The notes beneath the pieces are model-generated. The model was not told where the DNA came from, made no database searches, and saw nothing but the letters and a program-made list of their open reading frames with translations. Shown here piece by piece: positions 1 to 64,000 of a stretch of DNA of 64,000 nucleotides (the first letter of the stretch is position 1; the number at the start of each line of letters is the position of its first letter). Position numbers and translations under genes: made by a program. The DNA is from Bdellovibrionales bacterium (lineage in GTDB: Bacteria; Bdellovibrionota; Bdellovibrionia; Bdellovibrionales; UBA1609). The stretch spans positions 32,001 to 96,000 of the forward strand of contig OZ241329.1 of assembly GCA_965199825.1 (NCBI GenBank), given 5' to 3'.

Positions 1-51
1 TGAATCCTCCTAAAATCAAAAGGGTAAAAACAACATCAGTGGGTTTAAAAA

Positions 52-2162
<2,111 letters not shown>

Positions 2163-2210
2163 CGAAAAAGCGGTGTAGAACGCTTTTTGCTAAAAGTCTA
2201 TTGAGGTGTT

Positions 2211-2231
2211 TGAAAAGGCTATTCAGCCTTT
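2211..2231 (-). terminator. Probable intrinsic terminator after the DUF3332-like gene
   Basis: Minus strand reads AAAGGCT-GAAT-AGCCTTT followed by a short T run, just after the stop at 2241. Confidence 0.45.
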
Positions 2232-2260
2232 GCAATTGGGCTATTCAGCCTTTGCGATTT
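2217..2260. repeat. 22-bp tandem duplication of the gene 3' end
   Basis: GGCTATTCAGCCTTTGCAATTG (2217-2238) followed by GGCTATTCAGCCTTTGCGATTT (2239-2260). Confidence 0.85.
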
Positions 2261-2771
2261 GGCTGTCATTCCAAAGAGCGTGGGTCTTGATGGTCTCACC
2301 TTTTTTATTGTAGAGGCTCAAAACAGGGATTTGGGTGATATCGGAGATGGTCCCTTTGAGTAGACCGTCCACGATCACATCGATCTTAAAATTTTCGATT
2401 TCGCGCAAAACCATTGTTTCAAGCGGTTTGCCCTGTTCTGAAATCCGAATGGTCGACTCGCGCAGTTTGTTATTGAACCGATGCTCGACCACATAGGTCT
2501 TGGTTCCATGATTAAAATTGTAAGTGCCTGCAGCCATACGGCCATTCCAAAAATCCATGGTGTTATTGAGCACCACATCCACCAGCATCGTCACCGCAAA
2601 GACCACTGAGGTCAAAATGTAAAGGACCACGCGAATGATCACTTCTTGCTTATTCACAAATGAAGCGTATTGCCGGGTGAGTTTAAAACTTCCCGAGACA
2701 CATCCGGTAAGACCCAAGATAAAAGACGCCCATAAGGAAACCGCTAAATACGAAATTTTTTTGTTTGTCAT
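2241..2771 (-). CDS. DUF3332-like lipoprotein
   Basis: Lipobox LTGC, then GSFKLTR, and the DVVLNNTMDFWNG motif typical of DUF3332. Confidence 0.7.
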   Translation of the reverse strand: MTNKKISYLAVSLWASFILGLTGCVSGSFKLTRQYASFVNKQEVIIRVVLYILTSVVFAVTMLVDVVLNNTMDFWNGRMAAGTYNFNHGTKTYVVEHRFNNKLRESTIRISEQGKPLETMVLREIENFKIDVIVDGLLKGTISDITQIPVLSLYNKKGETIKTHALWNDSQIAKAE

Positions 2772-2838
2772 GAAGCGATCATATCGAATCGGCCAAGAAC
2801 GCCAAATCCTTTCATCAATTCTAGACTGCAGTCTGTGC

Positions 2839-4059
2839 TCAGTGCGGAATTGAGCTTACCAAGACATCGTAAACACCGGCTTGATAAACTGGATCTTTAA
2901 AACAAGTTCCTTTAGCAGTGAGCACGTCGGTGACGGTGACGCGAGTCTGGCCATAAAGCGATTTGCAGCTTAAACAATTTAAGTTTGTAGAAGTACAAAA
3001 TGCTCTGGCACTTTGGCGTTGGCAGTAACCGAGGTTTACCAATCCATGTGCTTGGAGAATAGCGCTCCCCATAGTGTAGGACGAGACAACTCCCCCACCG
3101 GGTTGAATGGTGCCCGAGCTAGACGTGAGCGAAGTATCATATGCTCCTTGTGCACAATAAAAATTGGTAAAGTTTTGGCAAGCCGAGGTGGTATTGCCAT
3201 CACAACTTTTTTGCAGCCCTTGAAGGCACTGCGAAGAATTGAGCATGGGTTGACCAATGCCGACTCGTTGTAAACACACAGGACCAGAAAGTGCGATGGT
3301 TGCACCGTTAACCGATGCGGTTGAGAGCGCACTTTTAGAAAGTGTGGTGAGTCCTGTTGCAGCGGTCTGGGTGGTTGGTGCTGTTGCTGTTGGTGCGGTG
3401 TATCCCGAAGGGGTTACTGCAACATCGGATGTTGGTGTTGCGGCATTTGGAGCTGTGGGATTTATTATTCTTGGTTGAGTGGGAGTGGGCGTTGTTGTGG
3501 ACGAATCTTGAGAACTTGATGACGAGCCGAATGCTTTCGACAGATTTTGAACCGCAGCAGAACCCATTTGGGCGATCATCATATTTGAAATTTCGCCGCC
3601 GGTTTCGCTCGCATTGATTGTTCCAAGAGTGTTGCAATAGGTAAGAAGACGGGTCGCCTCAGCTAAATTTTTGGTTTGGGCTGCCACGAGTGCCGGTTGA
3701 GGTGGGGCCGGCAGAGGAGCACTGATTGTCGCTTTCGAAGCGGTACACACAGATACGCATTGTCCTTTGATCGCTTGAAATTGGGCAAGCTGTGCGGCTC
3801 CTGCTGATTTTCCTGCACTTGCCAGAGCCCCAAGCTCACCCGAGCTTCCACTTATACTATTTGCCGCGCGATATTGGGCGGCGACACTTTCACTGTTGCC
3901 AAATCGCACCGCCAAGTACTGGTTGTACCCCGTGCTAATTGTTTTGTAACAGTTGTTGAGAGCAGCCGTAGCGTTGGGCTGTGCTGCATCCATGTTTGGA
4001 GGCAATGCCATCGGAATGTATTCGATAGCAAAAGCTAGAGATAAAAATAGTAAGACCAC
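2839..4059 (-). CDS. Secreted Cys-rich hypothetical protein with a Thr/Pro/Ser linker
   Basis: 406-aa ORF with a signal peptide, 14 Cys and a central low-complexity T/P/S tract. Confidence 0.75.
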   Translation of the reverse strand: MVLLFLSLAFAIEYIPMALPPNMDAAQPNATAALNNCYKTISTGYNQYLAVRFGNSESVAAQYRAANSISGSSGELGALASAGKSAGAAQLAQFQAIKGQCVSVCTASKATISAPLPAPPQPALVAAQTKNLAEATRLLTYCNTLGTINASETGGEISNMMIAQMGSAAVQNLSKAFGSSSSSQDSSTTTPTPTQPRIINPTAPNAATPTSDVAVTPSGYTAPTATAPTTQTAATGLTTLSKSALSTASVNGATIALSGPVCLQRVGIGQPMLNSSQCLQGLQKSCDGNTTSACQNFTNFYCAQGAYDTSLTSSSGTIQPGGGVVSSYTMGSAILQAHGLVNLGYCQRQSARAFCTSTNLNCLSCKSLYGQTRVTVTDVLTAKGTCFKDPVYQAGVYDVLVSSIPH

Positions 4060-4139
4060 ATCTAAAGTGTATCAGCTTCTCGAGATTGCTAAAATTGAAT
4101 CTCATTTTGGGCCAAGCTTTGGTCGCATAAGGATTGTGG

Positions 4140-4168
4140 TTGACCAAAAGCCGCCGAGTGATTAATTT
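4140..4168 (+). promoter_or_regulatory. Sigma70-like promoter of tRNA-Leu
   Basis: TTGACC-17 nt-TAATTT ending 15 nt upstream of the tRNA. Confidence 0.5.
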
Positions 4169-4183
4169 TTGGCGCTTCTCCCT

Positions 4184-4269
4184 GCACGCGTGGCGAAATG
4201 GCAGACGCACTACCTTGAGGTGGTAGCGCTCGAAAGGGCATGGTGGTTCAAGTCCACTCGCGTGCACCA
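4184..4269 (+). tRNA. tRNA-Leu (anticodon GAG)
   Basis: Acceptor stem GCACGCG/CGCGTGC, anticodon arm CTACC-TTGAGGT-GGTAG, long variable arm, GGTTCAAGTCC T-arm and encoded CCA. Confidence 0.97.
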
Positions 4270-4325
4270 ATTTTAAAAATTACGGTTCGCACAAGCCCGC
4301 GTATGCGACTTCGTAAATGCGCTCA
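4261..4325 (+). repeat. Diverged direct repeat, copy 1 (tRNA 3' end plus downstream hairpin)
   Basis: The 48-nt core 4278-4325 matches 5693-5740 at 38/48 positions, preceded by CGTGCACCA here and CGTGGACCA in copy 2. Confidence 0.8.
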
Positions 4326-4411
4326 CATTAAAGTTTAAAAGATTTGCATGTTTTGTTGCAACGTCATCAACAGAGTTGTGATTGCGAATTTCGGTATTGT
4401 CGCATCTCAAA

Positions 4412-5218
4412 TCAATGTCGATGATGGGCACGATGATGACCCGAACACAAAATCGTCAGATTCTCGATTTCATCTGTACCACCCTGTGATTTTGGATGTT
4501 GATGATGGATATCAAGATGTCTTTGCTGCGTGCATCTTTCACCATTTTCATCGATGTGGGTACATTGACTGTTGTGTTGCTGATGGAGCTTACGGTTGAT
4601 TGTGAGTTTCGAAGAGCTTTTGGGCGGGCACGATTTTTTGAGCGGATCCATTTTCTTAAGTAATAGTTGTGTTGCGTGATCGTGCACATCTTGGATGGTA
4701 GCAGCGCGTTTTAGTTTTTGACTTAAAAGATCTTGGGCTCTTTGAATCTCTTTAAATTTATCTTCGCTCACCGCATAAGTGATTTGGATCAAGGTTGTTT
4801 CGCCCACCTGTTTGTATCGTGCCCGCTCAGGGATTGCTTTTTCGGGATGCGCCTTTGCAATTTGTTTTTCTAAATTTCTTTTTGTGCCCTTGGCATGTTC
4901 GCACCATTCAAGCACATTTTCTGGAGTGATAATACTTGCGATGCGGTTAATTTTAGAAACAGAAAGTTCGCCCGTTTCCATTTGAGTTTTAAGTTCAGGA
5001 ACTTCAGTAAATTTCTTGGCGAGTTTATTAAAGATGCTTGCAAGCTCTTCTGACATTTTGAGTTGCTTTGTCGAGTATTGAAAAAGCGAATGACAGCCAA
5101 ATTCGTAATAACTTTTGTTGCGCCACACTTGCTCTAAAGCATTCAGCAATTCCATTTCGGTTTTGCGATGGTTCTTTGCTGCGATCACTGCGGTCTCGTG
5201 AATTTTTTGGTGGCTCAT
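4412..5218 (-). CDS. HNH endonuclease with a long helical N-terminal region (DUF222-like HNH family of Bdellovibrionota/Myxococcota)
   Basis: C-terminal C-x9-C ... HH-x6-GG-x5-NL-x2-LC-x2-HH HNH/Zn motif; AGGAG RBS upstream. Confidence 0.88.
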   Translation of the reverse strand: MSHQKIHETAVIAAKNHRKTEMELLNALEQVWRNKSYYEFGCHSLFQYSTKQLKMSEELASIFNKLAKKFTEVPELKTQMETGELSVSKINRIASIITPENVLEWCEHAKGTKRNLEKQIAKAHPEKAIPERARYKQVGETTLIQITYAVSEDKFKEIQRAQDLLSQKLKRAATIQDVHDHATQLLLKKMDPLKKSCPPKSSSKLTINRKLHQQHNSQCTHIDENGERCTQQRHLDIHHQHPKSQGGTDEIENLTILCSGHHRAHHRH

Positions 5219-5677
5219 TAAATATCTCCTATTTACTGAGTTAAATATAACATGAGTTTTTTTAAGAGCATTTTTGATGGGGCTCGTCTGGTTGTGGAGA
5301 TCAAGTTTTTGCCGAAGTGTTTGGCTTAAGGTGCGTTTGTGAAGTGAATGTGCTTCAAAAAAGAATCGGATGTTTTCAAAAACAAGACCTTGGGCATTTT
5401 AAGCCACCTAAATTTGCGTCAATTTTTTTTTTGGGCGGGCACGATAATTTATCAATCCAAATAATGGCCACAACAAATTTCTAGTTCCCACGCCGTGGGT
5501 CCAATCCCACTCACTACTGTAGACTTCTTTTTTCGCAAGGATTGCTAAAACGAGAGGCGATTTCCTCTATGATCAAACGTAGGCTTGCCAGCTGAGTTAA
5601 ATCAACTTTGACACCATTCCATCGCAACAATACCGTTATAACTGCTTGCATCTAGCATTTCACCTGCTTGTACGTTA

Positions 5678-5740
5678 CGTGGACCAACTTAGAATTACGG
5701 TTTGCACAACACTGAGTATGCAACTTTGTATGTGCTCTCA
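5678..5740 (+). repeat. Diverged direct repeat, copy 2
   Basis: CGTGGACCAAC...AATTACGGTTTGCACAACACTGAGTATGCAACTTTGTATGTGCTCTCA, similar to 4261-4325. Confidence 0.8.
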
Positions 5741-5768
5741 AAACAACGAATAAAACAATTTTTAAATT

Positions 5769-6217
5769 CTAATGGTTGCGAGGCTCAGACCCACGAGCAA
5801 AAAGTTTATCTTTTTTTAGAAAAGCATTGATACCCCTTACGTAGGGATTCCAAAGTCATCGCTCAGCTTCATCGGGTTTGATGGTCTTTTCCATTTTCAT
5901 AACCGCATCATCATAGTTTCCAGCCAATGCAGTGCTTTGACCGCTATGCCATACGAGAAGATCCCATTGCCATTTTTAGAGCACATTGAGGTGACGAGAT
6001 GTGTAAGCATCAAGAAGTTCACGAACAAGTTGCGGGCACGATTGATACTTTCGCCAGCCGCCGCTTGGAAGTGATTGATCAAACGAATCAAAATCAAATT
6101 GAGTAATTCCACTTGCTCTGACTTTGAAATTTGGCATGACTCATGGTTCGAAATATCCTGTCTTATGGCCGTGTGCGAACAGGCGTTAAGAAGAAAAATA
6201 TTTAACAATAAAAACAT
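5769..6217 (-). pseudogene. Disrupted lipoprotein gene
   Basis: Starts with a lipoprotein signal (LLNAC). Protein-like sequence continues in another frame after ~6095 (FDQSLPSGGWRKY...LLVWHSGQ...WNPYVRG..AFLKKD) with in-frame stops at 5976-5978 and 5856-5858. Confidence 0.6.
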
Positions 6218-6253
6218 AGTCGCTTTCGAGTCCACCCAGACCAAAGAAAAAAA

Positions 6254-6592
6254 TTATTTTTTAGTTTTAGTCTTTTGATAGCGCTCAAGTAAACGCGATC
6301 CCTTCTCTGCAAGTTTTTTTGCAGCCGCCATTGTTTTTGGAACAGCCTCACCCCAGGCATGTGCCGAAAGTGCAAGTCGTGTTGGGTTGCCGTCTTTGTC
6401 TTTCATTGGTCCACGTGGGTTTGCAAAATGCCTGCGCAAAAAAGAACCTTTGCGACGCATTTTTTCTGGCGTGTCGGCTTTGCCCGTCACACCGGGTTTT
6501 AGATTTGCGCCCGTTTTCTTTTTAAATTCTTTGCGACCCGCTTCGGTGAGACCGCCTTTAGGATTTTTTGTCTGCTTCTTTTTTGTAGCCAT
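6254..6592 (-). CDS. Small basic protein, DUF6321-like
   Basis: KNPKGGLTEAGR...LKPGV...RRKGSFLRRHF...PTRLALSAHAWGE; very Lys/Arg rich; AAGGA RBS. Confidence 0.75.
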   Translation of the reverse strand: MATKKKQTKNPKGGLTEAGRKEFKKKTGANLKPGVTGKADTPEKMRRKGSFLRRHFANPRGPMKDKDGNPTRLALSAHAWGEAVPKTMAAAKKLAEKGSRLLERYQKTKTKK

Positions 6593-6750
6593 GGTGAATC
6601 CTTTTAATCAGTTGAGTAGCTAATGTAATAAAAAACGCGATAAACAAAATTCGGGAGTTTTTATAACTCCACCTTCTGAATTAATCCAGACATATTAAGT
6701 CTTTCCTTTGTGATTGATATTTAAAATTTGATCCGCTTAAATTTAAAGTT

Positions 6751-7314
6751 ATGAAATACACTTTATTGTTTTCGTTTATGATGTGGACTTCTCCTCTTTT
6801 TGCAGCGGCATGGGGTCAGCAAGAACAAGATGGATTTTTGGCTTTGGTGGAAGCTGGATTTGATCCTGACGAGATGGATGATCGATCCTTGCGCGAAGCC
6901 GGATTGCTAAAACTTTATCAGTCGGCGTGGAATGATTTTGATCCCAATGAAAACCAAAGTTCTAATCCTAAAAAAATAATTTCTTATTATGCCGATGATT
7001 TTATTTATCGCGATACCTGTGTTCCACATGGGCTCACTACTCCAGCAAAATTCGATAAATATCTCAAACTTTTATATACCAAATATCCGCGACAAGTTTG
7101 GGGCGATGGTTGGAGTCAGATTCATCTCTTTAAAGGATCAAAACCTGGTGAGTGGGCCTACTACTATAATTTTTATTTATACAATTCCAAGGATACAGAA
7201 CCTGCATTGAGTGGTACTGGAATGGAACGCGTTCAATTCAATGAAGCCGGCAAACTCCTCAGTGATGAGGTCCATCTCATACTGAGCTCGGGTCAGGCCA
7301 CCTGCAAATTCTAA
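6751..7314 (+). CDS. Secreted NTF2/SnoaL-like protein
   Basis: Signal peptide, YYADDFIYRD, and a C-terminal GMERVQFNEAGKL pattern typical of the SnoaL fold. Confidence 0.6.
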   Translation: MKYTLLFSFMMWTSPLFAAAWGQQEQDGFLALVEAGFDPDEMDDRSLREAGLLKLYQSAWNDFDPNENQSSNPKKIISYYADDFIYRDTCVPHGLTTPAKFDKYLKLLYTKYPRQVWGDGWSQIHLFKGSKPGEWAYYYNFYLYNSKDTEPALSGTGMERVQFNEAGKLLSDEVHLILSSGQATCKF

Positions 7315-7394
7315 ATGTTTGAATATTTTTTTATCAAACAGATTTTATTAAACTAAATATTGTAAAGACAGATTCGGTCATTTAACTGCCAGGT

Positions 7395-8063
7395 ATGGTG
7401 TTCATCTCTCTTTTGTTTTTGAATTTCGCTTTTGCCCATTCTCCCTGTTTGGATCCACTCAGTGCGATCAGACCACAAGTTGTTTTGGCTACAGCTCTTA
7501 AACGCAGCCACACAAAATTTGAAACCGCTCCAGCATATTCTGTGGTTAAAAAAACCACGCCGGTGGGGATGCTTATAGCTCCAAGTTTGTGGGACCTAGT
7601 GAAGAGCGAACACTTTACTCTTCATGTCAGACCGGCTTCAACACTGACTGTGAGTGCGACGAGTATTTTTCAAAATTTAGGCCTTTACGATGCTGTGATT
7701 TACACCGATAAAAAAGAAAAAATTGAGGCCGTGTTGCTTCATCCGGAACTCTTGGATTGGAAAAGCTACGATCTTAATCAGAACGATTGGTCTTTTAATA
7801 GATTTACAAACGAACTTCCGCTCGCGATGAAAACGGTACTGCTCGAGAACAAAATTTTAAAACTGACTCATCGACACAAATTGCCGTTATTGGTTCGTAA
7901 ATTAGCGACAGACGAACTTCCTCCACAGGCGATCACGGCTGCTGAGTTTAAAACTGAAATTTTCCGTCTGCTTAATCAAGTGACTGAGACCAATTCTCCA
8001 GTATTTTTTAAAATACAAGGCAGCTATGTCGGTGTTTATCCCGATTCGCCTGAATTCAATTGA
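7395..8063 (+). CDS. Secreted hypothetical protein
   Basis: 222-aa ORF with an AFA signal peptide; no family recognised. Confidence 0.6.
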   Translation: MVFISLLFLNFAFAHSPCLDPLSAIRPQVVLATALKRSHTKFETAPAYSVVKKTTPVGMLIAPSLWDLVKSEHFTLHVRPASTLTVSATSIFQNLGLYDAVIYTDKKEKIEAVLLHPELLDWKSYDLNQNDWSFNRFTNELPLAMKTVLLENKILKLTHRHKLPLLVRKLATDELPPQAITAAEFKTEIFRLLNQVTETNSPVFFKIQGSYVGVYPDSPEFN

Positions 8064-8530
8064 GCCTCAATCTGTGAACGAAGGTTGAGCGGATCCACAC
8101 GCGAAGCAAATCGCGACACCACCTCACCCTTTTGCGAAATCAAAAATTTAGTAAAATTCCATTTTATAAATTTTGTTCCAAACAAACCTGGCTTTTGATC
8201 TTTGAGCCACTTGTAGATTGGATCAGCTTTTGGGCCGTTGACATTGATCTTTGCTAAAACCGGAAAGGTCACCGCAAAGTGGGTTTTGCAAAAGTTTTGA
8301 ATCTCTTTGTTGCTGCCCGATTCTTGAGCGCCAAACTGATTGCATGGAAATCCAAGTACAACAAAGCCTTTTGACTGATAATCTTTGTAGAGCTGCTCAA
8401 GCTCCTTGTACTGCTTTGTAAATCCACAGCGGCTAGCCACATTGACAATCAATATCACTTTTTTGCGGTAGGTTTTGAGTGAGAGTTTTGATCCGTCGCT
8501 TTTTTTAACATCAAAGTCGTAGAGCTTCAT
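8036..8530 (-). CDS. Glutathione peroxidase
   Basis: NVASRCGFT, LGFPCNQF and KWNFTKFL motifs. Confidence 0.95.
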   Translation of the reverse strand: MKLYDFDVKKSDGSKLSLKTYRKKVILIVNVASRCGFTKQYKELEQLYKDYQSKGFVVLGFPCNQFGAQESGSNKEIQNFCKTHFAVTFPVLAKINVNGPKADPIYKWLKDQKPGLFGTKFIKWNFTKFLISQKGEVVSRFASRVDPLNLRSQIEAQLNSGESG

Positions 8531-8602
8531 CCTTCATTCAGACCATTAGGCTTTAAGAAAAGCAACTGACTCTGCAGGAGTTTTGATTTAGTTCTCGTCG
8601 CC

Positions 8603-9556
8603 ATGACATGGATTGCATTTTTAGTTATTGCCGCTTTTGCCCAAACCAGCACAAGTAAACTGATCACATCGCCCGCAGATTCGGATGAGGTGGATCAAAC
8701 CGATCAGATTGTAACAAACAAAATGATGCGCGCCCAGATCGGTTCACTCTCAAAATTTTCGGTTAAGTTAAGCTCGACCTACAATGCGGGCTCCTTACAA
8801 AATCCACTTGATCCGCCAAGGCCCAACATCGCAGGCACAAACAATGATCCTGTGGGTTTGCAATCGCTTGGTGGCTCAGTTGGGGTGCGCTACCGCTTGA
8901 ATCAAACAAGTTCGATTGGACTGAGCGGTGGATTCAATATGATGACTCCATTTCATGGGGCCTACACCGCAAAGAATTCGCAAACTCAACAAAGCTTTGA
9001 TCGCTATCATCAGCACATTGACTTAAGTAATCCAAACTTCAGCTACTCCACCGTTTTTAAATGGCAACAGACTTCAAATGTGATTTCGGTTGGTGAAACT
9101 GTTCAGACCAGCGAAGGCTTGAGAGACAACGGCTATTTGACCAATACTGGGGTTTCTCACACGATCGCTTACGAAATTCCCGAAACGAGCATGACCGCCA
9201 TCTTTTCGAGTTCGGTTGGATTCAATATTTTTGATAAGCCAGCGTCGACCCCCACCGAAGATTCACAAACTTTGGGAGCGGTACAAAATCTTTATCAACT
9301 TGGCATGTCACCCACACTTGAGTACCGCATCACCGACCGTCTAGCTGCGCGAGGCCAAATTATTTTTACCGCCTACCATGTGAGAGATGGTTCAAACTTA
9401 AGCACACTGAAGTTAGAGCGCATTTTTGAAAACGTGGGCTTAGGTATTGGTATTACAAGAGATATTTATTTATTTCCGAGTGTTTCTTTTTTGGCCGATG
9501 ATCTTCGCTCGGATCGCTCGAATGTGTCGCTTTCAGCAGACTTAAGTATTTTTTAA
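8603..9556 (+). CDS. Outer-membrane beta-barrel protein, Bdellovibrio major OMP (PopA/Bd0427)-like
   Basis: Signal peptide, amphipathic strands and terminal Phe. The DQIVTNKMMRAQIGSLSKFS, RPNIAG, GVRYRLN and ITRDIYLFP segments resemble the Bdellovibrio major OMP as I recall it. Confidence 0.65.
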   Translation: MTWIAFLVIAAFAQTSTSKLITSPADSDEVDQTDQIVTNKMMRAQIGSLSKFSVKLSSTYNAGSLQNPLDPPRPNIAGTNNDPVGLQSLGGSVGVRYRLNQTSSIGLSGGFNMMTPFHGAYTAKNSQTQQSFDRYHQHIDLSNPNFSYSTVFKWQQTSNVISVGETVQTSEGLRDNGYLTNTGVSHTIAYEIPETSMTAIFSSSVGFNIFDKPASTPTEDSQTLGAVQNLYQLGMSPTLEYRITDRLAARGQIIFTAYHVRDGSNLSTLKLERIFENVGLGIGITRDIYLFPSVSFLADDLRSDRSNVSLSADLSIF

Positions 9557-9813
9557 TCCGATTCCTTAGCCTCAAGCTTTTTCTTGTACATGGTTTGAAG
9601 CGCCTCAATTTCCTTTTGATGTTTCACATCTTGCTCGGACAATCGCTTGTTATCGTGCGACCGAATCTGTTCGATCTCTTTTTGACTCTGCTCTTGAAGA
9701 CGCGTGAGGCTTGTCTGATTTTCCTTTTTTAATTTTTTGATTTCATCAGAGTGAGCCTTGTCGCGCTCGATCTCATGTTGAGAATTGATTTGTGAGTTTT
9801 GTATGGTGCTCAT
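9553..9813 (-). CDS. Small coiled-coil hypothetical protein
   Basis: 86-aa Q/E/K-rich ORF filling the gap between two genes. Confidence 0.5.
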   Translation of the reverse strand: MSTIQNSQINSQHEIERDKAHSDEIKKLKKENQTSLTRLQEQSQKEIEQIRSHDNKRLSEQDVKHQKEIEALQTMYKKKLEAKESD

Positions 9814-9929
9814 TTTTTAAGTGTGGCTGGTCGGGATGCCAATTGCAATTTTCCAATGTTCTGCTAGGTTAAAGCCGAGTCTAACGATCGTTGGCTTAAA
9901 TCCTTAAATCTTCGAATCTGGAGCGGCGT

Positions 9930-11276
9930 ATGACTTTGCAGCAAGAAATTGAAATGCGGCAATTGGGGGCTTCGCCCGAAGTGGCTGAGCTTTTGTCCAC
10001 ATGGGCCTCACTTCCTACAAGCCAACATATTGAAACCTTTTTCAATTTGCCCCGTCACCAAGGTGAAGAGCTGTTTTTAGAGCTCTCGGCCAAGGATCAA
10101 TCAGAAATTTACGCTGTCCTCCCCGCCATCGATCGTAGGTCCTGGCTTCGACTCTTAGCACCCGATGATGTGGTCGACTTGCTCCAAGAGCTTGGCGAAG
10201 AGGCAAAGCCCGATGCGCTTGCCGTATTAGATTCGCAAACCCGCACCGAGGTGATTGCCCTTTTGGCCTATGCCGAAGACAAAGCGGGTGGTCTGATGAA
10301 CTCGCGCTTTGCAAGACTACGTCCCGAGATGACGGTCGAGGCCGCGATTCGCTACCTTCGTGCACAAACCAGATCCGATGTCGAAACGATTTATTATGCT
10401 TACGTGCTCGATAACTCGCAACATCTGTTAGGAGTGGTGTCGCTCCGATTGCTTTTTACCTCGCGGCCCGAAAAACAAATTCAAGAGATCATGATGACCG
10501 GAAAAGATCTGGTCACACTTCCAGACACGATGGACCAAGAAGAGATCTCAAAGTTTTTTTCAAAAAAAGAATATGTCTCTCTCCCCGTGGTGGATTCTGA
10601 AAATCGAATGAAGGGGATCGTCACCATCGACGATATTGTTCAAGTGGTTCAAGAAGAAGCCACCGAAGATATTCAAAAAATGGGCGGAATGGAAGCCATC
10701 GACGGACCTTATTTTAAAATCGCATTTCCGGTGATGATTCGAAAGCGTGCAGGTTGGCTACTTGCTCTATTTATCGGCGAAATGTTTACCGCAACCGCCA
10801 TGGGATATTACAAAGACGAAATCGAGCGCGCGGTTGTGCTCACTTTATTTTTGCCACTCATTATTTCGAGCGGCGGAAATTCGGGATCGCAGGCAACAAC
10901 ATTGATAATTCGTGCGATGGCGCTTGGTGATGTAAGGCTTAAAGATTGGTGGCGTGTGATGGTCAAAGAGTCGGCCTCAGGCCTCGTGCTCGGATTGATC
11001 TTGGGCTTTGTTGGGCTTTTAAGAATTATGTTTTGGCCCTTGCGCGAATCTCTCTATGGCCCGCACTACGCATTGATCGCGGTGGCTGTCGCCATCAGTC
11101 TGATTGGTGTGGTTTTGTGGGGAACGCTCACCGGATCGATGTTGCCGTTTTTGCTCCGTCGATTGGGATTTGATCCTGCCGCAGCGTCGGCCCCTTTTGT
11201 TGCCACATTGGTCGATGTGACGGGGCTCGTGATTTACTTTACGGTTGCGAGTGTGATCTTAGGGGGCGTTTTTTGA
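9930..11276 (+). CDS. mgtE: Magnesium transporter MgtE
   Basis: MgtE-N, CBS pair (AGGLM, LPVVD, GIVTIDD), GGNSGSQ and DPAAASAPFVATLVD transmembrane motifs. Confidence 0.96.
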   Translation: MTLQQEIEMRQLGASPEVAELLSTWASLPTSQHIETFFNLPRHQGEELFLELSAKDQSEIYAVLPAIDRRSWLRLLAPDDVVDLLQELGEEAKPDALAVLDSQTRTEVIALLAYAEDKAGGLMNSRFARLRPEMTVEAAIRYLRAQTRSDVETIYYAYVLDNSQHLLGVVSLRLLFTSRPEKQIQEIMMTGKDLVTLPDTMDQEEISKFFSKKEYVSLPVVDSENRMKGIVTIDDIVQVVQEEATEDIQKMGGMEAIDGPYFKIAFPVMIRKRAGWLLALFIGEMFTATAMGYYKDEIERAVVLTLFLPLIISSGGNSGSQATTLIIRAMALGDVRLKDWWRVMVKESASGLVLGLILGFVGLLRIMFWPLRESLYGPHYALIAVAVAISLIGVVLWGTLTGSMLPFLLRRLGFDPAAASAPFVATLVDVTGLVIYFTVASVILGGVF

Positions 11277-11522
11277 GTAGTCTTTGCTATTCAACGTCAT
11301 CTCAACAATACGGTGGCACTTTTCAAGAGTGGCTCTGGCATATGTTGGATCTACACTCATGCAGTCTCGCACCAAAAAATTGAACATATCGTCTCTCATA
11401 CGTACCGTCATAACCTCGGGATGAGTTGCGATCATTGCTTTAAGAATTAGCCCATCGGGATTGCGTGGCATCGCCATACTGATCGAGGGAATCGTGATTA
11501 AGATCGCAAGTAGTGATTTCAT
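11259..11522 (-). CDS. Small secreted hypothetical protein
   Basis: GGAGGTG RBS before ATG at 11522; signal peptide MKSLLAILITIPSISMA; 87 aa. Confidence 0.65.
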   Translation of the reverse strand: MKSLLAILITIPSISMAMPRNPDGLILKAMIATHPEVMTVRMRDDMFNFLVRDCMSVDPTYARATLEKCHRIVEMTLNSKDYSKNAP

Positions 11523-11632
11523 AACACCTCCAGTGTCTGCTGATTTGATTGCAAACCTCTGGGCCGCCCGAAATTCACCGTGGACTTGGCTTTGTGCAAA
11601 TGGGTGCATTGGGGCGCGGAAATCGTCACAGC

Positions 11633-12958
11633 TCATTTCGATCGTGCTGAACGAGATGAATAACCTTCGTTCACCAGCAAGTTCTGACATGCTCTTTGTG
11701 TCCAGTCTTGATGGATCTGTCTTGCACGAGCCGACCGATTTTTAAGTCGGCTGAGATGATCAACAATTAATTTTAGATTTTTATGCGAAGAATTTGCTCG
11801 ATCCACTTCGCTCCAATACGTTTTATAAAGGAGATCGACCGCACCCTTGAAGGGTGGCTCCGATAAATCTTCGAGATATTCGCCTAGCGTTAGAATCGCA
11901 ATGTATCGCACTTCAGAGTTTGTGTGATCAAGCAATTCGGAAAGTGTCGCCTTCGACCCGGGAGCAGCGTCGAAAAAATGTCTCACTTGAAGTATTTGAT
12001 AATCCACACGCTCGTCGCGCGAAAGTTGCGAAGGGGGCTCACCCCAAAAAAGCTGCTGGGCCATTTCGTTATTTGCTCTTTCGATACTCGCAAAAACAAT
12101 ATCTATAATGTGATCTTGAGCGACGAGATCGAGGTGACGCTCAAAACGATTCTTCCCTTTGAAAAAACCAAGAATCACTTTTAATAAATGAGATTTTAAT
12201 ATTTCCTCGTTGGGGGCTGCGGATGACCAGGTTTGAATCGGATTGTGATCGCCACTTCGTTTCGATGCAAAAAAGAACCGACCGAACATATTGAAGTAAG
12301 CGTTGAATGCATTGATTCGAGGGTCAAAAGTTTCGGAGGCGGCTGAAAGCAACAACGTGGTGGCCGCAATCGCAGGTGCGAGAGTGCTGCCGTAAGAAAC
12401 ACCCTCTCCATCAGTTGAAGTGTAGACCTCAAAGGTAATATGTTTAGGCCACGTTGATTTTTTTAGGTGTTCAATCACTCCTCCCGAACTGCAATAATCT
12501 AAAAACAATCTCAATTTCAGTTCTTGATTGGGCGAAACGTCTTTTAAAACTGAAACTAAGAAAGATTTAAGTTCACGATGCGAGATATCACTCTGGGTGT
12601 AGCCGTCATGACAACTGAGTCGATTGGTATCACCATGACTCTGAATCACCAAATCGATCACTGCGGGGCCATCGAATGTGCGGGCGTTTGCCATCACATC
12701 TCGCACCGAATTTTGAAACGAGAACGCTTGCGCCGTTTTGGCCTTGAAAGGAATCATCGGGTTCAAATGGGTTTGGGTGCGAATCCATCTTACGTTTTCA
12801 TTCAAATCTTCCAGGTTTTTAAGGGCTGTAAACGTTTGAGTTGAGGAGTCATTAAGGTCAAACCAAGGCGCCCAAAATAAAATTGCATGGTAGCCCGTGA
12901 CAGGTTGAGCATAGGAGGGCGAAAATCCAAATAGAAATAAAAATACAATTTTGTTCAT
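11633..12958 (-). CDS. Secreted putative clan CD (caspase/legumain-like) cysteine peptidase with a C-terminal HEAT-like segment
   Basis: Signal peptide from ATG 12958; LVIQSHG and LFLDYCSSG His-Gly/Asp-x-Cys dyad pattern; LLDHTNSEVRYIAILTLGE HEAT-like repeat. Confidence 0.55.
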   Translation of the reverse strand: MNKIVFLFLFGFSPSYAQPVTGYHAILFWAPWFDLNDSSTQTFTALKNLEDLNENVRWIRTQTHLNPMIPFKAKTAQAFSFQNSVRDVMANARTFDGPAVIDLVIQSHGDTNRLSCHDGYTQSDISHRELKSFLVSVLKDVSPNQELKLRLFLDYCSSGGVIEHLKKSTWPKHITFEVYTSTDGEGVSYGSTLAPAIAATTLLLSAASETFDPRINAFNAYFNMFGRFFFASKRSGDHNPIQTWSSAAPNEEILKSHLLKVILGFFKGKNRFERHLDLVAQDHIIDIVFASIERANNEMAQQLFWGEPPSQLSRDERVDYQILQVRHFFDAAPGSKATLSELLDHTNSEVRYIAILTLGEYLEDLSEPPFKGAVDLLYKTYWSEVDRANSSHKNLKLIVDHLSRLKNRSARARQIHQDWTQRACQNLLVNEGYSSRSARSK

Positions 12959-13268
12959 TTCATAAACCCTTAGCTTTATTTTGAGTTGCAATAAAGATTT
13001 GTTTACAAAAATGAAATATGTCATCGCTGATCCGCCGCCCCTCTTTGTATTTTAAAAAAATTATTCGAAACAAACAAAAAGTGACCGATGCTTAAGTCAT
13101 TCGCGATATGGTCAAAATTGCTTTCACCGGCTCTGACCGGTCTAGATTTGTAAGATATCGTTTTCAAATATAATTTGTATTGTGACAAACTATCTAAATG
13201 AAAATTATTTTTGTTGAGCTTTTAGCTGTTTGGACAAAAAAGACGTACTCCCTAATACCGCTGAACTT

Positions 13269-13742
13269 ATGTCTCTAAGCACAAACGACGACAGCTTTAC
13301 GATTGAGTCCAATGATAGCGGCAATCAGAATGCGGCACTCATGGCCGGAGGACTGAGTCTTCATTTTTTATTTTAACAATAAAACATATTGAGTTCAAAA
13401 AACACACCGCCCACCTATCATTTAGAGATAGTTTTGAATTCAGGACAAAGAATGAAACTGGGGCGTTGGTCATTATCAGCAGAAGAGATTGAGATGGAAG
13501 CACAAAATCTTTCGACTGCTCTTAGTGTTCCCTTAGATCCGACTTACCTGCCTATTTATCATCTCAGTCGTCGATCTGTGACAATCGCGCTGATTGGGTC
13601 CATTGCTGGTTACGCGATTTATTATCGTATGAAATTTGGACCATGGTGTGCGGGAATGTGGTATGGAAGTGCTCCACTGCGTATCATCCTCATCCTCTTC
13701 GTCAATATCCTTTTTATTTTGCGATTCAAGAGAGTTGAATGA
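13269..13742 (+). pseudogene. Probable degraded membrane-protein gene
   Basis: An ATG-start 35-codon fragment stops at ~13376. A TTG-start ORF 13389-13742 with two hydrophobic segments follows. AT-rich context. Confidence 0.4.
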
Positions 13743-13767
13743 CTCTGTCCCGCAGAACTCAGAATAG

Positions 13768-14952
13768 TTAATCGCACAAAACAAAAAACGCCGAAAGATA
13801 GTTTCCTTCTGGAAATAATACCGAAGCCGCATGATCAGGGGAAGGCCCACTGGTTTGTAAAACTTTGAGAGTGCGCGAAGTTTCGCGTGAGACTTTGCGC
13901 AAGGTCTTTAAGATTTCGTTTTCACCCATGGCGTGGCTGCACGAGCAGGAGACTAGGAGTCCCCCGCTATTTAAAGATAAAACGGCACGCAGATTGAGAT
14001 CGTAAAAAGCCCGAGCTGCAGCTTCGCGGTGTTCACTGTCGCGAGCAAGAGGTGGAGGATCAAGAATCACGCAGTCGGTTTTTTGTCCTGACTTATGAAA
14101 GGCACGCAAAAATTCAAAGGCATCGGACCGGACCACATCGACCGTCACTTCATTGAGTTCGGCATTTTTTTGATACGTATCCAATGCGATTTGCGAGGAG
14201 TCGACGCCTGTGACCTTTATCCCCGCCTTTTGAAGATGCAAACCAAAGCCTCCCTCAAAAGAGCACACATCAAGCGCTGTTTTCACATCAAGTTGCTGGG
14301 CCCATCTTAGAGCAAGCAAATGATTTTGGCGTTGATCGAGATAAGCTCCTGTTTTTTGCGACTGGCCAGGCTGCATCCACCACTTTAATCCATTCCAGTT
14401 GTACACCGAAGCTTCGCCCTCGAATGTGACATCCTCAAGACTTAAACCTTCTTTTAATCGCACCTTGGCATTGCGGCGCTCGATGATGTCACAATCCCTT
14501 CCAAAGGCTGAGCGGATTGCCTGCAAAATTGTTTTCCAAAAATATTCGACCGGTGCAGATTGAATTTGGCACACCACTTTGTTTTCAAAAACGTCGATCA
14601 CCAACCCAGGGAGGCCGTCATTTTCGGCAAACACCCAGCGAAAGAGTGCATCACCGCCAACCAAATTTTGTTTAATGGCCAGTAAATTTTTAAGATGATG
14701 GGTCAATGGTTCTAAAAGCAATTTTTCAAATTGTTCATTGCTCACAACGATATCACTGAGCTCGGCGTTGATTTTTATTTCGCGAAGACGCAGATGACTT
14801 TGGGGCGACAAAAAAAACAACCGCCCCCCGATCGGGATCACACAGGGAACTTGCGGCAATTTTTGGGCAAGATGTTTTGCGGTAATCCATGGATGATTGG
14901 ACCGCCAAACTTTTAGGCCCTCAGGATTTAATAAAGCTTCGATGCGACTCAT
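13768..14952 (-). CDS. Class I SAM-dependent rRNA methyltransferase (RlmI-like)
   Basis: HPWI, ENDGLPGLVID, QKTGAYLDQR, ILDPPP and SCSCS motifs. Confidence 0.88.
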   Translation of the reverse strand: MSRIEALLNPEGLKVWRSNHPWITAKHLAQKLPQVPCVIPIGGRLFFLSPQSHLRLREIKINAELSDIVVSNEQFEKLLLEPLTHHLKNLLAIKQNLVGGDALFRWVFAENDGLPGLVIDVFENKVVCQIQSAPVEYFWKTILQAIRSAFGRDCDIIERRNAKVRLKEGLSLEDVTFEGEASVYNWNGLKWWMQPGQSQKTGAYLDQRQNHLLALRWAQQLDVKTALDVCSFEGGFGLHLQKAGIKVTGVDSSQIALDTYQKNAELNEVTVDVVRSDAFEFLRAFHKSGQKTDCVILDPPPLARDSEHREAAARAFYDLNLRAVLSLNSGGLLVSCSCSHAMGENEILKTLRKVSRETSRTLKVLQTSGPSPDHAASVLFPEGNYLSAFFVLCD

Positions 14953-15818
14953 TCGAACAACAGAGGCAGAATAAGCTGCGAGGATTTTGAAGCTTTGGGA
15001 AATTTTAAAAGTTTTAGATTTTTTTTAAGTGGCACGACCACAGATGAATCAAGGATCGAACTTGCCAAAACCAAAATTTTTGCAACAGATCCGCTGGCAT
15101 TGATATCCAATCTGAGGCTCAAAAAACCCAAAGGATTCGTACCTTCGCTCGCATGAGCCACCACCTGTGCAACTTCGTTGGAGAGAAAGCCCTCAAGATT
15201 TTTGTGAGACTCAAGTCCCCCGTGAACAAAGGGGCAAGGGTCCATAAACCAGCCGTGAATCACGAGGCGGCCATTCATCGGATTTTTTTCGCCTTCCACT
15301 CTTTTGACACCGTGAGGGATGCGCGGATCAAAAACCAACAACTGATTAAACTCGGGTGCGACCTCTTCAAAAATATCGGAGACCTCAAGACCTTTTTGCC
15401 AAATCGGCTTTTCCCAATATTTAAGAATATCGGGTTTGATCATGAGTGTTTCGCCGCCTTTAAAGGTGCGCTGCTCCCAATTTGTTAAAGAATACACAAA
15501 AGCCCATGGACCTTGAGGCACATCGGCATGCAGATTTTGAAAACAGCCATCGGTGTAACAACTCAGCCATGGGCTTGAGACCATCGCACACCCAAATTGA
15601 AATTGCGCCAGCTCCAATAATTTTGAATAAAACTTTTGATACAAATCTTTTGGAAAATAATGAAGAGCCGGAGTTCTCAACAACGAGTATTGATTTTCGA
15701 TATGCCAGTAGTCCCAAACGAATTTATCGGCACGAGCTTGACGAGGATTTGCGAATTGTTTGTCGATATGACCACGAAGTTTTGGAGCCACTGAACTGAA
15801 TTTTTTAAATGTTTGCAC
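14949..15818 (-). CDS. 2OG-Fe(II) oxygenase superfamily protein
   Basis: HAD (HxD) ... FKGGET ... FDPRIPHGV ... GRLVIHGWF. Start uncertain (GTG 15818; ORF open to 15869). Confidence 0.8.
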   Translation of the reverse strand: MQTFKKFSSVAPKLRGHIDKQFANPRQARADKFVWDYWHIENQYSLLRTPALHYFPKDLYQKFYSKLLELAQFQFGCAMVSSPWLSCYTDGCFQNLHADVPQGPWAFVYSLTNWEQRTFKGGETLMIKPDILKYWEKPIWQKGLEVSDIFEEVAPEFNQLLVFDPRIPHGVKRVEGEKNPMNGRLVIHGWFMDPCPFVHGGLESHKNLEGFLSNEVAQVVAHASEGTNPLGFLSLRLDINASGSVAKILVLASSILDSSVVVPLKKNLKLLKFPKASKSSQLILPLLFE

Positions 15819-15896
15819 CGCGGGACATTTACAGCTTTTAACGCAGATGTCAAAACCGCACTTTACCAATTAAACAATTTTTGTAACACTTTGGAT

Positions 15897-16384
15897 ATGA
15901 TTTTTTTATTTCTTCTTTGGGCCCAGGCCCAAAACTTTCATTGCCAGGTTATGCCCCAATCTTTTGATATGAATGGGACAACCATCTCCTCGCCCACCCA
16001 TCCGACTCAGGTGCTCGAATCTCAGTCGATGTGTCCCAAAGAAAAAAATGAACACTACAATGTGATCTGTCTCTATGAAGCCCTTTGTCGCCCGGTTTCG
16101 GAAAAGGAGTGCGAAGAGCTCCACCCGATTTTACTCCGCATGAGGCGATGGTGGAATATCTCAAAGGGCGTCTTCATCGCTCGTCGTTGGTGTGTTTGGG
16201 AAAAGCGACCATTAGAGATGGCAACATTACCGATCCTCATTGCGAGGAGCCTGCGGATTGTAAAAAGCGCGAGATTCTCTACAACTACATGTCCCCAGAG
16301 ATGACCCCCAAAGATCTTTTTAAGATGCCTCACGACACCACTCAAAATGTGAATGTTCCGAACGCAGCCTGGGAGACTCAATGA
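15897..16384 (+). pseudogene. Frameshifted secreted Cys-containing protein (pseudogene or sequencing error)
   Basis: The signal-peptide frame (MIFLFLLWAQA) loses protein-like character near 16110. A second frame (RRAPPDFTPHEAMVEYLKGR...) runs to 16384, overlapping the next ATG. Confidence 0.55.
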
Positions 16385-16617
16385 CGATGTTATTATTTTT
16401 GGTCAGCGCTTTTGCGGCGGGCTCGATGAATCTTAAAGGAACACTTCGCAATACTTCGCCCGAATCGATCGACATTGAATCAGGCGGATGGGTGTACACT
16501 CTCAAAAATAAAAAACTGGGTGCTCAAGAATTAAAATTTTTGAAGTCCAAAAAAAGTTTGGACAAGGTTGATATCTGGGTCAATTTTGCCGCAATTCAAA
16601 AAACCAAAAAACTTTAA
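16381..16617 (+). CDS. Small secreted hypothetical protein
   Basis: Signal peptide ending AFA; GGGAG RBS; ATGA overlap with the upstream frame. Confidence 0.6.
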   Translation: MTMLLFLVSAFAAGSMNLKGTLRNTSPESIDIESGGWVYTLKNKKLGAQELKFLKSKKSLDKVDIWVNFAAIQKTKKL

Positions 16618-17417
16618 GTGGGTTTGATTTTTTTATTCGTCATCGCTTTTAGATATTCAATGATCTCTTGAATCACTTGATCTCGATTTTCGATTTTCTT
16701 CAGCGGCGGCATCACGGTGTTGTAGCGAATGCTTGTGGGATCAGAAATCCACTGATGAAGCATCGATTCCTTAAAATATTCTGTCACATTCACCGGATAA
16801 TTGAGTTCGGGCCCTCGATTGCCCCCATTGCCGTTGAGCGCATGGCACACCAAACAATTGTTGCGGAAGTGTTGAAATCCTTTTAGGACTTCCATCGAAC
16901 TTTGATCGGGCGGCGAAATTTTTGGGTACTGCTCTTTGAATGAAACACGATCAACCGTTTTAATCCCAAAGGGCCAATTGAGAACATCAGACTGCCTTAA
17001 AGTTTGGTCATCAAGATTTTTCCAAACAAGATAATAGGGGCCAACCTCACGGATGCGTCCCCCTTCGTCTTGATCCGAGATCGCAAACTTTTTTTGATCT
17101 CTTCGCCCAAAGGCCACGTAAGCTTCTTTGTTCAAAAATCTTTCGGCAGCGATCGCGGGCTGGTAGCCGTCAACACAGGTAAATAAAAATTCGTCGGCAG
17201 AGGCATTCTTACCATAGACCTTTTGGAGTAACGAATCGAATTTGATCACGTCGTAATCCACTTCTTTTCGCTCGTGGGGCTCCCACAATTTTAAAACTTG
17301 GGGAGGTACCAAAGCTTTTAATTCTTTGAGCGAAAGAGTTTTGATTTTTTGTCCATGATTTTTAAATTCTAAACTTTGACCAAAACAAATACTTAAAAAA
17401 ATTAAAGCGTAGACCAT
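16614..17417 (-). CDS. Periplasmic c-type cytochrome with an N-terminal oxidoreductase-like domain
   Basis: Signal peptide, DGY and GPYYLVW motifs, CLVCH heme-binding motif, GPELN and a distal MPP Met ligand. Confidence 0.85.
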   Translation of the reverse strand: MVYALIFLSICFGQSLEFKNHGQKIKTLSLKELKALVPPQVLKLWEPHERKEVDYDVIKFDSLLQKVYGKNASADEFLFTCVDGYQPAIAAERFLNKEAYVAFGRRDQKKFAISDQDEGGRIREVGPYYLVWKNLDDQTLRQSDVLNWPFGIKTVDRVSFKEQYPKISPPDQSSMEVLKGFQHFRNNCLVCHALNGNGGNRGPELNYPVNVTEYFKESMLHQWISDPTSIRYNTVMPPLKKIENRDQVIQEIIEYLKAMTNKKIKPT

Positions 17418-18406
17418 GAAGCCTCTTTGATGATCTTGGCAAAACCATCCACCCAATAATCCGAATCGTTAAGGCAAGGGATCAGTTGCAAGTCTTCTCC
17501 ACCAAAAGAAATAAATGTTTCTTTGCCCGCAATCGCAATCTCCTCGAGGGTTTCTAAACAATCGGTCACAAAAGAGGGGCACACCACACCGACTCTTTTG
17601 ACACCGTTTTTGGCCAAAGTTTCGAGCTGAATATCGGTGTAGGGTTGAATCCAAGGAGTACTTCCCAATCGCGACTGAAAAAAGGTGCCGTAGGTTCCTT
17701 CTTTAAGCTTTAATTTTTTTACGAGCATTCGTGTTGTGGCAAAACTTTGGGCACGATAGCAATCGCGGTTGGCAGGGGTGATGGTGTCGCAACACTCTGC
17801 GAATCGGCAATAGTCCCCTTGAGGTAATTTTTTAAGCTGACGCTCGGGCAAACCATGATAGCTAAAAACCAAATAATCAAAATCACCACTCTCTTTTATT
17901 TTTCGGGCAACCGAATCAATAAAAGGTTCTTGGTCAAAAAAATCTTTTAAAAAAAACTTTTGGGCCGCGCTTTTTTTTGTGCTCGCCACAAAATGATCAA
18001 GAGCACTTAACGAACTTGAAGTGGCATAATGCGGATAAAGCGGAATAAAATAGATTTTATCTTCTGCCGCAGCCTTTATCTTATTTGAAAGATTATGTTT
18101 CCCATAGCGCATGCCCCAGATCACTTTAAATTCTTGACCTAAAACCCCTTGCAGCTTTTGGGCAAACTTTTGGGTGACCACCACAAGGGGCGAGCCTTCC
18201 TTGGTCCAAACTTTTTGATAGGCCTTTGCCGAGCGATATTTTCTGAAGGGTGCAATGATGCAATAAACCAACAAGGCCCGCCATAACCAAAAAATATCGA
18301 TCACCCTAAAATCCATCAGAAATTCTCTTAAGTATTTTCCCACCGCCTTGGGGTAGGGATTTTCGGGAGATCCTAAATTTTCGAGAACTAAGATTTTTTG
18401 TGCCAT
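17402..18406 (-). CDS. hemH: Ferrochelatase
   Basis: NLGSP, GSPL, MRYG, PLYPHY, FSYHGLP, FQSRLG..PWIQP and DCLETLEEI motifs. Confidence 0.95.
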   Translation of the reverse strand: MAQKILVLENLGSPENPYPKAVGKYLREFLMDFRVIDIFWLWRALLVYCIIAPFRKYRSAKAYQKVWTKEGSPLVVVTQKFAQKLQGVLGQEFKVIWGMRYGKHNLSNKIKAAAEDKIYFIPLYPHYATSSSLSALDHFVASTKKSAAQKFFLKDFFDQEPFIDSVARKIKESGDFDYLVFSYHGLPERQLKKLPQGDYCRFAECCDTITPANRDCYRAQSFATTRMLVKKLKLKEGTYGTFFQSRLGSTPWIQPYTDIQLETLAKNGVKRVGVVCPSFVTDCLETLEEIAIAGKETFISFGGEDLQLIPCLNDSDYWVDGFAKIIKEASWSTL

Positions 18407-19557
18407 TGTTCTGAGACTTTCTGGGCTTCAGACTTTGCGCGCTCGACCAACGCACTCAATCCAATTTGACCTAAATAATTGCCGACCAAAAAAACATGAT
18501 CCGGCAGTCGAAGCCGGTCAAGCTCTTGTTCTAGAGTAATAGTGTAATGTGGGAGCGCTTGTGGCCAATAGTGCATCACAAACGAAAGAGGTTGGGCTTT
18601 ACTTCCAAAACAAATTTGGCGCTGTCTTAAAATCAAATCGAGAAGTTGATTTTGATTTAACTGTAAAATCTGTTGATGCCCATATCCGCCAAGAATCCAA
18701 GTTTCTGACCAACACTCCGAACGATTTTCAAAAATACATTCGTTAAGCAAAACTCCGCGCACATCACTACTTGGAGAAAACAAAACCCCAAAGCCTTCGG
18801 GTCGATCACAATTTTCTCTTTTAAAAAACAATGTCGCCGAAACCAAACCCAAAATTTCAACTTTTTCTAAAAGCTGAGGAATCAGTTTTTGTGCCGAATA
18901 TAAGTCGGTGGCAACAACCTGAAGCCCTTGAGGTTCAATCGCTAAAACTTTTTGGTTGTGGATCGGAATACCGCTCCCAACCAAATAGGCTTTGAGTGCT
19001 TCAATAAATGCGCCCATACCTTCGCGCGGTGCGACCGTGTGAAGCCGTCGCGCTTTTGTTTTAAACAATTTTTTTAAGAGTAAACTTGCGCTCAATTCTT
19101 GGGTGTTGCCGGCGTAAATTCCCTGCACGGCCGTACTTACTATTTTTTTGAAAGTGACAAGACCAAAAGTACGAACAGTCCACTGTTTTAAAGTTTCGTT
19201 TGGTCGGGGCTCGTAGTTTTTTTTAAAAATCAAAAATCGCAAAAGCTTAATAGCGAAAATTAAACTTTGCCAAACTGTGAGGGGCCAACGGGTTAAACGG
19301 TGATAAAAAAAATAGCGTTTTCGCGATTCTCTTAATGTCGCACACAGCTCAATATTGATCTCACGAGCAAGCTCGAGCACCGCATCGCTATCTAAAAATC
19401 CATTGGCCGCGGTTTCGACCAAACCGTGTGCGGTTTTCTTGGTTTGGATCAGGCCTTCACCGTCGGCAAAGATCTCAACCGGAATTCCAAGCTTGTGGAG
19501 ATAAAACGCGACCGACAAACCAGAGATCCCTGCCCCGATCACTTTGACAGGTGTCAT
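18388..19557 (-). CDS. hemY: Protoporphyrinogen oxidase (HemY-type FAD enzyme)
   Basis: GAGISGL FAD motif, GIYAG, GFGVL, WPQALPHY and GNYLGQIG; heme operon context. Confidence 0.85.
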   Translation of the reverse strand: MTPVKVIGAGISGLSVAFYLHKLGIPVEIFADGEGLIQTKKTAHGLVETAANGFLDSDAVLELAREINIELCATLRESRKRYFFYHRLTRWPLTVWQSLIFAIKLLRFLIFKKNYEPRPNETLKQWTVRTFGLVTFKKIVSTAVQGIYAGNTQELSASLLLKKLFKTKARRLHTVAPREGMGAFIEALKAYLVGSGIPIHNQKVLAIEPQGLQVVATDLYSAQKLIPQLLEKVEILGLVSATLFFKRENCDRPEGFGVLFSPSSDVRGVLLNECIFENRSECWSETWILGGYGHQQILQLNQNQLLDLILRQRQICFGSKAQPLSFVMHYWPQALPHYTITLEQELDRLRLPDHVFLVGNYLGQIGLSALVERAKSEAQKVSEQWHKKS

Positions 19558-20906
19558 AGTGAACGCGAAAAAACGCTAGAGTTGGGCTTGGCCGATCGCA
19601 GTCGTAGATCGAGCGCCATACAGGCATTGCGCAAAAAGGGTTTTCCACGCTCGGTGATTGAGAGCTCTTTTCCTCGGACATGAACCAGATCATCTTCGAT
19701 CAGTTCTTTCAGATAATTTTCGATATCGTGGGCAATCTCTTCGCTTGGAAGTTCCACCCGCATTTGGGTCATAAATTTCAAGATCAATTGGCGCTGGGTT
19801 CGATCTTCTTCGGTCAACAAGTGACCACGCAATGTGGGAATCAGATTTTCGCCAATCTTACGCTCATAAATGGGCAAAACTTTTTCGTTTTGATGAAAGC
19901 AAGTTGGACTTTCCGAAATGCTGCTCACCCCAAGACCCAATAAAATATCGGTGCGTTGATCGGTGTAGCCCATAAAATTGCGATGCAGTTTTTTTTGTTG
20001 GTGAGCTTTGTAGAGCTCGTCTTTTTCGAGAGCAAAATGATCCATCCCAATCTCGTGATAGCCTGCCTGCGTGAGAGTGTCGTAGGCGACTTCGTAAAGC
20101 TCGCGTTTGAGATCCCCTACAGGAACATCTTCATCTTTGAACAAACGCTGTGCCGGCCTAATCCAAGGCACCATCGCAAAACTGTAAAGAGCAATCCGAT
20201 CGGGACGAAGTTCAATAGTTTGTTGTGCTGTTTTTAAAAAGGCTTCTTTATTTTGTTTAGGTAAACCATAAATCAAATCGTAATTGACCGAATCATATCC
20301 AATTTGGCGTGCCTCATCGGTCACCTTTTTGGTGAGTTCATAGGGCTGCACCCGATTAACAATCTTTTGGACTTCGGGATTAAAATCTTGCACGCCCAAA
20401 CTAATCCTTCGAAATCCCACACCATACAGAGCCTCGAGCTGATCTTTAGTCGTTCTTCGTGGATCGACCTCTACCGAGCCTTCAAAATTTTTATCTAAAC
20501 CAGAAATATTTGATAATAATTTTGAAACCATAAGCTCAAGCTGTTGAGCTGAGAGAAATGTTGGAGTCCCCCCGCCCAAATGAATTTGCTTAAGAGGAGC
20601 TTTTTTAAATTGCCCCACCTGATCGCAATACAGACTAAACTCTTTTAAAATTGTTTTGACGTAAGGCACTTCGACTTGGTGATTGCGTGTGATAATGGTG
20701 TTGCAACCACAAAAGGTGCATAACGATTCACAAAATGGAATATGCAAATACAGCGACCAAGAGGTCGATGGATTTTCGAACGCCTGATTGAGCGACTGGA
20801 TCCACTCCTCTGTGGTTGGGGAATGCGACCAATAAGGAACAGTGGGATAACTGGTATAGCGCGGAGCTTGAATATCATACTTTTTAAGCAGCGCATGATC
20901 GGTCAT
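19554..20906 (-). CDS. hemN: Oxygen-independent coproporphyrinogen III oxidase
   Basis: PRYTSYPT, YLHIPFCESLCTFCGC radical-SAM motif, GGGTPT, IGMDHF and HRNFMGY. Confidence 0.96.
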   Translation of the reverse strand: MTDHALLKKYDIQAPRYTSYPTVPYWSHSPTTEEWIQSLNQAFENPSTSWSLYLHIPFCESLCTFCGCNTIITRNHQVEVPYVKTILKEFSLYCDQVGQFKKAPLKQIHLGGGTPTFLSAQQLELMVSKLLSNISGLDKNFEGSVEVDPRRTTKDQLEALYGVGFRRISLGVQDFNPEVQKIVNRVQPYELTKKVTDEARQIGYDSVNYDLIYGLPKQNKEAFLKTAQQTIELRPDRIALYSFAMVPWIRPAQRLFKDEDVPVGDLKRELYEVAYDTLTQAGYHEIGMDHFALEKDELYKAHQQKKLHRNFMGYTDQRTDILLGLGVSSISESPTCFHQNEKVLPIYERKIGENLIPTLRGHLLTEEDRTQRQLILKFMTQMRVELPSEEIAHDIENYLKELIEDDLVHVRGKELSITERGKPFLRNACMALDLRLRSAKPNSSVFSRSL

Positions 20907-21904
20907 CTTAAAACCTCACGGGCATAGTCGACAAAAAGTTTGACGTTGCGCTCTGGAGTTTGTGGCAGAACGCCGTGACCTAAGCCGCAGATGTAGCCGT
21001 TGCGCTCTTCGACACTTAATTCTTTGAGTGGAGCAAAATAATTTTTTAGCGCGGGCTTTAAATCATCCATAAACAAAAGAGATTGATCGAAATTTCCTTG
21101 CACAAAACCTTGATGCTTCGATTTTAATCGATCAGCAAGATCCCAGCGATGATCATAACCACGGCCCAAAAACCCGGTGACCGCCTCAAAGTGACTGTGA
21201 GTCGCCCCTTTGGCGTAGTATCCCAATTGTCCAGGGTAGGCCTTTGCAATCTCATTGAGGTGAGGAGCTACCGTGTCTTTAAAATCGAGTGCCGAGAGCT
21301 CACCCGCAGCCGTGTCAAAGAGCATCACAACCTCTGCCCCATTTGAAAGTTGCAGTTTGATATTTGCAATCAATAGCGGCACAAGGATTTTGGCAAATTC
21401 CTTATAAAGTCCAAGCTGAGTTTTGGCCGCAATCAAATTGCCTTTATGAGCCCCTTCAACCGCATAGGTAAAAAGAGTCCACGGTCCACCCACAAAACCG
21501 ATTAAACTTTTATTGTTTGGAAGTCTTTGGCGTGTGGCTTTGACCGCCTCACCTTGAAAATGCAATTTGGGCAAGGCCTCCTCAATAGGTTTAAGATCTT
21601 TTAGGTTTGAAGGATTGAGCCTCCAAGCCAGTGCGGGTGCGGGATTATAGGTGAGACCCATACCGAGAGCTTCAAGCGGAAAAAGCAAATCAGAAAACAA
21701 AATCGAAACATCAAAATCAAAATCTTTGATTGGGCCCATTGCGGTTTCGGCCGCAAGTTCTGGCTCTTTACACAGCTGCATAAAGGAATATTTTTGTTTT
21801 AGATCTTGATAGTGATGATGATACCGCCCTGCTTGGCGCATAAACCAAATTGGTGGGGTGGCCTGAGTTTGAGATTTTAATGCATTTTGAAAAAGCTGAT
21901 TCAT
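20903..21904 (-). CDS. hemE: Uroporphyrinogen decarboxylase
   Basis: PIWFMRQAGRY, ILFSDLL, LIGFVGGPWTL, QGNFD and LGHGVLP motifs. Confidence 0.96.
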   Translation of the reverse strand: MNQLFQNALKSQTQATPPIWFMRQAGRYHHHYQDLKQKYSFMQLCKEPELAAETAMGPIKDFDFDVSILFSDLLFPLEALGMGLTYNPAPALAWRLNPSNLKDLKPIEEALPKLHFQGEAVKATRQRLPNNKSLIGFVGGPWTLFTYAVEGAHKGNLIAAKTQLGLYKEFAKILVPLLIANIKLQLSNGAEVVMLFDTAAGELSALDFKDTVAPHLNEIAKAYPGQLGYYAKGATHSHFEAVTGFLGRGYDHRWDLADRLKSKHQGFVQGNFDQSLLFMDDLKPALKNYFAPLKELSVEERNGYICGLGHGVLPQTPERNVKLFVDYAREVLR

Positions 21905-22566
21905 TTGGGTCCTTCCCATTGATAACCAATTCCTCTAACAGAACGGATCGCGCGCCCAGCATTGAGGCCGAGCACTTGGCGCAATCGAAGAATGGCATTG
22001 TCCACTGTGCGATTTGTGGGAAATTTGTCATGCCCCCACACCTCGTCTAAAATTTCGTCGCGACTTAAAACTTTGGGTGATGAGGTGATCAAAAATTTTA
22101 AGATCTCCATATCTTTAAATGGAATCGCCTCAGATTTTCCATCATCAAACCGCAAGCGGCAGGCGCCAAATTCGATCGAGACATCCTCGATATGTAGATC
22201 ATCTTTTGCCCGATGATTTTGCAGCACATGATTCACCCGGAGCAAAAGTTCTTTGAGGTGAAAGGGCTTCGGAATATATTCCTCGCATCCCATCTCGTAG
22301 CCCTTGAGGCGAGCCTCAGCATGGCTTTGGGCGGTCACAAAAATAAAAGGCGCCGAGGTTTTTGAGCGAATTTGTTTTGCCAAATCAAAACCCGAACCAT
22401 CGGGCAATCCCACATCAAGTATAAATAAATCATATTGATCAAGGACTTGGGCTAAAGCCTCATGTATGGTTTCCGACTTAAAAACCGAATAGCCTTCGCG
22501 CTCAAGACGTTCTTTTAAAGTTGACCCCAAGCTTTGATCATCTTCGACCAGCATCAATTGAGTCAT
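21901..22566 (-). CDS. OmpR/PhoB-family response regulator
   Basis: Receiver domain (EDD, LDVGLPD, KPF) plus winged helix (SRDEILDEVWG, RTVDNAILRLR, VRGIGY). Confidence 0.94.
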   Translation of the reverse strand: MTQLMLVEDDQSLGSTLKERLEREGYSVFKSETIHEALAQVLDQYDLFILDVGLPDGSGFDLAKQIRSKTSAPFIFVTAQSHAEARLKGYEMGCEEYIPKPFHLKELLLRVNHVLQNHRAKDDLHIEDVSIEFGACRLRFDDGKSEAIPFKDMEILKFLITSSPKVLSRDEILDEVWGHDKFPTNRTVDNAILRLRQVLGLNAGRAIRSVRGIGYQWEGPK

Positions 22567-23435
22567 AAAGTAACACCCGAGAGTTCGAGCTCAAAGACCA
22601 AAGACTTTTCGCGCAATTCAAAATTGAGCAGACCATTCATTTTTTTAGCTAACGACTTTGCGATATGAAGCCCGAGTCCACTGCCACTGCTCGTGGTGTG
22701 GCGAAAAAACGGCTCGGTGAGTTTTTTAAAATCTCCGTTGAAGCCATTGCCATTATCAGAAATCTCAAGAGCGATTTTTTGATTCTGCTTTTGTTTTGGT
22801 AAAATTTTAATTGCACTCGCCTTGCCGTGAATAATGGCGTTTTGAATAATATTTGAAAGCAAATTTTTAAGTGCCCGCTCGTCGGCTTCAACCACACAGT
22901 TTTTGGCCAGTTGGATTTGGGTTTGGGGCCACTGATATGAGAGGCTTTGAACTAATTTTGAAAGCTCCAAGGATTCCAAAATCACTCCGCTGCGCTCGGG
23001 ACTTGCAACCATCAAACTATTTTCAAGTTTCAATTGCAGTCGAACCGTATCGGCAACTAAGCGATCAAGAACGGTCATTGAGGGGTGATCAAAATCTTCT
23101 TTAAGGCTTTCGGCTTGAAGCCTCAGACTTGCAAGTGCGGTTTTCATATCATGCGAAAAGGCGGCAAAAAATTCTTTGAGTCGTCCGCCCTCGCGCTCTT
23201 GTTTGATCACCAAAAACAAAAGGGTCACGCCGGAAGCCACAAGCAAAATAATCCAGCTAATACCTTCGCTCACCAGCATATGTTTTTGCCTGGTAAATTC
23301 GGCATGGGCTTGGGGATTATAATGGGCAAGCTTTTCGATTTGCGAAAGTCCAAGGGTCATCCACCATCCCGCAAGCGAGAGTGTTAAAAGAAGCCAAAGA
23401 CTGATGAGTATCAATTTCCAATTAAGCTTTTTCAT
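22563..23435 (-). CDS. Sensor histidine kinase
   Basis: Two TM helices, H-box SHDMKT, N-box NIIQNA, DNGNG and GSGLGL. Confidence 0.93.
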
Positions 23436-24714
23436 AAACGGCTGTGAAAGCCTCTTTGATACCTTTTATTGATTGTTCTAAAATTGAATCGGTATGGGCC
23501 ATGGACATAAATCCGACTTCGTACCCGCTGGGAGCCAAAAATATTTTTTGTTTTAGCAATTGATGAAAAAACTTTTTAAAACTCTCGGCATGACCCTTAG
23601 GAATTTGATCAAGCCTGCGTATGGTCTCATTTGTTTTTGAGTGAAACCAAAATAGACTCGCGTAACTTGAGATATCCATCGGAAAACTTTTTTTGGTTAA
23701 AAAATCCTGAATTTCATTACGAAACATTTCGGTTTTTTTCTCTAAAATTTCGTACGCATTGACCCGCTTGATTTTTTCTAATGTAGCCAGCCCTGCACGC
23801 ATCCCAATCGGATTTGCACTCAATGTGCCCGCTTGATAGACCGATCCCTCAGGCGCAACCAAAGACATCAGATCTTGTCGACCGCCGTACGCCCCTACCG
23901 CTAAACCGCCGCCTAAAATTTTTCCGTAGGTCACAAGATCGGGTGTGATATTGAGGCGCTCGGCCATGCCCCCAAGTGCGGTGCGAAAACCAGAAATCAC
24001 TTCGTCAAAGATCACCAACGCTTGAGATTTTTTAGCGGCTTGAACCGCTTTTTTTATAAACTCTTCGCGTTGAACCAATAAGCCATAATTTGCGGGCAAG
24101 GGTTCAAGAATAATTGCGGCAACAGTATGACCATGTTCAGTAAAAAATTTTTCGAGTGTGGCTTCATCATCCAAAGGGAGCACATGCGTGGTTGAGGCAA
24201 ACTCAGCAGGAACTCCTAGAGAGTCCGATGCCGCCTCACCCGCAAGACCGCTTCCGGCTTTGACCAAGAGCGAGTCGACATGACCATGATAGCAACCTTC
24301 GAATTTCACAATTCGGGTTCGGCCCGTGGCACCGCGCGCGACCCTTAAAGCACTCATCACCGCCTCAGTGCCTGAACAAACAAATCTTATTTTTTCGACA
24401 TGAGGAACATTTTTTGTAACCCATTCTGCAAGTTCAAGTGAATAGGGCTCGCATGTGCCAAACGCCCACGCGGTATCTACCGCCTCATGCAGCACCGAGG
24501 ACACATCGGGATCGCGATGGCCCAAAATATGTGGACCAAATCCCATACAAAAATCGATATAGGTCTCACCCTCCACCGATGTGAGCTGAGCGCCCTTTGC
24601 CGACTTAAAAAAGATGGGTGTACCACCCACACTTTTAAAAGCACGAACGGGTGAGTGCACCCCACCGGGGGCAACTTTTTTGGATCGTTCAAAAAGTTCG
24701 GCTGAATTCATCAT
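23422..24714 (-). CDS. hemL: Glutamate-1-semialdehyde 2,1-aminomutase
   Basis: [33 protein letters not shown] and [19 protein letters not shown] before 24714. Confidence 0.96.
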
Positions 24715-24721
24715 TCCTCTT

Positions 24722-26218
24722 TCATATGTTGTCTGAAAGGCTGTGTTCAAGACTTAAAAATATCTGAAATTGAGCATCACCCGTGAGGCGCCGCTGGACC
24801 GTCTCAGAGGTGAGCCCAGGCCCACAGGCATGAAATCCTCTCGAGCAAAGACTCGGGTCAAGTTCCAATGCCCGCTCAAATTGGCTTCCACTCATCCAAT
24901 AAAAATGAGTCTTTTTGGAAAAATCAAAAGGTCCATTTTGTTTTAATTTATAAGTTGGAACCACCGAGTAATTTTGTTTATGAGAGCCGGTATGGGTGAG
25001 CTTGATCCAATCTATATTTTTACCCGCCAAATGATCAATATGGGGCAATTCCCGCTCACCCAAAGAATCGGCAGACCCATGCACCCAAAAACCTCGCCCG
25101 GCTAAAGCTGCCCAAGTTTTTATCCCAGCAGTCCAAATATAACCAGCGTCGGTCGGACTCATATCCATGGGGACCGAACTTTCGCGCGCCACCCACCAAT
25201 CTTTTTTTAAACCTATTTTATTTATAACTGCTGAGCGATCAAAAAGTTCGCGTTCAAACAATCGCTCATGCCGGTTGGGAAAAAATTGTGATAGCTCTGC
25301 CGGTGGCTGCCAATTTCCCTGAGAAATTAATTTTCGCGAATCGAGCAACTCGCCCGCTTGAGTTTCACCTTGGATAAATTGAATCTCGCCAAAAGAGCGA
25401 TGAAGCACACTGATCCCAATTTTTTGATGGCAGCCACCGCCATAGCTTTTTAAAATATTTCGCTCGGCTGTGGCCTCGTCAAAAGTTTGAACATGATTGA
25501 TTGATGCTAAAATTTTTAAAATTTGGGCGTCATTGCTTCGCGCTTCTATGGCAAGAGCACCTTGGGCCGCAGCAGTAGGACAAACAGAAAGAGGCCACAC
25601 CTGAAACTCGCACTGATCCATTAGCGATCGGACTTTTGTTTTTACCTCATGATATTCAAGATGGTCTGAGGACAAAAATCGATCCAAGGCCGCTTTTGCC
25701 ACAAATAAAATATCACCGTCACCCGCAATCAATTTTTCGATACGTGTGGGAACATTTCCCCTCACCGCGGCATACTGGATATTGTCCACTTGCCATGGAA
25801 GACTTTTTTTTAAAAATTTACTCGCCCCAAAAACTCGCCGTGGGGACGAGGTCAAAATAGTTAATGATGACGAGCGTTTTTCAAAAGTTTTTTTGGTCAT
25901 CAGCAAAACGTCTCTGCTATCTTCGCGCTCTAGCGTTGCCGCCACTCTTGTGTGCTCACGCATTTCGACCGGCAAATCTTTCCACGAGTGCACCACAAGA
26001 TCGCATTCCCCTCGAACCAAATCATTGTAAAAATCTTCGGTAAATACCCCTTTGGATTCAGATTGCCAGAGGGGAATATGAGCGTTTTGATCTCCTAAAG
26101 AAGATTTAAAAATAAAGTCCAATTGAAGGTGTGGATTTTTTTTTAAGAGAGCATTCCCCACCGTATGCGCTTGCAGACGTGCAAGCTCGCTCTTTCGCGA
26201 GGCAATTCTTAGGCGCAC
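24722..26218 (-). CDS. hemC: Hydroxymethylbilane synthase with a long C-terminal extension (possible HemD-like fusion)
   Basis: [33 protein letters not shown] and GGGC motifs; 498 aa versus ~310 aa for typical HemC. Confidence 0.9.
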
Positions 26219-27048
26219 AGATCATCCCATCCGAAAGGTCGGATAAGACGACGAGAAAATCGGACTTCAGCCGCTTGATCAATTGCCCTTTTGGCTTGTC
26301 TTGCAAGCTTAAGACGTTTTTTTAAACCTTGATCAACTTGAGAAAATGCATCTTTAAGACAATAAAACTCAACCCCATTGATCAGACTTTGATTTTCACC
26401 TTCGCGAAAATCAATCACCGTTTTAAATTGGCAATCATTGCGCGCAATCCAATCCAAAAGTTCTTGATTTGAAAGTGGGGCTGCGATGATCAACGCCCCA
26501 CCCAATTTTTGATTGGGTTCAGATAACGAAACAACTTGGCCTTTAAGAACCTCTTTCGCTTTTTCAGTTGAGCGCACATGTGAGGTGAGAGTCTCAACAC
26601 TTTTCATCATCCAAGGATTGATCTCTTGAGCCAAATGCCCACCGCCAATCACATGCACCGCATTTTGACCTTTGCACCAGCGACGAGCAAGACTCGCATA
26701 ACTTTGCGATCCAAAATTTTTGAGATATTGATTGCGAACCGCCTTTGCGTCCACCCACAAATGGTGAATAAACTTACCAAACGGATTTTCTAAACCGACC
26801 TGCTCCATAAACAATTTAAATTGACCCATCACTTCGGTTTCGCCGAGCAAAGAAGATTTAAGTCCACAGATTATTTGGAGCAAAAACTGATACGCCGATT
26901 GATCACTATAAAATTCGGTAGCAGAGCTAGGCTGATGAATCGTAAATGTAATTTCACGAAGACATGTCGCCCACCTTAGATCGCCAGGTTGGAGCGGAGC
27001 CGACTGACAGGGTTTTGTTTGATGAATCACAAAAAGACGGATTGCCAT
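26209..27048 (-). CDS. hemA: Glutamyl-tRNA reductase, short form
   Basis: TCLR catalytic Cys, GLKSSLLGETEVMGQFK and IGGG Rossmann start; first gene of the hem operon; only 279 aa. Confidence 0.82.
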   Translation of the reverse strand: MAIRLFVIHQTKPCQSAPLQPGDLRWATCLREITFTIHQPSSATEFYSDQSAYQFLLQIICGLKSSLLGETEVMGQFKLFMEQVGLENPFGKFIHHLWVDAKAVRNQYLKNFGSQSYASLARRWCKGQNAVHVIGGGHLAQEINPWMMKSVETLTSHVRSTEKAKEVLKGQVVSLSEPNQKLGGALIIAAPLSNQELLDWIARNDCQFKTVIDFREGENQSLINGVEFYCLKDAFSQVDQGLKKRLKLARQAKRAIDQAAEVRFSRRLIRPFGWDDLCA

Positions 27049-27081
27049 AACTGAGAATTTTAAGTCTTTTTGGCAAGGTTT

Positions 27082-27100
27082 ATGTCACATAAATGTCACA
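27082..27100 (-). promoter_or_regulatory. Tandem ATGTCACA repeat (OmpR/PhoB-type box) upstream of hemA
   Basis: ATGTCACA at 27082-27089 and 27093-27100 (11-bp period); TAAAAT -10-like element 8 nt before the hemA ATG on the minus strand. Confidence 0.55.
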
Positions 27101-27102
27101 AC

Positions 27103-28146
27103 TTAGGTGCGCAGTGGCAACAACAGACTAAATGTGGTCCCATGAACCGGAGTGCTGGTGATCTCGATTTGGCCCCCATGGGCTTGGACAATTCCTTTCA
27201 CCAGCGGAAGTCCAAGGCCCCATCCGTTTGGATCGGTGCGACCGGCTCGATAAAAGGGTTCAAACAAAGCCCCTTGATCACTAAGGGCGATCGGCTCACC
27301 TTTGTTGTGAACCGAAAGTTTCACGATCGAATCCATCTGGGCCAACGTCACCCGAATTTCACCTTTGGGCTCGCCGTACTTAAACGCGTTGGTCAAAAGA
27401 TTTTCGAGGGCTCGGCGCATCCCCTCCTCGCTCCAAATTCCGATGAGCTTCTCAGGAATCTCCAGCCGAACGCGCTCCACATTGTAAGCGCGCAACTCCT
27501 CCACCGTTTTTTTGATAACCACAACAAGATCGCAGGTTTTAAAATTAAGATTCAAAATATGGCCGGCACGCATACGTCCAAGATCGAGGAGTGTTTCGAT
27601 CAGTTGATCTGCACGATCTAGACTTTCGATGGCACGCCCAGAAAATCGATTTTGGGTTTCGGGAGCCATTTGATACCTGAGCGACATTTGTATCGACATC
27701 TTGGCCGCCGCCAATGGATTTCGAATATCGTGGGAGACCATCAAGAGCATGCGCTCCATCGTTTTTGCCACATCCTCGGCATGACGTCGCGCCATTAAAA
27801 GCTGGCGAATCGAGAGTCTTAACGAAGCCGATAAAATGCTCACCGCAAGACCAAAGGCACATATAATATAAAGATTATGAAAACTCTCAGGAGTTAAAAG
27901 AACCGTTCCGAAAGGCTCGAGAAAAAAATAATCGGTAAGGACTACCAGCACCACAGTCGCGATCAGTCCGAGCCACCACCCGGCGAGCAATGTAATCAAA
28001 AAAATAACGATAATGGTGACTAATGGAAAATAGATCCCTGTTTCAGACTTCATCAGCCCGGTGAGCAAAAGCCCGAAAACCAAAGTCAAAAAAGCTAAAA
28101 AGTTACGAATCCAATAAGAATGGGGAGAAAAAAACTTTTCCCACAT
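27103..28146 (-). CDS. Sensor histidine kinase with a DUF4118/KdpD-like membrane domain
   Basis: TM region with DYFFLEP, H-box SHDIRNPL, NLLTNAFKY and GWGLGL. Start uncertain (28146 or 28209). Confidence 0.9.
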   Translation of the reverse strand: MWEKFFSPHSYWIRNFLAFLTLVFGLLLTGLMKSETGIYFPLVTIIVIFLITLLAGWWLGLIATVVLVVLTDYFFLEPFGTVLLTPESFHNLYIICAFGLAVSILSASLRLSIRQLLMARRHAEDVAKTMERMLLMVSHDIRNPLAAAKMSIQMSLRYQMAPETQNRFSGRAIESLDRADQLIETLLDLGRMRAGHILNLNFKTCDLVVVIKKTVEELRAYNVERVRLEIPEKLIGIWSEEGMRRALENLLTNAFKYGEPKGEIRVTLAQMDSIVKLSVHNKGEPIALSDQGALFEPFYRAGRTDPNGWGLGLPLVKGIVQAHGGQIEITSTPVHGTTFSLLLPLRT

Positions 28147-28236
28147 CGTGATGATGACGAGTTCAAGTTGTGGCTTAGAAGGTAAATGGTTTTCCAACAG
28201 AGAAGGCATTGCGCCATTTTTAACTACGGATCAATC

Positions 28237-28273
28237 AAAAAAAAATCACGGAGCGCAATACGCACTCCGTGAT
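28237..28273 (-). terminator. Intrinsic terminator after the OMP gene
   Basis: ATCACGGAG-x-GC stem pair with an A9 run on the + strand, giving a U tail on the minus strand. Confidence 0.8.
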
Positions 28274-28280
28274 CACATAA

Positions 28281-28910
28281 TTAGAGCTCGAGAGGGAACG
28301 AGAAGCTAGCAACCCAAGTATTTTGGTGAAGCTTTACACTAGTAAAATCTGATCCAGGATTAAATGATCCGATGGATTGAGCAGTCATGGTTCCATAGCC
28401 CAATTCTTGATACTCAAGATTGATGCTAAATGCGCTTACGCGAAAACCTGCTCCAACACGGAAACCTTTGCCGTTAGAAAATTTAACGTCATAGTTGCCG
28501 CTCGCGTCGGGATCAAGTTCTGCATACGGAATATAAGATCCGTACACACGCAAACCAATTTCAGGCATTTGAATCCCTACAACTGGAGCAATTTGATAAG
28601 CCTTTGCTTGTGCATCGTATCCAACCGATGAATCGGTAAACTTAGGCATAGAATAACGAGCATCTGCCGCTACAAAAAACATTTCGTCGATATGGAAACC
28701 AACACGACCATAAACCCCAAAACCTTTTACATTGCCAGACGATGTATTAAAAGGTGATGGCCAATCCAGCGAAGTGCCGGCAGTTTCATATGTGATACCA
28801 GGTTCAACATAAAAACCACTTTTTGGTTGTCTGTATTCTTCACCCCAACCGAAAGCTAGAGTTCCTGCAGCAAGTAAGCTTGCTAAGATTGCATTTTTAA
28901 TTAAATTCAT
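28281..28910 (-). CDS. Outer-membrane beta-barrel protein
   Basis: Signal peptide, alternating aromatic/Gly strands and GGAG RBS. Confidence 0.75.
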   Translation of the reverse strand: MNLIKNAILASLLAAGTLAFGWGEEYRQPKSGFYVEPGITYETAGTSLDWPSPFNTSSGNVKGFGVYGRVGFHIDEMFFVAADARYSMPKFTDSSVGYDAQAKAYQIAPVVGIQMPEIGLRVYGSYIPYAELDPDASGNYDVKFSNGKGFRVGAGFRVSAFSINLEYQELGYGTMTAQSIGSFNPGSDFTSVKLHQNTWVASFSFPLEL

Positions 28911-28922
28911 TTTCTATATCTC

Positions 28923-29159
28923 CTATTCAACTTTGTCTTTTACGTTCTCAATTTTATGCTTCACTTTTTTTGGTAAGCATTTTAATTTTCCATTTACAGT
29001 TTCGCAAGCTTTGTCGTCTGCAGCTCGAGCCTTTTCTTTGGCTTTTACTTTGACTTCTTTTGCAGCTTCTTTGACTGTTTCTGTGGCTTCTTCCATTGCT
29101 GATTCAGCAAAACTTCCGAAGCTCACGATAAGACCCAGAGCTAAAATCATATTTTTCAT
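28923..29159 (-). CDS. Small secreted Lys/Glu-rich protein
   Basis: Signal peptide, C-x8-C and AAGGAG RBS. Confidence 0.75.
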   Translation of the reverse strand: MKNMILALGLIVSFGSFAESAMEEATETVKEAAKEVKVKAKEKARAADDKACETVNGKLKCLPKKVKHKIENVKDKVE

Positions 29160-29170
29160 TCAATTCTCCT

Positions 29171-29356
29171 TTATGGTAAACGCTTAGTTGCTTTAGAACC
29201 CATTAGTAAGCTGCCAATCAACGAGATGGCAACAAGTGCTAAAAATATAAATAGCAATGTGCGACCGATTTCTACTGATAAGCCAGCAACTCCGTAAAGA
29301 CCAAAAACGTATGCAACAATTCCGATTAGGAAAAATCCAATCGATGCGCGAATCAT
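29171..29356 (-). CDS. DUF1328 (YtjA-like) small membrane protein
   Basis: MIRASIGFFLIGIVAYVFG..GVAGLSVEIGRTL pattern; AAGGAG RBS. Confidence 0.8.
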   Translation of the reverse strand: MIRASIGFFLIGIVAYVFGLYGVAGLSVEIGRTLLFIFLALVAISLIGSLLMGSKATKRLP

Positions 29357-29403
29357 AGAAACTCCTTTATTTTAAATTTTTTTATCTCGCTCGGGAGTTG
29401 AAC

Positions 29404-29419
29404 TGCAAAGGGCGAACCT
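29404..29419 (-). promoter_or_regulatory. Sigma54-like -24/-12 promoter
   Basis: Minus strand AGGTTCGCCCTTTGCA gives GG-N10-GC with TTGC, about 48 nt upstream of the DUF1328 ATG. Confidence 0.45.
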
Positions 29420-29518
29420 ACTAAAAACTCGATATTGGCCGCCAACAACTCCCTTATTGTACCAAAACGACAGGGCAGGAGTTCGCATTTTGAACGCGCG
29501 TTAAACAAATAAGATGCT

Positions 29519-30166
29519 TCAAGAGAACCCGACTTCAAAGACTTCGGCTTGCGAAATCGCAAAGATTTTTTTGTCCCTCGTTTGCTCAATTTTAAAACCA
29601 CCGGTCAACGAACCATAGGACGGCAATGTGATCGCATGAGGCTTGACCACAAAGCATGGCAAACGCAATTTCACCGATCCGTGTTTGAGCTGAATCACGG
29701 GATGGATATGGCCCGAAATCTCATATTCCCCTTTTGGCTTTTTGTGACCATGACTCAAAATTACTGGGCCCATCGCCAAAAAATCATCGATCAAGTCAAC
29801 ATCAAGTTCGCGCAAAAAAGGTAAGGATCCGCGCTCGTGATTGCCTAAGACGATTTGAAATTTGATATTTTTTTTTGGATCAAAAAACTTCTTTAGACTT
29901 AAAAAAAGATCATTGGTCCAACTATTTTTTTGATGAATCAAATCACCAAGGATGGCCACGGTTTGAACGTCATGTTCATTGATCAAAACTTTAAGACGTT
30001 CGAGGTCCTCAACATCACTTCCGATCGGGATCGGAATACCAAAGGATTGCAAACTTTCGGCTTTGCCCAAGTGAAGATCAGATAAAATTAATGTTTTTGT
30101 GCGCGGCCAGAAGATCACTTTTTCTTTTAACAAACGGAGTTCTTCGCCCGCAAACTCTAAGGTCAT
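29519..30166 (-). CDS. pdeM: Ligase-associated DNA damage response endonuclease (metallophosphoesterase)
   Basis: SDLHLGK, LGDLIH, GNH, SHGH and SGHIHP; last gene of the Exo-Lig-Lhr cluster. Confidence 0.9.
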   Translation of the reverse strand: MTLEFAGEELRLLKEKVIFWPRTKTLILSDLHLGKAESLQSFGIPIPIGSDVEDLERLKVLINEHDVQTVAILGDLIHQKNSWTNDLFLSLKKFFDPKKNIKFQIVLGNHERGSLPFLRELDVDLIDDFLAMGPVILSHGHKKPKGEYEISGHIHPVIQLKHGSVKLRLPCFVVKPHAITLPSYGSLTGGFKIEQTRDKKIFAISQAEVFEVGFS

Positions 30167-32565
30167 CCACTCTTTTTCCACGCTTTCTGAAGGCGAGCAA
30201 CTTTCATTTCGATCGACTCATTGGAGAGGTGGTTGGCATTTTCCATCTCGATAAACAGTGGAAATGAGAGTGGTGAAGGATGTGAGAGGTTTTTCCACAA
30301 GACCTCAAGCCCACTCATGCGCTTTAATGTTCGCCGCATTCGGTCGGATTGGAGGGCATTTTTTAGGACTTCTTCTTGGGCTTGTTTATAAAGCAAATTG
30401 TCGGGCTCGTATTTTCTAAACACATCATAGAGTAAAGAAGAACTGATCTGCATTTGGCGGCCGGTTTTGTTTTTTCCAGGAAAGCCGGTAAACACAAGTC
30501 CTGCAATCGAGGCAATCTCGCGAAAGTGGCGTTGTTGCAGCTCGCTCAAATGCATGGATTCGGGAATTTCTTTTTCGATTTGTGCGTCCGAAAAAAACTC
30601 ATCGTCAAACAAACCCTCAAAATCGTAATCTTCTGGACCCAAAATCTCAAAGCCATAATCATTGACCGCAAACGAAAAGGTCGAGGGCTTGCGGCTTGCA
30701 AATCGATGGGCCCATAGCTGACTTAAACCTTCGTGCACAAGTTGCCCCTCAAATGGAAACACAAACAGATGCTTTCCTTTTCGCGATGTCCAACACTCAA
30801 TCAAAAGTTGGGTTTCATTGGGGAGTTCAGAATTTTCGCGTTGGGCTTTTAATAATGGTGCGAGCAGGCGTTCGAGATTGGGATGACGTTGATTCAAAGT
30901 TTTTCGTAAAGCCGAACTCAAAATTTCGGAAAGTGGAAAACGATTACCCGCCCATGATGGAATAACTTTGCAAGGCGCAGTCGAGGCCTTTACATAAGCG
31001 GTCATGTCTTTAAGCGAAAAGAGCTCGAGCTTTTTTCCGGCAAATTGAAACACATCACCTTTTTTAAATCTAGAGATAAAAGATTCTTCCACACTGCCCA
31101 ACCGGCGCCGATTGGTAAACGCAATTTGAACACTCTCGCGAGTGACAATCGTGCCAATCGACATGCGATGTTGCATGGCAAGCCTCACACTTGAAAAGCG
31201 ATAGGCTCCGTCTTTTTCGATAAGTTTTCGAAATTGCGGATAAGCCTTTAAAGTTTTTCCGCCCACGGTTAAAAACTGCAGACACCAATCGAGTTCTTCT
31301 TCTGTGATTGTCGAAAAGCTCATGGTTCTTTTTAAATCTTTGGCGAGCTGATCCATTTGAAGACCCGGCCCACAGGCCAAACTCATCATGTGTTGAATCA
31401 ACACATCGATGGGCTTAAACAACGGCGGTCTGACTTCGATCGAATGATTTTCTAAAGAATTTCGAATCGCTTCGAGTTCAAAAATTTCCCATGAGTTTGT
31501 GGGCACGAACAATAATCGCGAAGTCGCCTGAGGACGATGGGCTGAGCGCCCGGCTCGCTGCATAAATCGGGCAACCATCTTTGGACTTCCGATTTGGACC
31601 ACCTGCTCCACTGCTTGAAAGTCGACACCAAGATCAAGTGCCGAGGTGCAAACCACCCATTTGAGGGCCCCGATTTTTACACCCTCTTCGATACGCTCGC
31701 GCTCCTCGCGCGCCACCGATCCATGATGCAAAGCCATTTGCTCGGCCATATCGGGAACACTTTCGAGAAGCGAGGAATACCATCGTTCGGCTTGTGAGCG
31801 AGTGTTGGTAAAGATCAATGTGGATTTGGTGCGGTCTAACTGAGAGAACAATTTATTTTTAAGCGCAAATCCAAGATGCCCCGCCCATGGGAAGGCATCG
31901 ATTTTATCGGGCAAAAGACAATCAATATCTATGATCCGCTTTGAATGATCCGAAATGATGAGTGGCTCATCAGAAACACCAAGCGCAACTTGTGCGGCCT
32001 CATTCAAATTTCCGATCGATGCCGAAAGGGCCCATGTTTGAAGGTGTGGATTTAGACTGCGTAAATAAGAAAGATTGAGCTCCATCAAACTGCCGCGTTT
32101 TGTGGATAAGAGCTCATGCCACTCATCAAGAATCACAGTGTCGATATTGGCCAATACCTTTTGTGAATCCGCCCGCGCAATCATTACCGCAAGCGATTCA
32201 GGTGTGGTGAGTAAAATATCGGGAGGATGCTTTATTTGTCTGAGCCTCACCGAATTGGGTGTGTCACCGGTTCGAACACCCACGGTGAGCGGCCATTTTT
32301 GCTCCTTGATGGGTTCGTCAATGGCAAGGGCCAGATCCCGACTAAGCGCTCTTAAGGGAGTGATGTAAAGAAGCTTTAAACCTTTTCGAGGGGATTTAAG
32401 ATAGCGCATCATTGGGCCAAGGACTGCCGCAAAAGTTTTGCCCGCTCCCGTTGGGACGTGAAGCAAACCCGATTGCCCTTGGGCATAATGCTCCCAAACT
32501 TTTTTTTGAAATGGAAAAGGCTTCCAGCCTCGAGACTCAAAAAACTTTTCGGCTTCAAAACTCAT
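30163..32565 (-). CDS. Ligase-associated DEXH-box helicase (Lhr-core)
   Basis: PTGAGKT, TPLRAL, TTPESL, DEWHE, HHGS, LDLGVD and QRAGRSAH motifs. Confidence 0.94.
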   Translation of the reverse strand: MSFEAEKFFESRGWKPFPFQKKVWEHYAQGQSGLLHVPTGAGKTFAAVLGPMMRYLKSPRKGLKLLYITPLRALSRDLALAIDEPIKEQKWPLTVGVRTGDTPNSVRLRQIKHPPDILLTTPESLAVMIARADSQKVLANIDTVILDEWHELLSTKRGSLMELNLSYLRSLNPHLQTWALSASIGNLNEAAQVALGVSDEPLIISDHSKRIIDIDCLLPDKIDAFPWAGHLGFALKNKLFSQLDRTKSTLIFTNTRSQAERWYSSLLESVPDMAEQMALHHGSVAREERERIEEGVKIGALKWVVCTSALDLGVDFQAVEQVVQIGSPKMVARFMQRAGRSAHRPQATSRLLFVPTNSWEIFELEAIRNSLENHSIEVRPPLFKPIDVLIQHMMSLACGPGLQMDQLAKDLKRTMSFSTITEEELDWCLQFLTVGGKTLKAYPQFRKLIEKDGAYRFSSVRLAMQHRMSIGTIVTRESVQIAFTNRRRLGSVEESFISRFKKGDVFQFAGKKLELFSLKDMTAYVKASTAPCKVIPSWAGNRFPLSEILSSALRKTLNQRHPNLERLLAPLLKAQRENSELPNETQLLIECWTSRKGKHLFVFPFEGQLVHEGLSQLWAHRFASRKPSTFSFAVNDYGFEILGPEDYDFEGLFDDEFFSDAQIEKEIPESMHLSELQQRHFREIASIAGLVFTGFPGKNKTGRQMQISSSLLYDVFRKYEPDNLLYKQAQEEVLKNALQSDRMRRTLKRMSGLEVLWKNLSHPSPLSFPLFIEMENANHLSNESIEMKVARLQKAWKKSG

Positions 32566-34169
32566 TGGCGATTTTCGAGTAAGAGTTTGGCGTTACTCAA
32601 GGTGTCGGCATCGGCAACCGTTTTGTCTTTTCGCCATCGCAATATTCGAGGAAATCTCACCGCAATACCTGATTTGTGACGATTGGATTCAGAAATTCCT
32701 TCGAATCCAATCTCAAAAACATGCTTGGCTTCAAGCGAACGTACAGGCCCAAATTTTTCTTTGGTGTGGCGCCGTATCCAATGATCAAGCTGATCAATCT
32801 CTTTTTGATCAAGGCCTGAATAGGCTTTGGCAAAGGGCACAAGTTCTTCGCCGTTCCACAGTGCGAATGTATAATCGGTATAGAGGTTAGCGCGTCGACC
32901 CGTTCCGGCTTGAGCATAAAGTAAAACCGCATCAAGGGTGAGCGGATCGACTTTATATTTCCACCACGCCCCAGTTTTACGGCCCACAACATAGGGACTA
33001 TGCGCCGACTTGATCATTAAGCCCTCGGCATGTTCGCCTCTTGCCCGAGCACGAAAATTTTTTAAGTCTTCGAGCTGCGGGATCTCTAAAACCTGAGAAA
33101 CAAAAAGGCGATCGGTCTGTTTATGATCAAATAAATTTTTTAATGTTTGTTTACGTTCCTTGAGGGGGAGGGGTCTGATGTCTTTACCCTCATGCTCCAA
33201 GATATCGTAAGCAATAAATCCTGCAGGATAACTTTTTAATGTTGGAGCAGAAACTTTTTTGCGCCCTAAACGTTTTTGCAAATCTTGAAACAGTGCGATC
33301 TTTTTTTCTTTGATCACAATGATTTCGCCATCCAATACCACACCCTCGGCAAAATCCTTAAACGCCTCAACAATGTCAGGAAATGAGCTGGTGATTTCTT
33401 CTTCCCCCCGCGACCAGATCCAAACTTTGTGATCGCGTAAAATCACCTGCGCCCGGATGCCATCGTATTTCCACTCGGCAATATAATCCTGAGGCAACCA
33501 GGTTTTTTCAACTTTTTCAGACCACGAATGAGCTAAACAAAAAGGATAGGGCTGGCTGGGTAAGAGCTCTTCGGTTTCTTTTGAGACCAAGGCTCTAAAG
33601 CTTTCTTCACCGGGAGTTTTTGCACCGGTTAAGCGGTGGGCCAACTGATCGGTGGGCACATCATACACTTCACTCAGGGCCCGAATAATCAATTTCTCGC
33701 TCACACCCACCCGAAAGGATCCGGTCATTAATTTACTGAGTAAAAAAATCTCAAGCGCATCAAGATTGTTCCAAAGCGACAAGAGATACTGAGCGCGTTC
33801 AACATCGTTTTCGATTTTTGAGAGCTTTGGAATCTCAACTTCGAGCCATTCGGTCAAACTCCGTTGCACTTGGGCTTTACCGGTTAGCCCCTCGGTTTGA
33901 AGGAGGAGACTGATAGTCTCTGCGGTATCGCCCACATGATGTCGACTTTCTTCGTACAACCATTCCGGATAACCGGTTGAAAGGATAAACATCTGACGCA
34001 AATTTCTTGAGGTGATATTTCTTTTCACCGTTCGGCCAGTTAAAATAAGAACCGCCCACATCGCATCCGAAGCCGAGCTTGCCGAAAAATATTTTCTTAA
34101 AGCCGCGATCTTTTCTAATGTCGATGTTGTGGAGTCGAGTTCGTCATAAAGTTTGGCAAACTCGTTCAT
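32562..34169 (-). CDS. ATP-dependent DNA ligase
   Basis: EWKYDGIR adenylation motif, LDGEI, EGLMIK, WWKYK and VRFPRI. Confidence 0.96.
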   Translation of the reverse strand: MNEFAKLYDELDSTTSTLEKIAALRKYFSASSASDAMWAVLILTGRTVKRNITSRNLRQMFILSTGYPEWLYEESRHHVGDTAETISLLLQTEGLTGKAQVQRSLTEWLEVEIPKLSKIENDVERAQYLLSLWNNLDALEIFLLSKLMTGSFRVGVSEKLIIRALSEVYDVPTDQLAHRLTGAKTPGEESFRALVSKETEELLPSQPYPFCLAHSWSEKVEKTWLPQDYIAEWKYDGIRAQVILRDHKVWIWSRGEEEITSSFPDIVEAFKDFAEGVVLDGEIIVIKEKKIALFQDLQKRLGRKKVSAPTLKSYPAGFIAYDILEHEGKDIRPLPLKERKQTLKNLFDHKQTDRLFVSQVLEIPQLEDLKNFRARARGEHAEGLMIKSAHSPYVVGRKTGAWWKYKVDPLTLDAVLLYAQAGTGRRANLYTDYTFALWNGEELVPFAKAYSGLDQKEIDQLDHWIRRHTKEKFGPVRSLEAKHVFEIGFEGISESNRHKSGIAVRFPRILRWRKDKTVADADTLSNAKLLLENRQ

Positions 34170-35152
34170 GCCTGCTCCTCAGGATCGGCAAACTCTGTTT
34201 TAAATAAACACACCTGATAATTTTTTTGGGTCAAATATTTTTCTAAAATATCGGTATTGCCATGAGTTAAGAACACACGGCGAGCCCCGGTTTCCTCGAT
34301 CGTTTTGATTAGATCATTCCAGTCGGCATGATCAGAAAGAACAAAACCTTTTTCGTAACCCCTGCGTCGGCGTGCACCCCGCAGTTGCATCCAACCTGAT
34401 GCAAAACCGGTTTGAGGGGCCTTGAAACGTTTCATCCAGGTAGAGCGATGGGCCGAGGGTGGAGCCAGAATCAGGTCTCCTGCAAAATTATAATCCTTGG
34501 GCATATCGGTCACAAGTTTGGTGGGTAAGATCGGAATGTTTTGGTCTCGGTAAATCTCGTTGAGTGATTCAACCGCACCATGAACAAACACGGTTCGATT
34601 GGTGAACTTTAAGAGCTCGGCCAAAATTCTCTGGGCTTTTCCTAAAGCGTAGCAAAACAAAAGAGACGGCCTTTCAAGATCAGAATGCCACCACTCGAAA
34701 ATCTTTTTGGCGGTGAGTTCACCACTTTCCCAATTGTAAATCGGGACGGCAAAAGTGGCTTCAGAAATAAAAGTGTCACAAGGAACAACCTCAAAGGGAT
34801 CGCACGAAGGATCCGCACCTCTTTTGTAATCTCCTGATGCAACCCAGACCTCACCTTTGTGCTCGACCCGAACTTGGGCCGATCCCAAAATATGCCCCGC
34901 CGAATGAAAGCTCACCCAGGTGTCACCCATCCGAAATTTTTCGCCAAAGGGGTAGCCCTTGGCAGTGACACGCAGTCGCCGATCCATCAATGGAATCGAA
35001 GCATTGCAACAGGTGTAATGATCGTTTCCAGGACGAGCGTGGTCAGCATGAACGTGTGTGATCACCGCATTTTTTACGGGCCGCCACGGATCAATAAAGA
35101 AGTCTCCCGGAGCGCAGTAGAGCCCTTGTTTTTCGATTCGAATAAGATCCAT
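34166..35152 (-). CDS. Ligase-associated DNA damage response exonuclease (MBL/beta-CASP)
   Basis: ITHVHADHA, AGHILGS, SGDYK, YALGKAQR, LSDHAD and THG motifs. Confidence 0.93.
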   Translation of the reverse strand: MDLIRIEKQGLYCAPGDFFIDPWRPVKNAVITHVHADHARPGNDHYTCCNASIPLMDRRLRVTAKGYPFGEKFRMGDTWVSFHSAGHILGSAQVRVEHKGEVWVASGDYKRGADPSCDPFEVVPCDTFISEATFAVPIYNWESGELTAKKIFEWWHSDLERPSLLFCYALGKAQRILAELLKFTNRTVFVHGAVESLNEIYRDQNIPILPTKLVTDMPKDYNFAGDLILAPPSAHRSTWMKRFKAPQTGFASGWMQLRGARRRRGYEKGFVLSDHADWNDLIKTIEETGARRVFLTHGNTDILEKYLTQKNYQVCLFKTEFADPEEQA

Positions 35153-35248
35153 CCGAGATCTATAGCAAACCAAATACCATCTCAAAACCTAGACAGAATC
35201 AAAGAATGTGATAGCCTCAATCACACTCTTAAAGGGGGGCTTTCAAGT

Positions 35249-36412
35249 TTGTATAAGATCTTAATTTGTTCATTGTTGATGGGTTGTGGCACATTTAAAA
35301 AACCAGAAGCCGAGCGCCAAGATCTTAAATCTCAATTGACCGCTTTTTTTTCGGAACCCACAAGTCTTGGGCTTACCAAGATCTCGCAGCGAATCCAGAC
35401 CCAATCTTTGATCGATGACAATTATGCCCTTGCGGTGGGATTTGAACATGCCCTTGACCCAAAGATGATGGAGCAAGCGGCGGCTGCCTTTCAAAAAAAT
35501 CCGGAGCTCACATATCAAATGCTTTTTTTGTTGGCCTTTGATCTTTCAAACCACGTTGGTTTTTTGCCCATGCGCGAAGCTTATTTTGAGTATCGAAAAA
35601 AACATGAGGCCCTTGCGCCGTATGACAACTTGATTCAGATGTTGTCGGGCGATTCTCTCATTAGCCAAACCGAAACGGTCATACAGAGCTTGAAATCTCA
35701 GTGGAATCAATTGTCGATGGGTCAAAAAGTTCGAATTATAAAGGGACTTGCTGATAGTCACATTGATGATCAAAAATTTGTGGCGCGCAGCTTCAGTAAC
35801 CATGACGAATTTTTAAGGACCAAGAGAAAGCGCATTAGCACCGTGGCTAAAAAAGAATCCGAAGAGATCTACTCGTTGTTTGCAACCACTCAGCTTTTTA
35901 AAATGCAAACTCCTGTGATCAACGAGCTCGAGCGCTTTGCCGACAATCCCACCGAAAAGTCACTACGAAATTTGCGCCACGTGTGTGCACAGGTAAATCG
36001 AACCGACGACACCCCGACTCTTGATCAATTAAATCCGCGCCACTTTCGCGATATCGAATCCCACTTGGCGAGTGGTGATATCACCACCGCTCGAGGACTG
36101 ATTATGATGATGGAAAAAAAATGTCTCAAAGACCCCGCGGTCAAGGGCCCGGTGGCTTGGTTGGGTTCGACTTTGAGTTGTCAATATCCTGAAATTTTGC
36201 TCGAAGGATTAACTCTAGAACATCCCAAAGCATCGACCACTTTTCAGATTATCAATTACGACAATGGCCAAAAATGTGGAGTAAATAAGAACTTTATTTT
36301 TCACAAAATTCAGTTGTTGTCTGAAGTCGAAACCCAAAATCCTTCAGAAGAAGATACGCTTGAGGAGATTCTTCACCATTTTAAAATATCTCGCCGCAAG
36401 CCGCAGTTTTAA
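35249..36412 (+). CDS. Hypothetical lipoprotein
   Basis: AAGGGGGG RBS, TTG start and lipobox LLMGC. The longer ORF from 34859 overlaps the exonuclease gene and is unlikely. Confidence 0.65.
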   Translation: MYKILICSLLMGCGTFKKPEAERQDLKSQLTAFFSEPTSLGLTKISQRIQTQSLIDDNYALAVGFEHALDPKMMEQAAAAFQKNPELTYQMLFLLAFDLSNHVGFLPMREAYFEYRKKHEALAPYDNLIQMLSGDSLISQTETVIQSLKSQWNQLSMGQKVRIIKGLADSHIDDQKFVARSFSNHDEFLRTKRKRISTVAKKESEEIYSLFATTQLFKMQTPVINELERFADNPTEKSLRNLRHVCAQVNRTDDTPTLDQLNPRHFRDIESHLASGDITTARGLIMMMEKKCLKDPAVKGPVAWLGSTLSCQYPEILLEGLTLEHPKASTTFQIINYDNGQKCGVNKNFIFHKIQLLSEVETQNPSEEDTLEEILHHFKISRRKPQF

Positions 36413-37170
36413 AGCAATGGCCTGTGCACTTTTAAAACCTCATCGTGCGCAAGCTTTGCCTTTGCTGCCAAGTCATCTTCGGATTGAATGATGAACGAAG
36501 GTAAGAATTCAACACTGACGGTGGCCTCTCTAAAACGGGCGACGTTGAACAAATGCGGAACAAAACTCATCGAGCCATACCAGCAAATGCGATCGCGCAG
36601 CTCGAGATCAATTTTTTTGCCATCAATCGTTAAATAGTTAATACAAAATGGCATAACCGGCTTCCCAGATTGCTGAGCTGCCAAAAAAAGCGAGCGCCGA
36701 AATCGAAGTACGGTTTCGCCATTGGTGCTGGTGGCTTCGGGAAAAACCATCACATGATTGCGATGTTCAAGCACTGTTGCAATCTCGCTGACTTCGCCAA
36801 GAATTTTGAGTTGTTTTTTTCGATTTACAAAAACGCAACCGGCTAGCCGACAGATATGACCCAAAAAAAAGGAATCTCTCACCTCGGTTGAGGTCACAAA
36901 GCATGCGGGCACGCAATTAGATAATACAAGCACATCAAGATATGAGACATGATTGCCGGCAAGGAGAGTGCCTGAAATTTTTGGTAACTCTCCTTTTACG
37001 CTCACTTTAAATTTTAAGACCTTGATCGCAAAACGACAATAGAGCGCGATCACCTCAACCAATCGTCGTCGCCGCTCCCACGTGTCGCGTTTAAAAATCC
37101 ACACCGCACTTGCATGAACAAAGTAGGCACCAATCACCGCGACGATTTGCAAGAGTTTAAAAGCAATCAT
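36409..37170 (-). CDS. Lysophospholipid acyltransferase (PlsC/OlsA-like)
   Basis: NHVSYLD (HX4D) and FPEATS motifs. Confidence 0.88.
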   Translation of the reverse strand: MIAFKLLQIVAVIGAYFVHASAVWIFKRDTWERRRRLVEVIALYCRFAIKVLKFKVSVKGELPKISGTLLAGNHVSYLDVLVLSNCVPACFVTSTEVRDSFFLGHICRLAGCVFVNRKKQLKILGEVSEIATVLEHRNHVMVFPEATSTNGETVLRFRRSLFLAAQQSGKPVMPFCINYLTIDGKKIDLELRDRICWYGSMSFVPHLFNVARFREATVSVEFLPSFIIQSEDDLAAKAKLAHDEVLKVHRPLL

Positions 37171-37940
37171 ATGGAATTAAAAAATCGTTCGCGAAAACGC
37201 CGATTGAGTTTTTTTAAATCAAGAATGGTCAGCAAATCGACACAAGAAAAGACCTTATCGTGAGCGGGCTCACCATAAACTGCTGCACCTGCCTGCAAAT
37301 AACTTCGAAGAAGCGGAGGCAAAAGCTCACGCAATTTTTTACCGTCAGCACTTTCAGATTTGTTATTAAATTTGAAAGTTTCGAATTTATATTTGGAGGT
37401 CGAGCAAATATCAAATTCATGTAGCCACTGATGTTTTTTAGAAAGCTCAAAATAAAGCGCCTCAAAAACAACATGATCAACTGTCTTCACACTCGAGCAT
37501 CCGAATAAATAATCCGCCTTTGAGGCCGAAATGTAGCGAGCAAGTCCCTTCCATAAAAGATCGATGGTGATCCCGTTACGAAATTCATGATGAATGCAAG
37601 CCCTGCCCAGTTCGAGTTTAATCCCCTCTGATTTTAAAAATTGATCCATCTGAAATTCATCTTGAGAGTAAAAACTTTCGACAAAATTCGAACAAAGCAA
37701 ACGATACGTCCCAACAAGCATCTGGTCTACTTTTCTTATTATGAGAAGATGATCGCCCGAATAGTCAAAAGGCTCGAGATCCAAGCCACTTTCTTTTTCA
37801 CGCCCCTGCCATTCGCGGATAAAAATCTCGTGACGCAGTTTTAAGACATTAATAAATTCGGATTGGGTTTCGGCAGTTTTGACTAAAAAACCGTCACCTT
37901 CAAATTGTACGTGGAGCTTGGGCTTAAAGGGGTGAATCAC
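37167..37940 (-). CDS. GNAT N-acyltransferase (OlsB-like)
   Basis: LRHEIF, VGTYRL, ELGRACIHHEFR, LLWKG, LFGCSS and LPPLLRSYL. Confidence 0.85.
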   Translation of the reverse strand: MIHPFKPKLHVQFEGDGFLVKTAETQSEFINVLKLRHEIFIREWQGREKESGLDLEPFDYSGDHLLIIRKVDQMLVGTYRLLCSNFVESFYSQDEFQMDQFLKSEGIKLELGRACIHHEFRNGITIDLLWKGLARYISASKADYLFGCSSVKTVDHVVFEALYFELSKKHQWLHEFDICSTSKYKFETFKFNNKSESADGKKLRELLPPLLRSYLQAGAAVYGEPAHDKVFSCVDLLTILDLKKLNRRFRERFFNSI

Positions 37941-38039
37941 GAAAAGACTGTGTCAGTTTTTCGTTCACTTGAAAAGACTTTCGCTGCAGGCGGACAAAAA
38001 TCGATTTATGCCAACCCTCGAATCAACCGAAATTATTCT

Positions 38040-38639
38040 ATGGGAATGTTAGATCGATATAAAAAATCAGGTGGATTTCTTCAGCTTGTTCAATTGGTCG
38101 AAACCACATTGGGCACAAAGCGCGAGCAAATTCTCAAAATCATACATGATGAAAATCCTCGATGGGCCGAGCAAGTAAAAACAAAAATGCTGACGGTCGA
38201 AAAAATTCTCGGGTGGGACGATCAGATCGTTGCCGACATCATGAAACTCATGAATGATCTGACTCTCTCAGTTGCTCTCATGGGACTTGGCAAAAAGTAT
38301 GAAGATAAAGTTTTTGAGTTCTTTGATAATGGGCGTAAGCGACGCATTCGCGATCTGATTGAAATCAAGAATCCAACTTCTGGTGAAATTGCCGCAGCCT
38401 ACATAAAAATTGTTGAAGAAGTTCGGGCAATGCTGATGAATGGATCCCTTCGTTTTGATAAACTGGATTTAAGCCTTCAGATAGAACAAAATATCGAAGA
38501 CAAATTGGCTTCGAACGTCAGCGAAGATTTTGAGCGCACCAGCAAACAGATCACAGTTTTGACCTTTGAGAACAAAAAACTGCAAAACGAGATTAAAGTT
38601 TTAAAAGACAAGCTGGAGCAAATCAAAAAAATCGTTTAG
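38040..38639 (+). CDS. FliG C-terminal domain-containing protein (orphan)
   Basis: AEQVKTKMLTVEKI...DD...LSVALMG pattern resembling FliG-C, plus a coiled-coil tail. Confidence 0.65.
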   Translation: MGMLDRYKKSGGFLQLVQLVETTLGTKREQILKIIHDENPRWAEQVKTKMLTVEKILGWDDQIVADIMKLMNDLTLSVALMGLGKKYEDKVFEFFDNGRKRRIRDLIEIKNPTSGEIAAAYIKIVEEVRAMLMNGSLRFDKLDLSLQIEQNIEDKLASNVSEDFERTSKQITVLTFENKKLQNEIKVLKDKLEQIKKIV

Positions 38640-38648
38640 AACTAAACA

Positions 38649-39554
38649 ATGAGAAAAATATGTTTAGTTTTAGCTGTCTTTTTTTCTGCCTGTACCACGA
38701 CTCAAAAAACACCCGAACTCATTCGTAAACCTCTGACATTTAGCTTAGGCGAAGTGCTTTGGACGGTTCACAATCAAACCAAGGCGAATACTTTTTTTGC
38801 CGACAATTTGCGGTTTCGTGTTCAGTCCTCACTTATTGAATCCCCGACAGTTGAGGCAAAGACCATCAAATTTCTCAATGAAACACAAATTCAGATCTTA
38901 AGCAGCCATGCGCACAGCGACTTGATCTCGACTTTGGTGTCCGAAGCGCTAAGTGAGCGCGAGGGCGTGGCATTCGTCGGCATCAAAGTAAACGACCTGG
39001 CGACACTCAAAGATATTTTAAAGCAGCGCCAAATTCCTTTTTCAGAAGTTCAATGGGGAAACACTCAGGCTTTGTTCTTTCCAGAATTTTTGCGGCTCAA
39101 AACATTTTATTTTTTTCAAGCTCCAGAACCAAAAATCATGACGATGGAAACACACCCCAACTCGGCCGAAGGATTAGAAGAGGCGTGGATTGCGGTGGAT
39201 GATTTTTATGCTCTCGAGAATGATTTTGCAGCTTTTGGTTTTCCCGAGTCGCAGCCCACTCTGCTCCAGCCCTTTCGAGCCACCGCAAAGAGCATCGTAT
39301 TTCAGTCAGGATCGCTGCACTTTGTGCAGCGTGAACATCTTGAGGAAAACGACAAACAGTTTTTGCGCGGTGACACCAACACAGTTCTTGGAGTGTCCAT
39401 CAAAGTCTCAAGCATCGAGACCACTTCTAAACTATTGACCGGAAAGCACAGAGTGGATCATGCCACCACTCGGTATAATCAAAAATCCTGTATCTTGATT
39501 CCGGCAAAAAACAGTTTGGGAAGTTGGCTTGAGCTCGCAAGACCGATGAACTAA
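38649..39554 (+). CDS. Lipoprotein, VOC/glyoxalase-like
   Basis: Lipobox FSAC; HPNSAEGLEEAWIAV and GSWLEL resemble the VOC/Glyoxalase_3 family. Confidence 0.55.
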   Translation: MRKICLVLAVFFSACTTTQKTPELIRKPLTFSLGEVLWTVHNQTKANTFFADNLRFRVQSSLIESPTVEAKTIKFLNETQIQILSSHAHSDLISTLVSEALSEREGVAFVGIKVNDLATLKDILKQRQIPFSEVQWGNTQALFFPEFLRLKTFYFFQAPEPKIMTMETHPNSAEGLEEAWIAVDDFYALENDFAAFGFPESQPTLLQPFRATAKSIVFQSGSLHFVQREHLEENDKQFLRGDTNTVLGVSIKVSSIETTSKLLTGKHRVDHATTRYNQKSCILIPAKNSLGSWLELARPMN

Positions 39555-39576
39555 ACCATCGTACACAGAAGAAAGT

Positions 39577-39653
39577 TGGTAGCGAGGGAGAGACTTGAAC
39601 TCCCGACACGCGGATTATGATTCCGCTGCTCTAACCAGCTGAGCTACCCCGCC
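39577..39653 (-). tRNA. tRNA-Met (CAT), elongator type
   Basis: GGCGGGGTAGCTCAGCTGGTTAGAGCAGCGGAATCATAATCCGCGTGTCGGGAGTTCAAGTCTCTCCCTCGCTACCA folds as a cloverleaf with CCA. Confidence 0.95.
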
Positions 39654-39750
39654 ACTTTTAAGGAATTAATGAGATAGCTGGACTCAGAAATCGTGTCAAC
39701 ACAGCTTATTTTTAATTGCGACAGTCCATACAGACCTCCATAATTGAGAG

Positions 39751-40239
39751 GTGCAAAAAATCCTTTTTCTTTTTATTTTTGCTTTGGCGGGTTGCGCCCT
39801 GTTTCGCGAAAACGCTGGACCTCCACCCTCCTTTGGACCTCGAGAGCAAGTTTACAATGGAGCTTATGATTCGATTTGGCGAGCCACACAAATTGTGATG
39901 CAGTCTTACCCGTTAAGGGTCAACAACATGGATGGCGGAATGATCGAGACCGAATCCATCCGTGGTTTTAAAGGTTTCACCCCACCTTATGAACCCAACA
40001 CGACATCAGCAGGACTGAGCTATGCTTTGACCGTGCGTTTGGTAAAGGGGTTTGTAAACGACAAAGATACGGTCAAGGTGAGTATTCTAAAATCAATTGA
40101 GCTCACTCCCGATTTTTTTTCCGAACCTAAGAGATTTCCGTCAGACGGGATGGAAGAAAAAATGCTTCTTTACCGAATCCATCGCGAGATGCAAATCGAA
40201 AAAGCCATGGAAAAAGCCCAAAAGAAAAGTTTAAAGTGA
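39751..40239 (+). CDS. Hypothetical lipoprotein
   Basis: GTG start, lipobox LAGC, 162 aa. Confidence 0.75.
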   Translation: MQKILFLFIFALAGCALFRENAGPPPSFGPREQVYNGAYDSIWRATQIVMQSYPLRVNNMDGGMIETESIRGFKGFTPPYEPNTTSAGLSYALTVRLVKGFVNDKDTVKVSILKSIELTPDFFSEPKRFPSDGMEEKMLLYRIHREMQIEKAMEKAQKKSLK

Positions 40240-40884
40240 GCGTGTTTGGAGCCACTCTTCGCGGCTCAAATTTTTGCCCGTCACCTTTTGTAGTCCATGA
40301 AGAGCCATGGGGTGAAGCGTGCTGTCTTTATCTTTTAACAAATCCTGAAATTGATTGCGGCTGCCACGATTTGAAAACTGAAGTAGAGTCTGTGCGATAT
40401 GCTTCCTAATCCAAAGACTTTGACCGTTACGAAAGTTTTCTTCGGCAAACAATTTTTTCCATAACACGCCACTGCTTTCTGCCGCATTGAGATCGCTCAA
40501 AACCTGCACCGCCGAAGTCCTGACCACAAGTGCTGGATCGGAAAGTAAACTGGAAGCGGCTTCAATCGCGCGCGGCCGACTACAATTTTTGAGAGCAATC
40601 AGTGCGGCATTACGTAAAAACCATTCTTTTGAACTTAAATTTGCTTGTAGAATTGGGATTGATCGCTCGGGATCAATCCTGCTCAAAGCGGTTAAAGATC
40701 TCCACCGCACCTGTAGCGGCTGAGAAGAATCCTCGCTCACCGTCTTGAGGGTGGCAAAAGGTTGCCGAATTGTTTTTAAAACTTCGATTCTTTTTTCTAG
40801 GGGCAGCCGCAGAGCCAAGACAGCATCCTCAAAGGGCGTCGCAAAAACATTAAAAACTACAAGTAAACAAAATAAATTTATCAT
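40231..40884 (-). CDS. Secreted HEAT-repeat protein
   Basis: Repeated VRWRSL, WFLRNAAL, LSDPALVVRTSAV and WIRKHIA HEAT-like units. Confidence 0.8.
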   Translation of the reverse strand: MINLFCLLVVFNVFATPFEDAVLALRLPLEKRIEVLKTIRQPFATLKTVSEDSSQPLQVRWRSLTALSRIDPERSIPILQANLSSKEWFLRNAALIALKNCSRPRAIEAASSLLSDPALVVRTSAVQVLSDLNAAESSGVLWKKLFAEENFRNGQSLWIRKHIAQTLLQFSNRGSRNQFQDLLKDKDSTLHPMALHGLQKVTGKNLSREEWLQTRSL

Positions 40885-41747
40885 GTTTTACCTTGTGTGC
40901 TTGTGCCGTCCATCAGGGCTGCCATCGCCGCAACTTCTTCGATCATTTTTGAAGTGCTACTATCAATTTCTAAACCTGTTTCGGCTGCCGAATTGGCGGT
41001 TTCGTCGATCATTGCATTTGCAGTTTCAGGATCAGAGAATTCGGCGAGCACATCTTCAGAACTGATCATCGCGATTCTCTCTTTGATCTCAACAGGTGGA
41101 GCTGTGGGTTCGGTCGCATCGGTGACCGCCGCCTGAAATTCGGCAACGATATCGTCTTGTGTTTGATTGTCTTCAGGCGCTTCCGCTTCAGTGGGTTCGG
41201 CTTCAAAGGGTTCGTCCTGTGCGATTTCAACCAATGCCGGCATTGACCCTTTATTGTTGAGAGCATCCAGTTGGGCTTTTAAGCGAGCATTTTCTTCTTT
41301 AAATAAAGAGAGATCGGCAATGTCATCCTCAAGGATTTCGTACTCAGCCAATCGACTTTCGAGATCCTTTAATTTTTCCGAAACATCACCCGAATCGGCA
41401 ACAGCCACAGGCATCGATTTAAGTTGGACTTTTAAATCTTCAATTTCTTTTTCGCGGAGCGAAAGTTGTTCTAAAACTTTTGGGTCAGCCACGGTTCTCA
41501 CCACACTTGTGTCGACCGGAGGTGCCGTGGCGAGATGAAGTTTTATCCCTTGAGTCTCTTCTAATATTTTATCGAGTGTGCCGGCAAAGGGCGTATCCCC
41601 TTTTGCTGTTTTAGTCTCAGACTTTCCAAACACAAGTCGGAGCATCATCAATGTGGTGATCAAAGCAATGATAAACAAAAGCCATTGAATAATGGACTGA
41701 TTATTAGCGGTGTTGGTCACGTAATGAAGAAACTCATCCAATTTCAT
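40881..41747 (-). CDS. Membrane-anchored coiled-coil, acidic hypothetical protein
   Basis: One N-terminal TM helix, coiled coil (LESRLAEYEILEDDIADLSLFKEEN) and acidic tail. Confidence 0.75.
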   Translation of the reverse strand: MKLDEFLHYVTNTANNQSIIQWLLFIIALITTLMMLRLVFGKSETKTAKGDTPFAGTLDKILEETQGIKLHLATAPPVDTSVVRTVADPKVLEQLSLREKEIEDLKVQLKSMPVAVADSGDVSEKLKDLESRLAEYEILEDDIADLSLFKEENARLKAQLDALNNKGSMPALVEIAQDEPFEAEPTEAEAPEDNQTQDDIVAEFQAAVTDATEPTAPPVEIKERIAMISSEDVLAEFSDPETANAMIDETANSAAETGLEIDSSTSKMIEEVAAMAALMDGTSTQGKT

Positions 41748-41802
41748 ATTGCTATTGTCTTGAATGATACGAAAATTGGTCAAGGCCTCTTGCTAAAAAG
41801 GT

Positions 41803-42399
41803 CTAGGGCTTAAAATCGCTACAGTCTGCAGCTCGTCGGATTGCCACAATCTGGTTGTGATAACAAACCGTTTCACATGTGGTGGCCTGTTGTCCGGTGA
41901 CGCTTGAAGTCCACTCTGAATTTCTCAACTCTTTATAGCAAATGTCTGCCCCATCTTGCGATATCGAAACTTGCTCTGCCATCGTCGGAGAACATAAGCG
42001 GACAACTTCAAGATTTTGATTGGTGTCTTTGCTAGCCGCCGATTGCAGTTTTAAAATTCGACTGCAGGGATATTTGGCCAAAGCTTTGAGTTCAATTTGA
42101 AAAGAGCCCGAAACGCAATCCGATACGCCGCCTTCGATCATCTTGTCGTCTTGCTGAACAGACCAACTGATCTGTTGGGCTTTAGCGCAAAGTCCATTCA
42201 ACAAAACAGATTTAGCCGAATCATAAACTTCAAATTTGGTTGAGAGAAACGCAACTTTTTGCTGCGCCAACTCTTCAACTATTTTAACATTTTGGGTTGA
42301 AGAATTTGTGGGCGTGTTCATGGCGCAGTTTTGATACTGCGTCAGAACGATTGTCATTAAACCAACTACAGCTAAGATCGACCATTTTCGTTTAAGCAC
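41803..42399 (-). CDS. Cys-rich lipoprotein (QNC lipobox, Bdellovibrio-type)
   Basis: Basic N-terminus, hydrophobic stretch, YQNC and several Cys. Confidence 0.7.
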   Translation of the reverse strand: MLKRKWSILAVVGLMTIVLTQYQNCAMNTPTNSSTQNVKIVEELAQQKVAFLSTKFEVYDSAKSVLLNGLCAKAQQISWSVQQDDKMIEGGVSDCVSGSFQIELKALAKYPCSRILKLQSAASKDTNQNLEVVRLCSPTMAEQVSISQDGADICYKELRNSEWTSSVTGQQATTCETVCYHNQIVAIRRAADCSDFKP

Positions 42400-42586
42400 T
42401 TCTTATCCTGGCGGTTTTTTTTAATCGGCGCAACTTGGAGTTGCTTCTGACTTAGACCTTTGATGAGAACTGTACCTAAAAGAATGGCAGCAATAAGTGT
42501 CATTCTTTAAGTTTAATCTAGTCTGAGGATCATCACCTCAAAATTTTTTTGATGCGTTTTATAATGAGAAATCTTTGGTCAAAGAT

Positions 42587-43813
42587 CTAGTTGCGAGAGA
42601 GCCGAGCTGCATAAAACCCATCACCCGGAGAGGGGGGCAAAATCATTTCGTCTTCAAGTTCAAATTCAGGATGGTTTTTCAAAAAAGTTTGAATCTGATT
42701 CTGATTTTCAGAAGGAAAGATACTGCATGTGGAATAGACCAATTTTCCTTTTGGCTTAACCATTCGGCTGTAACGATCAAGAATTTCGTGCTGAACTTTT
42801 TTGAGTTCCTCACTGGGCTTAAATCCAAACTTCCATTTGGCATCGGGATTACGTCTTAAAACTCCTGACCCAGAGCATGGCACATCCAGCAGCAATCGAT
42901 CGGCCGAACTCTCTAATCTTTTTAAGACCTTTGTAGTGTTGATATGACGACTTTCAACAATACTTGTCTTTGCGCGACGGGCCCTGCGTTTGAGATCTAA
43001 AAGTTTTTTGTCGTGAATATCAAGAGCAAGAAGTTGCCCCTTATTTTTCATAATGGCCGCAAGATGTAGGGTTTTTCCTCCAGCTCCTGCACACGCATCG
43101 ACAACCCTGTGGCCAGGTTCACACAACAAGAAAGGTGCAACTTTTTGCGAATGCAAATCCTGCATTTCAAATAGTCCGTCATTAAATGATTTTGATTTAA
43201 AAATTTGAGCACGGGTTTTTAATTGCAAGGTAGTATGATCAATTTTTTCAACATCAAATCCTTCACCCACCAATTTTTCAAACAACTGATCGCTCGATCC
43301 GAGCAAGGTGTTGGTACGAAGAAAAACTGGTGCTTCACGATTAAGATCACTTAAATACGAATCAAAAGTCGACTGCAGTTCTTCTTTCCCACGTTCATAA
43401 AACCAATTGGACACAGACTCTTTGGATGCGGTCTCAGTCAAAGCCTCCCATCGGGCCTGAAATTCAGGATCAGGTGTCGGAAGCGATTCACCGCGAAAAA
43501 TCTTACGATTAAAATGAAGCCAATTGGCAAGCCATTGTCTTAAATCTTCGGGCTCGAATTGCAGATTAAATCCACCATCGCTACTTAAAAGATCATCAGT
43601 CCAAGTTCCGCCCGAGGCTTCATAGATTCTACGAAACCAACGAACAATGCCGTAGCAAGTTTCGGCAAATAATTTTCGATCGCGACTGCCAAATTTTTTT
43701 TCAGAGCGGAGATAGTGCTCAATTGCTTTATCGGCAAGGCGGCCCCCATTAAAAATATCTTCAAGGGCCATATTAATCGAGCGCACGATTGGATCATGAA
43801 CGAAGTCTGTCAT
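42587..43813 (-). CDS. RsmB/NOP-family RNA m5C methyltransferase
   Basis: GSRDR, LRTNTL, EMQD, DACAGAGGKT, DVPCSGSG..RRNPD and YSTCS...EN. Confidence 0.93.
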   Translation of the reverse strand: MTDFVHDPIVRSINMALEDIFNGGRLADKAIEHYLRSEKKFGSRDRKLFAETCYGIVRWFRRIYEASGGTWTDDLLSSDGGFNLQFEPEDLRQWLANWLHFNRKIFRGESLPTPDPEFQARWEALTETASKESVSNWFYERGKEELQSTFDSYLSDLNREAPVFLRTNTLLGSSDQLFEKLVGEGFDVEKIDHTTLQLKTRAQIFKSKSFNDGLFEMQDLHSQKVAPFLLCEPGHRVVDACAGAGGKTLHLAAIMKNKGQLLALDIHDKKLLDLKRRARRAKTSIVESRHINTTKVLKRLESSADRLLLDVPCSGSGVLRRNPDAKWKFGFKPSEELKKVQHEILDRYSRMVKPKGKLVYSTCSIFPSENQNQIQTFLKNHPEFELEDEMILPPSPGDGFYAARLSRN

Positions 43814-44439
43814 CAAAAAGTGAATACCGTGCCCACGGTTAAAAAGACACTGTTGTATTGGCCCGGGCTTAACAAATGAATATGGTTTTTTAAACCGGTC
43901 TCGATGTTGAATCCGACCCGATCCCAAATATTGAAAAATCTTAAGCCCGCAATAACCTGGTATTCAAAGGAGAGTGCAGAAGAACCATGGATTTGCTTTA
44001 AGAACACACCCAAACCCGCACCTGCTCCAAAATACAAAGGGAACTGGGTTGCGGCATTGGGAAAAATAACCATTGGTAAGAGGCTAAATTTTACTGCATC
44101 ACCCGCATTAAGTTGGTAGGTAAAAAAATCGGCGCGCAAAATCAAATCGAGTGAGCGGGTCCATTCGTTGATAAGATAATCCAAACCAAAATTTATTTTT
44201 CCAACATTATTACCGTTATTTGTTCCCCAATCATATTGTTCCTGGCTCACAAATCCGCCCACATGAAGGCCTAAGTACCTGAGTGATTCGAGGCTTTGAC
44301 GATTTGGCGCGCTATGCTGTGAACGATTTTGAAAATAAGGGTCGGCCTGTTTTTTTTCGCCTGTGTCGGGCTCGTCGTAGACTTGAACCTGTGCAACAAC
44401 TTGCAAACTTATAAAACAACTCAATAATATTTTGAACAT
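43813..44439 (-). CDS. Outer-membrane beta-barrel protein
   Basis: Signal peptide, PLYFGAGAGLG strand and terminal Phe. Confidence 0.7.
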   Translation of the reverse strand: MFKILLSCFISLQVVAQVQVYDEPDTGEKKQADPYFQNRSQHSAPNRQSLESLRYLGLHVGGFVSQEQYDWGTNNGNNVGKINFGLDYLINEWTRSLDLILRADFFTYQLNAGDAVKFSLLPMVIFPNAATQFPLYFGAGAGLGVFLKQIHGSSALSFEYQVIAGLRFFNIWDRVGFNIETGLKNHIHLLSPGQYNSVFLTVGTVFTF

Positions 44440-44460
44440 ACCAAAACACTAACCACTCTG

Positions 44461-44488
44461 TTGACGGGACTCAAGCATCCTTTATACT
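44461..44488 (+). promoter_or_regulatory. Sigma70-like promoter of nrdR-nusB
   Basis: TTGACG-16 nt-TATACT. Confidence 0.6.
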
Positions 44489-44510
44489 GCCAAAACGTGA
44501 GATCAAAACC

Positions 44511-44960
44511 ATGAAATGTCCCGAATGCGGTAGCCTTGAAAATCGAGTTTTAGAAACACGGGTTCAACGTGATGTCGAAATCCGGCGTCGCCGTGAATGC
44601 CTGGATTGCCACACACGATTCAGCACTCTTGAAACTGTGGTTGTGCAATTTCCCCATATTGTTAAAAAAGATGGTCGCCGCGAAGCCTTTTCGCGCGACA
44701 AGTTACGGCGTGGGATACAGATTGCATGTAAAAAGCGTCCCGTCAGTATGGCAGAGGTCGAGCAGGTGGTCTTTCGTATTTCAAAATGGGTGGAGCATCA
44801 TGAAAAAGCGGTGCCTGCTCATGCGGTTGGCCAAAAAGTGGTGGATGAGTTGCGTGAACTCGATGGTGTGGCGTACGTGAGATTTGCAAGTGTATATAGA
44901 ACGTTTCAGGATATTGCAGAATTTGTTGAAAGTTTAACTCCCACAAGGCGGCTCGATTAA
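44511..44960 (+). CDS. nrdR: Transcriptional repressor NrdR
   Basis: MKCPEC...RRRRECLDC Zn ribbon, ATP-cone KKDGRRE and AYVRFASVY. Confidence 0.97.
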   Translation: MKCPECGSLENRVLETRVQRDVEIRRRRECLDCHTRFSTLETVVVQFPHIVKKDGRREAFSRDKLRRGIQIACKKRPVSMAEVEQVVFRISKWVEHHEKAVPAHAVGQKVVDELRELDGVAYVRFASVYRTFQDIAEFVESLTPTRRLD

Positions 44961-45379
44961 TGACAACACTAGGATTAAGACGCCAAGCGCGCGAAGTGGC
45001 TCTTCAAGCTTTATTTCAGCTTGAATATTCGCCAGACGATACCTTCGATCGCACGATCGATACCTTTCAGGGAAATTTTAGAGCTCCTCAAGATGTGTGG
45101 CAGTATGCGTCCTCTCTTTTGTCGGGGATTCATTCTCATCATAATGAAATCGATTCGTTGATCGAATCCCAAAGTGCTCACTGGCGCCTTAATCGAATGG
45201 CAATGGTTGACAGGAATTTATTGCGAATTGCGGTTTTCGAAATCCATTTTTCGCGCGGCGAAGTTCCTCCAAAGGTCGCAATCAATGAAGCCATCGAGAT
45301 TTCAAAAAAATACGGCAATACCGATTCGGCATCTTTTGTGAATGGATTGCTTGATCAAATTGCTAAGCGGCAAACTTAA
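44960..45379 (+). CDS. nusB: Transcription antitermination factor NusB
   Basis: RRQAREVALQAL, DRNLLR, VAINEAIEISKKY and FVNGLLD. Confidence 0.97.
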   Translation: MTTLGLRRQAREVALQALFQLEYSPDDTFDRTIDTFQGNFRAPQDVWQYASSLLSGIHSHHNEIDSLIESQSAHWRLNRMAMVDRNLLRIAVFEIHFSRGEVPPKVAINEAIEISKKYGNTDSASFVNGLLDQIAKRQT

Positions 45380-45387
45380 AAAATCAG

Positions 45388-45855
45388 ATGGTACCCCAAA
45401 AACTCTCTCAGGCTGCAGCTCTCAGCCCCGGATCAGACCTTTGGATTTTTGCTCAGCCACGCATCTCTGCGTTTAGTCGTAAAATTGATTTTTATCTTAA
45501 TTTTCAAATGGCCAAGGCTGAACAGAGGGAATTTCCAAGTCTCTCAAAAAAATTAAAAGAAATTATTGAGCAAAATGATTTGGGCGAATTGCTTAAGCCC
45601 ATTCCCACTCCAAATACGATTTTAATTTCGGCCCAAACTCAACTGCCCTGTACACAAGTGGTGGTCATTAACGAAGTCGGCAACAAAGAAAATTATATCG
45701 AGGCTGTCTTTGATATTTGGAAAAAATTGGGAAAACCTTCGGTTCGGGTATTTATGCCGTCTTTTTTGGATGAAGCCGATTTAAAAAATAACAATTTTGA
45801 AACCGTGAGCGGCACATTCACCTATGTGGCGGGGGATCTCGATCTTGATGCCTAA
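45388..45855 (+). CDS. Hypothetical protein
   Basis: 155-aa ORF tightly packed between nusB and ppsR. Confidence 0.7.
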   Translation: MVPQKLSQAAALSPGSDLWIFAQPRISAFSRKIDFYLNFQMAKAEQREFPSLSKKLKEIIEQNDLGELLKPIPTPNTILISAQTQLPCTQVVVINEVGNKENYIEAVFDIWKKLGKPSVRVFMPSFLDEADLKNNNFETVSGTFTYVAGDLDLDA

Positions 45856-46687
45856 CGGGACAATTTTTATTTTGTCCGATGGCACTGGCGAGACTGCGAG
45901 TACCATGATCCGCGCAGCCCTTGTTCAATATCAAAGTCATGAAATCAATATTGTTCGATGCAAAAATGTTCGAACGCCCGCACAAGTGGAAGCCTTGTTC
46001 GAAGATGTGGTGTCACGTCGAGGATTTGTGGTGCACACGGTAGTGAGCCACGAGATGCGACACAAAATTTTAGAGCTTGCCCAAACAAAGGGAATTTTGG
46101 CGGTGGATCTGCTTGGTCCATTGCTCTCAAAGCTTGATACCTATTTTAGTGTGAGCGATGAAAATGATCATGAGGCCGGACTTTTAAGAACAACCGATGA
46201 GCGCTATTTTAAAAGAATCGAAGCCATCGAGTTTACGGTCAAGCATGATGACGGCAAAAACTATCAACATCTTGATCAGGCCGATATCATTTTGGTGGGC
46301 TTAAGCCGTACAAGTAAAACACCTCTTTCGATTTTTTTAAGTCACAAAGGATGGAAGGTCGCCAATGTCCCGCTGGTTCTGGGCTCGCCAGTTCCACAAA
46401 CTTTGTTTGAAGCGGACCAACGAAAAATTGTGGCTTTAACCATTGATCCCAACAGCCTTGGCCGAATTCGAAAAAAACGATTAGAAAAATTTGGTCAAGA
46501 TCCTGGCAGCACTTACGCCAGTGCCGCACACATCCAACAAGAACTTGATTACGCCACCCAGTTATTTCAACAAAATCGAAAATGGCCGGTGTTTGATGTG
46601 ACTGATCGAGCACTTGAAGAGACCGCCGCCGAAATTGTTCGGGTGGTGGCTTCGCGCATGGACTTGCCCTTTGGGGCCGAAGTTTAG
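45848..46687 (+). CDS. ppsR: PEP synthase/pyruvate phosphate dikinase regulatory protein (DUF299)
   Basis: SDGTGETA, YFKRIEAIEF..KHDDG, GLSRTSKTP, ANVP and EETA. Confidence 0.93.
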   Translation: MPNGTIFILSDGTGETASTMIRAALVQYQSHEINIVRCKNVRTPAQVEALFEDVVSRRGFVVHTVVSHEMRHKILELAQTKGILAVDLLGPLLSKLDTYFSVSDENDHEAGLLRTTDERYFKRIEAIEFTVKHDDGKNYQHLDQADIILVGLSRTSKTPLSIFLSHKGWKVANVPLVLGSPVPQTLFEADQRKIVALTIDPNSLGRIRKKRLEKFGQDPGSTYASAAHIQQELDYATQLFQQNRKWPVFDVTDRALEETAAEIVRVVASRMDLPFGAEV

Positions 46688-47586
46688 TTAAGGCCTTGTT
46701 GTTGGAGCGCGCGATATAAAATATCGACCATTTGATCTCGGCCCAAATTTTTGCGGACATATAAAAACACATCCACCGAATATTTAAGCTCATCCACTTC
46801 GACACGAGTCAGACGACCCATCCGCACTTGCTTGCGAATACTGTGGGCAGGTAAAAATCCCCAGCCCAATCCCGACTCGATCACTCTTTTTAAAGTTCCC
46901 ACATTGTCGGTTTCAAAAACGGGTTGATAGTCCACTTTAAATTCTTGGAGTCGACGCTCCAGAGTGTTTTTAAAGCTGGGATATTTTTCGGTAAATGAAA
47001 CGATCTGATGGGTGGGGAGTGACTTTATGTCACAGCTTGCAGGCACTCCGGTGTCGCGCCCTGAGGCCACGAGCCACATTTCGTCTTTAAACAAAAATCG
47101 TTTTTCAAAATCCTGAAATTCAATTCCGTATTCGCGCTTAAGATCTGGAAGGATAACCATGTCGACACGGTTGTTGCGCATCTCATTAATGATCGAGTCG
47201 CCCGCACCGTAGGTCAGCCGAATTCGCAATTTAGAATTGTGCTTTAAAAATAATCCAACAATTGGCGAAATCAAATAAAGACCAATCGAATTGAGAGTGC
47301 CTAAGCGAAGATTGCCCGAAATTTCTTGTGAAATGGTTTGGATCGCAACTTCGGCCTGCTGAGTAAGATGGAGGATCCGTTTTGCATAATCATATAATAA
47401 CTGACCTTGAAGCGTCGGTTTGACCTGCCGCACCCCCCGCACGAGGAGGTCGACTCTGAGTTCCTCTTCAAGATTTCTAATTTGTTGGGACACAGCGGGT
47501 TGGGTGAGAAATAATTTTTCGGCCGCTGCGGTCATGCTGCCTTCGGAAAGCACAGTGCAAAATGTGGTCAGTTGCTGAAGATTCAT
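46684..47586 (-). CDS. LysR-family transcriptional regulator
   Basis: GSMTAAAEKLFLTQPAVSQQIRNLEEEL HTH plus substrate-binding domain. Confidence 0.96.
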   Translation of the reverse strand: MNLQQLTTFCTVLSEGSMTAAAEKLFLTQPAVSQQIRNLEEELRVDLLVRGVRQVKPTLQGQLLYDYAKRILHLTQQAEVAIQTISQEISGNLRLGTLNSIGLYLISPIVGLFLKHNSKLRIRLTYGAGDSIINEMRNNRVDMVILPDLKREYGIEFQDFEKRFLFKDEMWLVASGRDTGVPASCDIKSLPTHQIVSFTEKYPSFKNTLERRLQEFKVDYQPVFETDNVGTLKRVIESGLGWGFLPAHSIRKQVRMGRLTRVEVDELKYSVDVFLYVRKNLGRDQMVDILYRALQQQGLN

Positions 47587-47695
47587 TGGGCATATATGCC
47601 AATAAGCGCAATTTTTCGCAAGCGACTTCGGCTTAAGTCGGGATTCTGCAATTGTGGTACTTCTTATTTATCATGCCATTCACTATACTAAATGA

Positions 47696-48430
47696 ATGAA
47701 ACGGTATGTTTGTTTGTTCCTTGGGTTTTTTGCTGTTAGCGCTCACGCCAAACTTTTTCGAAATGCCTATATCAGTTTCGAACTTCCACCAAACTGGAAT
47801 TGCTCGGCTGAGGGAACCTCATGGGTTTGCGTCAATCAGTACGATGCGAAAACCAAAGAGGCCACCATCATGCTCACCGCAAAGGAGGCTGGACCTTCGG
47901 ACTCAACAAATATTTATGAAACCTATCTTCGTACACCTCACGCAATCAAAGCAAGCGATGGTCGAATGCTTCAAGCGACGGTCATCAGCGTAAAACAAAA
48001 TCAGGTGGCGGGCCAAACTTGGATTGATAGCATGCACTCAGCAAGTGAGGTGCCTGGTTACTATACCCGCTACTTAGGTACAGTGCGCGATCGTGTCGCA
48101 ATTTTAATCACCTTTAGTGCTCTCAAAACTCAATTTACAAAATACAGTAATGATTTTATCCACGCGGTCGAAAGCCTTCGAGTCATGGCGCCAAAAGATA
48201 TTTTGGATGAAAAACCAATGATGATGGCCACTCGGGGATCAGGAACAATTGGTGCACCCATCGGAAGTTCACTTCCTGTTGATCTGAACAATGATCAAGC
48301 CCCACCAATGGAAGATTCAAGCGCCTTAGGGCAAGGTGGATCAAAAATTATTGGTATAGTTTTAATTGTAATCGCCATTGCCATATACTTTTTGTTTAAA
48401 TCACGCAAAAAACCCAAAAAGAAAAAATGA
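47696..48430 (+). CDS. Exported protein with C-terminal TM anchor and basic tail (paralog 1)
   Basis: Signal peptide, FELPPNWNC..WVC, C-terminal hydrophobic helix followed by KSRKKPKKKK. Confidence 0.75.
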   Translation: MKRYVCLFLGFFAVSAHAKLFRNAYISFELPPNWNCSAEGTSWVCVNQYDAKTKEATIMLTAKEAGPSDSTNIYETYLRTPHAIKASDGRMLQATVISVKQNQVAGQTWIDSMHSASEVPGYYTRYLGTVRDRVAILITFSALKTQFTKYSNDFIHAVESLRVMAPKDILDEKPMMMATRGSGTIGAPIGSSLPVDLNNDQAPPMEDSSALGQGGSKIIGIVLIVIAIAIYFLFKSRKKPKKKK

Positions 48431-49137
48431 TCAAACATTTTATTGTTGTTGGTGTTTTAATTTTTTCGACTGCTGCATCAGCCAAGGTTTTTAAAAATTC
48501 ATTTATTGAATTCGAACTCAGCGATTCTTGGGGTTGCGTATTGGCTGCGGCCGAGTGGATTTGCAATCCCACGAGCCACACCGAAAGTCGCGAGGCCGCG
48601 CTTGTGATCTCGGCCAAAGTCACCGGACCCGAAGAAAATTTTGAGGCTTTTAAAAAAGGTTTAAAAGAGCCGCGCACCATACAGGCCCGAGTGGGAACCC
48701 CAATACAATCTAAAGTCCTCCAGTTTCGCGAAGTCCTGTTACAAAATCAAAAATGGATTGAGGCTTATCATTTCAATAGTGAGATCGAAGATTTTTATTC
48801 GCACTACCTGGCCACGGTAAAACAAAATCTTGCGGTGATGATTAGTTTTAATGCTCATAAAGCCCATTTTAATAAATACGAATCTATTTACTCAAAAATG
48901 ATCTCCACTCTTAAACTGATCGCCTCAAAGCAAATGCTCGAATCTCCCCTACCTGTTTTAAAAATTGAACAAACTGCGACCCAAGCACCTCCTGCGGTAG
49001 CTGCGGTTGAAATTCCTAAAACTCAAAAGCGACCCTGGTTGTTTTACCTACTTGTCGTTTTGTCAGTCACTATGGTGATTTTGTTTATTTACACACTGGT
49101 TGATTCTGGCAAAAAACCCAGACGTAAGCGCCGCTAA
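48427..49137 (+). CDS. Exported protein with C-terminal TM anchor and basic tail (paralog 2)
   Basis: Signal peptide, FELSDSWGC..WIC, TM followed by KKPRRKRR; aligns with the upstream gene. Confidence 0.75.
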   Translation: MIKHFIVVGVLIFSTAASAKVFKNSFIEFELSDSWGCVLAAAEWICNPTSHTESREAALVISAKVTGPEENFEAFKKGLKEPRTIQARVGTPIQSKVLQFREVLLQNQKWIEAYHFNSEIEDFYSHYLATVKQNLAVMISFNAHKAHFNKYESIYSKMISTLKLIASKQMLESPLPVLKIEQTATQAPPAVAAVEIPKTQKRPWLFYLLVVLSVTMVILFIYTLVDSGKKPRRKRR

Positions 49138-49175
49138 AACTTGACACAACTCAGTTTCGGTTTCAAAGTGACACG

Positions 49176-49457
49176 ATGGATTTCGACACTACGCTTTATT
49201 TTTTTCGCGATACTTTGACCCAACTGGGTCTTGATTCTTTCCGTCTTTATCTGATCGCCCTGACCCTAGTGATTCTATTTACTTTTAGTTTACGTGAAGT
49301 GTTCCGCTATTTTTCAGGAGTCAGCCAACTTGCTGAGCGATTAAACTCTCTTGAGAATCAAATCGCCGAATTGCAAAAGACCGATAAAAAAAAATTGATT
49401 GAACCCCAAATTCAGAAAGCTGAATTTGCGGCTCGTGAATTTTTAATTCGTAATTAA
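49176..49457 (+). CDS. Small membrane hypothetical protein
   Basis: One TM and a short coiled coil; TTGACA at 49141. Confidence 0.6.
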   Translation: MDFDTTLYFFRDTLTQLGLDSFRLYLIALTLVILFTFSLREVFRYFSGVSQLAERLNSLENQIAELQKTDKKKLIEPQIQKAEFAAREFLIRN

Positions 49458-50875
49458 CGATTCAGCTGCTGGGCAGTTAAGGCTTCAACCTCGCCAATCG
49501 TTTTTAAATCAGACAAAAGACTTCGAGGTGCAAACACTTGGATCTTCATATTTTGAGGATTGATATGTTTTGCGATCGCCAAATCCACATCTTTTTTGGT
49601 GATACGATCTATGTTTTCAAAATAATATTTGAGGTAATCGTCTTTGATTCCATAAAATCGTAAAATCAATAAGTTTTGGGCAAGACGCTCTGAAGTTTCG
49701 AGCACCTGTGGGAACAAACCTTTTAAGTAGCTCTTTGCACTCGCCAACTCTTGTTCGGTCACACCGGTTTTTTTGAACGTCTCTAAAACCTGAAACGCAG
49801 TTTGAATCAGCTCTTTGGTTTTTTCGATTCGTGTGGGGCTTGAAATCTCAAATGGCCCAACTCCTAAACGGGCGTCAAAATTAGAATCCACCGAGTAAGT
49901 TAAAGCGCGGCGAATTCTTATTTCATCAAACAAGCGCGAGGTAAAACTCATTCCACCAAGAATCGAATTGGCCACTCGGACGGTTAAAAAATCTGGATCT
50001 GATCTCTTGATCCCTTCGCTTCCGATTCGAACTTGGGCTTGCTTTAAATCGGCTCGCTCAATCAAACGGATTTTAAGTCCTTCAATTTTAGGAAAGCTAT
50101 CCACCGGTGGAGGCTTAACTTCCTTAGGTTCCCAATTTTGAGTAAATGTTTCGAGTTGGGTTTGAATATTGGGATCAAAATTGCCAACAACCGCCAAGAT
50201 CGAATTGTTGGGACGAAAGGTATTTAAATATTGGCGAATAATGGTTTTACGAGTCATCGCCTTGATACTTTTTAATGTTCCATGAGTGGGGCGTCCATAA
50301 GGGTGATCCACACCGTAGAGATAAGTTTCGAATGCCTCTGCAGAAAAGTGTTCGGGATCATCAAGCACCTGCCGAATACCCGACAGTGCGCGGCTGCGGA
50401 TCCGCTGAAGTTCGGCCTCAGAAAATGCGGGCTCGGTGAGAATCTCAAAAAAGTTTTTTAAAATAATATCTCGGTGCTGCGACAAGCCTTGTGCTGCAAC
50501 CACGGTGTATTCCTTATCAACATGAGCCGAGAAGCTTGCACCCAGTTGGCCAAAACTATTTGCAATTTGTGAGGCCGATTGATGAACAGTTCCCTGATCA
50601 ATCAGTGCTCCCACCATAAATTGAGCGCCCGGCGAATCTTTAGGATCTGATGTGCTTCCCGACTCAACCAAAAGTTGAAGACTAAATGTCGGCAGGCGAT
50701 CATCGTCGATCAACAAAACTCTTAAACCATTTTTTAGTTTTATTTCTTTAAAGGGATGAACATTGTAGGTCGAAGAATTAAATGTTTTTTGAATTTTGCC
50801 CATTGAAGCGCAGCTCAGAATACCAGTGCAGCTGAAAAAGCCACCTACCGCTAACATTAAAAAAAAATTTTTCAT
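49454..50875 (-). CDS. M16 family peptidase, non-catalytic subunit
   Basis: LKNGL, GS..DP.D.PG, HPYG and ILGG..FTSRLF.EIR; lacks HXXEH. Confidence 0.88.
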   Translation of the reverse strand: MKNFFLMLAVGGFFSCTGILSCASMGKIQKTFNSSTYNVHPFKEIKLKNGLRVLLIDDDRLPTFSLQLLVESGSTSDPKDSPGAQFMVGALIDQGTVHQSASQIANSFGQLGASFSAHVDKEYTVVAAQGLSQHRDIILKNFFEILTEPAFSEAELQRIRSRALSGIRQVLDDPEHFSAEAFETYLYGVDHPYGRPTHGTLKSIKAMTRKTIIRQYLNTFRPNNSILAVVGNFDPNIQTQLETFTQNWEPKEVKPPPVDSFPKIEGLKIRLIERADLKQAQVRIGSEGIKRSDPDFLTVRVANSILGGMSFTSRLFDEIRIRRALTYSVDSNFDARLGVGPFEISSPTRIEKTKELIQTAFQVLETFKKTGVTEQELASAKSYLKGLFPQVLETSERLAQNLLILRFYGIKDDYLKYYFENIDRITKKDVDLAIAKHINPQNMKIQVFAPRSLLSDLKTIGEVEALTAQQLNR

Positions 50876-50879
50876 CAAA

Positions 50880-52187
50880 CTACTCCTGTTTTCCTTGAGG
50901 CACGACCTGAACCAATGACTGACGCTGCGGAAGTAAATATTTTTTTGCGACCGATTGAATTTGTTCGGCGGTGATTGCCTTATATCTTTCGAGGTCGGCA
51001 AAAAGCTCACGATAATCCCCGCGCAACATTTCGTTAATCTCAAACGCTCGAGCTTTACCGTTATTGGTTTTTAGTGAATTCACATAATCGTTCATCACCT
51101 GATTTTTTGCTTTTTCGAGTTCAAGTTCAGACACCGGTTGCTCGCGAAGTTTGCGAATTTCTGCGGCCACACTTTGGGCAGCGCCTTGAGGCGAGCCGCC
51201 GGGCTTTAGAGCCACGTTGACTTCAAAAAGGCCTGCAAACTGCGGTGTCCAAGAAGAGGCTTGGACATTTGCGGCGATTTGTTTTTCATAAACCATTTTA
51301 CGATACAGACGTGATGACGGCCCTTCACCCAAAATTCCTGAGAGCAGATCCATGGCATAGGCATCGGACTCACCCGCTTTTGCCGCAGGATAAACCATTG
51401 CAAAAGTGGCGTTTTGAACTTGGCGCGAGATCGTCACGTTGCGTGGCGATTTTTGTTCAGGCTCAGGTTTTATCACAATTGCTGGCACAACTCCTCGGGG
51501 AATTGCCGAATAATATTTGTCGATCAAGATTTTTGCGTCTGATTTTTTAAAGTCACCAACAATGGTGATCACCGCATTACTTGGAACATAGTACGTGTTA
51601 TAAAAAGTTTTAAAATCTTCGATTGTGGCGGCATTTAAATCTTTCATGCTCCCGATCGTTGTGCCGCCGTAAGGATGAATTTTAAAAACGGTTTTAAAAA
51701 GTGCATCTTGTAGAATGCCAGAGACCTCATCATCAAAGCGCATTCTGCGCTCTTCTTTCACCACTTCGCGCTCTTGATTGATCGGTCCTAAATCAAATTT
51801 TAAATTTCTTAATCGGTCGGCTTCAAGCTCAACGATGGTTTCTAATTTACCCGCAGGAAGTGAAGTATAAAAAGCGGTGTAATCAACAGTGGTTTCGGCA
51901 TTAAAATCTCCACCGCGCGATCGGATAATATTTTGAAAATCTCCGTCGGGATGTTTGGTGGTCCCTTTAAACATCAAGTGCTCAAAAAAATGGGCAAGAC
52001 CTGTGCGGCCTGGCTGCTCGTAGGCAGAGCCCACCCGAATCCACTGATGATAGGTAAATGCCGGAGTGTTATGATCTTCGTAAAGCAAAACGGTTAAACC
52101 GTTGCTCAGCTGATATTTTTCAACATCAAGATGGATTTGTTGCGAAAAAGCGAGGGATTGAAAAATAACAAAAAACAAAAACAGCAT
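50880..52187 (-). CDS. M16 family zinc peptidase, catalytic subunit
   Basis: GLAHFFEHLMFKGT (HXXEH), EREVVKEER and HPY; GAAGGAG RBS. Confidence 0.94.
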   Translation of the reverse strand: MLFLFFVIFQSLAFSQQIHLDVEKYQLSNGLTVLLYEDHNTPAFTYHQWIRVGSAYEQPGRTGLAHFFEHLMFKGTTKHPDGDFQNIIRSRGGDFNAETTVDYTAFYTSLPAGKLETIVELEADRLRNLKFDLGPINQEREVVKEERRMRFDDEVSGILQDALFKTVFKIHPYGGTTIGSMKDLNAATIEDFKTFYNTYYVPSNAVITIVGDFKKSDAKILIDKYYSAIPRGVVPAIVIKPEPEQKSPRNVTISRQVQNATFAMVYPAAKAGESDAYAMDLLSGILGEGPSSRLYRKMVYEKQIAANVQASSWTPQFAGLFEVNVALKPGGSPQGAAQSVAAEIRKLREQPVSELELEKAKNQVMNDYVNSLKTNNGKARAFEINEMLRGDYRELFADLERYKAITAEQIQSVAKKYLLPQRQSLVQVVPQGKQE

Positions 52188-52242
52188 TAAGTAGTTCTCC
52201 TTCAAGCTGTTTTAGTCTCAACAGAATTTTAAAGGATGTCAC

Positions 52243-52746
52243 TTACTGAATGACAAAATCATTAAAGTAAACTTGGCGAACCACTCCACGTTTCATGTAT
52301 CCGTTGAGTTGGGCAAGAATCTGATTTTTTAATTGAAGCTTACCTTGAACCGTTTCAAGCTCATCGTAGGTTTTGCTATTTAATAAATGCATCAAACTAT
52401 CTCGAGCCGCAGCACCGAGTTCGACCGCTTCTTCAAAACCATTTTGATCCAGCATTTCTAAAGAGATTTGCAAACGAACGAGCCGTCTTGGAATCCCATC
52501 AAGATTTGTCGTGAGCGTATCCATGGTGTAAACCGCAGGTTTTGTATCAAGTTCTTTATGAAATTCTTCGAGCTCATGAAGGGCCTGTTGCTCACTTAAG
52601 GACTTTGGTTCAAAGCCTAAAGTTTGGGTGTAAATATAAAACACCACCCCGCCTAAGATTGCGAGATTGATTCCAAAAAAAACTGGACCGAAAAGTTTTC
52701 CCAGTTTACTGGATGACGGTGATGAGGGTTTTGCTTCGTCTGCCAT
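52243..52746 (-). CDS. fliL: Flagellar basal body-associated protein FliL
   Basis: N-terminal TM, TNL, RDSL..LL..KT..EL..VQGK..LK..I and VYFNDFVIQ. Confidence 0.88.
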   Translation of the reverse strand: MADEAKPSSPSSSKLGKLFGPVFFGINLAILGGVVFYIYTQTLGFEPKSLSEQQALHELEEFHKELDTKPAVYTMDTLTTNLDGIPRRLVRLQISLEMLDQNGFEEAVELGAAARDSLMHLLNSKTYDELETVQGKLQLKNQILAQLNGYMKRGVVRQVYFNDFVIQ

Positions 52747-52755
52747 GCTTATTGT

Positions 52756-52782
52756 TTATCGGCATTTTGTGCGAGGATTAAA
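52756..52782 (-). promoter_or_regulatory. Sigma28 (FliA)-type promoter of fliL
   Basis: Minus strand TTTA-N15-GCCGATAA, 9 nt before the ATG. Confidence 0.65.
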
Positions 52783-52865
52783 GTCGAGGATGCTGAATTT
52801 TTACGAGTGAGAAACAGACCTGGACCGATCTTGACAAGACGCTCTGACTCAGCGGAAATGAATAT

Positions 52866-53840
52866 ATGCCTTATGTTTATGCCCTAAGCTTTTTAACCGC
52901 CTGGTTTTGCCTTGCCCAAGACGATCTTGACCCCAAGGCCGTAAAACCTCCAGAAGGGCTTGTGCCCGAAGCCCTGCTCCAAATGGGCGACACCTTCACC
53001 GATTACGCCTTTGTGATGGATAAGACCTCGCGCACATTAAGTGTTTGGAAACATGGCAAAGATCATCCCGAATTCGTGGCGGCTCATCCCGCCGATATGG
53101 GCCGAACGCCTGGCAACAAATCTTCAAGCGGCGATTTTAGAACTCCCGAAGGGATCTATTTTTTTGAAAAAAAGCTCGAAAGCAAAGAGCTCGATTTTAA
53201 CGAATACGGCAACATGGCCTTTACAATGAACTATCCCAATCTCTTTGATCGCTTTGAGAAAAAAACGGGCGGTGGAATTTGGCTTCATGCGATCCCCGAC
53301 ACAAAATCTTTGTTAAGAGGATCACGCGGTTGTGTGGTTGTTCGTAATAATATTATTTCGACTTTAAATCCTTATATCCAAATCGGTCGCACTCCGATTG
53401 TTGTGACCGATAAGGTGAAATATGTTTCTGCCGAGGAGCTTGTGATCAAGCGGAGTGAGGTCCTAACCTGGCTTGAAGCTTGGCGTAAAGATTGGGAATC
53501 AAAAGATATTGATGCCTACATCCAATTTTATCACGATGGCTTTAGTAGCACCGGAATGAACAAATCGGCATGGCGAAATTTTAAAAAGACCTTGAACGAA
53601 AAATACTCATTTATAAAAGTTGAACTCAAAGAGCCCGCAATTTTTGTTCAGGGCGACAAATGGATTATCCATTTTTATCAGGTGTATCAATCTGATCAAA
53701 AAACCGATTTTGGTGAAAAGACTTTATTTGTCACAACATCAAAAAGTCGACCCGCAATTTTGGGCGAAGTTTGGCAACCTCTTGCCGATCAACAAATTGC
53801 CCGAAAGCTTTCTTCGCAATCCGAGCCTCAGACTTTTTAA
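52866..53840 (+). CDS. L,D-transpeptidase/carboxypeptidase (YkuD) with C-terminal NTF2 domain, Bd1075/Csd6-like
   Basis: GD.RTPEGIY, NYPN..D...KTG.GIWLH and SRGCVV catalytic motifs; C-terminal W...WESKDIDAY..FY NTF2-like domain. Confidence 0.88.
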   Translation: MPYVYALSFLTAWFCLAQDDLDPKAVKPPEGLVPEALLQMGDTFTDYAFVMDKTSRTLSVWKHGKDHPEFVAAHPADMGRTPGNKSSSGDFRTPEGIYFFEKKLESKELDFNEYGNMAFTMNYPNLFDRFEKKTGGGIWLHAIPDTKSLLRGSRGCVVVRNNIISTLNPYIQIGRTPIVVTDKVKYVSAEELVIKRSEVLTWLEAWRKDWESKDIDAYIQFYHDGFSSTGMNKSAWRNFKKTLNEKYSFIKVELKEPAIFVQGDKWIIHFYQVYQSDQKTDFGEKTLFVTTSKSRPAILGEVWQPLADQQIARKLSSQSEPQTF

Positions 53841-53850
53841 TTAAAAACGA

Positions 53851-54039
53851 CTAATAATTAAAACGGTCTGAGTTGGTGGAGTTATCCATCTTCAATTTTT
53901 CAGCTTGATGATTAAGATCTGGAAGTTCACGCATGCGCGTCTCAACTTCTTCTTCACTGATCACACCGAGGGTGAGATTGCGTTCGATCAATCGCGTATC
54001 AAATTTTTTTGCTTCTAAAGCTGAACCTAAATCTACCAT
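53851..54039 (-). CDS. Small hypothetical protein
   Basis: GGGAG RBS; FDTRLIERNL..G.I...E.....LPD; last gene of the operon. Confidence 0.65.
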   Translation of the reverse strand: MVDLGSALEAKKFDTRLIERNLTLGVISEEEVETRMRELPDLNHQAEKLKMDNSTNSDRFNY

Positions 54040-54047
54040 CTAACTCC

Positions 54048-54815
54048 CTAGTTCCAGTATCGTGGGCCTTTTTGTTTATCTTCGTCTTGTGGATTGTTAT
54101 TTACTACAAGCTTCAATTGGCGTCCATGTCTTTGAGTTCCCTTGCGCACGCGCCGGCTTTGGTAGCGGTTATAGCCCCACAAAAATAAAAATCCCGAAGC
54201 AATTCCACCCAGATGGGCAAGGTTGGCAATATCTCCACGAAAGCCTGACTCTAAAAGCATCACAAATTCGATTCCGCCCAAAAGCATCACAAAGTAGCGC
54301 GCCTTCATCGGAAACAGCATCATGAAAAAAACCAAACGCTCACCAAATAAAATTCCGTAAGCTACGAGCAATCCAAAAATTGCACCCGACGCGCCCACCA
54401 CCGGAATCGTCAATGGAACAAAATTGTTGGTGATCAAAAAATAACCGAGCACCGCAAGCAAATACAAAATTCCCGCACCCGCTCCAGAAACCAAATAATA
54501 GGTGAGAAAAAACTTAGATCCCCAACGCTGCTCAAGTTCTGATCCGAGCCACCACAACATCACCATATTAAACACAACATGCATCACACCTTGGGAATGG
54601 ATAAACATGTACGTGAGTGGTTGCCATATCCAAAAGCTGTTGATCATTTTTTCAGGAATCAGTCCGAGATACAAAAAGAGTGAGGCATCACCCATGACTA
54701 GATTTTGAAATATTAAAACACCAAAAAGCCAAACGCTCATATTGATGATGATGAGCCATTTTACTATTTTGGTCAGCGGCATCACCATCTGCATATTGTA
54801 ATTCTGATTATTCAT
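54048..54815 (-). CDS. Rhomboid family intramembrane serine protease
   Basis: WQPLTYMFIH, HVVFNM, GASG (catalytic Ser) and AHLGG. Confidence 0.94.
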   Translation of the reverse strand: MNNQNYNMQMVMPLTKIVKWLIIINMSVWLFGVLIFQNLVMGDASLFLYLGLIPEKMINSFWIWQPLTYMFIHSQGVMHVVFNMVMLWWLGSELEQRWGSKFFLTYYLVSGAGAGILYLLAVLGYFLITNNFVPLTIPVVGASGAIFGLLVAYGILFGERLVFFMMLFPMKARYFVMLLGGIEFVMLLESGFRGDIANLAHLGGIASGFLFLWGYNRYQSRRVRKGTQRHGRQLKLVVNNNPQDEDKQKGPRYWN

Positions 54816-55240
54816 GGATTCACCTTTTGGGTTAATTCAATCAAAACACCCCCTGTTGCCCTCGGATGGACAAAAGCGATGAGACACTGATGGGCTCCCG
54901 GTTGTGGTTCTTGGTGCACCAACCGGATGTTTTGGTCTTTTAAATTTTTAAGAGTTGAGCGCAAATCCTGAACTCTAAGAGCGATATGGTGAATTCCGGG
55001 CCCGCGTTGATCAAGAAATTTTTGAACAGGTCCGGTTTTATTCAATGGTTCTAAAAGTTCGATCCGTGATTGATTTGTGAGCTCAAGCATTCCAACGCGC
55101 ACCTTTTCATTTTCGACGATTTCAATATTCATGGTCTTAAAGCCAAGAGCCTCATAAAATCGAAAACCATTTTCAAGATTCTCAACCGCAATCCCAATAT
55201 GATCGAGTTTATAACCTGCAAATGTCTCAGGAATATTCAT
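54812..55240 (-). CDS. mce: Methylmalonyl-CoA epimerase (VOC family)
   Basis: DHIGIAV, IELLEP, GPGIHHIA, GAH...AFVHP and GGVLIEL. Confidence 0.88.
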   Translation of the reverse strand: MNIPETFAGYKLDHIGIAVENLENGFRFYEALGFKTMNIEIVENEKVRVGMLELTNQSRIELLEPLNKTGPVQKFLDQRGPGIHHIALRVQDLRSTLKNLKDQNIRLVHQEPQPGAHQCLIAFVHPRATGGVLIELTQKVNP

Positions 55241-55755
55241 AGCTCGAGGTTATCAAATCTTGGTTTTAATTTGTAGTAAGACTGCTCCAAAGTTTCAGGA
55301 AGGACTTTGGTGTTGGCAATCAGTGGAAAAAAGTTGGTGTCGCCCTTCCACCTGGGAATCAGATGCCAATGCAAATGGTCCGGAATCCCCGCCCCTGCTG
55401 CTGAGCCATGGTTGAGTCCAATGTTGAGTCCAGGACACTGATAGGCTTCAAGTAAAATTTCAGCACAGTGCTTTACGACTAAGCTCAACTTTTGAAAATC
55501 ATCGTTTGAGAGCTTGGTGAGTTCCCCTAAATGTTTTCGAGGCAACACTAAGAGATGACCGGTATTGTAGGGATATTTATTTAAAATCACAATTTGCTTT
55601 GAAGAGCGCCATAGGACCAAGGTTTCAAAACTTTTGGTCTTTACCTTTGCGGCCTCACAAAAAACGCAAGCTTCGGAGCGCTGGCCCCGAACATAATCAA
55701 GGCGGTCCGGCCGCATGAGAATCTGACGCTCATTGGGCCATTTCGCCTTGGCCAC
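55237..55755 (-). CDS. HIT-domain hydrolase (Ap4A hydrolase-like)
   Basis: CVFC, LNKYPYNTGH and AGAGIPDHLHWHLIPRW. Confidence 0.92.
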   Translation of the reverse strand: MAKAKWPNERQILMRPDRLDYVRGQRSEACVFCEAAKVKTKSFETLVLWRSSKQIVILNKYPYNTGHLLVLPRKHLGELTKLSNDDFQKLSLVVKHCAEILLEAYQCPGLNIGLNHGSAAGAGIPDHLHWHLIPRWKGDTNFFPLIANTKVLPETLEQSYYKLKPRFDNLEL

Positions 55756-56667
55756 TTAAAAGCTCCAGCTCCCAGGAACAAGATAAAGAGGCTTTCCTGA
55801 GAGGGCCAACGGGGTCACTCCAAGCACGTGGGACACACTGCTTTTTGCTTCATCCGAAAAATAATCCAAAAGGCTTTCGCGTTTTTTTGGTGGCTTAAAT
55901 AATTTTGGTTTACCACTCAAACCCGCGAGCTTTCCGGCAATCCGGACCGCATCTTCAAATGTGCCAACCTCATCCGCAAATCCGAGTTTGACCGCGGTTT
56001 GACCCGTAAACACGCGGCCGTCGGTATTTTCATCGAGCACTTGCGGATCGATTTTGCGATTGTCACGCACGGTGGATTTAAATTGCTCATACACTTCGCT
56101 GATTAAAGATTGAAACAGCTTGTGCTCTTCGGGTCGCATCGCGCGATACTCGGAACCCGAATCCTTAAATTGACCTGAGGTGATTGTATAACGATGGACC
56201 TTGGCCCAGTCGTAGAGTTTTTCGAGATTTGCAAATTCCATGATCACACCAATAGAACCCATCAGGGTGCCCGGATTGGTGATGATCTTTGTTGCCGCAA
56301 CCGCGATATAGTAGGCCCCACTGGCCGCAAGACCCGAGCAAGAAACCACAACCGGTTTTTTTAATTCATCACGAACACGCTTTAATTCCGAGAAGATCTC
56401 TTGGCTTGGACCTACCACTCCGCCGGGTGAGTTGACCTGGACCACAATGCCCTTAATTTTATCATCGTCGCGATAGTTTTTAAGCTTTTCTAAAAAATCT
56501 TTGCCATCGAGAATCATTCCCTCAAGCTCAAGATGAAGCAGAGAGTTTTCGCTCACCTTCGGATTAGATCCCCCCATCATTTGCATAACGCCGGTAAGGG
56601 AAATCAAGATCCCAACCAAAACCAAAAATCCAACCGCGGTGAAAATCCAACGAACCATTTTACTCAT
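55756..56667 (-). CDS. sppA: Signal peptide peptidase SppA (S49)
   Basis: NSPGG, AASGAYY, GSIGV, FKD and DGRVFTG. Confidence 0.94.
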   Translation of the reverse strand: MSKMVRWIFTAVGFLVLVGILISLTGVMQMMGGSNPKVSENSLLHLELEGMILDGKDFLEKLKNYRDDDKIKGIVVQVNSPGGVVGPSQEIFSELKRVRDELKKPVVVSCSGLAASGAYYIAVAATKIITNPGTLMGSIGVIMEFANLEKLYDWAKVHRYTITSGQFKDSGSEYRAMRPEEHKLFQSLISEVYEQFKSTVRDNRKIDPQVLDENTDGRVFTGQTAVKLGFADEVGTFEDAVRIAGKLAGLSGKPKLFKPPKKRESLLDYFSDEAKSSVSHVLGVTPLALSGKPLYLVPGSWSF

Positions 56668-56706
56668 GATGTTTTAACTCCTGGAAAAGCTACAATAGGT
56701 GAAAAT

Positions 56707-56741
56707 AAAAAAAACCCAAAGCCTTTTCGACTTTGGGTTTT
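56707..56741 (-). terminator. Intrinsic terminator after rpsA
   Basis: AAAACCCAAAG/CTTTGGGTTTT stem with an A run giving a U tail on the minus strand. Confidence 0.85.
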
Positions 56742-56765
56742 GCAAATTTTTAAAAAATTTTAAGA

Positions 56766-58595
56766 CTATTCTTCTTTACGATTTGCCTCGATCGATGCCT
56801 TGAGAGTTTCGCCAAAAATATCACCTAAGCTCGTTTTAGAAGAGCTTGTTACTTTTTTAACGTAGTCTTCAACATCCACTTTTTGCTCTCTTAGTTTCAC
56901 AAGCTTCACGCTTAAACCAATTTTTCGAGCATCTTTGTCGATGGTGATGATCTCGGCACGGACCGTATCGCCCACTTTGACCACATCTTCAGGTTTTTCA
57001 ACACGCTTGGTGCTGAGCTCACTGATATGGATCAAGCCTTCGATATCGGATTCAAGTTCAACAAAAACTCCAAAATCGGCTGTTTTTGTGACCTTCACAT
57101 CGTGTTGCGAACCAATCTTATATTTGTCTTCGATATTGGCCCATGGATCATTTTCGAGTTGTTTGATTCCGAGGCTAAAGCGCTCGTTCTCAATATCAAC
57201 GCCCAAAACAACCGCGCGCAATTTGTCGCCCTTCTTAAACATTTCTGAAGGATGATTGATGCGTTTGGTCCATGAAAAATCAGAAACGTGAACAAGTCCG
57301 TCAATGCCATCTTCAATTCCGATAAAGATCCCGAAATCGGTGATCGACTTGACCTCGCCCTCGATGATTGTTCCTGGAGGATAAGACTCTTTCATATCGA
57401 GCCATGGGTTGGGCTCAAGTTGTTTCATCCCCAGACTAATACGTCGGTTGGGAGTATCAACTTCAAGCACGATCACATTGACCTCATCGCCTACTTTTAC
57501 AAGCTGCGAGGGGTGTTTGATTCGCTTGATCCAACTCATTTCGCTGACATGAATGAGACCTTCGATGCCTTCGGCCAATTCAACAAATGCGCCGTAATCT
57601 GCAAGCGACACAATTTTGCCACTGAGTTTTTTGCCCGTAGGAAATTGCGCCATAACGCTTTCCCATGGATCTGCATTCAGTTGTTTAAGACCGAGACTCA
57701 CACGCTCTTTTTCATTGTCGAATTTGAGTACTTTGACTTCGATTTCGTCGCCCACATTGACAAGTTCTGAGGGATGTTTCACACGACCCCAGCTCATGTC
57801 GGTAATGTGAAGGAGTCCATCCATTCCGCCAAGATCGATAAATGCACCATAGTCAGTAATGTTTTTAACAATACCGCGAACAACCGATCCTTCTTTCATC
57901 GCATCCAAAGTTTGGGTGCGAAGAGTCTCGCGTTCTTCTTCTAGAAGTGCGCGACGCGAAAGAACAATGTTGCCACGTTTTTTATTAAACTTAATAACTT
58001 TAAATTTATAGCGCTTACCAATGTACACATCCATGTTTCGCACTGGGCGAAGATCAATCTGTGAACCCGGCAAGAAAGCTTTCACACCGATATCGACAGA
58101 CAATCCACCCTTAACTTTGGCGATAATTGTACCTTCGATCACCTCTTGGTTTTCGGCGGCTCGTGAAATATCGTTCCATGCGCGCAACATGTCGGCTTTG
58201 TCTTTACTCAAGACCACCATGCCATTTTCATTTTCAATGCGATCAATATAAACTTCGACGACTTCGCCGACTTTTACATTACGTTCACCTTCGACAACCC
58301 GAAACTCAGAGATAGGAATAAGACCTTCGCTCTTGTAACTGATATCGACAAGAACGTAATCTTCTTGCACTTCAACGACGCGACCTGAAACAACGTCACC
58401 AACTTTGAAATCACTATCTTGAAGGCTCTGCTTGAACATCTGTTCAAACGTTTCGCCATTTGCTTGTTCCGGATTTCCGTAGAGACCCGGATTTGCGGGG
58501 ACTTCTTTATCAGCTTCGTCGAGGATCGAGAGAACTTTGTCGCGTTCCGATTGTGCTTTTGATTTACTCAACTTAGACCCCATCTGTTCTGCCAT
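56766..58595 (-). CDS. rpsA: 30S ribosomal protein S1
   Basis: Six S1 repeats (YGAFIDLG, DGLLHITDMSW, EGLIHVSEMSW and others); GAGGAGG RBS. Confidence 0.98.
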   Translation of the reverse strand: MAEQMGSKLSKSKAQSERDKVLSILDEADKEVPANPGLYGNPEQANGETFEQMFKQSLQDSDFKVGDVVSGRVVEVQEDYVLVDISYKSEGLIPISEFRVVEGERNVKVGEVVEVYIDRIENENGMVVLSKDKADMLRAWNDISRAAENQEVIEGTIIAKVKGGLSVDIGVKAFLPGSQIDLRPVRNMDVYIGKRYKFKVIKFNKKRGNIVLSRRALLEEERETLRTQTLDAMKEGSVVRGIVKNITDYGAFIDLGGMDGLLHITDMSWGRVKHPSELVNVGDEIEVKVLKFDNEKERVSLGLKQLNADPWESVMAQFPTGKKLSGKIVSLADYGAFVELAEGIEGLIHVSEMSWIKRIKHPSQLVKVGDEVNVIVLEVDTPNRRISLGMKQLEPNPWLDMKESYPPGTIIEGEVKSITDFGIFIGIEDGIDGLVHVSDFSWTKRINHPSEMFKKGDKLRAVVLGVDIENERFSLGIKQLENDPWANIEDKYKIGSQHDVKVTKTADFGVFVELESDIEGLIHISELSTKRVEKPEDVVKVGDTVRAEIITIDKDARKIGLSVKLVKLREQKVDVEDYVKKVTSSSKTSLGDIFGETLKASIEANRKEE

Positions 58596-58673
58596 ACGCA
58601 AAGGTTACCTCCTCTGGGACACCCAACTCCCTTGCTTTAGAGGGGCCCTATTGAATTGAAAGTGATCCTCGGT

Positions 58674-58701
58674 TTTATAGACTCTCGCTTCGCAATGTCA
58701 A
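58674..58701 (-). promoter_or_regulatory. Sigma70-like promoter of rpsA
   Basis: Minus strand TTGACA-16 nt-TATAAA. Confidence 0.6.
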
Positions 58702-58704
58702 CAA

Positions 58705-59367
58705 TTACAAATGCACACGGGCGCAAATGACCTGATCCACGGCCTCGATCACCTGATTCAGAGTCATTGAACTCGAATCGATGACCACCGCATCGGTGGG
58801 AACTTGTAACGGAGCAATTTCGCGATTTGTGTCTTGAGAATCACGTTTTTTTTGTTCGCGCTCGACCTTTTCGAATTGCAAACCGTGTTCGATCGAACGT
58901 CTTTGGGCGCGGTCTTGAGCGTTGGCGGTTAAATAAATTTTTATTAACGCCTCGGGAAAAATCACGGTTCCGCAATCGCGTCCTTCGGCAATTAAGACCT
59001 CTAAACCCTTTTGGCAATCCCGCTGAGCTCGTAAAAGAGCCTGGCGCACGAGTGGAAATTGGCTGATCACGCTTGCGGCCTGCCCGGTTTTTTCAGAATA
59101 AATATCGTTGGTGATATCTTTATGATTATAAAAAACCTGGGTGCGCTCCAAGTCCATCTCCACACTCCATAATGGTTCGCGTGCAAGAACACTCAAAGTG
59201 AACTCATCTTTAAAATCAATTTTTTCTAAAAGCGCAACTTGAGCAAGTCCGCGAAAAAAAGCGCCAGTTGAGACCCAGGTCCAGCCGTGGCGCCGAGCAA
59301 TTTCTCGGCTCACACTGCTTTTTCCTGAAGCGGCGGGTCCATCTAGGGTAATTATTTTTGTCGACAT
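58705..59367 (-). CDS. cmk: Cytidylate kinase
   Basis: DGPAASGKS P-loop, EGRDCGTVIFP, KIYLTA and RD..D..R..APL; upstream of rpsA. Confidence 0.95.
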   Translation of the reverse strand: MSTKIITLDGPAASGKSSVSREIARRHGWTWVSTGAFFRGLAQVALLEKIDFKDEFTLSVLAREPLWSVEMDLERTQVFYNHKDITNDIYSEKTGQAASVISQFPLVRQALLRAQRDCQKGLEVLIAEGRDCGTVIFPEALIKIYLTANAQDRAQRRSIEHGLQFEKVEREQKKRDSQDTNREIAPLQVPTDAVVIDSSSMTLNQVIEAVDQVICARVHL

Positions 59368-59446
59368 ATTTAAAACCAATGCTTGAGCGAAATTCTGTAA
59401 AAGTTTATTTGTACCCGTTAATTGTTGCGATTATTAAGGACACAAT

Positions 59447-60688
59447 ATGAACTGGTCAATGGCCTTAAACATTGGTGAGGCCTTCGCCGAGGTTGTTCTC
59501 GTACGCGGAACCGAACAGCGGTCTCATCGATGGTTTCTTCCGGGTTTGCAATTTCCAAAAGTCCTTAATGAGTGGCTCAAGGCCGAAGACATCGGCGTGC
59601 TAGATTCTGTCCGAATCAGTGTTGATTGGATCAACACCATCATTCATCGAAAATTGGGACATCTCTGTGCGCTGATAGTCACCACCGGCTTTGAAAATCT
59701 TTTGGAACTGAACGGCCTTACTTCGATTCCGATTTCGCGTGATCATATCTTAGGATTATCTGAGCGCACTTTGGCGTTGGGGGAAATTTTGATCGAGCCC
59801 TCCACCGAAGATCTTGAATTTTTGGTGGCAAAACTTGAGCTCTTAAAAATTCGTCATGTGGCCGTGGGTCTTTTGCATAGTGATAAAAATGCGGCCAATC
59901 AAAACAAGGTGAAAACATTTTTTGAGGCTCATGGATTGAAAGTCTACACCTCAGAAACTCATGGATCAGAAAAAGAGCGCTGGAACGAAGCCTTGCTCAA
60001 TGCCTCTTGCACCGAACTTTATGAGCAGTGGCTTGAGGCGATCATCACAACTCTCGAACCTTATGTTACTCTTGAAACTCCGATAGAGATTTTGACCGAA
60101 AATGGTTTTATTTCTGCTCGCCAAAAACACAGCGCGGTGAGCACCCGCTCTGGACTCAAAAATTCACTCAAACGGTTTTTTAAATCTCAACCCTTTACTT
60201 ATTTTGGTTTAGAGCAATTTTTTGATTTCACCGACGAAGACCTGCCGCTTCAACCTCTAAACACCTTACGCACCGGATTTTTTGGCGTGGTGGAATTCCA
60301 TACCAAGTCGGTTCAATATGAAGTTGGGCCAATGGGATTTGGTCGCGGACAAAATGTGACGGTTTTAGATATAGCGTGGCAGGAACTGCAGATGAGTGAG
60401 CCCGCAGAACTGCTTCAAAAATTTTCGGACAAGAGCAGAAAAAGAATTAACGAAGCTCTTTTGGCTTTGTCGCGACCTCTCTTAAATGAAGAGCGCACAA
60501 GCGCATTTAATCTTTTAGAAATTTTAAAATCTGAAATGCGCTACGCGTTTGCCGATCTCAAGGGCCATCAAATGAGTGGTCCACTGGCAAAAACATTTGC
60601 CCCTCTGATGCCGCACCCTTCGCATTTGATCAAACAGGGTTTGGGATTTGAAGCCTCGCTTGGACTTTTAAAGGAACGTGATGAATAA
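59447..60688 (+). CDS. Hydantoinase/oxoprolinase A-like protein (degenerate)
   Basis: ALIVTTGFENLL, LSERT...GEI, VAVGLLHS and GP..FGRG...TVLD resemble HyuA. Confidence 0.7.
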   Translation: MNWSMALNIGEAFAEVVLVRGTEQRSHRWFLPGLQFPKVLNEWLKAEDIGVLDSVRISVDWINTIIHRKLGHLCALIVTTGFENLLELNGLTSIPISRDHILGLSERTLALGEILIEPSTEDLEFLVAKLELLKIRHVAVGLLHSDKNAANQNKVKTFFEAHGLKVYTSETHGSEKERWNEALLNASCTELYEQWLEAIITTLEPYVTLETPIEILTENGFISARQKHSAVSTRSGLKNSLKRFFKSQPFTYFGLEQFFDFTDEDLPLQPLNTLRTGFFGVVEFHTKSVQYEVGPMGFGRGQNVTVLDIAWQELQMSEPAELLQKFSDKSRKRINEALLALSRPLLNEERTSAFNLLEILKSEMRYAFADLKGHQMSGPLAKTFAPLMPHPSHLIKQGLGFEASLGLLKERDE

Positions 60689-62060
60689 ACGAATTGATTC
60701 GCAACATTTATTTGCTCAACTCAAAAGTTGCGTGCGCAAATCTCAGTTGCTCGCCCTCTCGCTCAACGGCAAAACATGCCTTTCGATGGAAGCCCAAGAA
60801 TTGGTCGATCTTGGTTTGATTCCCTTGGCTCTTGAAACCACCACCAAGTATTTTAGTCTCAAACCGGGCGAGATGGTGATGCTCAATGATCCCTACAGTG
60901 GTGGATCTGGGCCGATGACTCTGACGGTGATCGGAGCGATCACTAAAGACTTTTTTGCGGTCGACCGTATTGGTTTTAGAAATCACGGAACTTTGAGAAT
61001 TCCCCCCACTCCGGTTCAACCTGCGATACTTGAGATCTTAAAAAATCATCCTGAAAGCTCAAAAGACTTTGAAATCTTGGTTCCTGAATTTATTAAAAAA
61101 TTTGAAACCAAATTGCAGAACTTAAAAACAAGTCGAAGTTTTATAGATTTACAAAAAAGTATTCCGCGCATTCATGAGGCGCTGACATTTTCGCAGCAGA
61201 TCTTTTCGGATCGACTACGCGAAATGCCCAGTAGCGAAGCGATTGATGAGATCCACTTCCAAGACCACACAAAAATCCGATTAAAAACTTCGATCAAGCA
61301 TGGAGATATGAGTTTTGATTTTAGTGGAACATCCGCACCTTTAGGTTTTGGAATCAATGACCGAGCGACCGCAGGGGTTTGCCTTTCGTCTTTACTTAAA
61401 GCGATTCAGTTTAGTGGACCAGTTCATTCAAAACTTTTTGATTGTTTAAAAATTCAGACCCCCCAAAATTCTATTGTGAATGCCAAATTTCCATTTTCGC
61501 TCGAGCTTGGTTTAACCGAAGGGGCACGAGCCTTATCGGTTTTGGTTTTACGCACTCTTCGGCATCTGGATCGAAGTCTTTCCACCGCAGAAAATTGCAC
61601 AGGGCTTTGCACTTACAAACTCAAATTTGAATCCGGCAAAAGCTTTAGCGATCATCTGCTGCCTGGGACCGGAGCCAGTGATCATTGCCATGGCACGCAT
61701 GGGGTCCGGTTTTTAGAAAGTGTTGAGAATATCGAACAACACTTTCCGTTAAGATTTCATACTTTTAATTTGCGCAAAAATTCTGGCGGCGGCGGTGAAT
61801 ATCTCGGAGGACTGGGTCAAACCAAGGTGATCGAGGTGCTTGAAAATGGCCATCTCGATTGGTCGATGCTGCCTTATCACCATAGCCCCGAAGGGGTTCA
61901 GGGCGGTCAAGCCGGGAGTTTATCTGAAATCGCTTTGATTCGAAAGGGTCATCACGACCTGATTCATTTGCCTTATAAGGGACTCGAGACTGTTTTCGCC
62001 GGTGACCGTATTATTTTACAGACCGGCGGGGGTGGTGGGTTTGGCGAGGTTCAGGTCTGA
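60681..62060 (+). CDS. Hydantoinase B/oxoprolinase-like protein (degenerate)
   Basis: LKPGE..MLNDPYSGG, FDFSGTS, SGGGGEYLGG and GDRIILQTGGGGGFG. Confidence 0.82.
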   Translation: MNKRIDSQHLFAQLKSCVRKSQLLALSLNGKTCLSMEAQELVDLGLIPLALETTTKYFSLKPGEMVMLNDPYSGGSGPMTLTVIGAITKDFFAVDRIGFRNHGTLRIPPTPVQPAILEILKNHPESSKDFEILVPEFIKKFETKLQNLKTSRSFIDLQKSIPRIHEALTFSQQIFSDRLREMPSSEAIDEIHFQDHTKIRLKTSIKHGDMSFDFSGTSAPLGFGINDRATAGVCLSSLLKAIQFSGPVHSKLFDCLKIQTPQNSIVNAKFPFSLELGLTEGARALSVLVLRTLRHLDRSLSTAENCTGLCTYKLKFESGKSFSDHLLPGTGASDHCHGTHGVRFLESVENIEQHFPLRFHTFNLRKNSGGGGEYLGGLGQTKVIEVLENGHLDWSMLPYHHSPEGVQGGQAGSLSEIALIRKGHHDLIHLPYKGLETVFAGDRIILQTGGGGGFGEVQV

Positions 62061-63271
62061 ATCACCGCGCCTAAAGAAATTAATTTTTGACGGATCTCAT
62101 CAATATGATCGAGACTCTTAGTCTCCAAAACAAATTCAATTTGTGTTTCGCTAAATGTTAGGTGGGTACTCAACCGGTCGTGATGGACTTGGAGGATATT
62201 GGCCCGTGTTTCGGCGATTGCACCGGTTAACAAATGAAGAATTCCGGGACGATCAAAAACGGTAACCCGAATGCGCGTGAGTCTTCCGCGTTGTGAGAGC
62301 CCGCGCTCAATCAATTTTGACATCATGTTTAGATCAATATTGCCGCCACATAAAAGAATGCAGGTCTTTTCGCCCAAGTTCCAGTTGGCTTTGGCTGCGG
62401 CTGCAAGTCCAATCGCTCCCGATCCTTCGACCACCGCCTTTGCGCGCTCGAGCAGCATCACGATGGCCTCTGCAATTTCGTCTTCTTTTACCGTTACAAT
62501 ATCATCCACATATTTTGAGAGATAGAGATCACAGATTTCGGGAGTTGCGGTTTTGATCGCAAGCCCCTCGGCAATGGTTGGCCGCTTGGTCGATTGCTTT
62601 TGTCCTTCACCCTTAAAAAGATGATACATCGCAGGTGCATGCTCAGGTACCGCCCCGTAAATCCGCACCTTGGGATTTAACGTCTTGATTGCTGTGGCGA
62701 TGCCACTCATCAACCCACCCCCACCCACCGGGATCACAATCGAATCAAGGTCAGGAAGTTGCTCTAAAACTTCAAGCCCGATTGTGCCTTGTCCGGCAAT
62801 CACCAAAGAATCAAGATAAGGGTGAACGAAGGTATAACCCTTTTGTTTTTCGAGCTCGCGCGCGTGAGCATAAGCCTCATCATAAATATCGCCGTGAAGA
62901 ATGACATGAGCCCCGTAACCCTGAGTCGCCGCGACTTTAACAAGCGGTGAGGTCACGGGCATTACGATATTGGCCTTTACCCCAACACGCGCTGCCGAAT
63001 AGGCAACACCTTGGGCATGATTGCCCGCACTGCTTGCGACAACACCGCAGCGCTTTTCTTCTCCGTTAAGATTTAAAATTTTATTAAGAGCACCGCGAAT
63101 TTTAAAACTTCCGGTGGTCTGTTGATTTTCAAATTTGAGATATGTTTTTGCACCCAGCCACTTGGTAAAACTTCGCGAGTAGCCCAGTTGGGTGATTTGA
63201 ATTTCATTTTGGATCAGCTTGCGAGCGCGCTCAATATCTTCAAGCGTGATCGCCTTCACTCTTGTTCCCAT
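62051..63271 (-). CDS. ilvA: Threonine ammonia-lyase with C-terminal ACT domain
   Basis: KFENQQTTGSFKIRGA, SAGNHAQG, PVGGGGL, GGNID and DRPG ACT motif. Confidence 0.93.
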   Translation of the reverse strand: MGTRVKAITLEDIERARKLIQNEIQITQLGYSRSFTKWLGAKTYLKFENQQTTGSFKIRGALNKILNLNGEEKRCGVVASSAGNHAQGVAYSAARVGVKANIVMPVTSPLVKVAATQGYGAHVILHGDIYDEAYAHARELEKQKGYTFVHPYLDSLVIAGQGTIGLEVLEQLPDLDSIVIPVGGGGLMSGIATAIKTLNPKVRIYGAVPEHAPAMYHLFKGEGQKQSTKRPTIAEGLAIKTATPEICDLYLSKYVDDIVTVKEDEIAEAIVMLLERAKAVVEGSGAIGLAAAAKANWNLGEKTCILLCGGNIDLNMMSKLIERGLSQRGRLTRIRVTVFDRPGILHLLTGAIAETRANILQVHHDRLSTHLTFSETQIEFVLETKSLDHIDEIRQKLISLGAVIQT

Positions 63272-63483
63272 AAAGCATTAAGGCCTTGAATTGGCCAACA
63301 TTCGCCGGGCAGAAACACAGGGCGGAGACCAAAATCTGAGGATAGTGGAGCAAGCGCTTGATCAAAAAAATAAAAGGGCGAAAAGTGTTTTCCACATCCG
63401 TCACATTTTGAAACAGATTCGATCTTGGATTCGGTGATGCTGCTACAAATGTGACATCTTCGGATATTTGATATTGATTTCAA
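63256..63483 (-). CDS. Small double Zn-ribbon protein
   Basis: CHIC and CDGC pairs, PFYFFD; AGAGGGG RBS before a TTG start. Confidence 0.6.
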   Translation of the reverse strand: MKSISNIRRCHICSSITESKIESVSKCDGCGKHFSPFYFFDQALAPLSSDFGLRPVFLPGECWPIQGLNALWEQE

Positions 63484-63599
63484 AACTGTGCCCCCTCTTT
63501 CTAGTTTAGTCTGATAAACAGAGGGGCCGCAAGAGGGTGTGGTGACCAATGACTTTTCACACCGTTGTGATTAAAGGACTTAACGCAGACTTGCCCTAA

Positions 63600-64000
63600 T
63601 TATTCTTCGCACACTTCGGCAATGGACGCGAGCGTCACCGGATCCAGCGAGGCTTTGCCAATCAAAAACCCATCGACCACCGCAAGTTGAGCCAAGGATT
63701 TTGCGTTCTGCTCGTTAACACTTCCTCCGTAAAGAACCGGCGCTTTTTTGGGCAATATATCCAATATGATCTGATGCGCCTCTTTGACCTGTTCGATACT
63801 TGCCACTTCGCCGGTCCCAATTGCCCAAACCGGCTCATAGGCAATCACAAATTTTTTGTTTGGATCTAATAATTTTAAGCCGACATCAAGTTGGCGTTTG
63901 AGAACTTCGCGCACCTGATTATTTTTTCGCTGATCTAGGGTTTCGCCCACACAGAGTAGCGGAATGAGTCCGGCTCCTTGAGCGATCTTAAACTTTGTTT
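63600..64000 (-). CDS. tpiA: Triosephosphate isomerase (5' part outside the window)
   Basis: CVGET, IAYEPVWAIGTG, VLYGGSVN and DGFLIG. Confidence 0.96.
   Translation of the reverse strand, partial: TKFKIAQGAGLIPLLCVGETLDQRKNNQVREVLKRQLDVGLKLLDPNKKFVIAYEPVWAIGTGEVASIEQVKEAHQIILDILPKKAPVLYGGSVNEQNAKSLAQLAVVDGFLIGKASLDPVTLASIAEVCEE

Follow-up and report, generated by a model that had tools for sequence, protein, structure and literature searches.

A multicopy HNH nuclease family and its repeated DNA word in a Bdellovibrionales genome

Several described systems combine a nuclease gene with repeated or non-coding DNA of its own. REPtrons and TIRtrons (TnpA-REP/RAYT with REP, BIME and REPIN sequences) consist, according to excerpts of the respective studies, of a nuclease gene and cognate repeats that are found both adjacent to it and genome-wide, each clade having its own repeat (PMC8266576, PMC3733652). 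In the excerpted account, tnpA-REP is mostly single-copy, and evidence for its mobility is lacking (PMC8266576). The 13E12/REP13E12/DUF222-HNH repeats of Mycobacterium (PF02720) are described, in those parts of the literature that were at hand, as dispersed multicopy HNH-linked genes which recombine with each other (PMC13157036, PMC3381160, PMC10589994). HEARO/IscB elements combine an HNH fold with a non-coding region upstream of the ORF (PMC9755519, in excerpt), and related small HNH enzymes of the free-standing homing and nicking type are nickases (PMC3592412, likewise in excerpt).

The gene family reported here, one copy of which lies next to a tRNA-Leu gene, resembles the REPtrons in that a nuclease gene is accompanied by a cognate repeat (hereafter, the word) in its vicinity and throughout the genome, and some of its relatives have long inverted ends comparable to the excerpted descriptions of TIRtrons. 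Unlike these systems, its product is composed of helix-turn-helix (HTH), ribbon-helix-helix and HNH domains and is not an HUH tyrosine transposase, the gene is multicopy with empty sites, and the word is non-palindromic, lacks a GTAG foot and occurs inside coding sequence. With the free-standing HNH endonucleases it shares a Zn-ribbon HNH domain of the kind that, in the excerpts of PMC3592412, nicks DNA, and probably also the spread by break repair. Homing enzymes cut gene-lacking alleles at one locus, whereas here many loci retain the putative site, both within the gene and next to it. ParB and KorB domains are operator binders, and the fold predicted for the HTH domain resembles that of ParB, KorB and Spo0J, which act on parS or OB operators; the 14-18 bp palindromic words found in many relatives are presumably of parS-like size. 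In contrast to those proteins, ours has no CTPase domain, no ParA neighbour was seen, a nuclease is fused to it, and many copies are present. With 13E12 the family has in common that its HNH genes are multicopy, dispersed and subject to recombination among the copies. As for differences, neither a cognate word nor a fixed-length leader appears in the descriptions compared, which were available in part, and the word here shows no LexA-regulon pattern. The DUF222 profile (PF02720) finds nothing in this genome at E 0.1; in the family as a whole its matches are weak and limited to 3 of 108 members (best E 5.8e-5), such that a distant kinship with DUF222/13E12 may exist. From HEARO/IscB, with which it has the HNH fold and an upstream non-coding region in common, the family differs by its length of 268 aa, by the absence of RuvC and RRXRR in all 108 members and by the absence of a structured RNA; the IscB model reaches 30 bits against a cut-off of 175, and this on the HNH stretch only. 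CRISPR and TIGR-like guide arrays differ from the arrays of this genome, which have irregular units and no spacer target in their own genome. A search of the mostly open-access literature, supplements aside, revealed no description of the family with its word or its leader.

All positions given below refer to the window, i.e., the whole stretch of 64,000 nucleotides that was analyzed. The tRNA-Leu(GAG) gene (4184..4269, plus strand) and an HNH ORF of 268 aa (4412..5218, minus strand; Pfam HNH above cut-off) are present where a preceding sequence-only reading had placed them, and no integrase or transposase ORF is contained in the ORF list of the unit that this reading delimited; the neighbouring genes are devoid of an integrase as well. 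The gene is, however, not the lone gene it was taken for. A tblastn search of the 2.78-Mb contig elucidated 27 dispersed full or near-full paralogs with 46-97% identity, among which the gene at this locus is copy 1, and one additional fragment. Reading frames are intact in 24 of the 27 copies; copy 6 has an early stop, copy 26 an internal deletion, and copy 27 lacks the HNH end. In all 13 paralog pairs computed, dN/dS is 0.07-0.16. Copy 1 itself is a mosaic, near-identical to copy 2 in the leader and the 5' end and to copy 3 in the last 180 nt, and copies 18 and 19 have an identical tract of 420 nt in common. On the sequence level, these mosaics point to gene conversion, and consequently the age of copy 1 is not readable from its nearest sister. 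None of the 27 copies has inverted ends. Common sharp ends or a target duplication of the kind that characterizes classical insertion sequences were not found among them either, the shared flanks being ragged.

At the tRNA-Leu locus, the part shared with paralogs covers only 4414-5450, i.e., the ORF up to its stop codon and a leader of about 230 nt (three closest copies). Public contigs of the paralogs diverge from the window at 4414-4422, and on the other side the likeness to close paralogs stops at 5450, 6 nt past a promoter-proximal word, TCGTGCCCGC (5435..5444, minus strand). Beyond it follow a probable decayed second word with two mismatches (5466..5473, minus strand), which is intact in copy 4, and a unique, unstructured spacer with a 45-codon frame (5481..5677). 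The tRNA gene lies outside the repeated element as a mere neighbour. Repeat A (4261..4325, plus strand) is composed of the last 9 tRNA bases and 56 downstream bases, with weaker likeness up to about 4345; repeat B (5678..5740, plus strand) resembles it with 77% identity over 65 nt. The alignment scores 54, whereas the best of 702 swapped flank pairs reaches 39; in a further control, such a score was attained by 1 of 3000 random genome windows. Thus, the reported diverged copy of the tRNA end and its downstream DNA is real as a repeat, but the tRNA contributes only 9 bases to it, 8 of which match. The unit does not hold together as one element, since about 225 nt between the paralog-shared part and the distal repeat B are unique. 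A stray word is found beyond the unit (6032..6041, minus strand). No joint skipping the unit was identified in the read runs X1-X7, in which short joints are paralog artefacts, and the contigs show presence only. From one RNA run, 5% of which was read, 16 partial reads were obtained, none on the gene; this says nothing about expression.

The most conspicuous companion of the family is the word. TCGTGCCCGC occurs 300 times in this genome against 4.1 expected and TCGTGCCC 522 times against 55 expected (order-3 Markov), while counts in four related genomes that carry the family are 3-9. A word with at most one mismatch lies upstream on the strand of the gene in 27 of 27 copies, single or arrayed, the nearest one at -140 to -330; upstream words on the reverse strand were found for just two copies. 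The conserved flanking motif that the sequence-only reading proposed to look for is found throughout the family of this genome, and at copy 1 its GCGGGCACGAT words are confirmed at 4624, 5435 and, inverted, 4816. In this genome the word is a non-palindromic direct repeat. The gene itself contains it as well, with up to three occurrences that differ in frame and orientation. In copy 1, TCGTGCCC falls within the H-R-A-H codons 263-264 (4426..4433, minus strand), TCGTGCCCGC lies in the K-S-C-P-P codons of the linker (4624..4633, minus strand), where one paralog subfamily has it inverted, and a third word, inverted relative to the gene, occupies the E-R-A-R codons 132-134 (4817..4826, plus strand). 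In a comparison of 19 diverged paralogs, from which 8 close or broken copies were excluded, 93 degenerate columns were ranked by codon fixation, and the top six (0.88-1.0, with a median of 0.50) all belong to the word; at codons 263-264, CGT is used in 19 and GCC in 18 of the 19. Word codons being synonymously frozen, selection acts on the DNA.

The same word recurs in the genome's tandem repeats. All 14 arrays with at least five copies contain it, about ten of which are far from any gene copy. Among 49 TRF regions, 22 carry the word, and the 27 others are all of low copy number. Array units range from 16 to more than 100 nt, and many of them are identical; some arrays have units of 30-32 nt with variable spacers, and several words are mixed in arrays. 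In the array downstream of copy 9, the 3' end of that gene is itself duplicated, from the word onward. Isolated copies far from the gene family are near background (74 against 55 expected) and mostly lie in ORFs, and the word is not found upstream of lexA, recA, radA, uvrA/B, recN or ruvB, as located by script. For these two reasons it is probably not a host regulon box, and a LexA box was rejected as its identity. A further word, GAACGAAGGT, is separate and has no tie to the HNH gene.

In the leader, two promoter-like boxes are kept at a fixed distance. The right box (5243..5263, minus strand), an A-tract followed by TGTTATATT, resembles an extended -10 element with no -35 element at normal distance; the left box (5409..5422, minus strand), TTGACG followed by a T-tract, resembles a -35 element with no -10 element at normal distance and is 170 nt apart from the right box. 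With profiles trained on these same copies, TTGAC(N3)T-tract and A-tract(N4)TGnTAnAnT are found 168-171 nt apart in 25 of the 27 copies and nowhere else in the genome, and the DNA between them is just about 50% alike among copies. In a held-out test, 71 of 101 loci of relatives have both boxes, with a spacing of 166-171 in 37, of 173-176 in 5 and of 186-189 in 12 cases, and scattered values in the remaining 17. A consensus scan of 4100-5800 found no normal promoter. As the normal spacing would be 20, the extra DNA amounts to about 148-151 or 166-169 nt, lengths that would be near 14 and 16 helical turns, although the 173-176 class does not fit. No phased bending and no clean 10.5-bp period were detected; inner A/T tracts are common to the copies of this genome but do not recur in other genomes. 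The fixed spacing of 168-171 or 186-189 nt fits no model tried, and should the boxes work as one promoter, its geometry would be new.

Concerning RNA, the roughly 460 nt described as structured non-coding DNA (5219-5680) fold no better than shuffled sequences (z = +0.52 on the minus and +1.48 on the plus strand, 100 shuffles each). Rfam matches at the locus are the tRNA and one chance-level match (E 0.86), and there is none in 15 family loci. On the sense strand, 3 of 26 leaders have z < -2. The leaders are mostly unstructured both as RNA and as single-stranded DNA. For them and for 5219-5680 alike, a structured RNA was rejected, as was a single-stranded hairpin promoter of the Frpo type, for which no fold signal was found at the DNA level. 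Accordingly, a partner RNA of the HEARO/IscB kind, also proposed by the sequence-only reading, is not supported.

The protein is predicted to consist of a ParB/KorB-like HTH domain (residues ~14-125), a ribbon-helix-helix domain (~144-192), a linker and a Zn-ribbon HNH domain (204-268). The structure model deduced from 108 sequences has a pLDDT of 95; another model, predicted for the N-terminal 195 residues from a single sequence (pLDDT 43), was set aside. Residues 14-125 match DNA-binding domains of KorB, ParB and Spo0J with Z-scores of 6.8, 6.7, 6.2 and 5.5, the best ParB-type match (Z 6.8) extending over 97 residues with an rmsd of 3.2, and four ParB-type entries are among the top 9. Residues 144-192 match the ribbon-helix-helix proteins TraM (Z 5.0), NikR and PutA (both ~4.2), while residues 204-268 match HNH domains with Z 5-7, namely IscB (7.3 and 6.2), McrA (6.0) and the Gme nickase (4h9d, 5.1). 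As all Z-scores are below 8 and may reflect a common arrangement, these fold matches are suggestive only. Pfam HTH_ParB has a single weak match among the 108 members (E 0.0057), Foldseek gave no match at E 0.001, and RuvC, HUH and integrase domains were not found in the 108 members by Pfam or fold comparison. Profiles of defence systems match the HNH part only. Within this part, C219, C229, H238, H239, N253, C258, H261, H262 and H266 are invariant or nearly so in the 108 sequences. A comparison by eye of recognition-helix residues and words revealed no obvious correspondence in the 31 cases listed.

Moving to relatives, the family is present in 71 of 151 genomes of the phylum, with one to more than 20 matches each, and in 21 of 41 near relatives. 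It is absent at E 1e-15 from the other 80 genomes, and within one genus numbers vary from none to 8 matches. The 79 loci collected carry Bdellovibrionota-type or unassigned deltaproteobacterial titles; viral contigs and phage and plasmid collections contain no family match. Words vary from clade to clade and even inside a single genome, and in many relatives they are palindromes of 14-18 bp. Palindromes are concentrated in the linker, with 2.74/kb against 0.69 and 0.34 in other parts of the gene (44 parsed of 70 full-length loci). In 14 of 103 loci, belonging to 9 genomes, a linker 14-mer recurs near-exactly at -340..-185, just upstream of the locus's own left box; a recurrence was seen in 10 of 1545 foreign flanks and in none of 103 N-terminal controls. 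The linker word has no promoter-proximal recurrence in the other 89 relatives; the recurring loci are a minority, and kin among them are not independent. Under stricter, automated criteria the counts were 4 of 33 against 40 of 988. Inverted ends, some of them long, were observed in 7 and direct ends in 2 of 54 relatives.

Empty sites were identified in the genus g44, which harbors a distant subfamily. The flanks of locus L177 of genome G132 (insert of 2.0 kb) are adjacent in 5 of 5 congeners, those of its locus L185 (insert of 2.8 kb) in 4 of 5; in genome G092, the L185 site contains a different paralog with a different word. No family sequence was found in the empty stretches examined. Additional DNA is present in both inserts, and common ends are lacking. 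At two further loci of g44 the picture was less clear, one being rearranged and uninformative and one only suggestive. In case of the copies of the genome studied here, whose set includes no congener, no empty allele was found. From the empty sites in relatives it follows that the family moves.

Taken together, a selfish, transposase-free nuclease element that is REPtron-like in its logic is the best reading of these data. It is somewhat probable, in our estimation, that the protein binds its word via the HTH domain and nicks nearby, and that host repair spreads the gene along with word-anchored duplications. The HTH domain, probably as a dimer, would recognize the private word in front of and inside the gene, and the HNH nuclease would nick near the bound word. 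Host break repair would then copy the gene between loci, which would lead to conversion of paralogs, would now and then deliver the unit to an intergenic site not occupied before, and would give rise to tandem arrays by duplicating short stretches that begin with the word. A more far-reaching version would be a new class of self-spreading nucleases that need neither transposase nor guide RNA, keep their word in codons and promoter, spread and seed repeats by nicking at it, and use a sigma-70 promoter that is split, its -35 and extended -10 elements lying about 150 or 170 extra bases apart and being joined by a DNA loop of the bound dimer. This full version is clearly unlikely. The combination of nuclease and word is real and widespread, and it seems not to have been described before; the suspicion of a mobile or selfish nuclease with its own cis motif, which the sequence-only reading had voiced, is supported.

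Other explanations have to be weighed against this selfish element. The family could be host-kept and probably stress-induced, with the word as a mere autoregulatory operator of its HTH domain, with gene copies that originate from ordinary duplication and with arrays that grow by slippage without nicking. Strong purifying selection (dN/dS about 0.1, 24 intact frames) fits such a host function, binding to operators is what ParB/KorB domains do, as the fold match would suggest for this protein, and, according to an excerpt of PMC3381160, the 13E12 genes of M. tuberculosis, which are analogous, are induced by DNA damage. An operator does not account for the three sites within the gene, though, and the absence from more than half of the genomes, the fluctuation within one genus, the existence of empty sites and solo arrays far from any copy likewise argue against it, so that we regard it as unlikely, albeit worth keeping in mind. 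Alternatively, the word could belong to another factor, e.g., multicopy Y1/RAYT-like transposases, which would move the HNH gene as cargo in trans. A second multicopy family with 17 tblastn matches in this genome is indeed of this type, one copy lies directly behind a TCGTGCCC array, and the mixing of several words in arrays points in the same direction; but the Y1/RAYT-like genes have a different word of their own, in relatives a different HNH paralog goes along with a different word, even inside a single genome or at a single site, and the word sits in HNH codons, which renders the cargo role improbable. Highly improbable is an RNA-guided nuclease of the HEARO/omega-RNA or array-guided type, in which the leader or the word arrays would serve as guides. 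The structural closeness to the HNH domain of IscB (Z 7.3), the fixed leader length and the arrays with 30-32 nt units and variable spacers would be in agreement with guidance. On the other hand, RuvC and RRXRR are not matched, the leaders are mostly unstructured with no arm-specific pairing, Rfam is silent in the 15 loci, most arrays are plain tandem repeats, and 57 spacers compared to their own genome gave 15-18 nt chance-level matches and one unit common to arrays.

The remaining alternative is the minimal tRNA-targeted cassette of the sequence-only reading, integrated at the tRNA-Leu 3' end, whose repeat would be an att-like duplication made by an integrase that acted in trans or has since been lost. 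The repeat is real and starts in the tRNA end, and its divergence of 23-26% is not usable against a cassette: conversion has reset the age of copy 1 (dS 0.21-0.44 to its sisters), and an age argument against the repeat as insertion scar was dropped on account of the conversion tracts. Downstream duplications of the end region within 2 kb are found at 5 of the 39 tRNA/tmRNA genes of this genome, and the other four are devoid of HNH genes. The tmRNA duplication has the same anatomy as the one described here (9 nt of the end, at tRNA-Leu with one mismatch, followed by downstream DNA, here 56 diverged nt), though around an unrelated 103-codon gene, and the tRNA-Glu duplication brackets two other ORFs, while those at the Leu(CAG) and Arg tRNAs are plain tandem repeats. 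As cargo genes are bracketed in the tmRNA and tRNA-Glu cases, tRNA-anchored uptake of cassettes may exist in this genome. It is, however, no trait of the HNH family. Of the 27 copies, only 2 have a tRNA or tmRNA gene at a distance of 400 nt or less, which is at chance level (judging by how much of the non-coding DNA is near tRNAs, 1.0-2.0 would be expected; P 0.26-0.60), so that the suggested tRNA proximity of homologs is not borne out. A flanking direct repeat other than the word itself is restricted to copy 1, on which ground a long target-site duplication was rejected as a family trait. In the proposed comparison with relatives, 17 tRNA-Leu(GAG) loci, all of other genera, with queA synteny in 7 and several ending early, were devoid of family genes over distances of up to 1.5 kb. 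Furthermore, just 9 tRNA bases are repeated, unique spacer separates the element from repeat B, and neither an integrase gene in the unit or its neighbours nor a tRNA preference of the family, as known from tRNA-targeted integrative elements, was found. A cassette of this kind is thus quite improbable. The tRNA association is incidental and ordinary, and the repeat is most likely a separate local duplication, as at other tRNAs of this genome, inside which copy 1 happens to lie, although it may have been made on arrival of copy 1. In consideration of the chance-level tRNA nearness, the repeat at copy 1 only, the 17 relatives and the HNH-free duplications at other tRNAs, the former unit is most plausibly a superimposition of two things, a duplicated tRNA end and a single copy of the HNH family.

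If the protein of the selfish element recognizes its own word, the phylum would harbor a diversified set of small (~270 aa) site-specific nucleases. Each gene would display its own target, such that specificity would be readable from genomes. In this case, the origin of most tandem repeats in this genome would be explained as well, and a direct test would become available for the multicopy 13E12/DUF222 HNH repeats, which have long been unexplained.

A repeat unit of 53–54 nt ending in ACACCGCCGGA(A/G)AT is common to arrays lying far apart in the genome under study, namely at positions 246215, 808687 and 1575773 of its 2.78-Mb contig and upstream of HNH-family copies 11 and 17. Because distant arrays have this unit in common, we conclude that whole array units move between loci. 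The word GAACGAAGGT occurs 106 times across the genome, about 28-fold above expectation, and is present in coding and non-coding DNA.

A second multicopy gene family, presumably related to Y1/RAYT transposases, was found by tblastn at 17 places on the same contig, one of them at 247000, and 14 of these matches exceed 50% identity. It has a word of its own, TGACA(T/C)TGCCCC, repeated copies of which precede its genes. Both families thus have the gene-plus-word layout in common, whereas the enzyme differs.

In related genomes, inverted repeats of 100–150 nt enclose the HNH-family members at loci L109–L113, L116, L117 and L122, and in one of these genomes the repeat reaches into the ORF at its 3' end. 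These loci resemble TIRtrons and represent TIRtron-like forms of the family. At locus L177, a direct repeat of 17–21 nt (1428–1446 and 2399–2417) covers the paralog's ribosome-binding site as well as its stop codon. In other paralogs long microsatellite runs directly adjoin the gene (upstream in L179 and L185).

Upstream of tRNA-Leu(GAG) in the window lie genes which, by sequence recognition, we take to be tgt-queA (52–2162); the order tgt-queA, then tRNA, is kept in several relatives. A 115-codon ORF (5897–6244) is without a Pfam match above cut-off, and in a related strain (read run X3) one contig of low depth shows it with three indels of a single base each; this ORF may not be a real gene. 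It is followed by a DUF6321 gene (6254–6592).

Duplications of tRNA-end regions were also observed on the contig at tRNA-Glu (168105), tmRNA (1424503), tRNA-Leu(CAG) (1647104) and tRNA-Arg (1967555), where they either enclose small cargo genes or are arranged as tandem units. The gene pair following the tmRNA repeat is presumably a BrnT/BrnA-like toxin-antitoxin module. Some of the duplications contain fragments of the tRNA end in direct and in inverted orientation, and the duplications together may constitute a separate tRNA-anchored cassette system.
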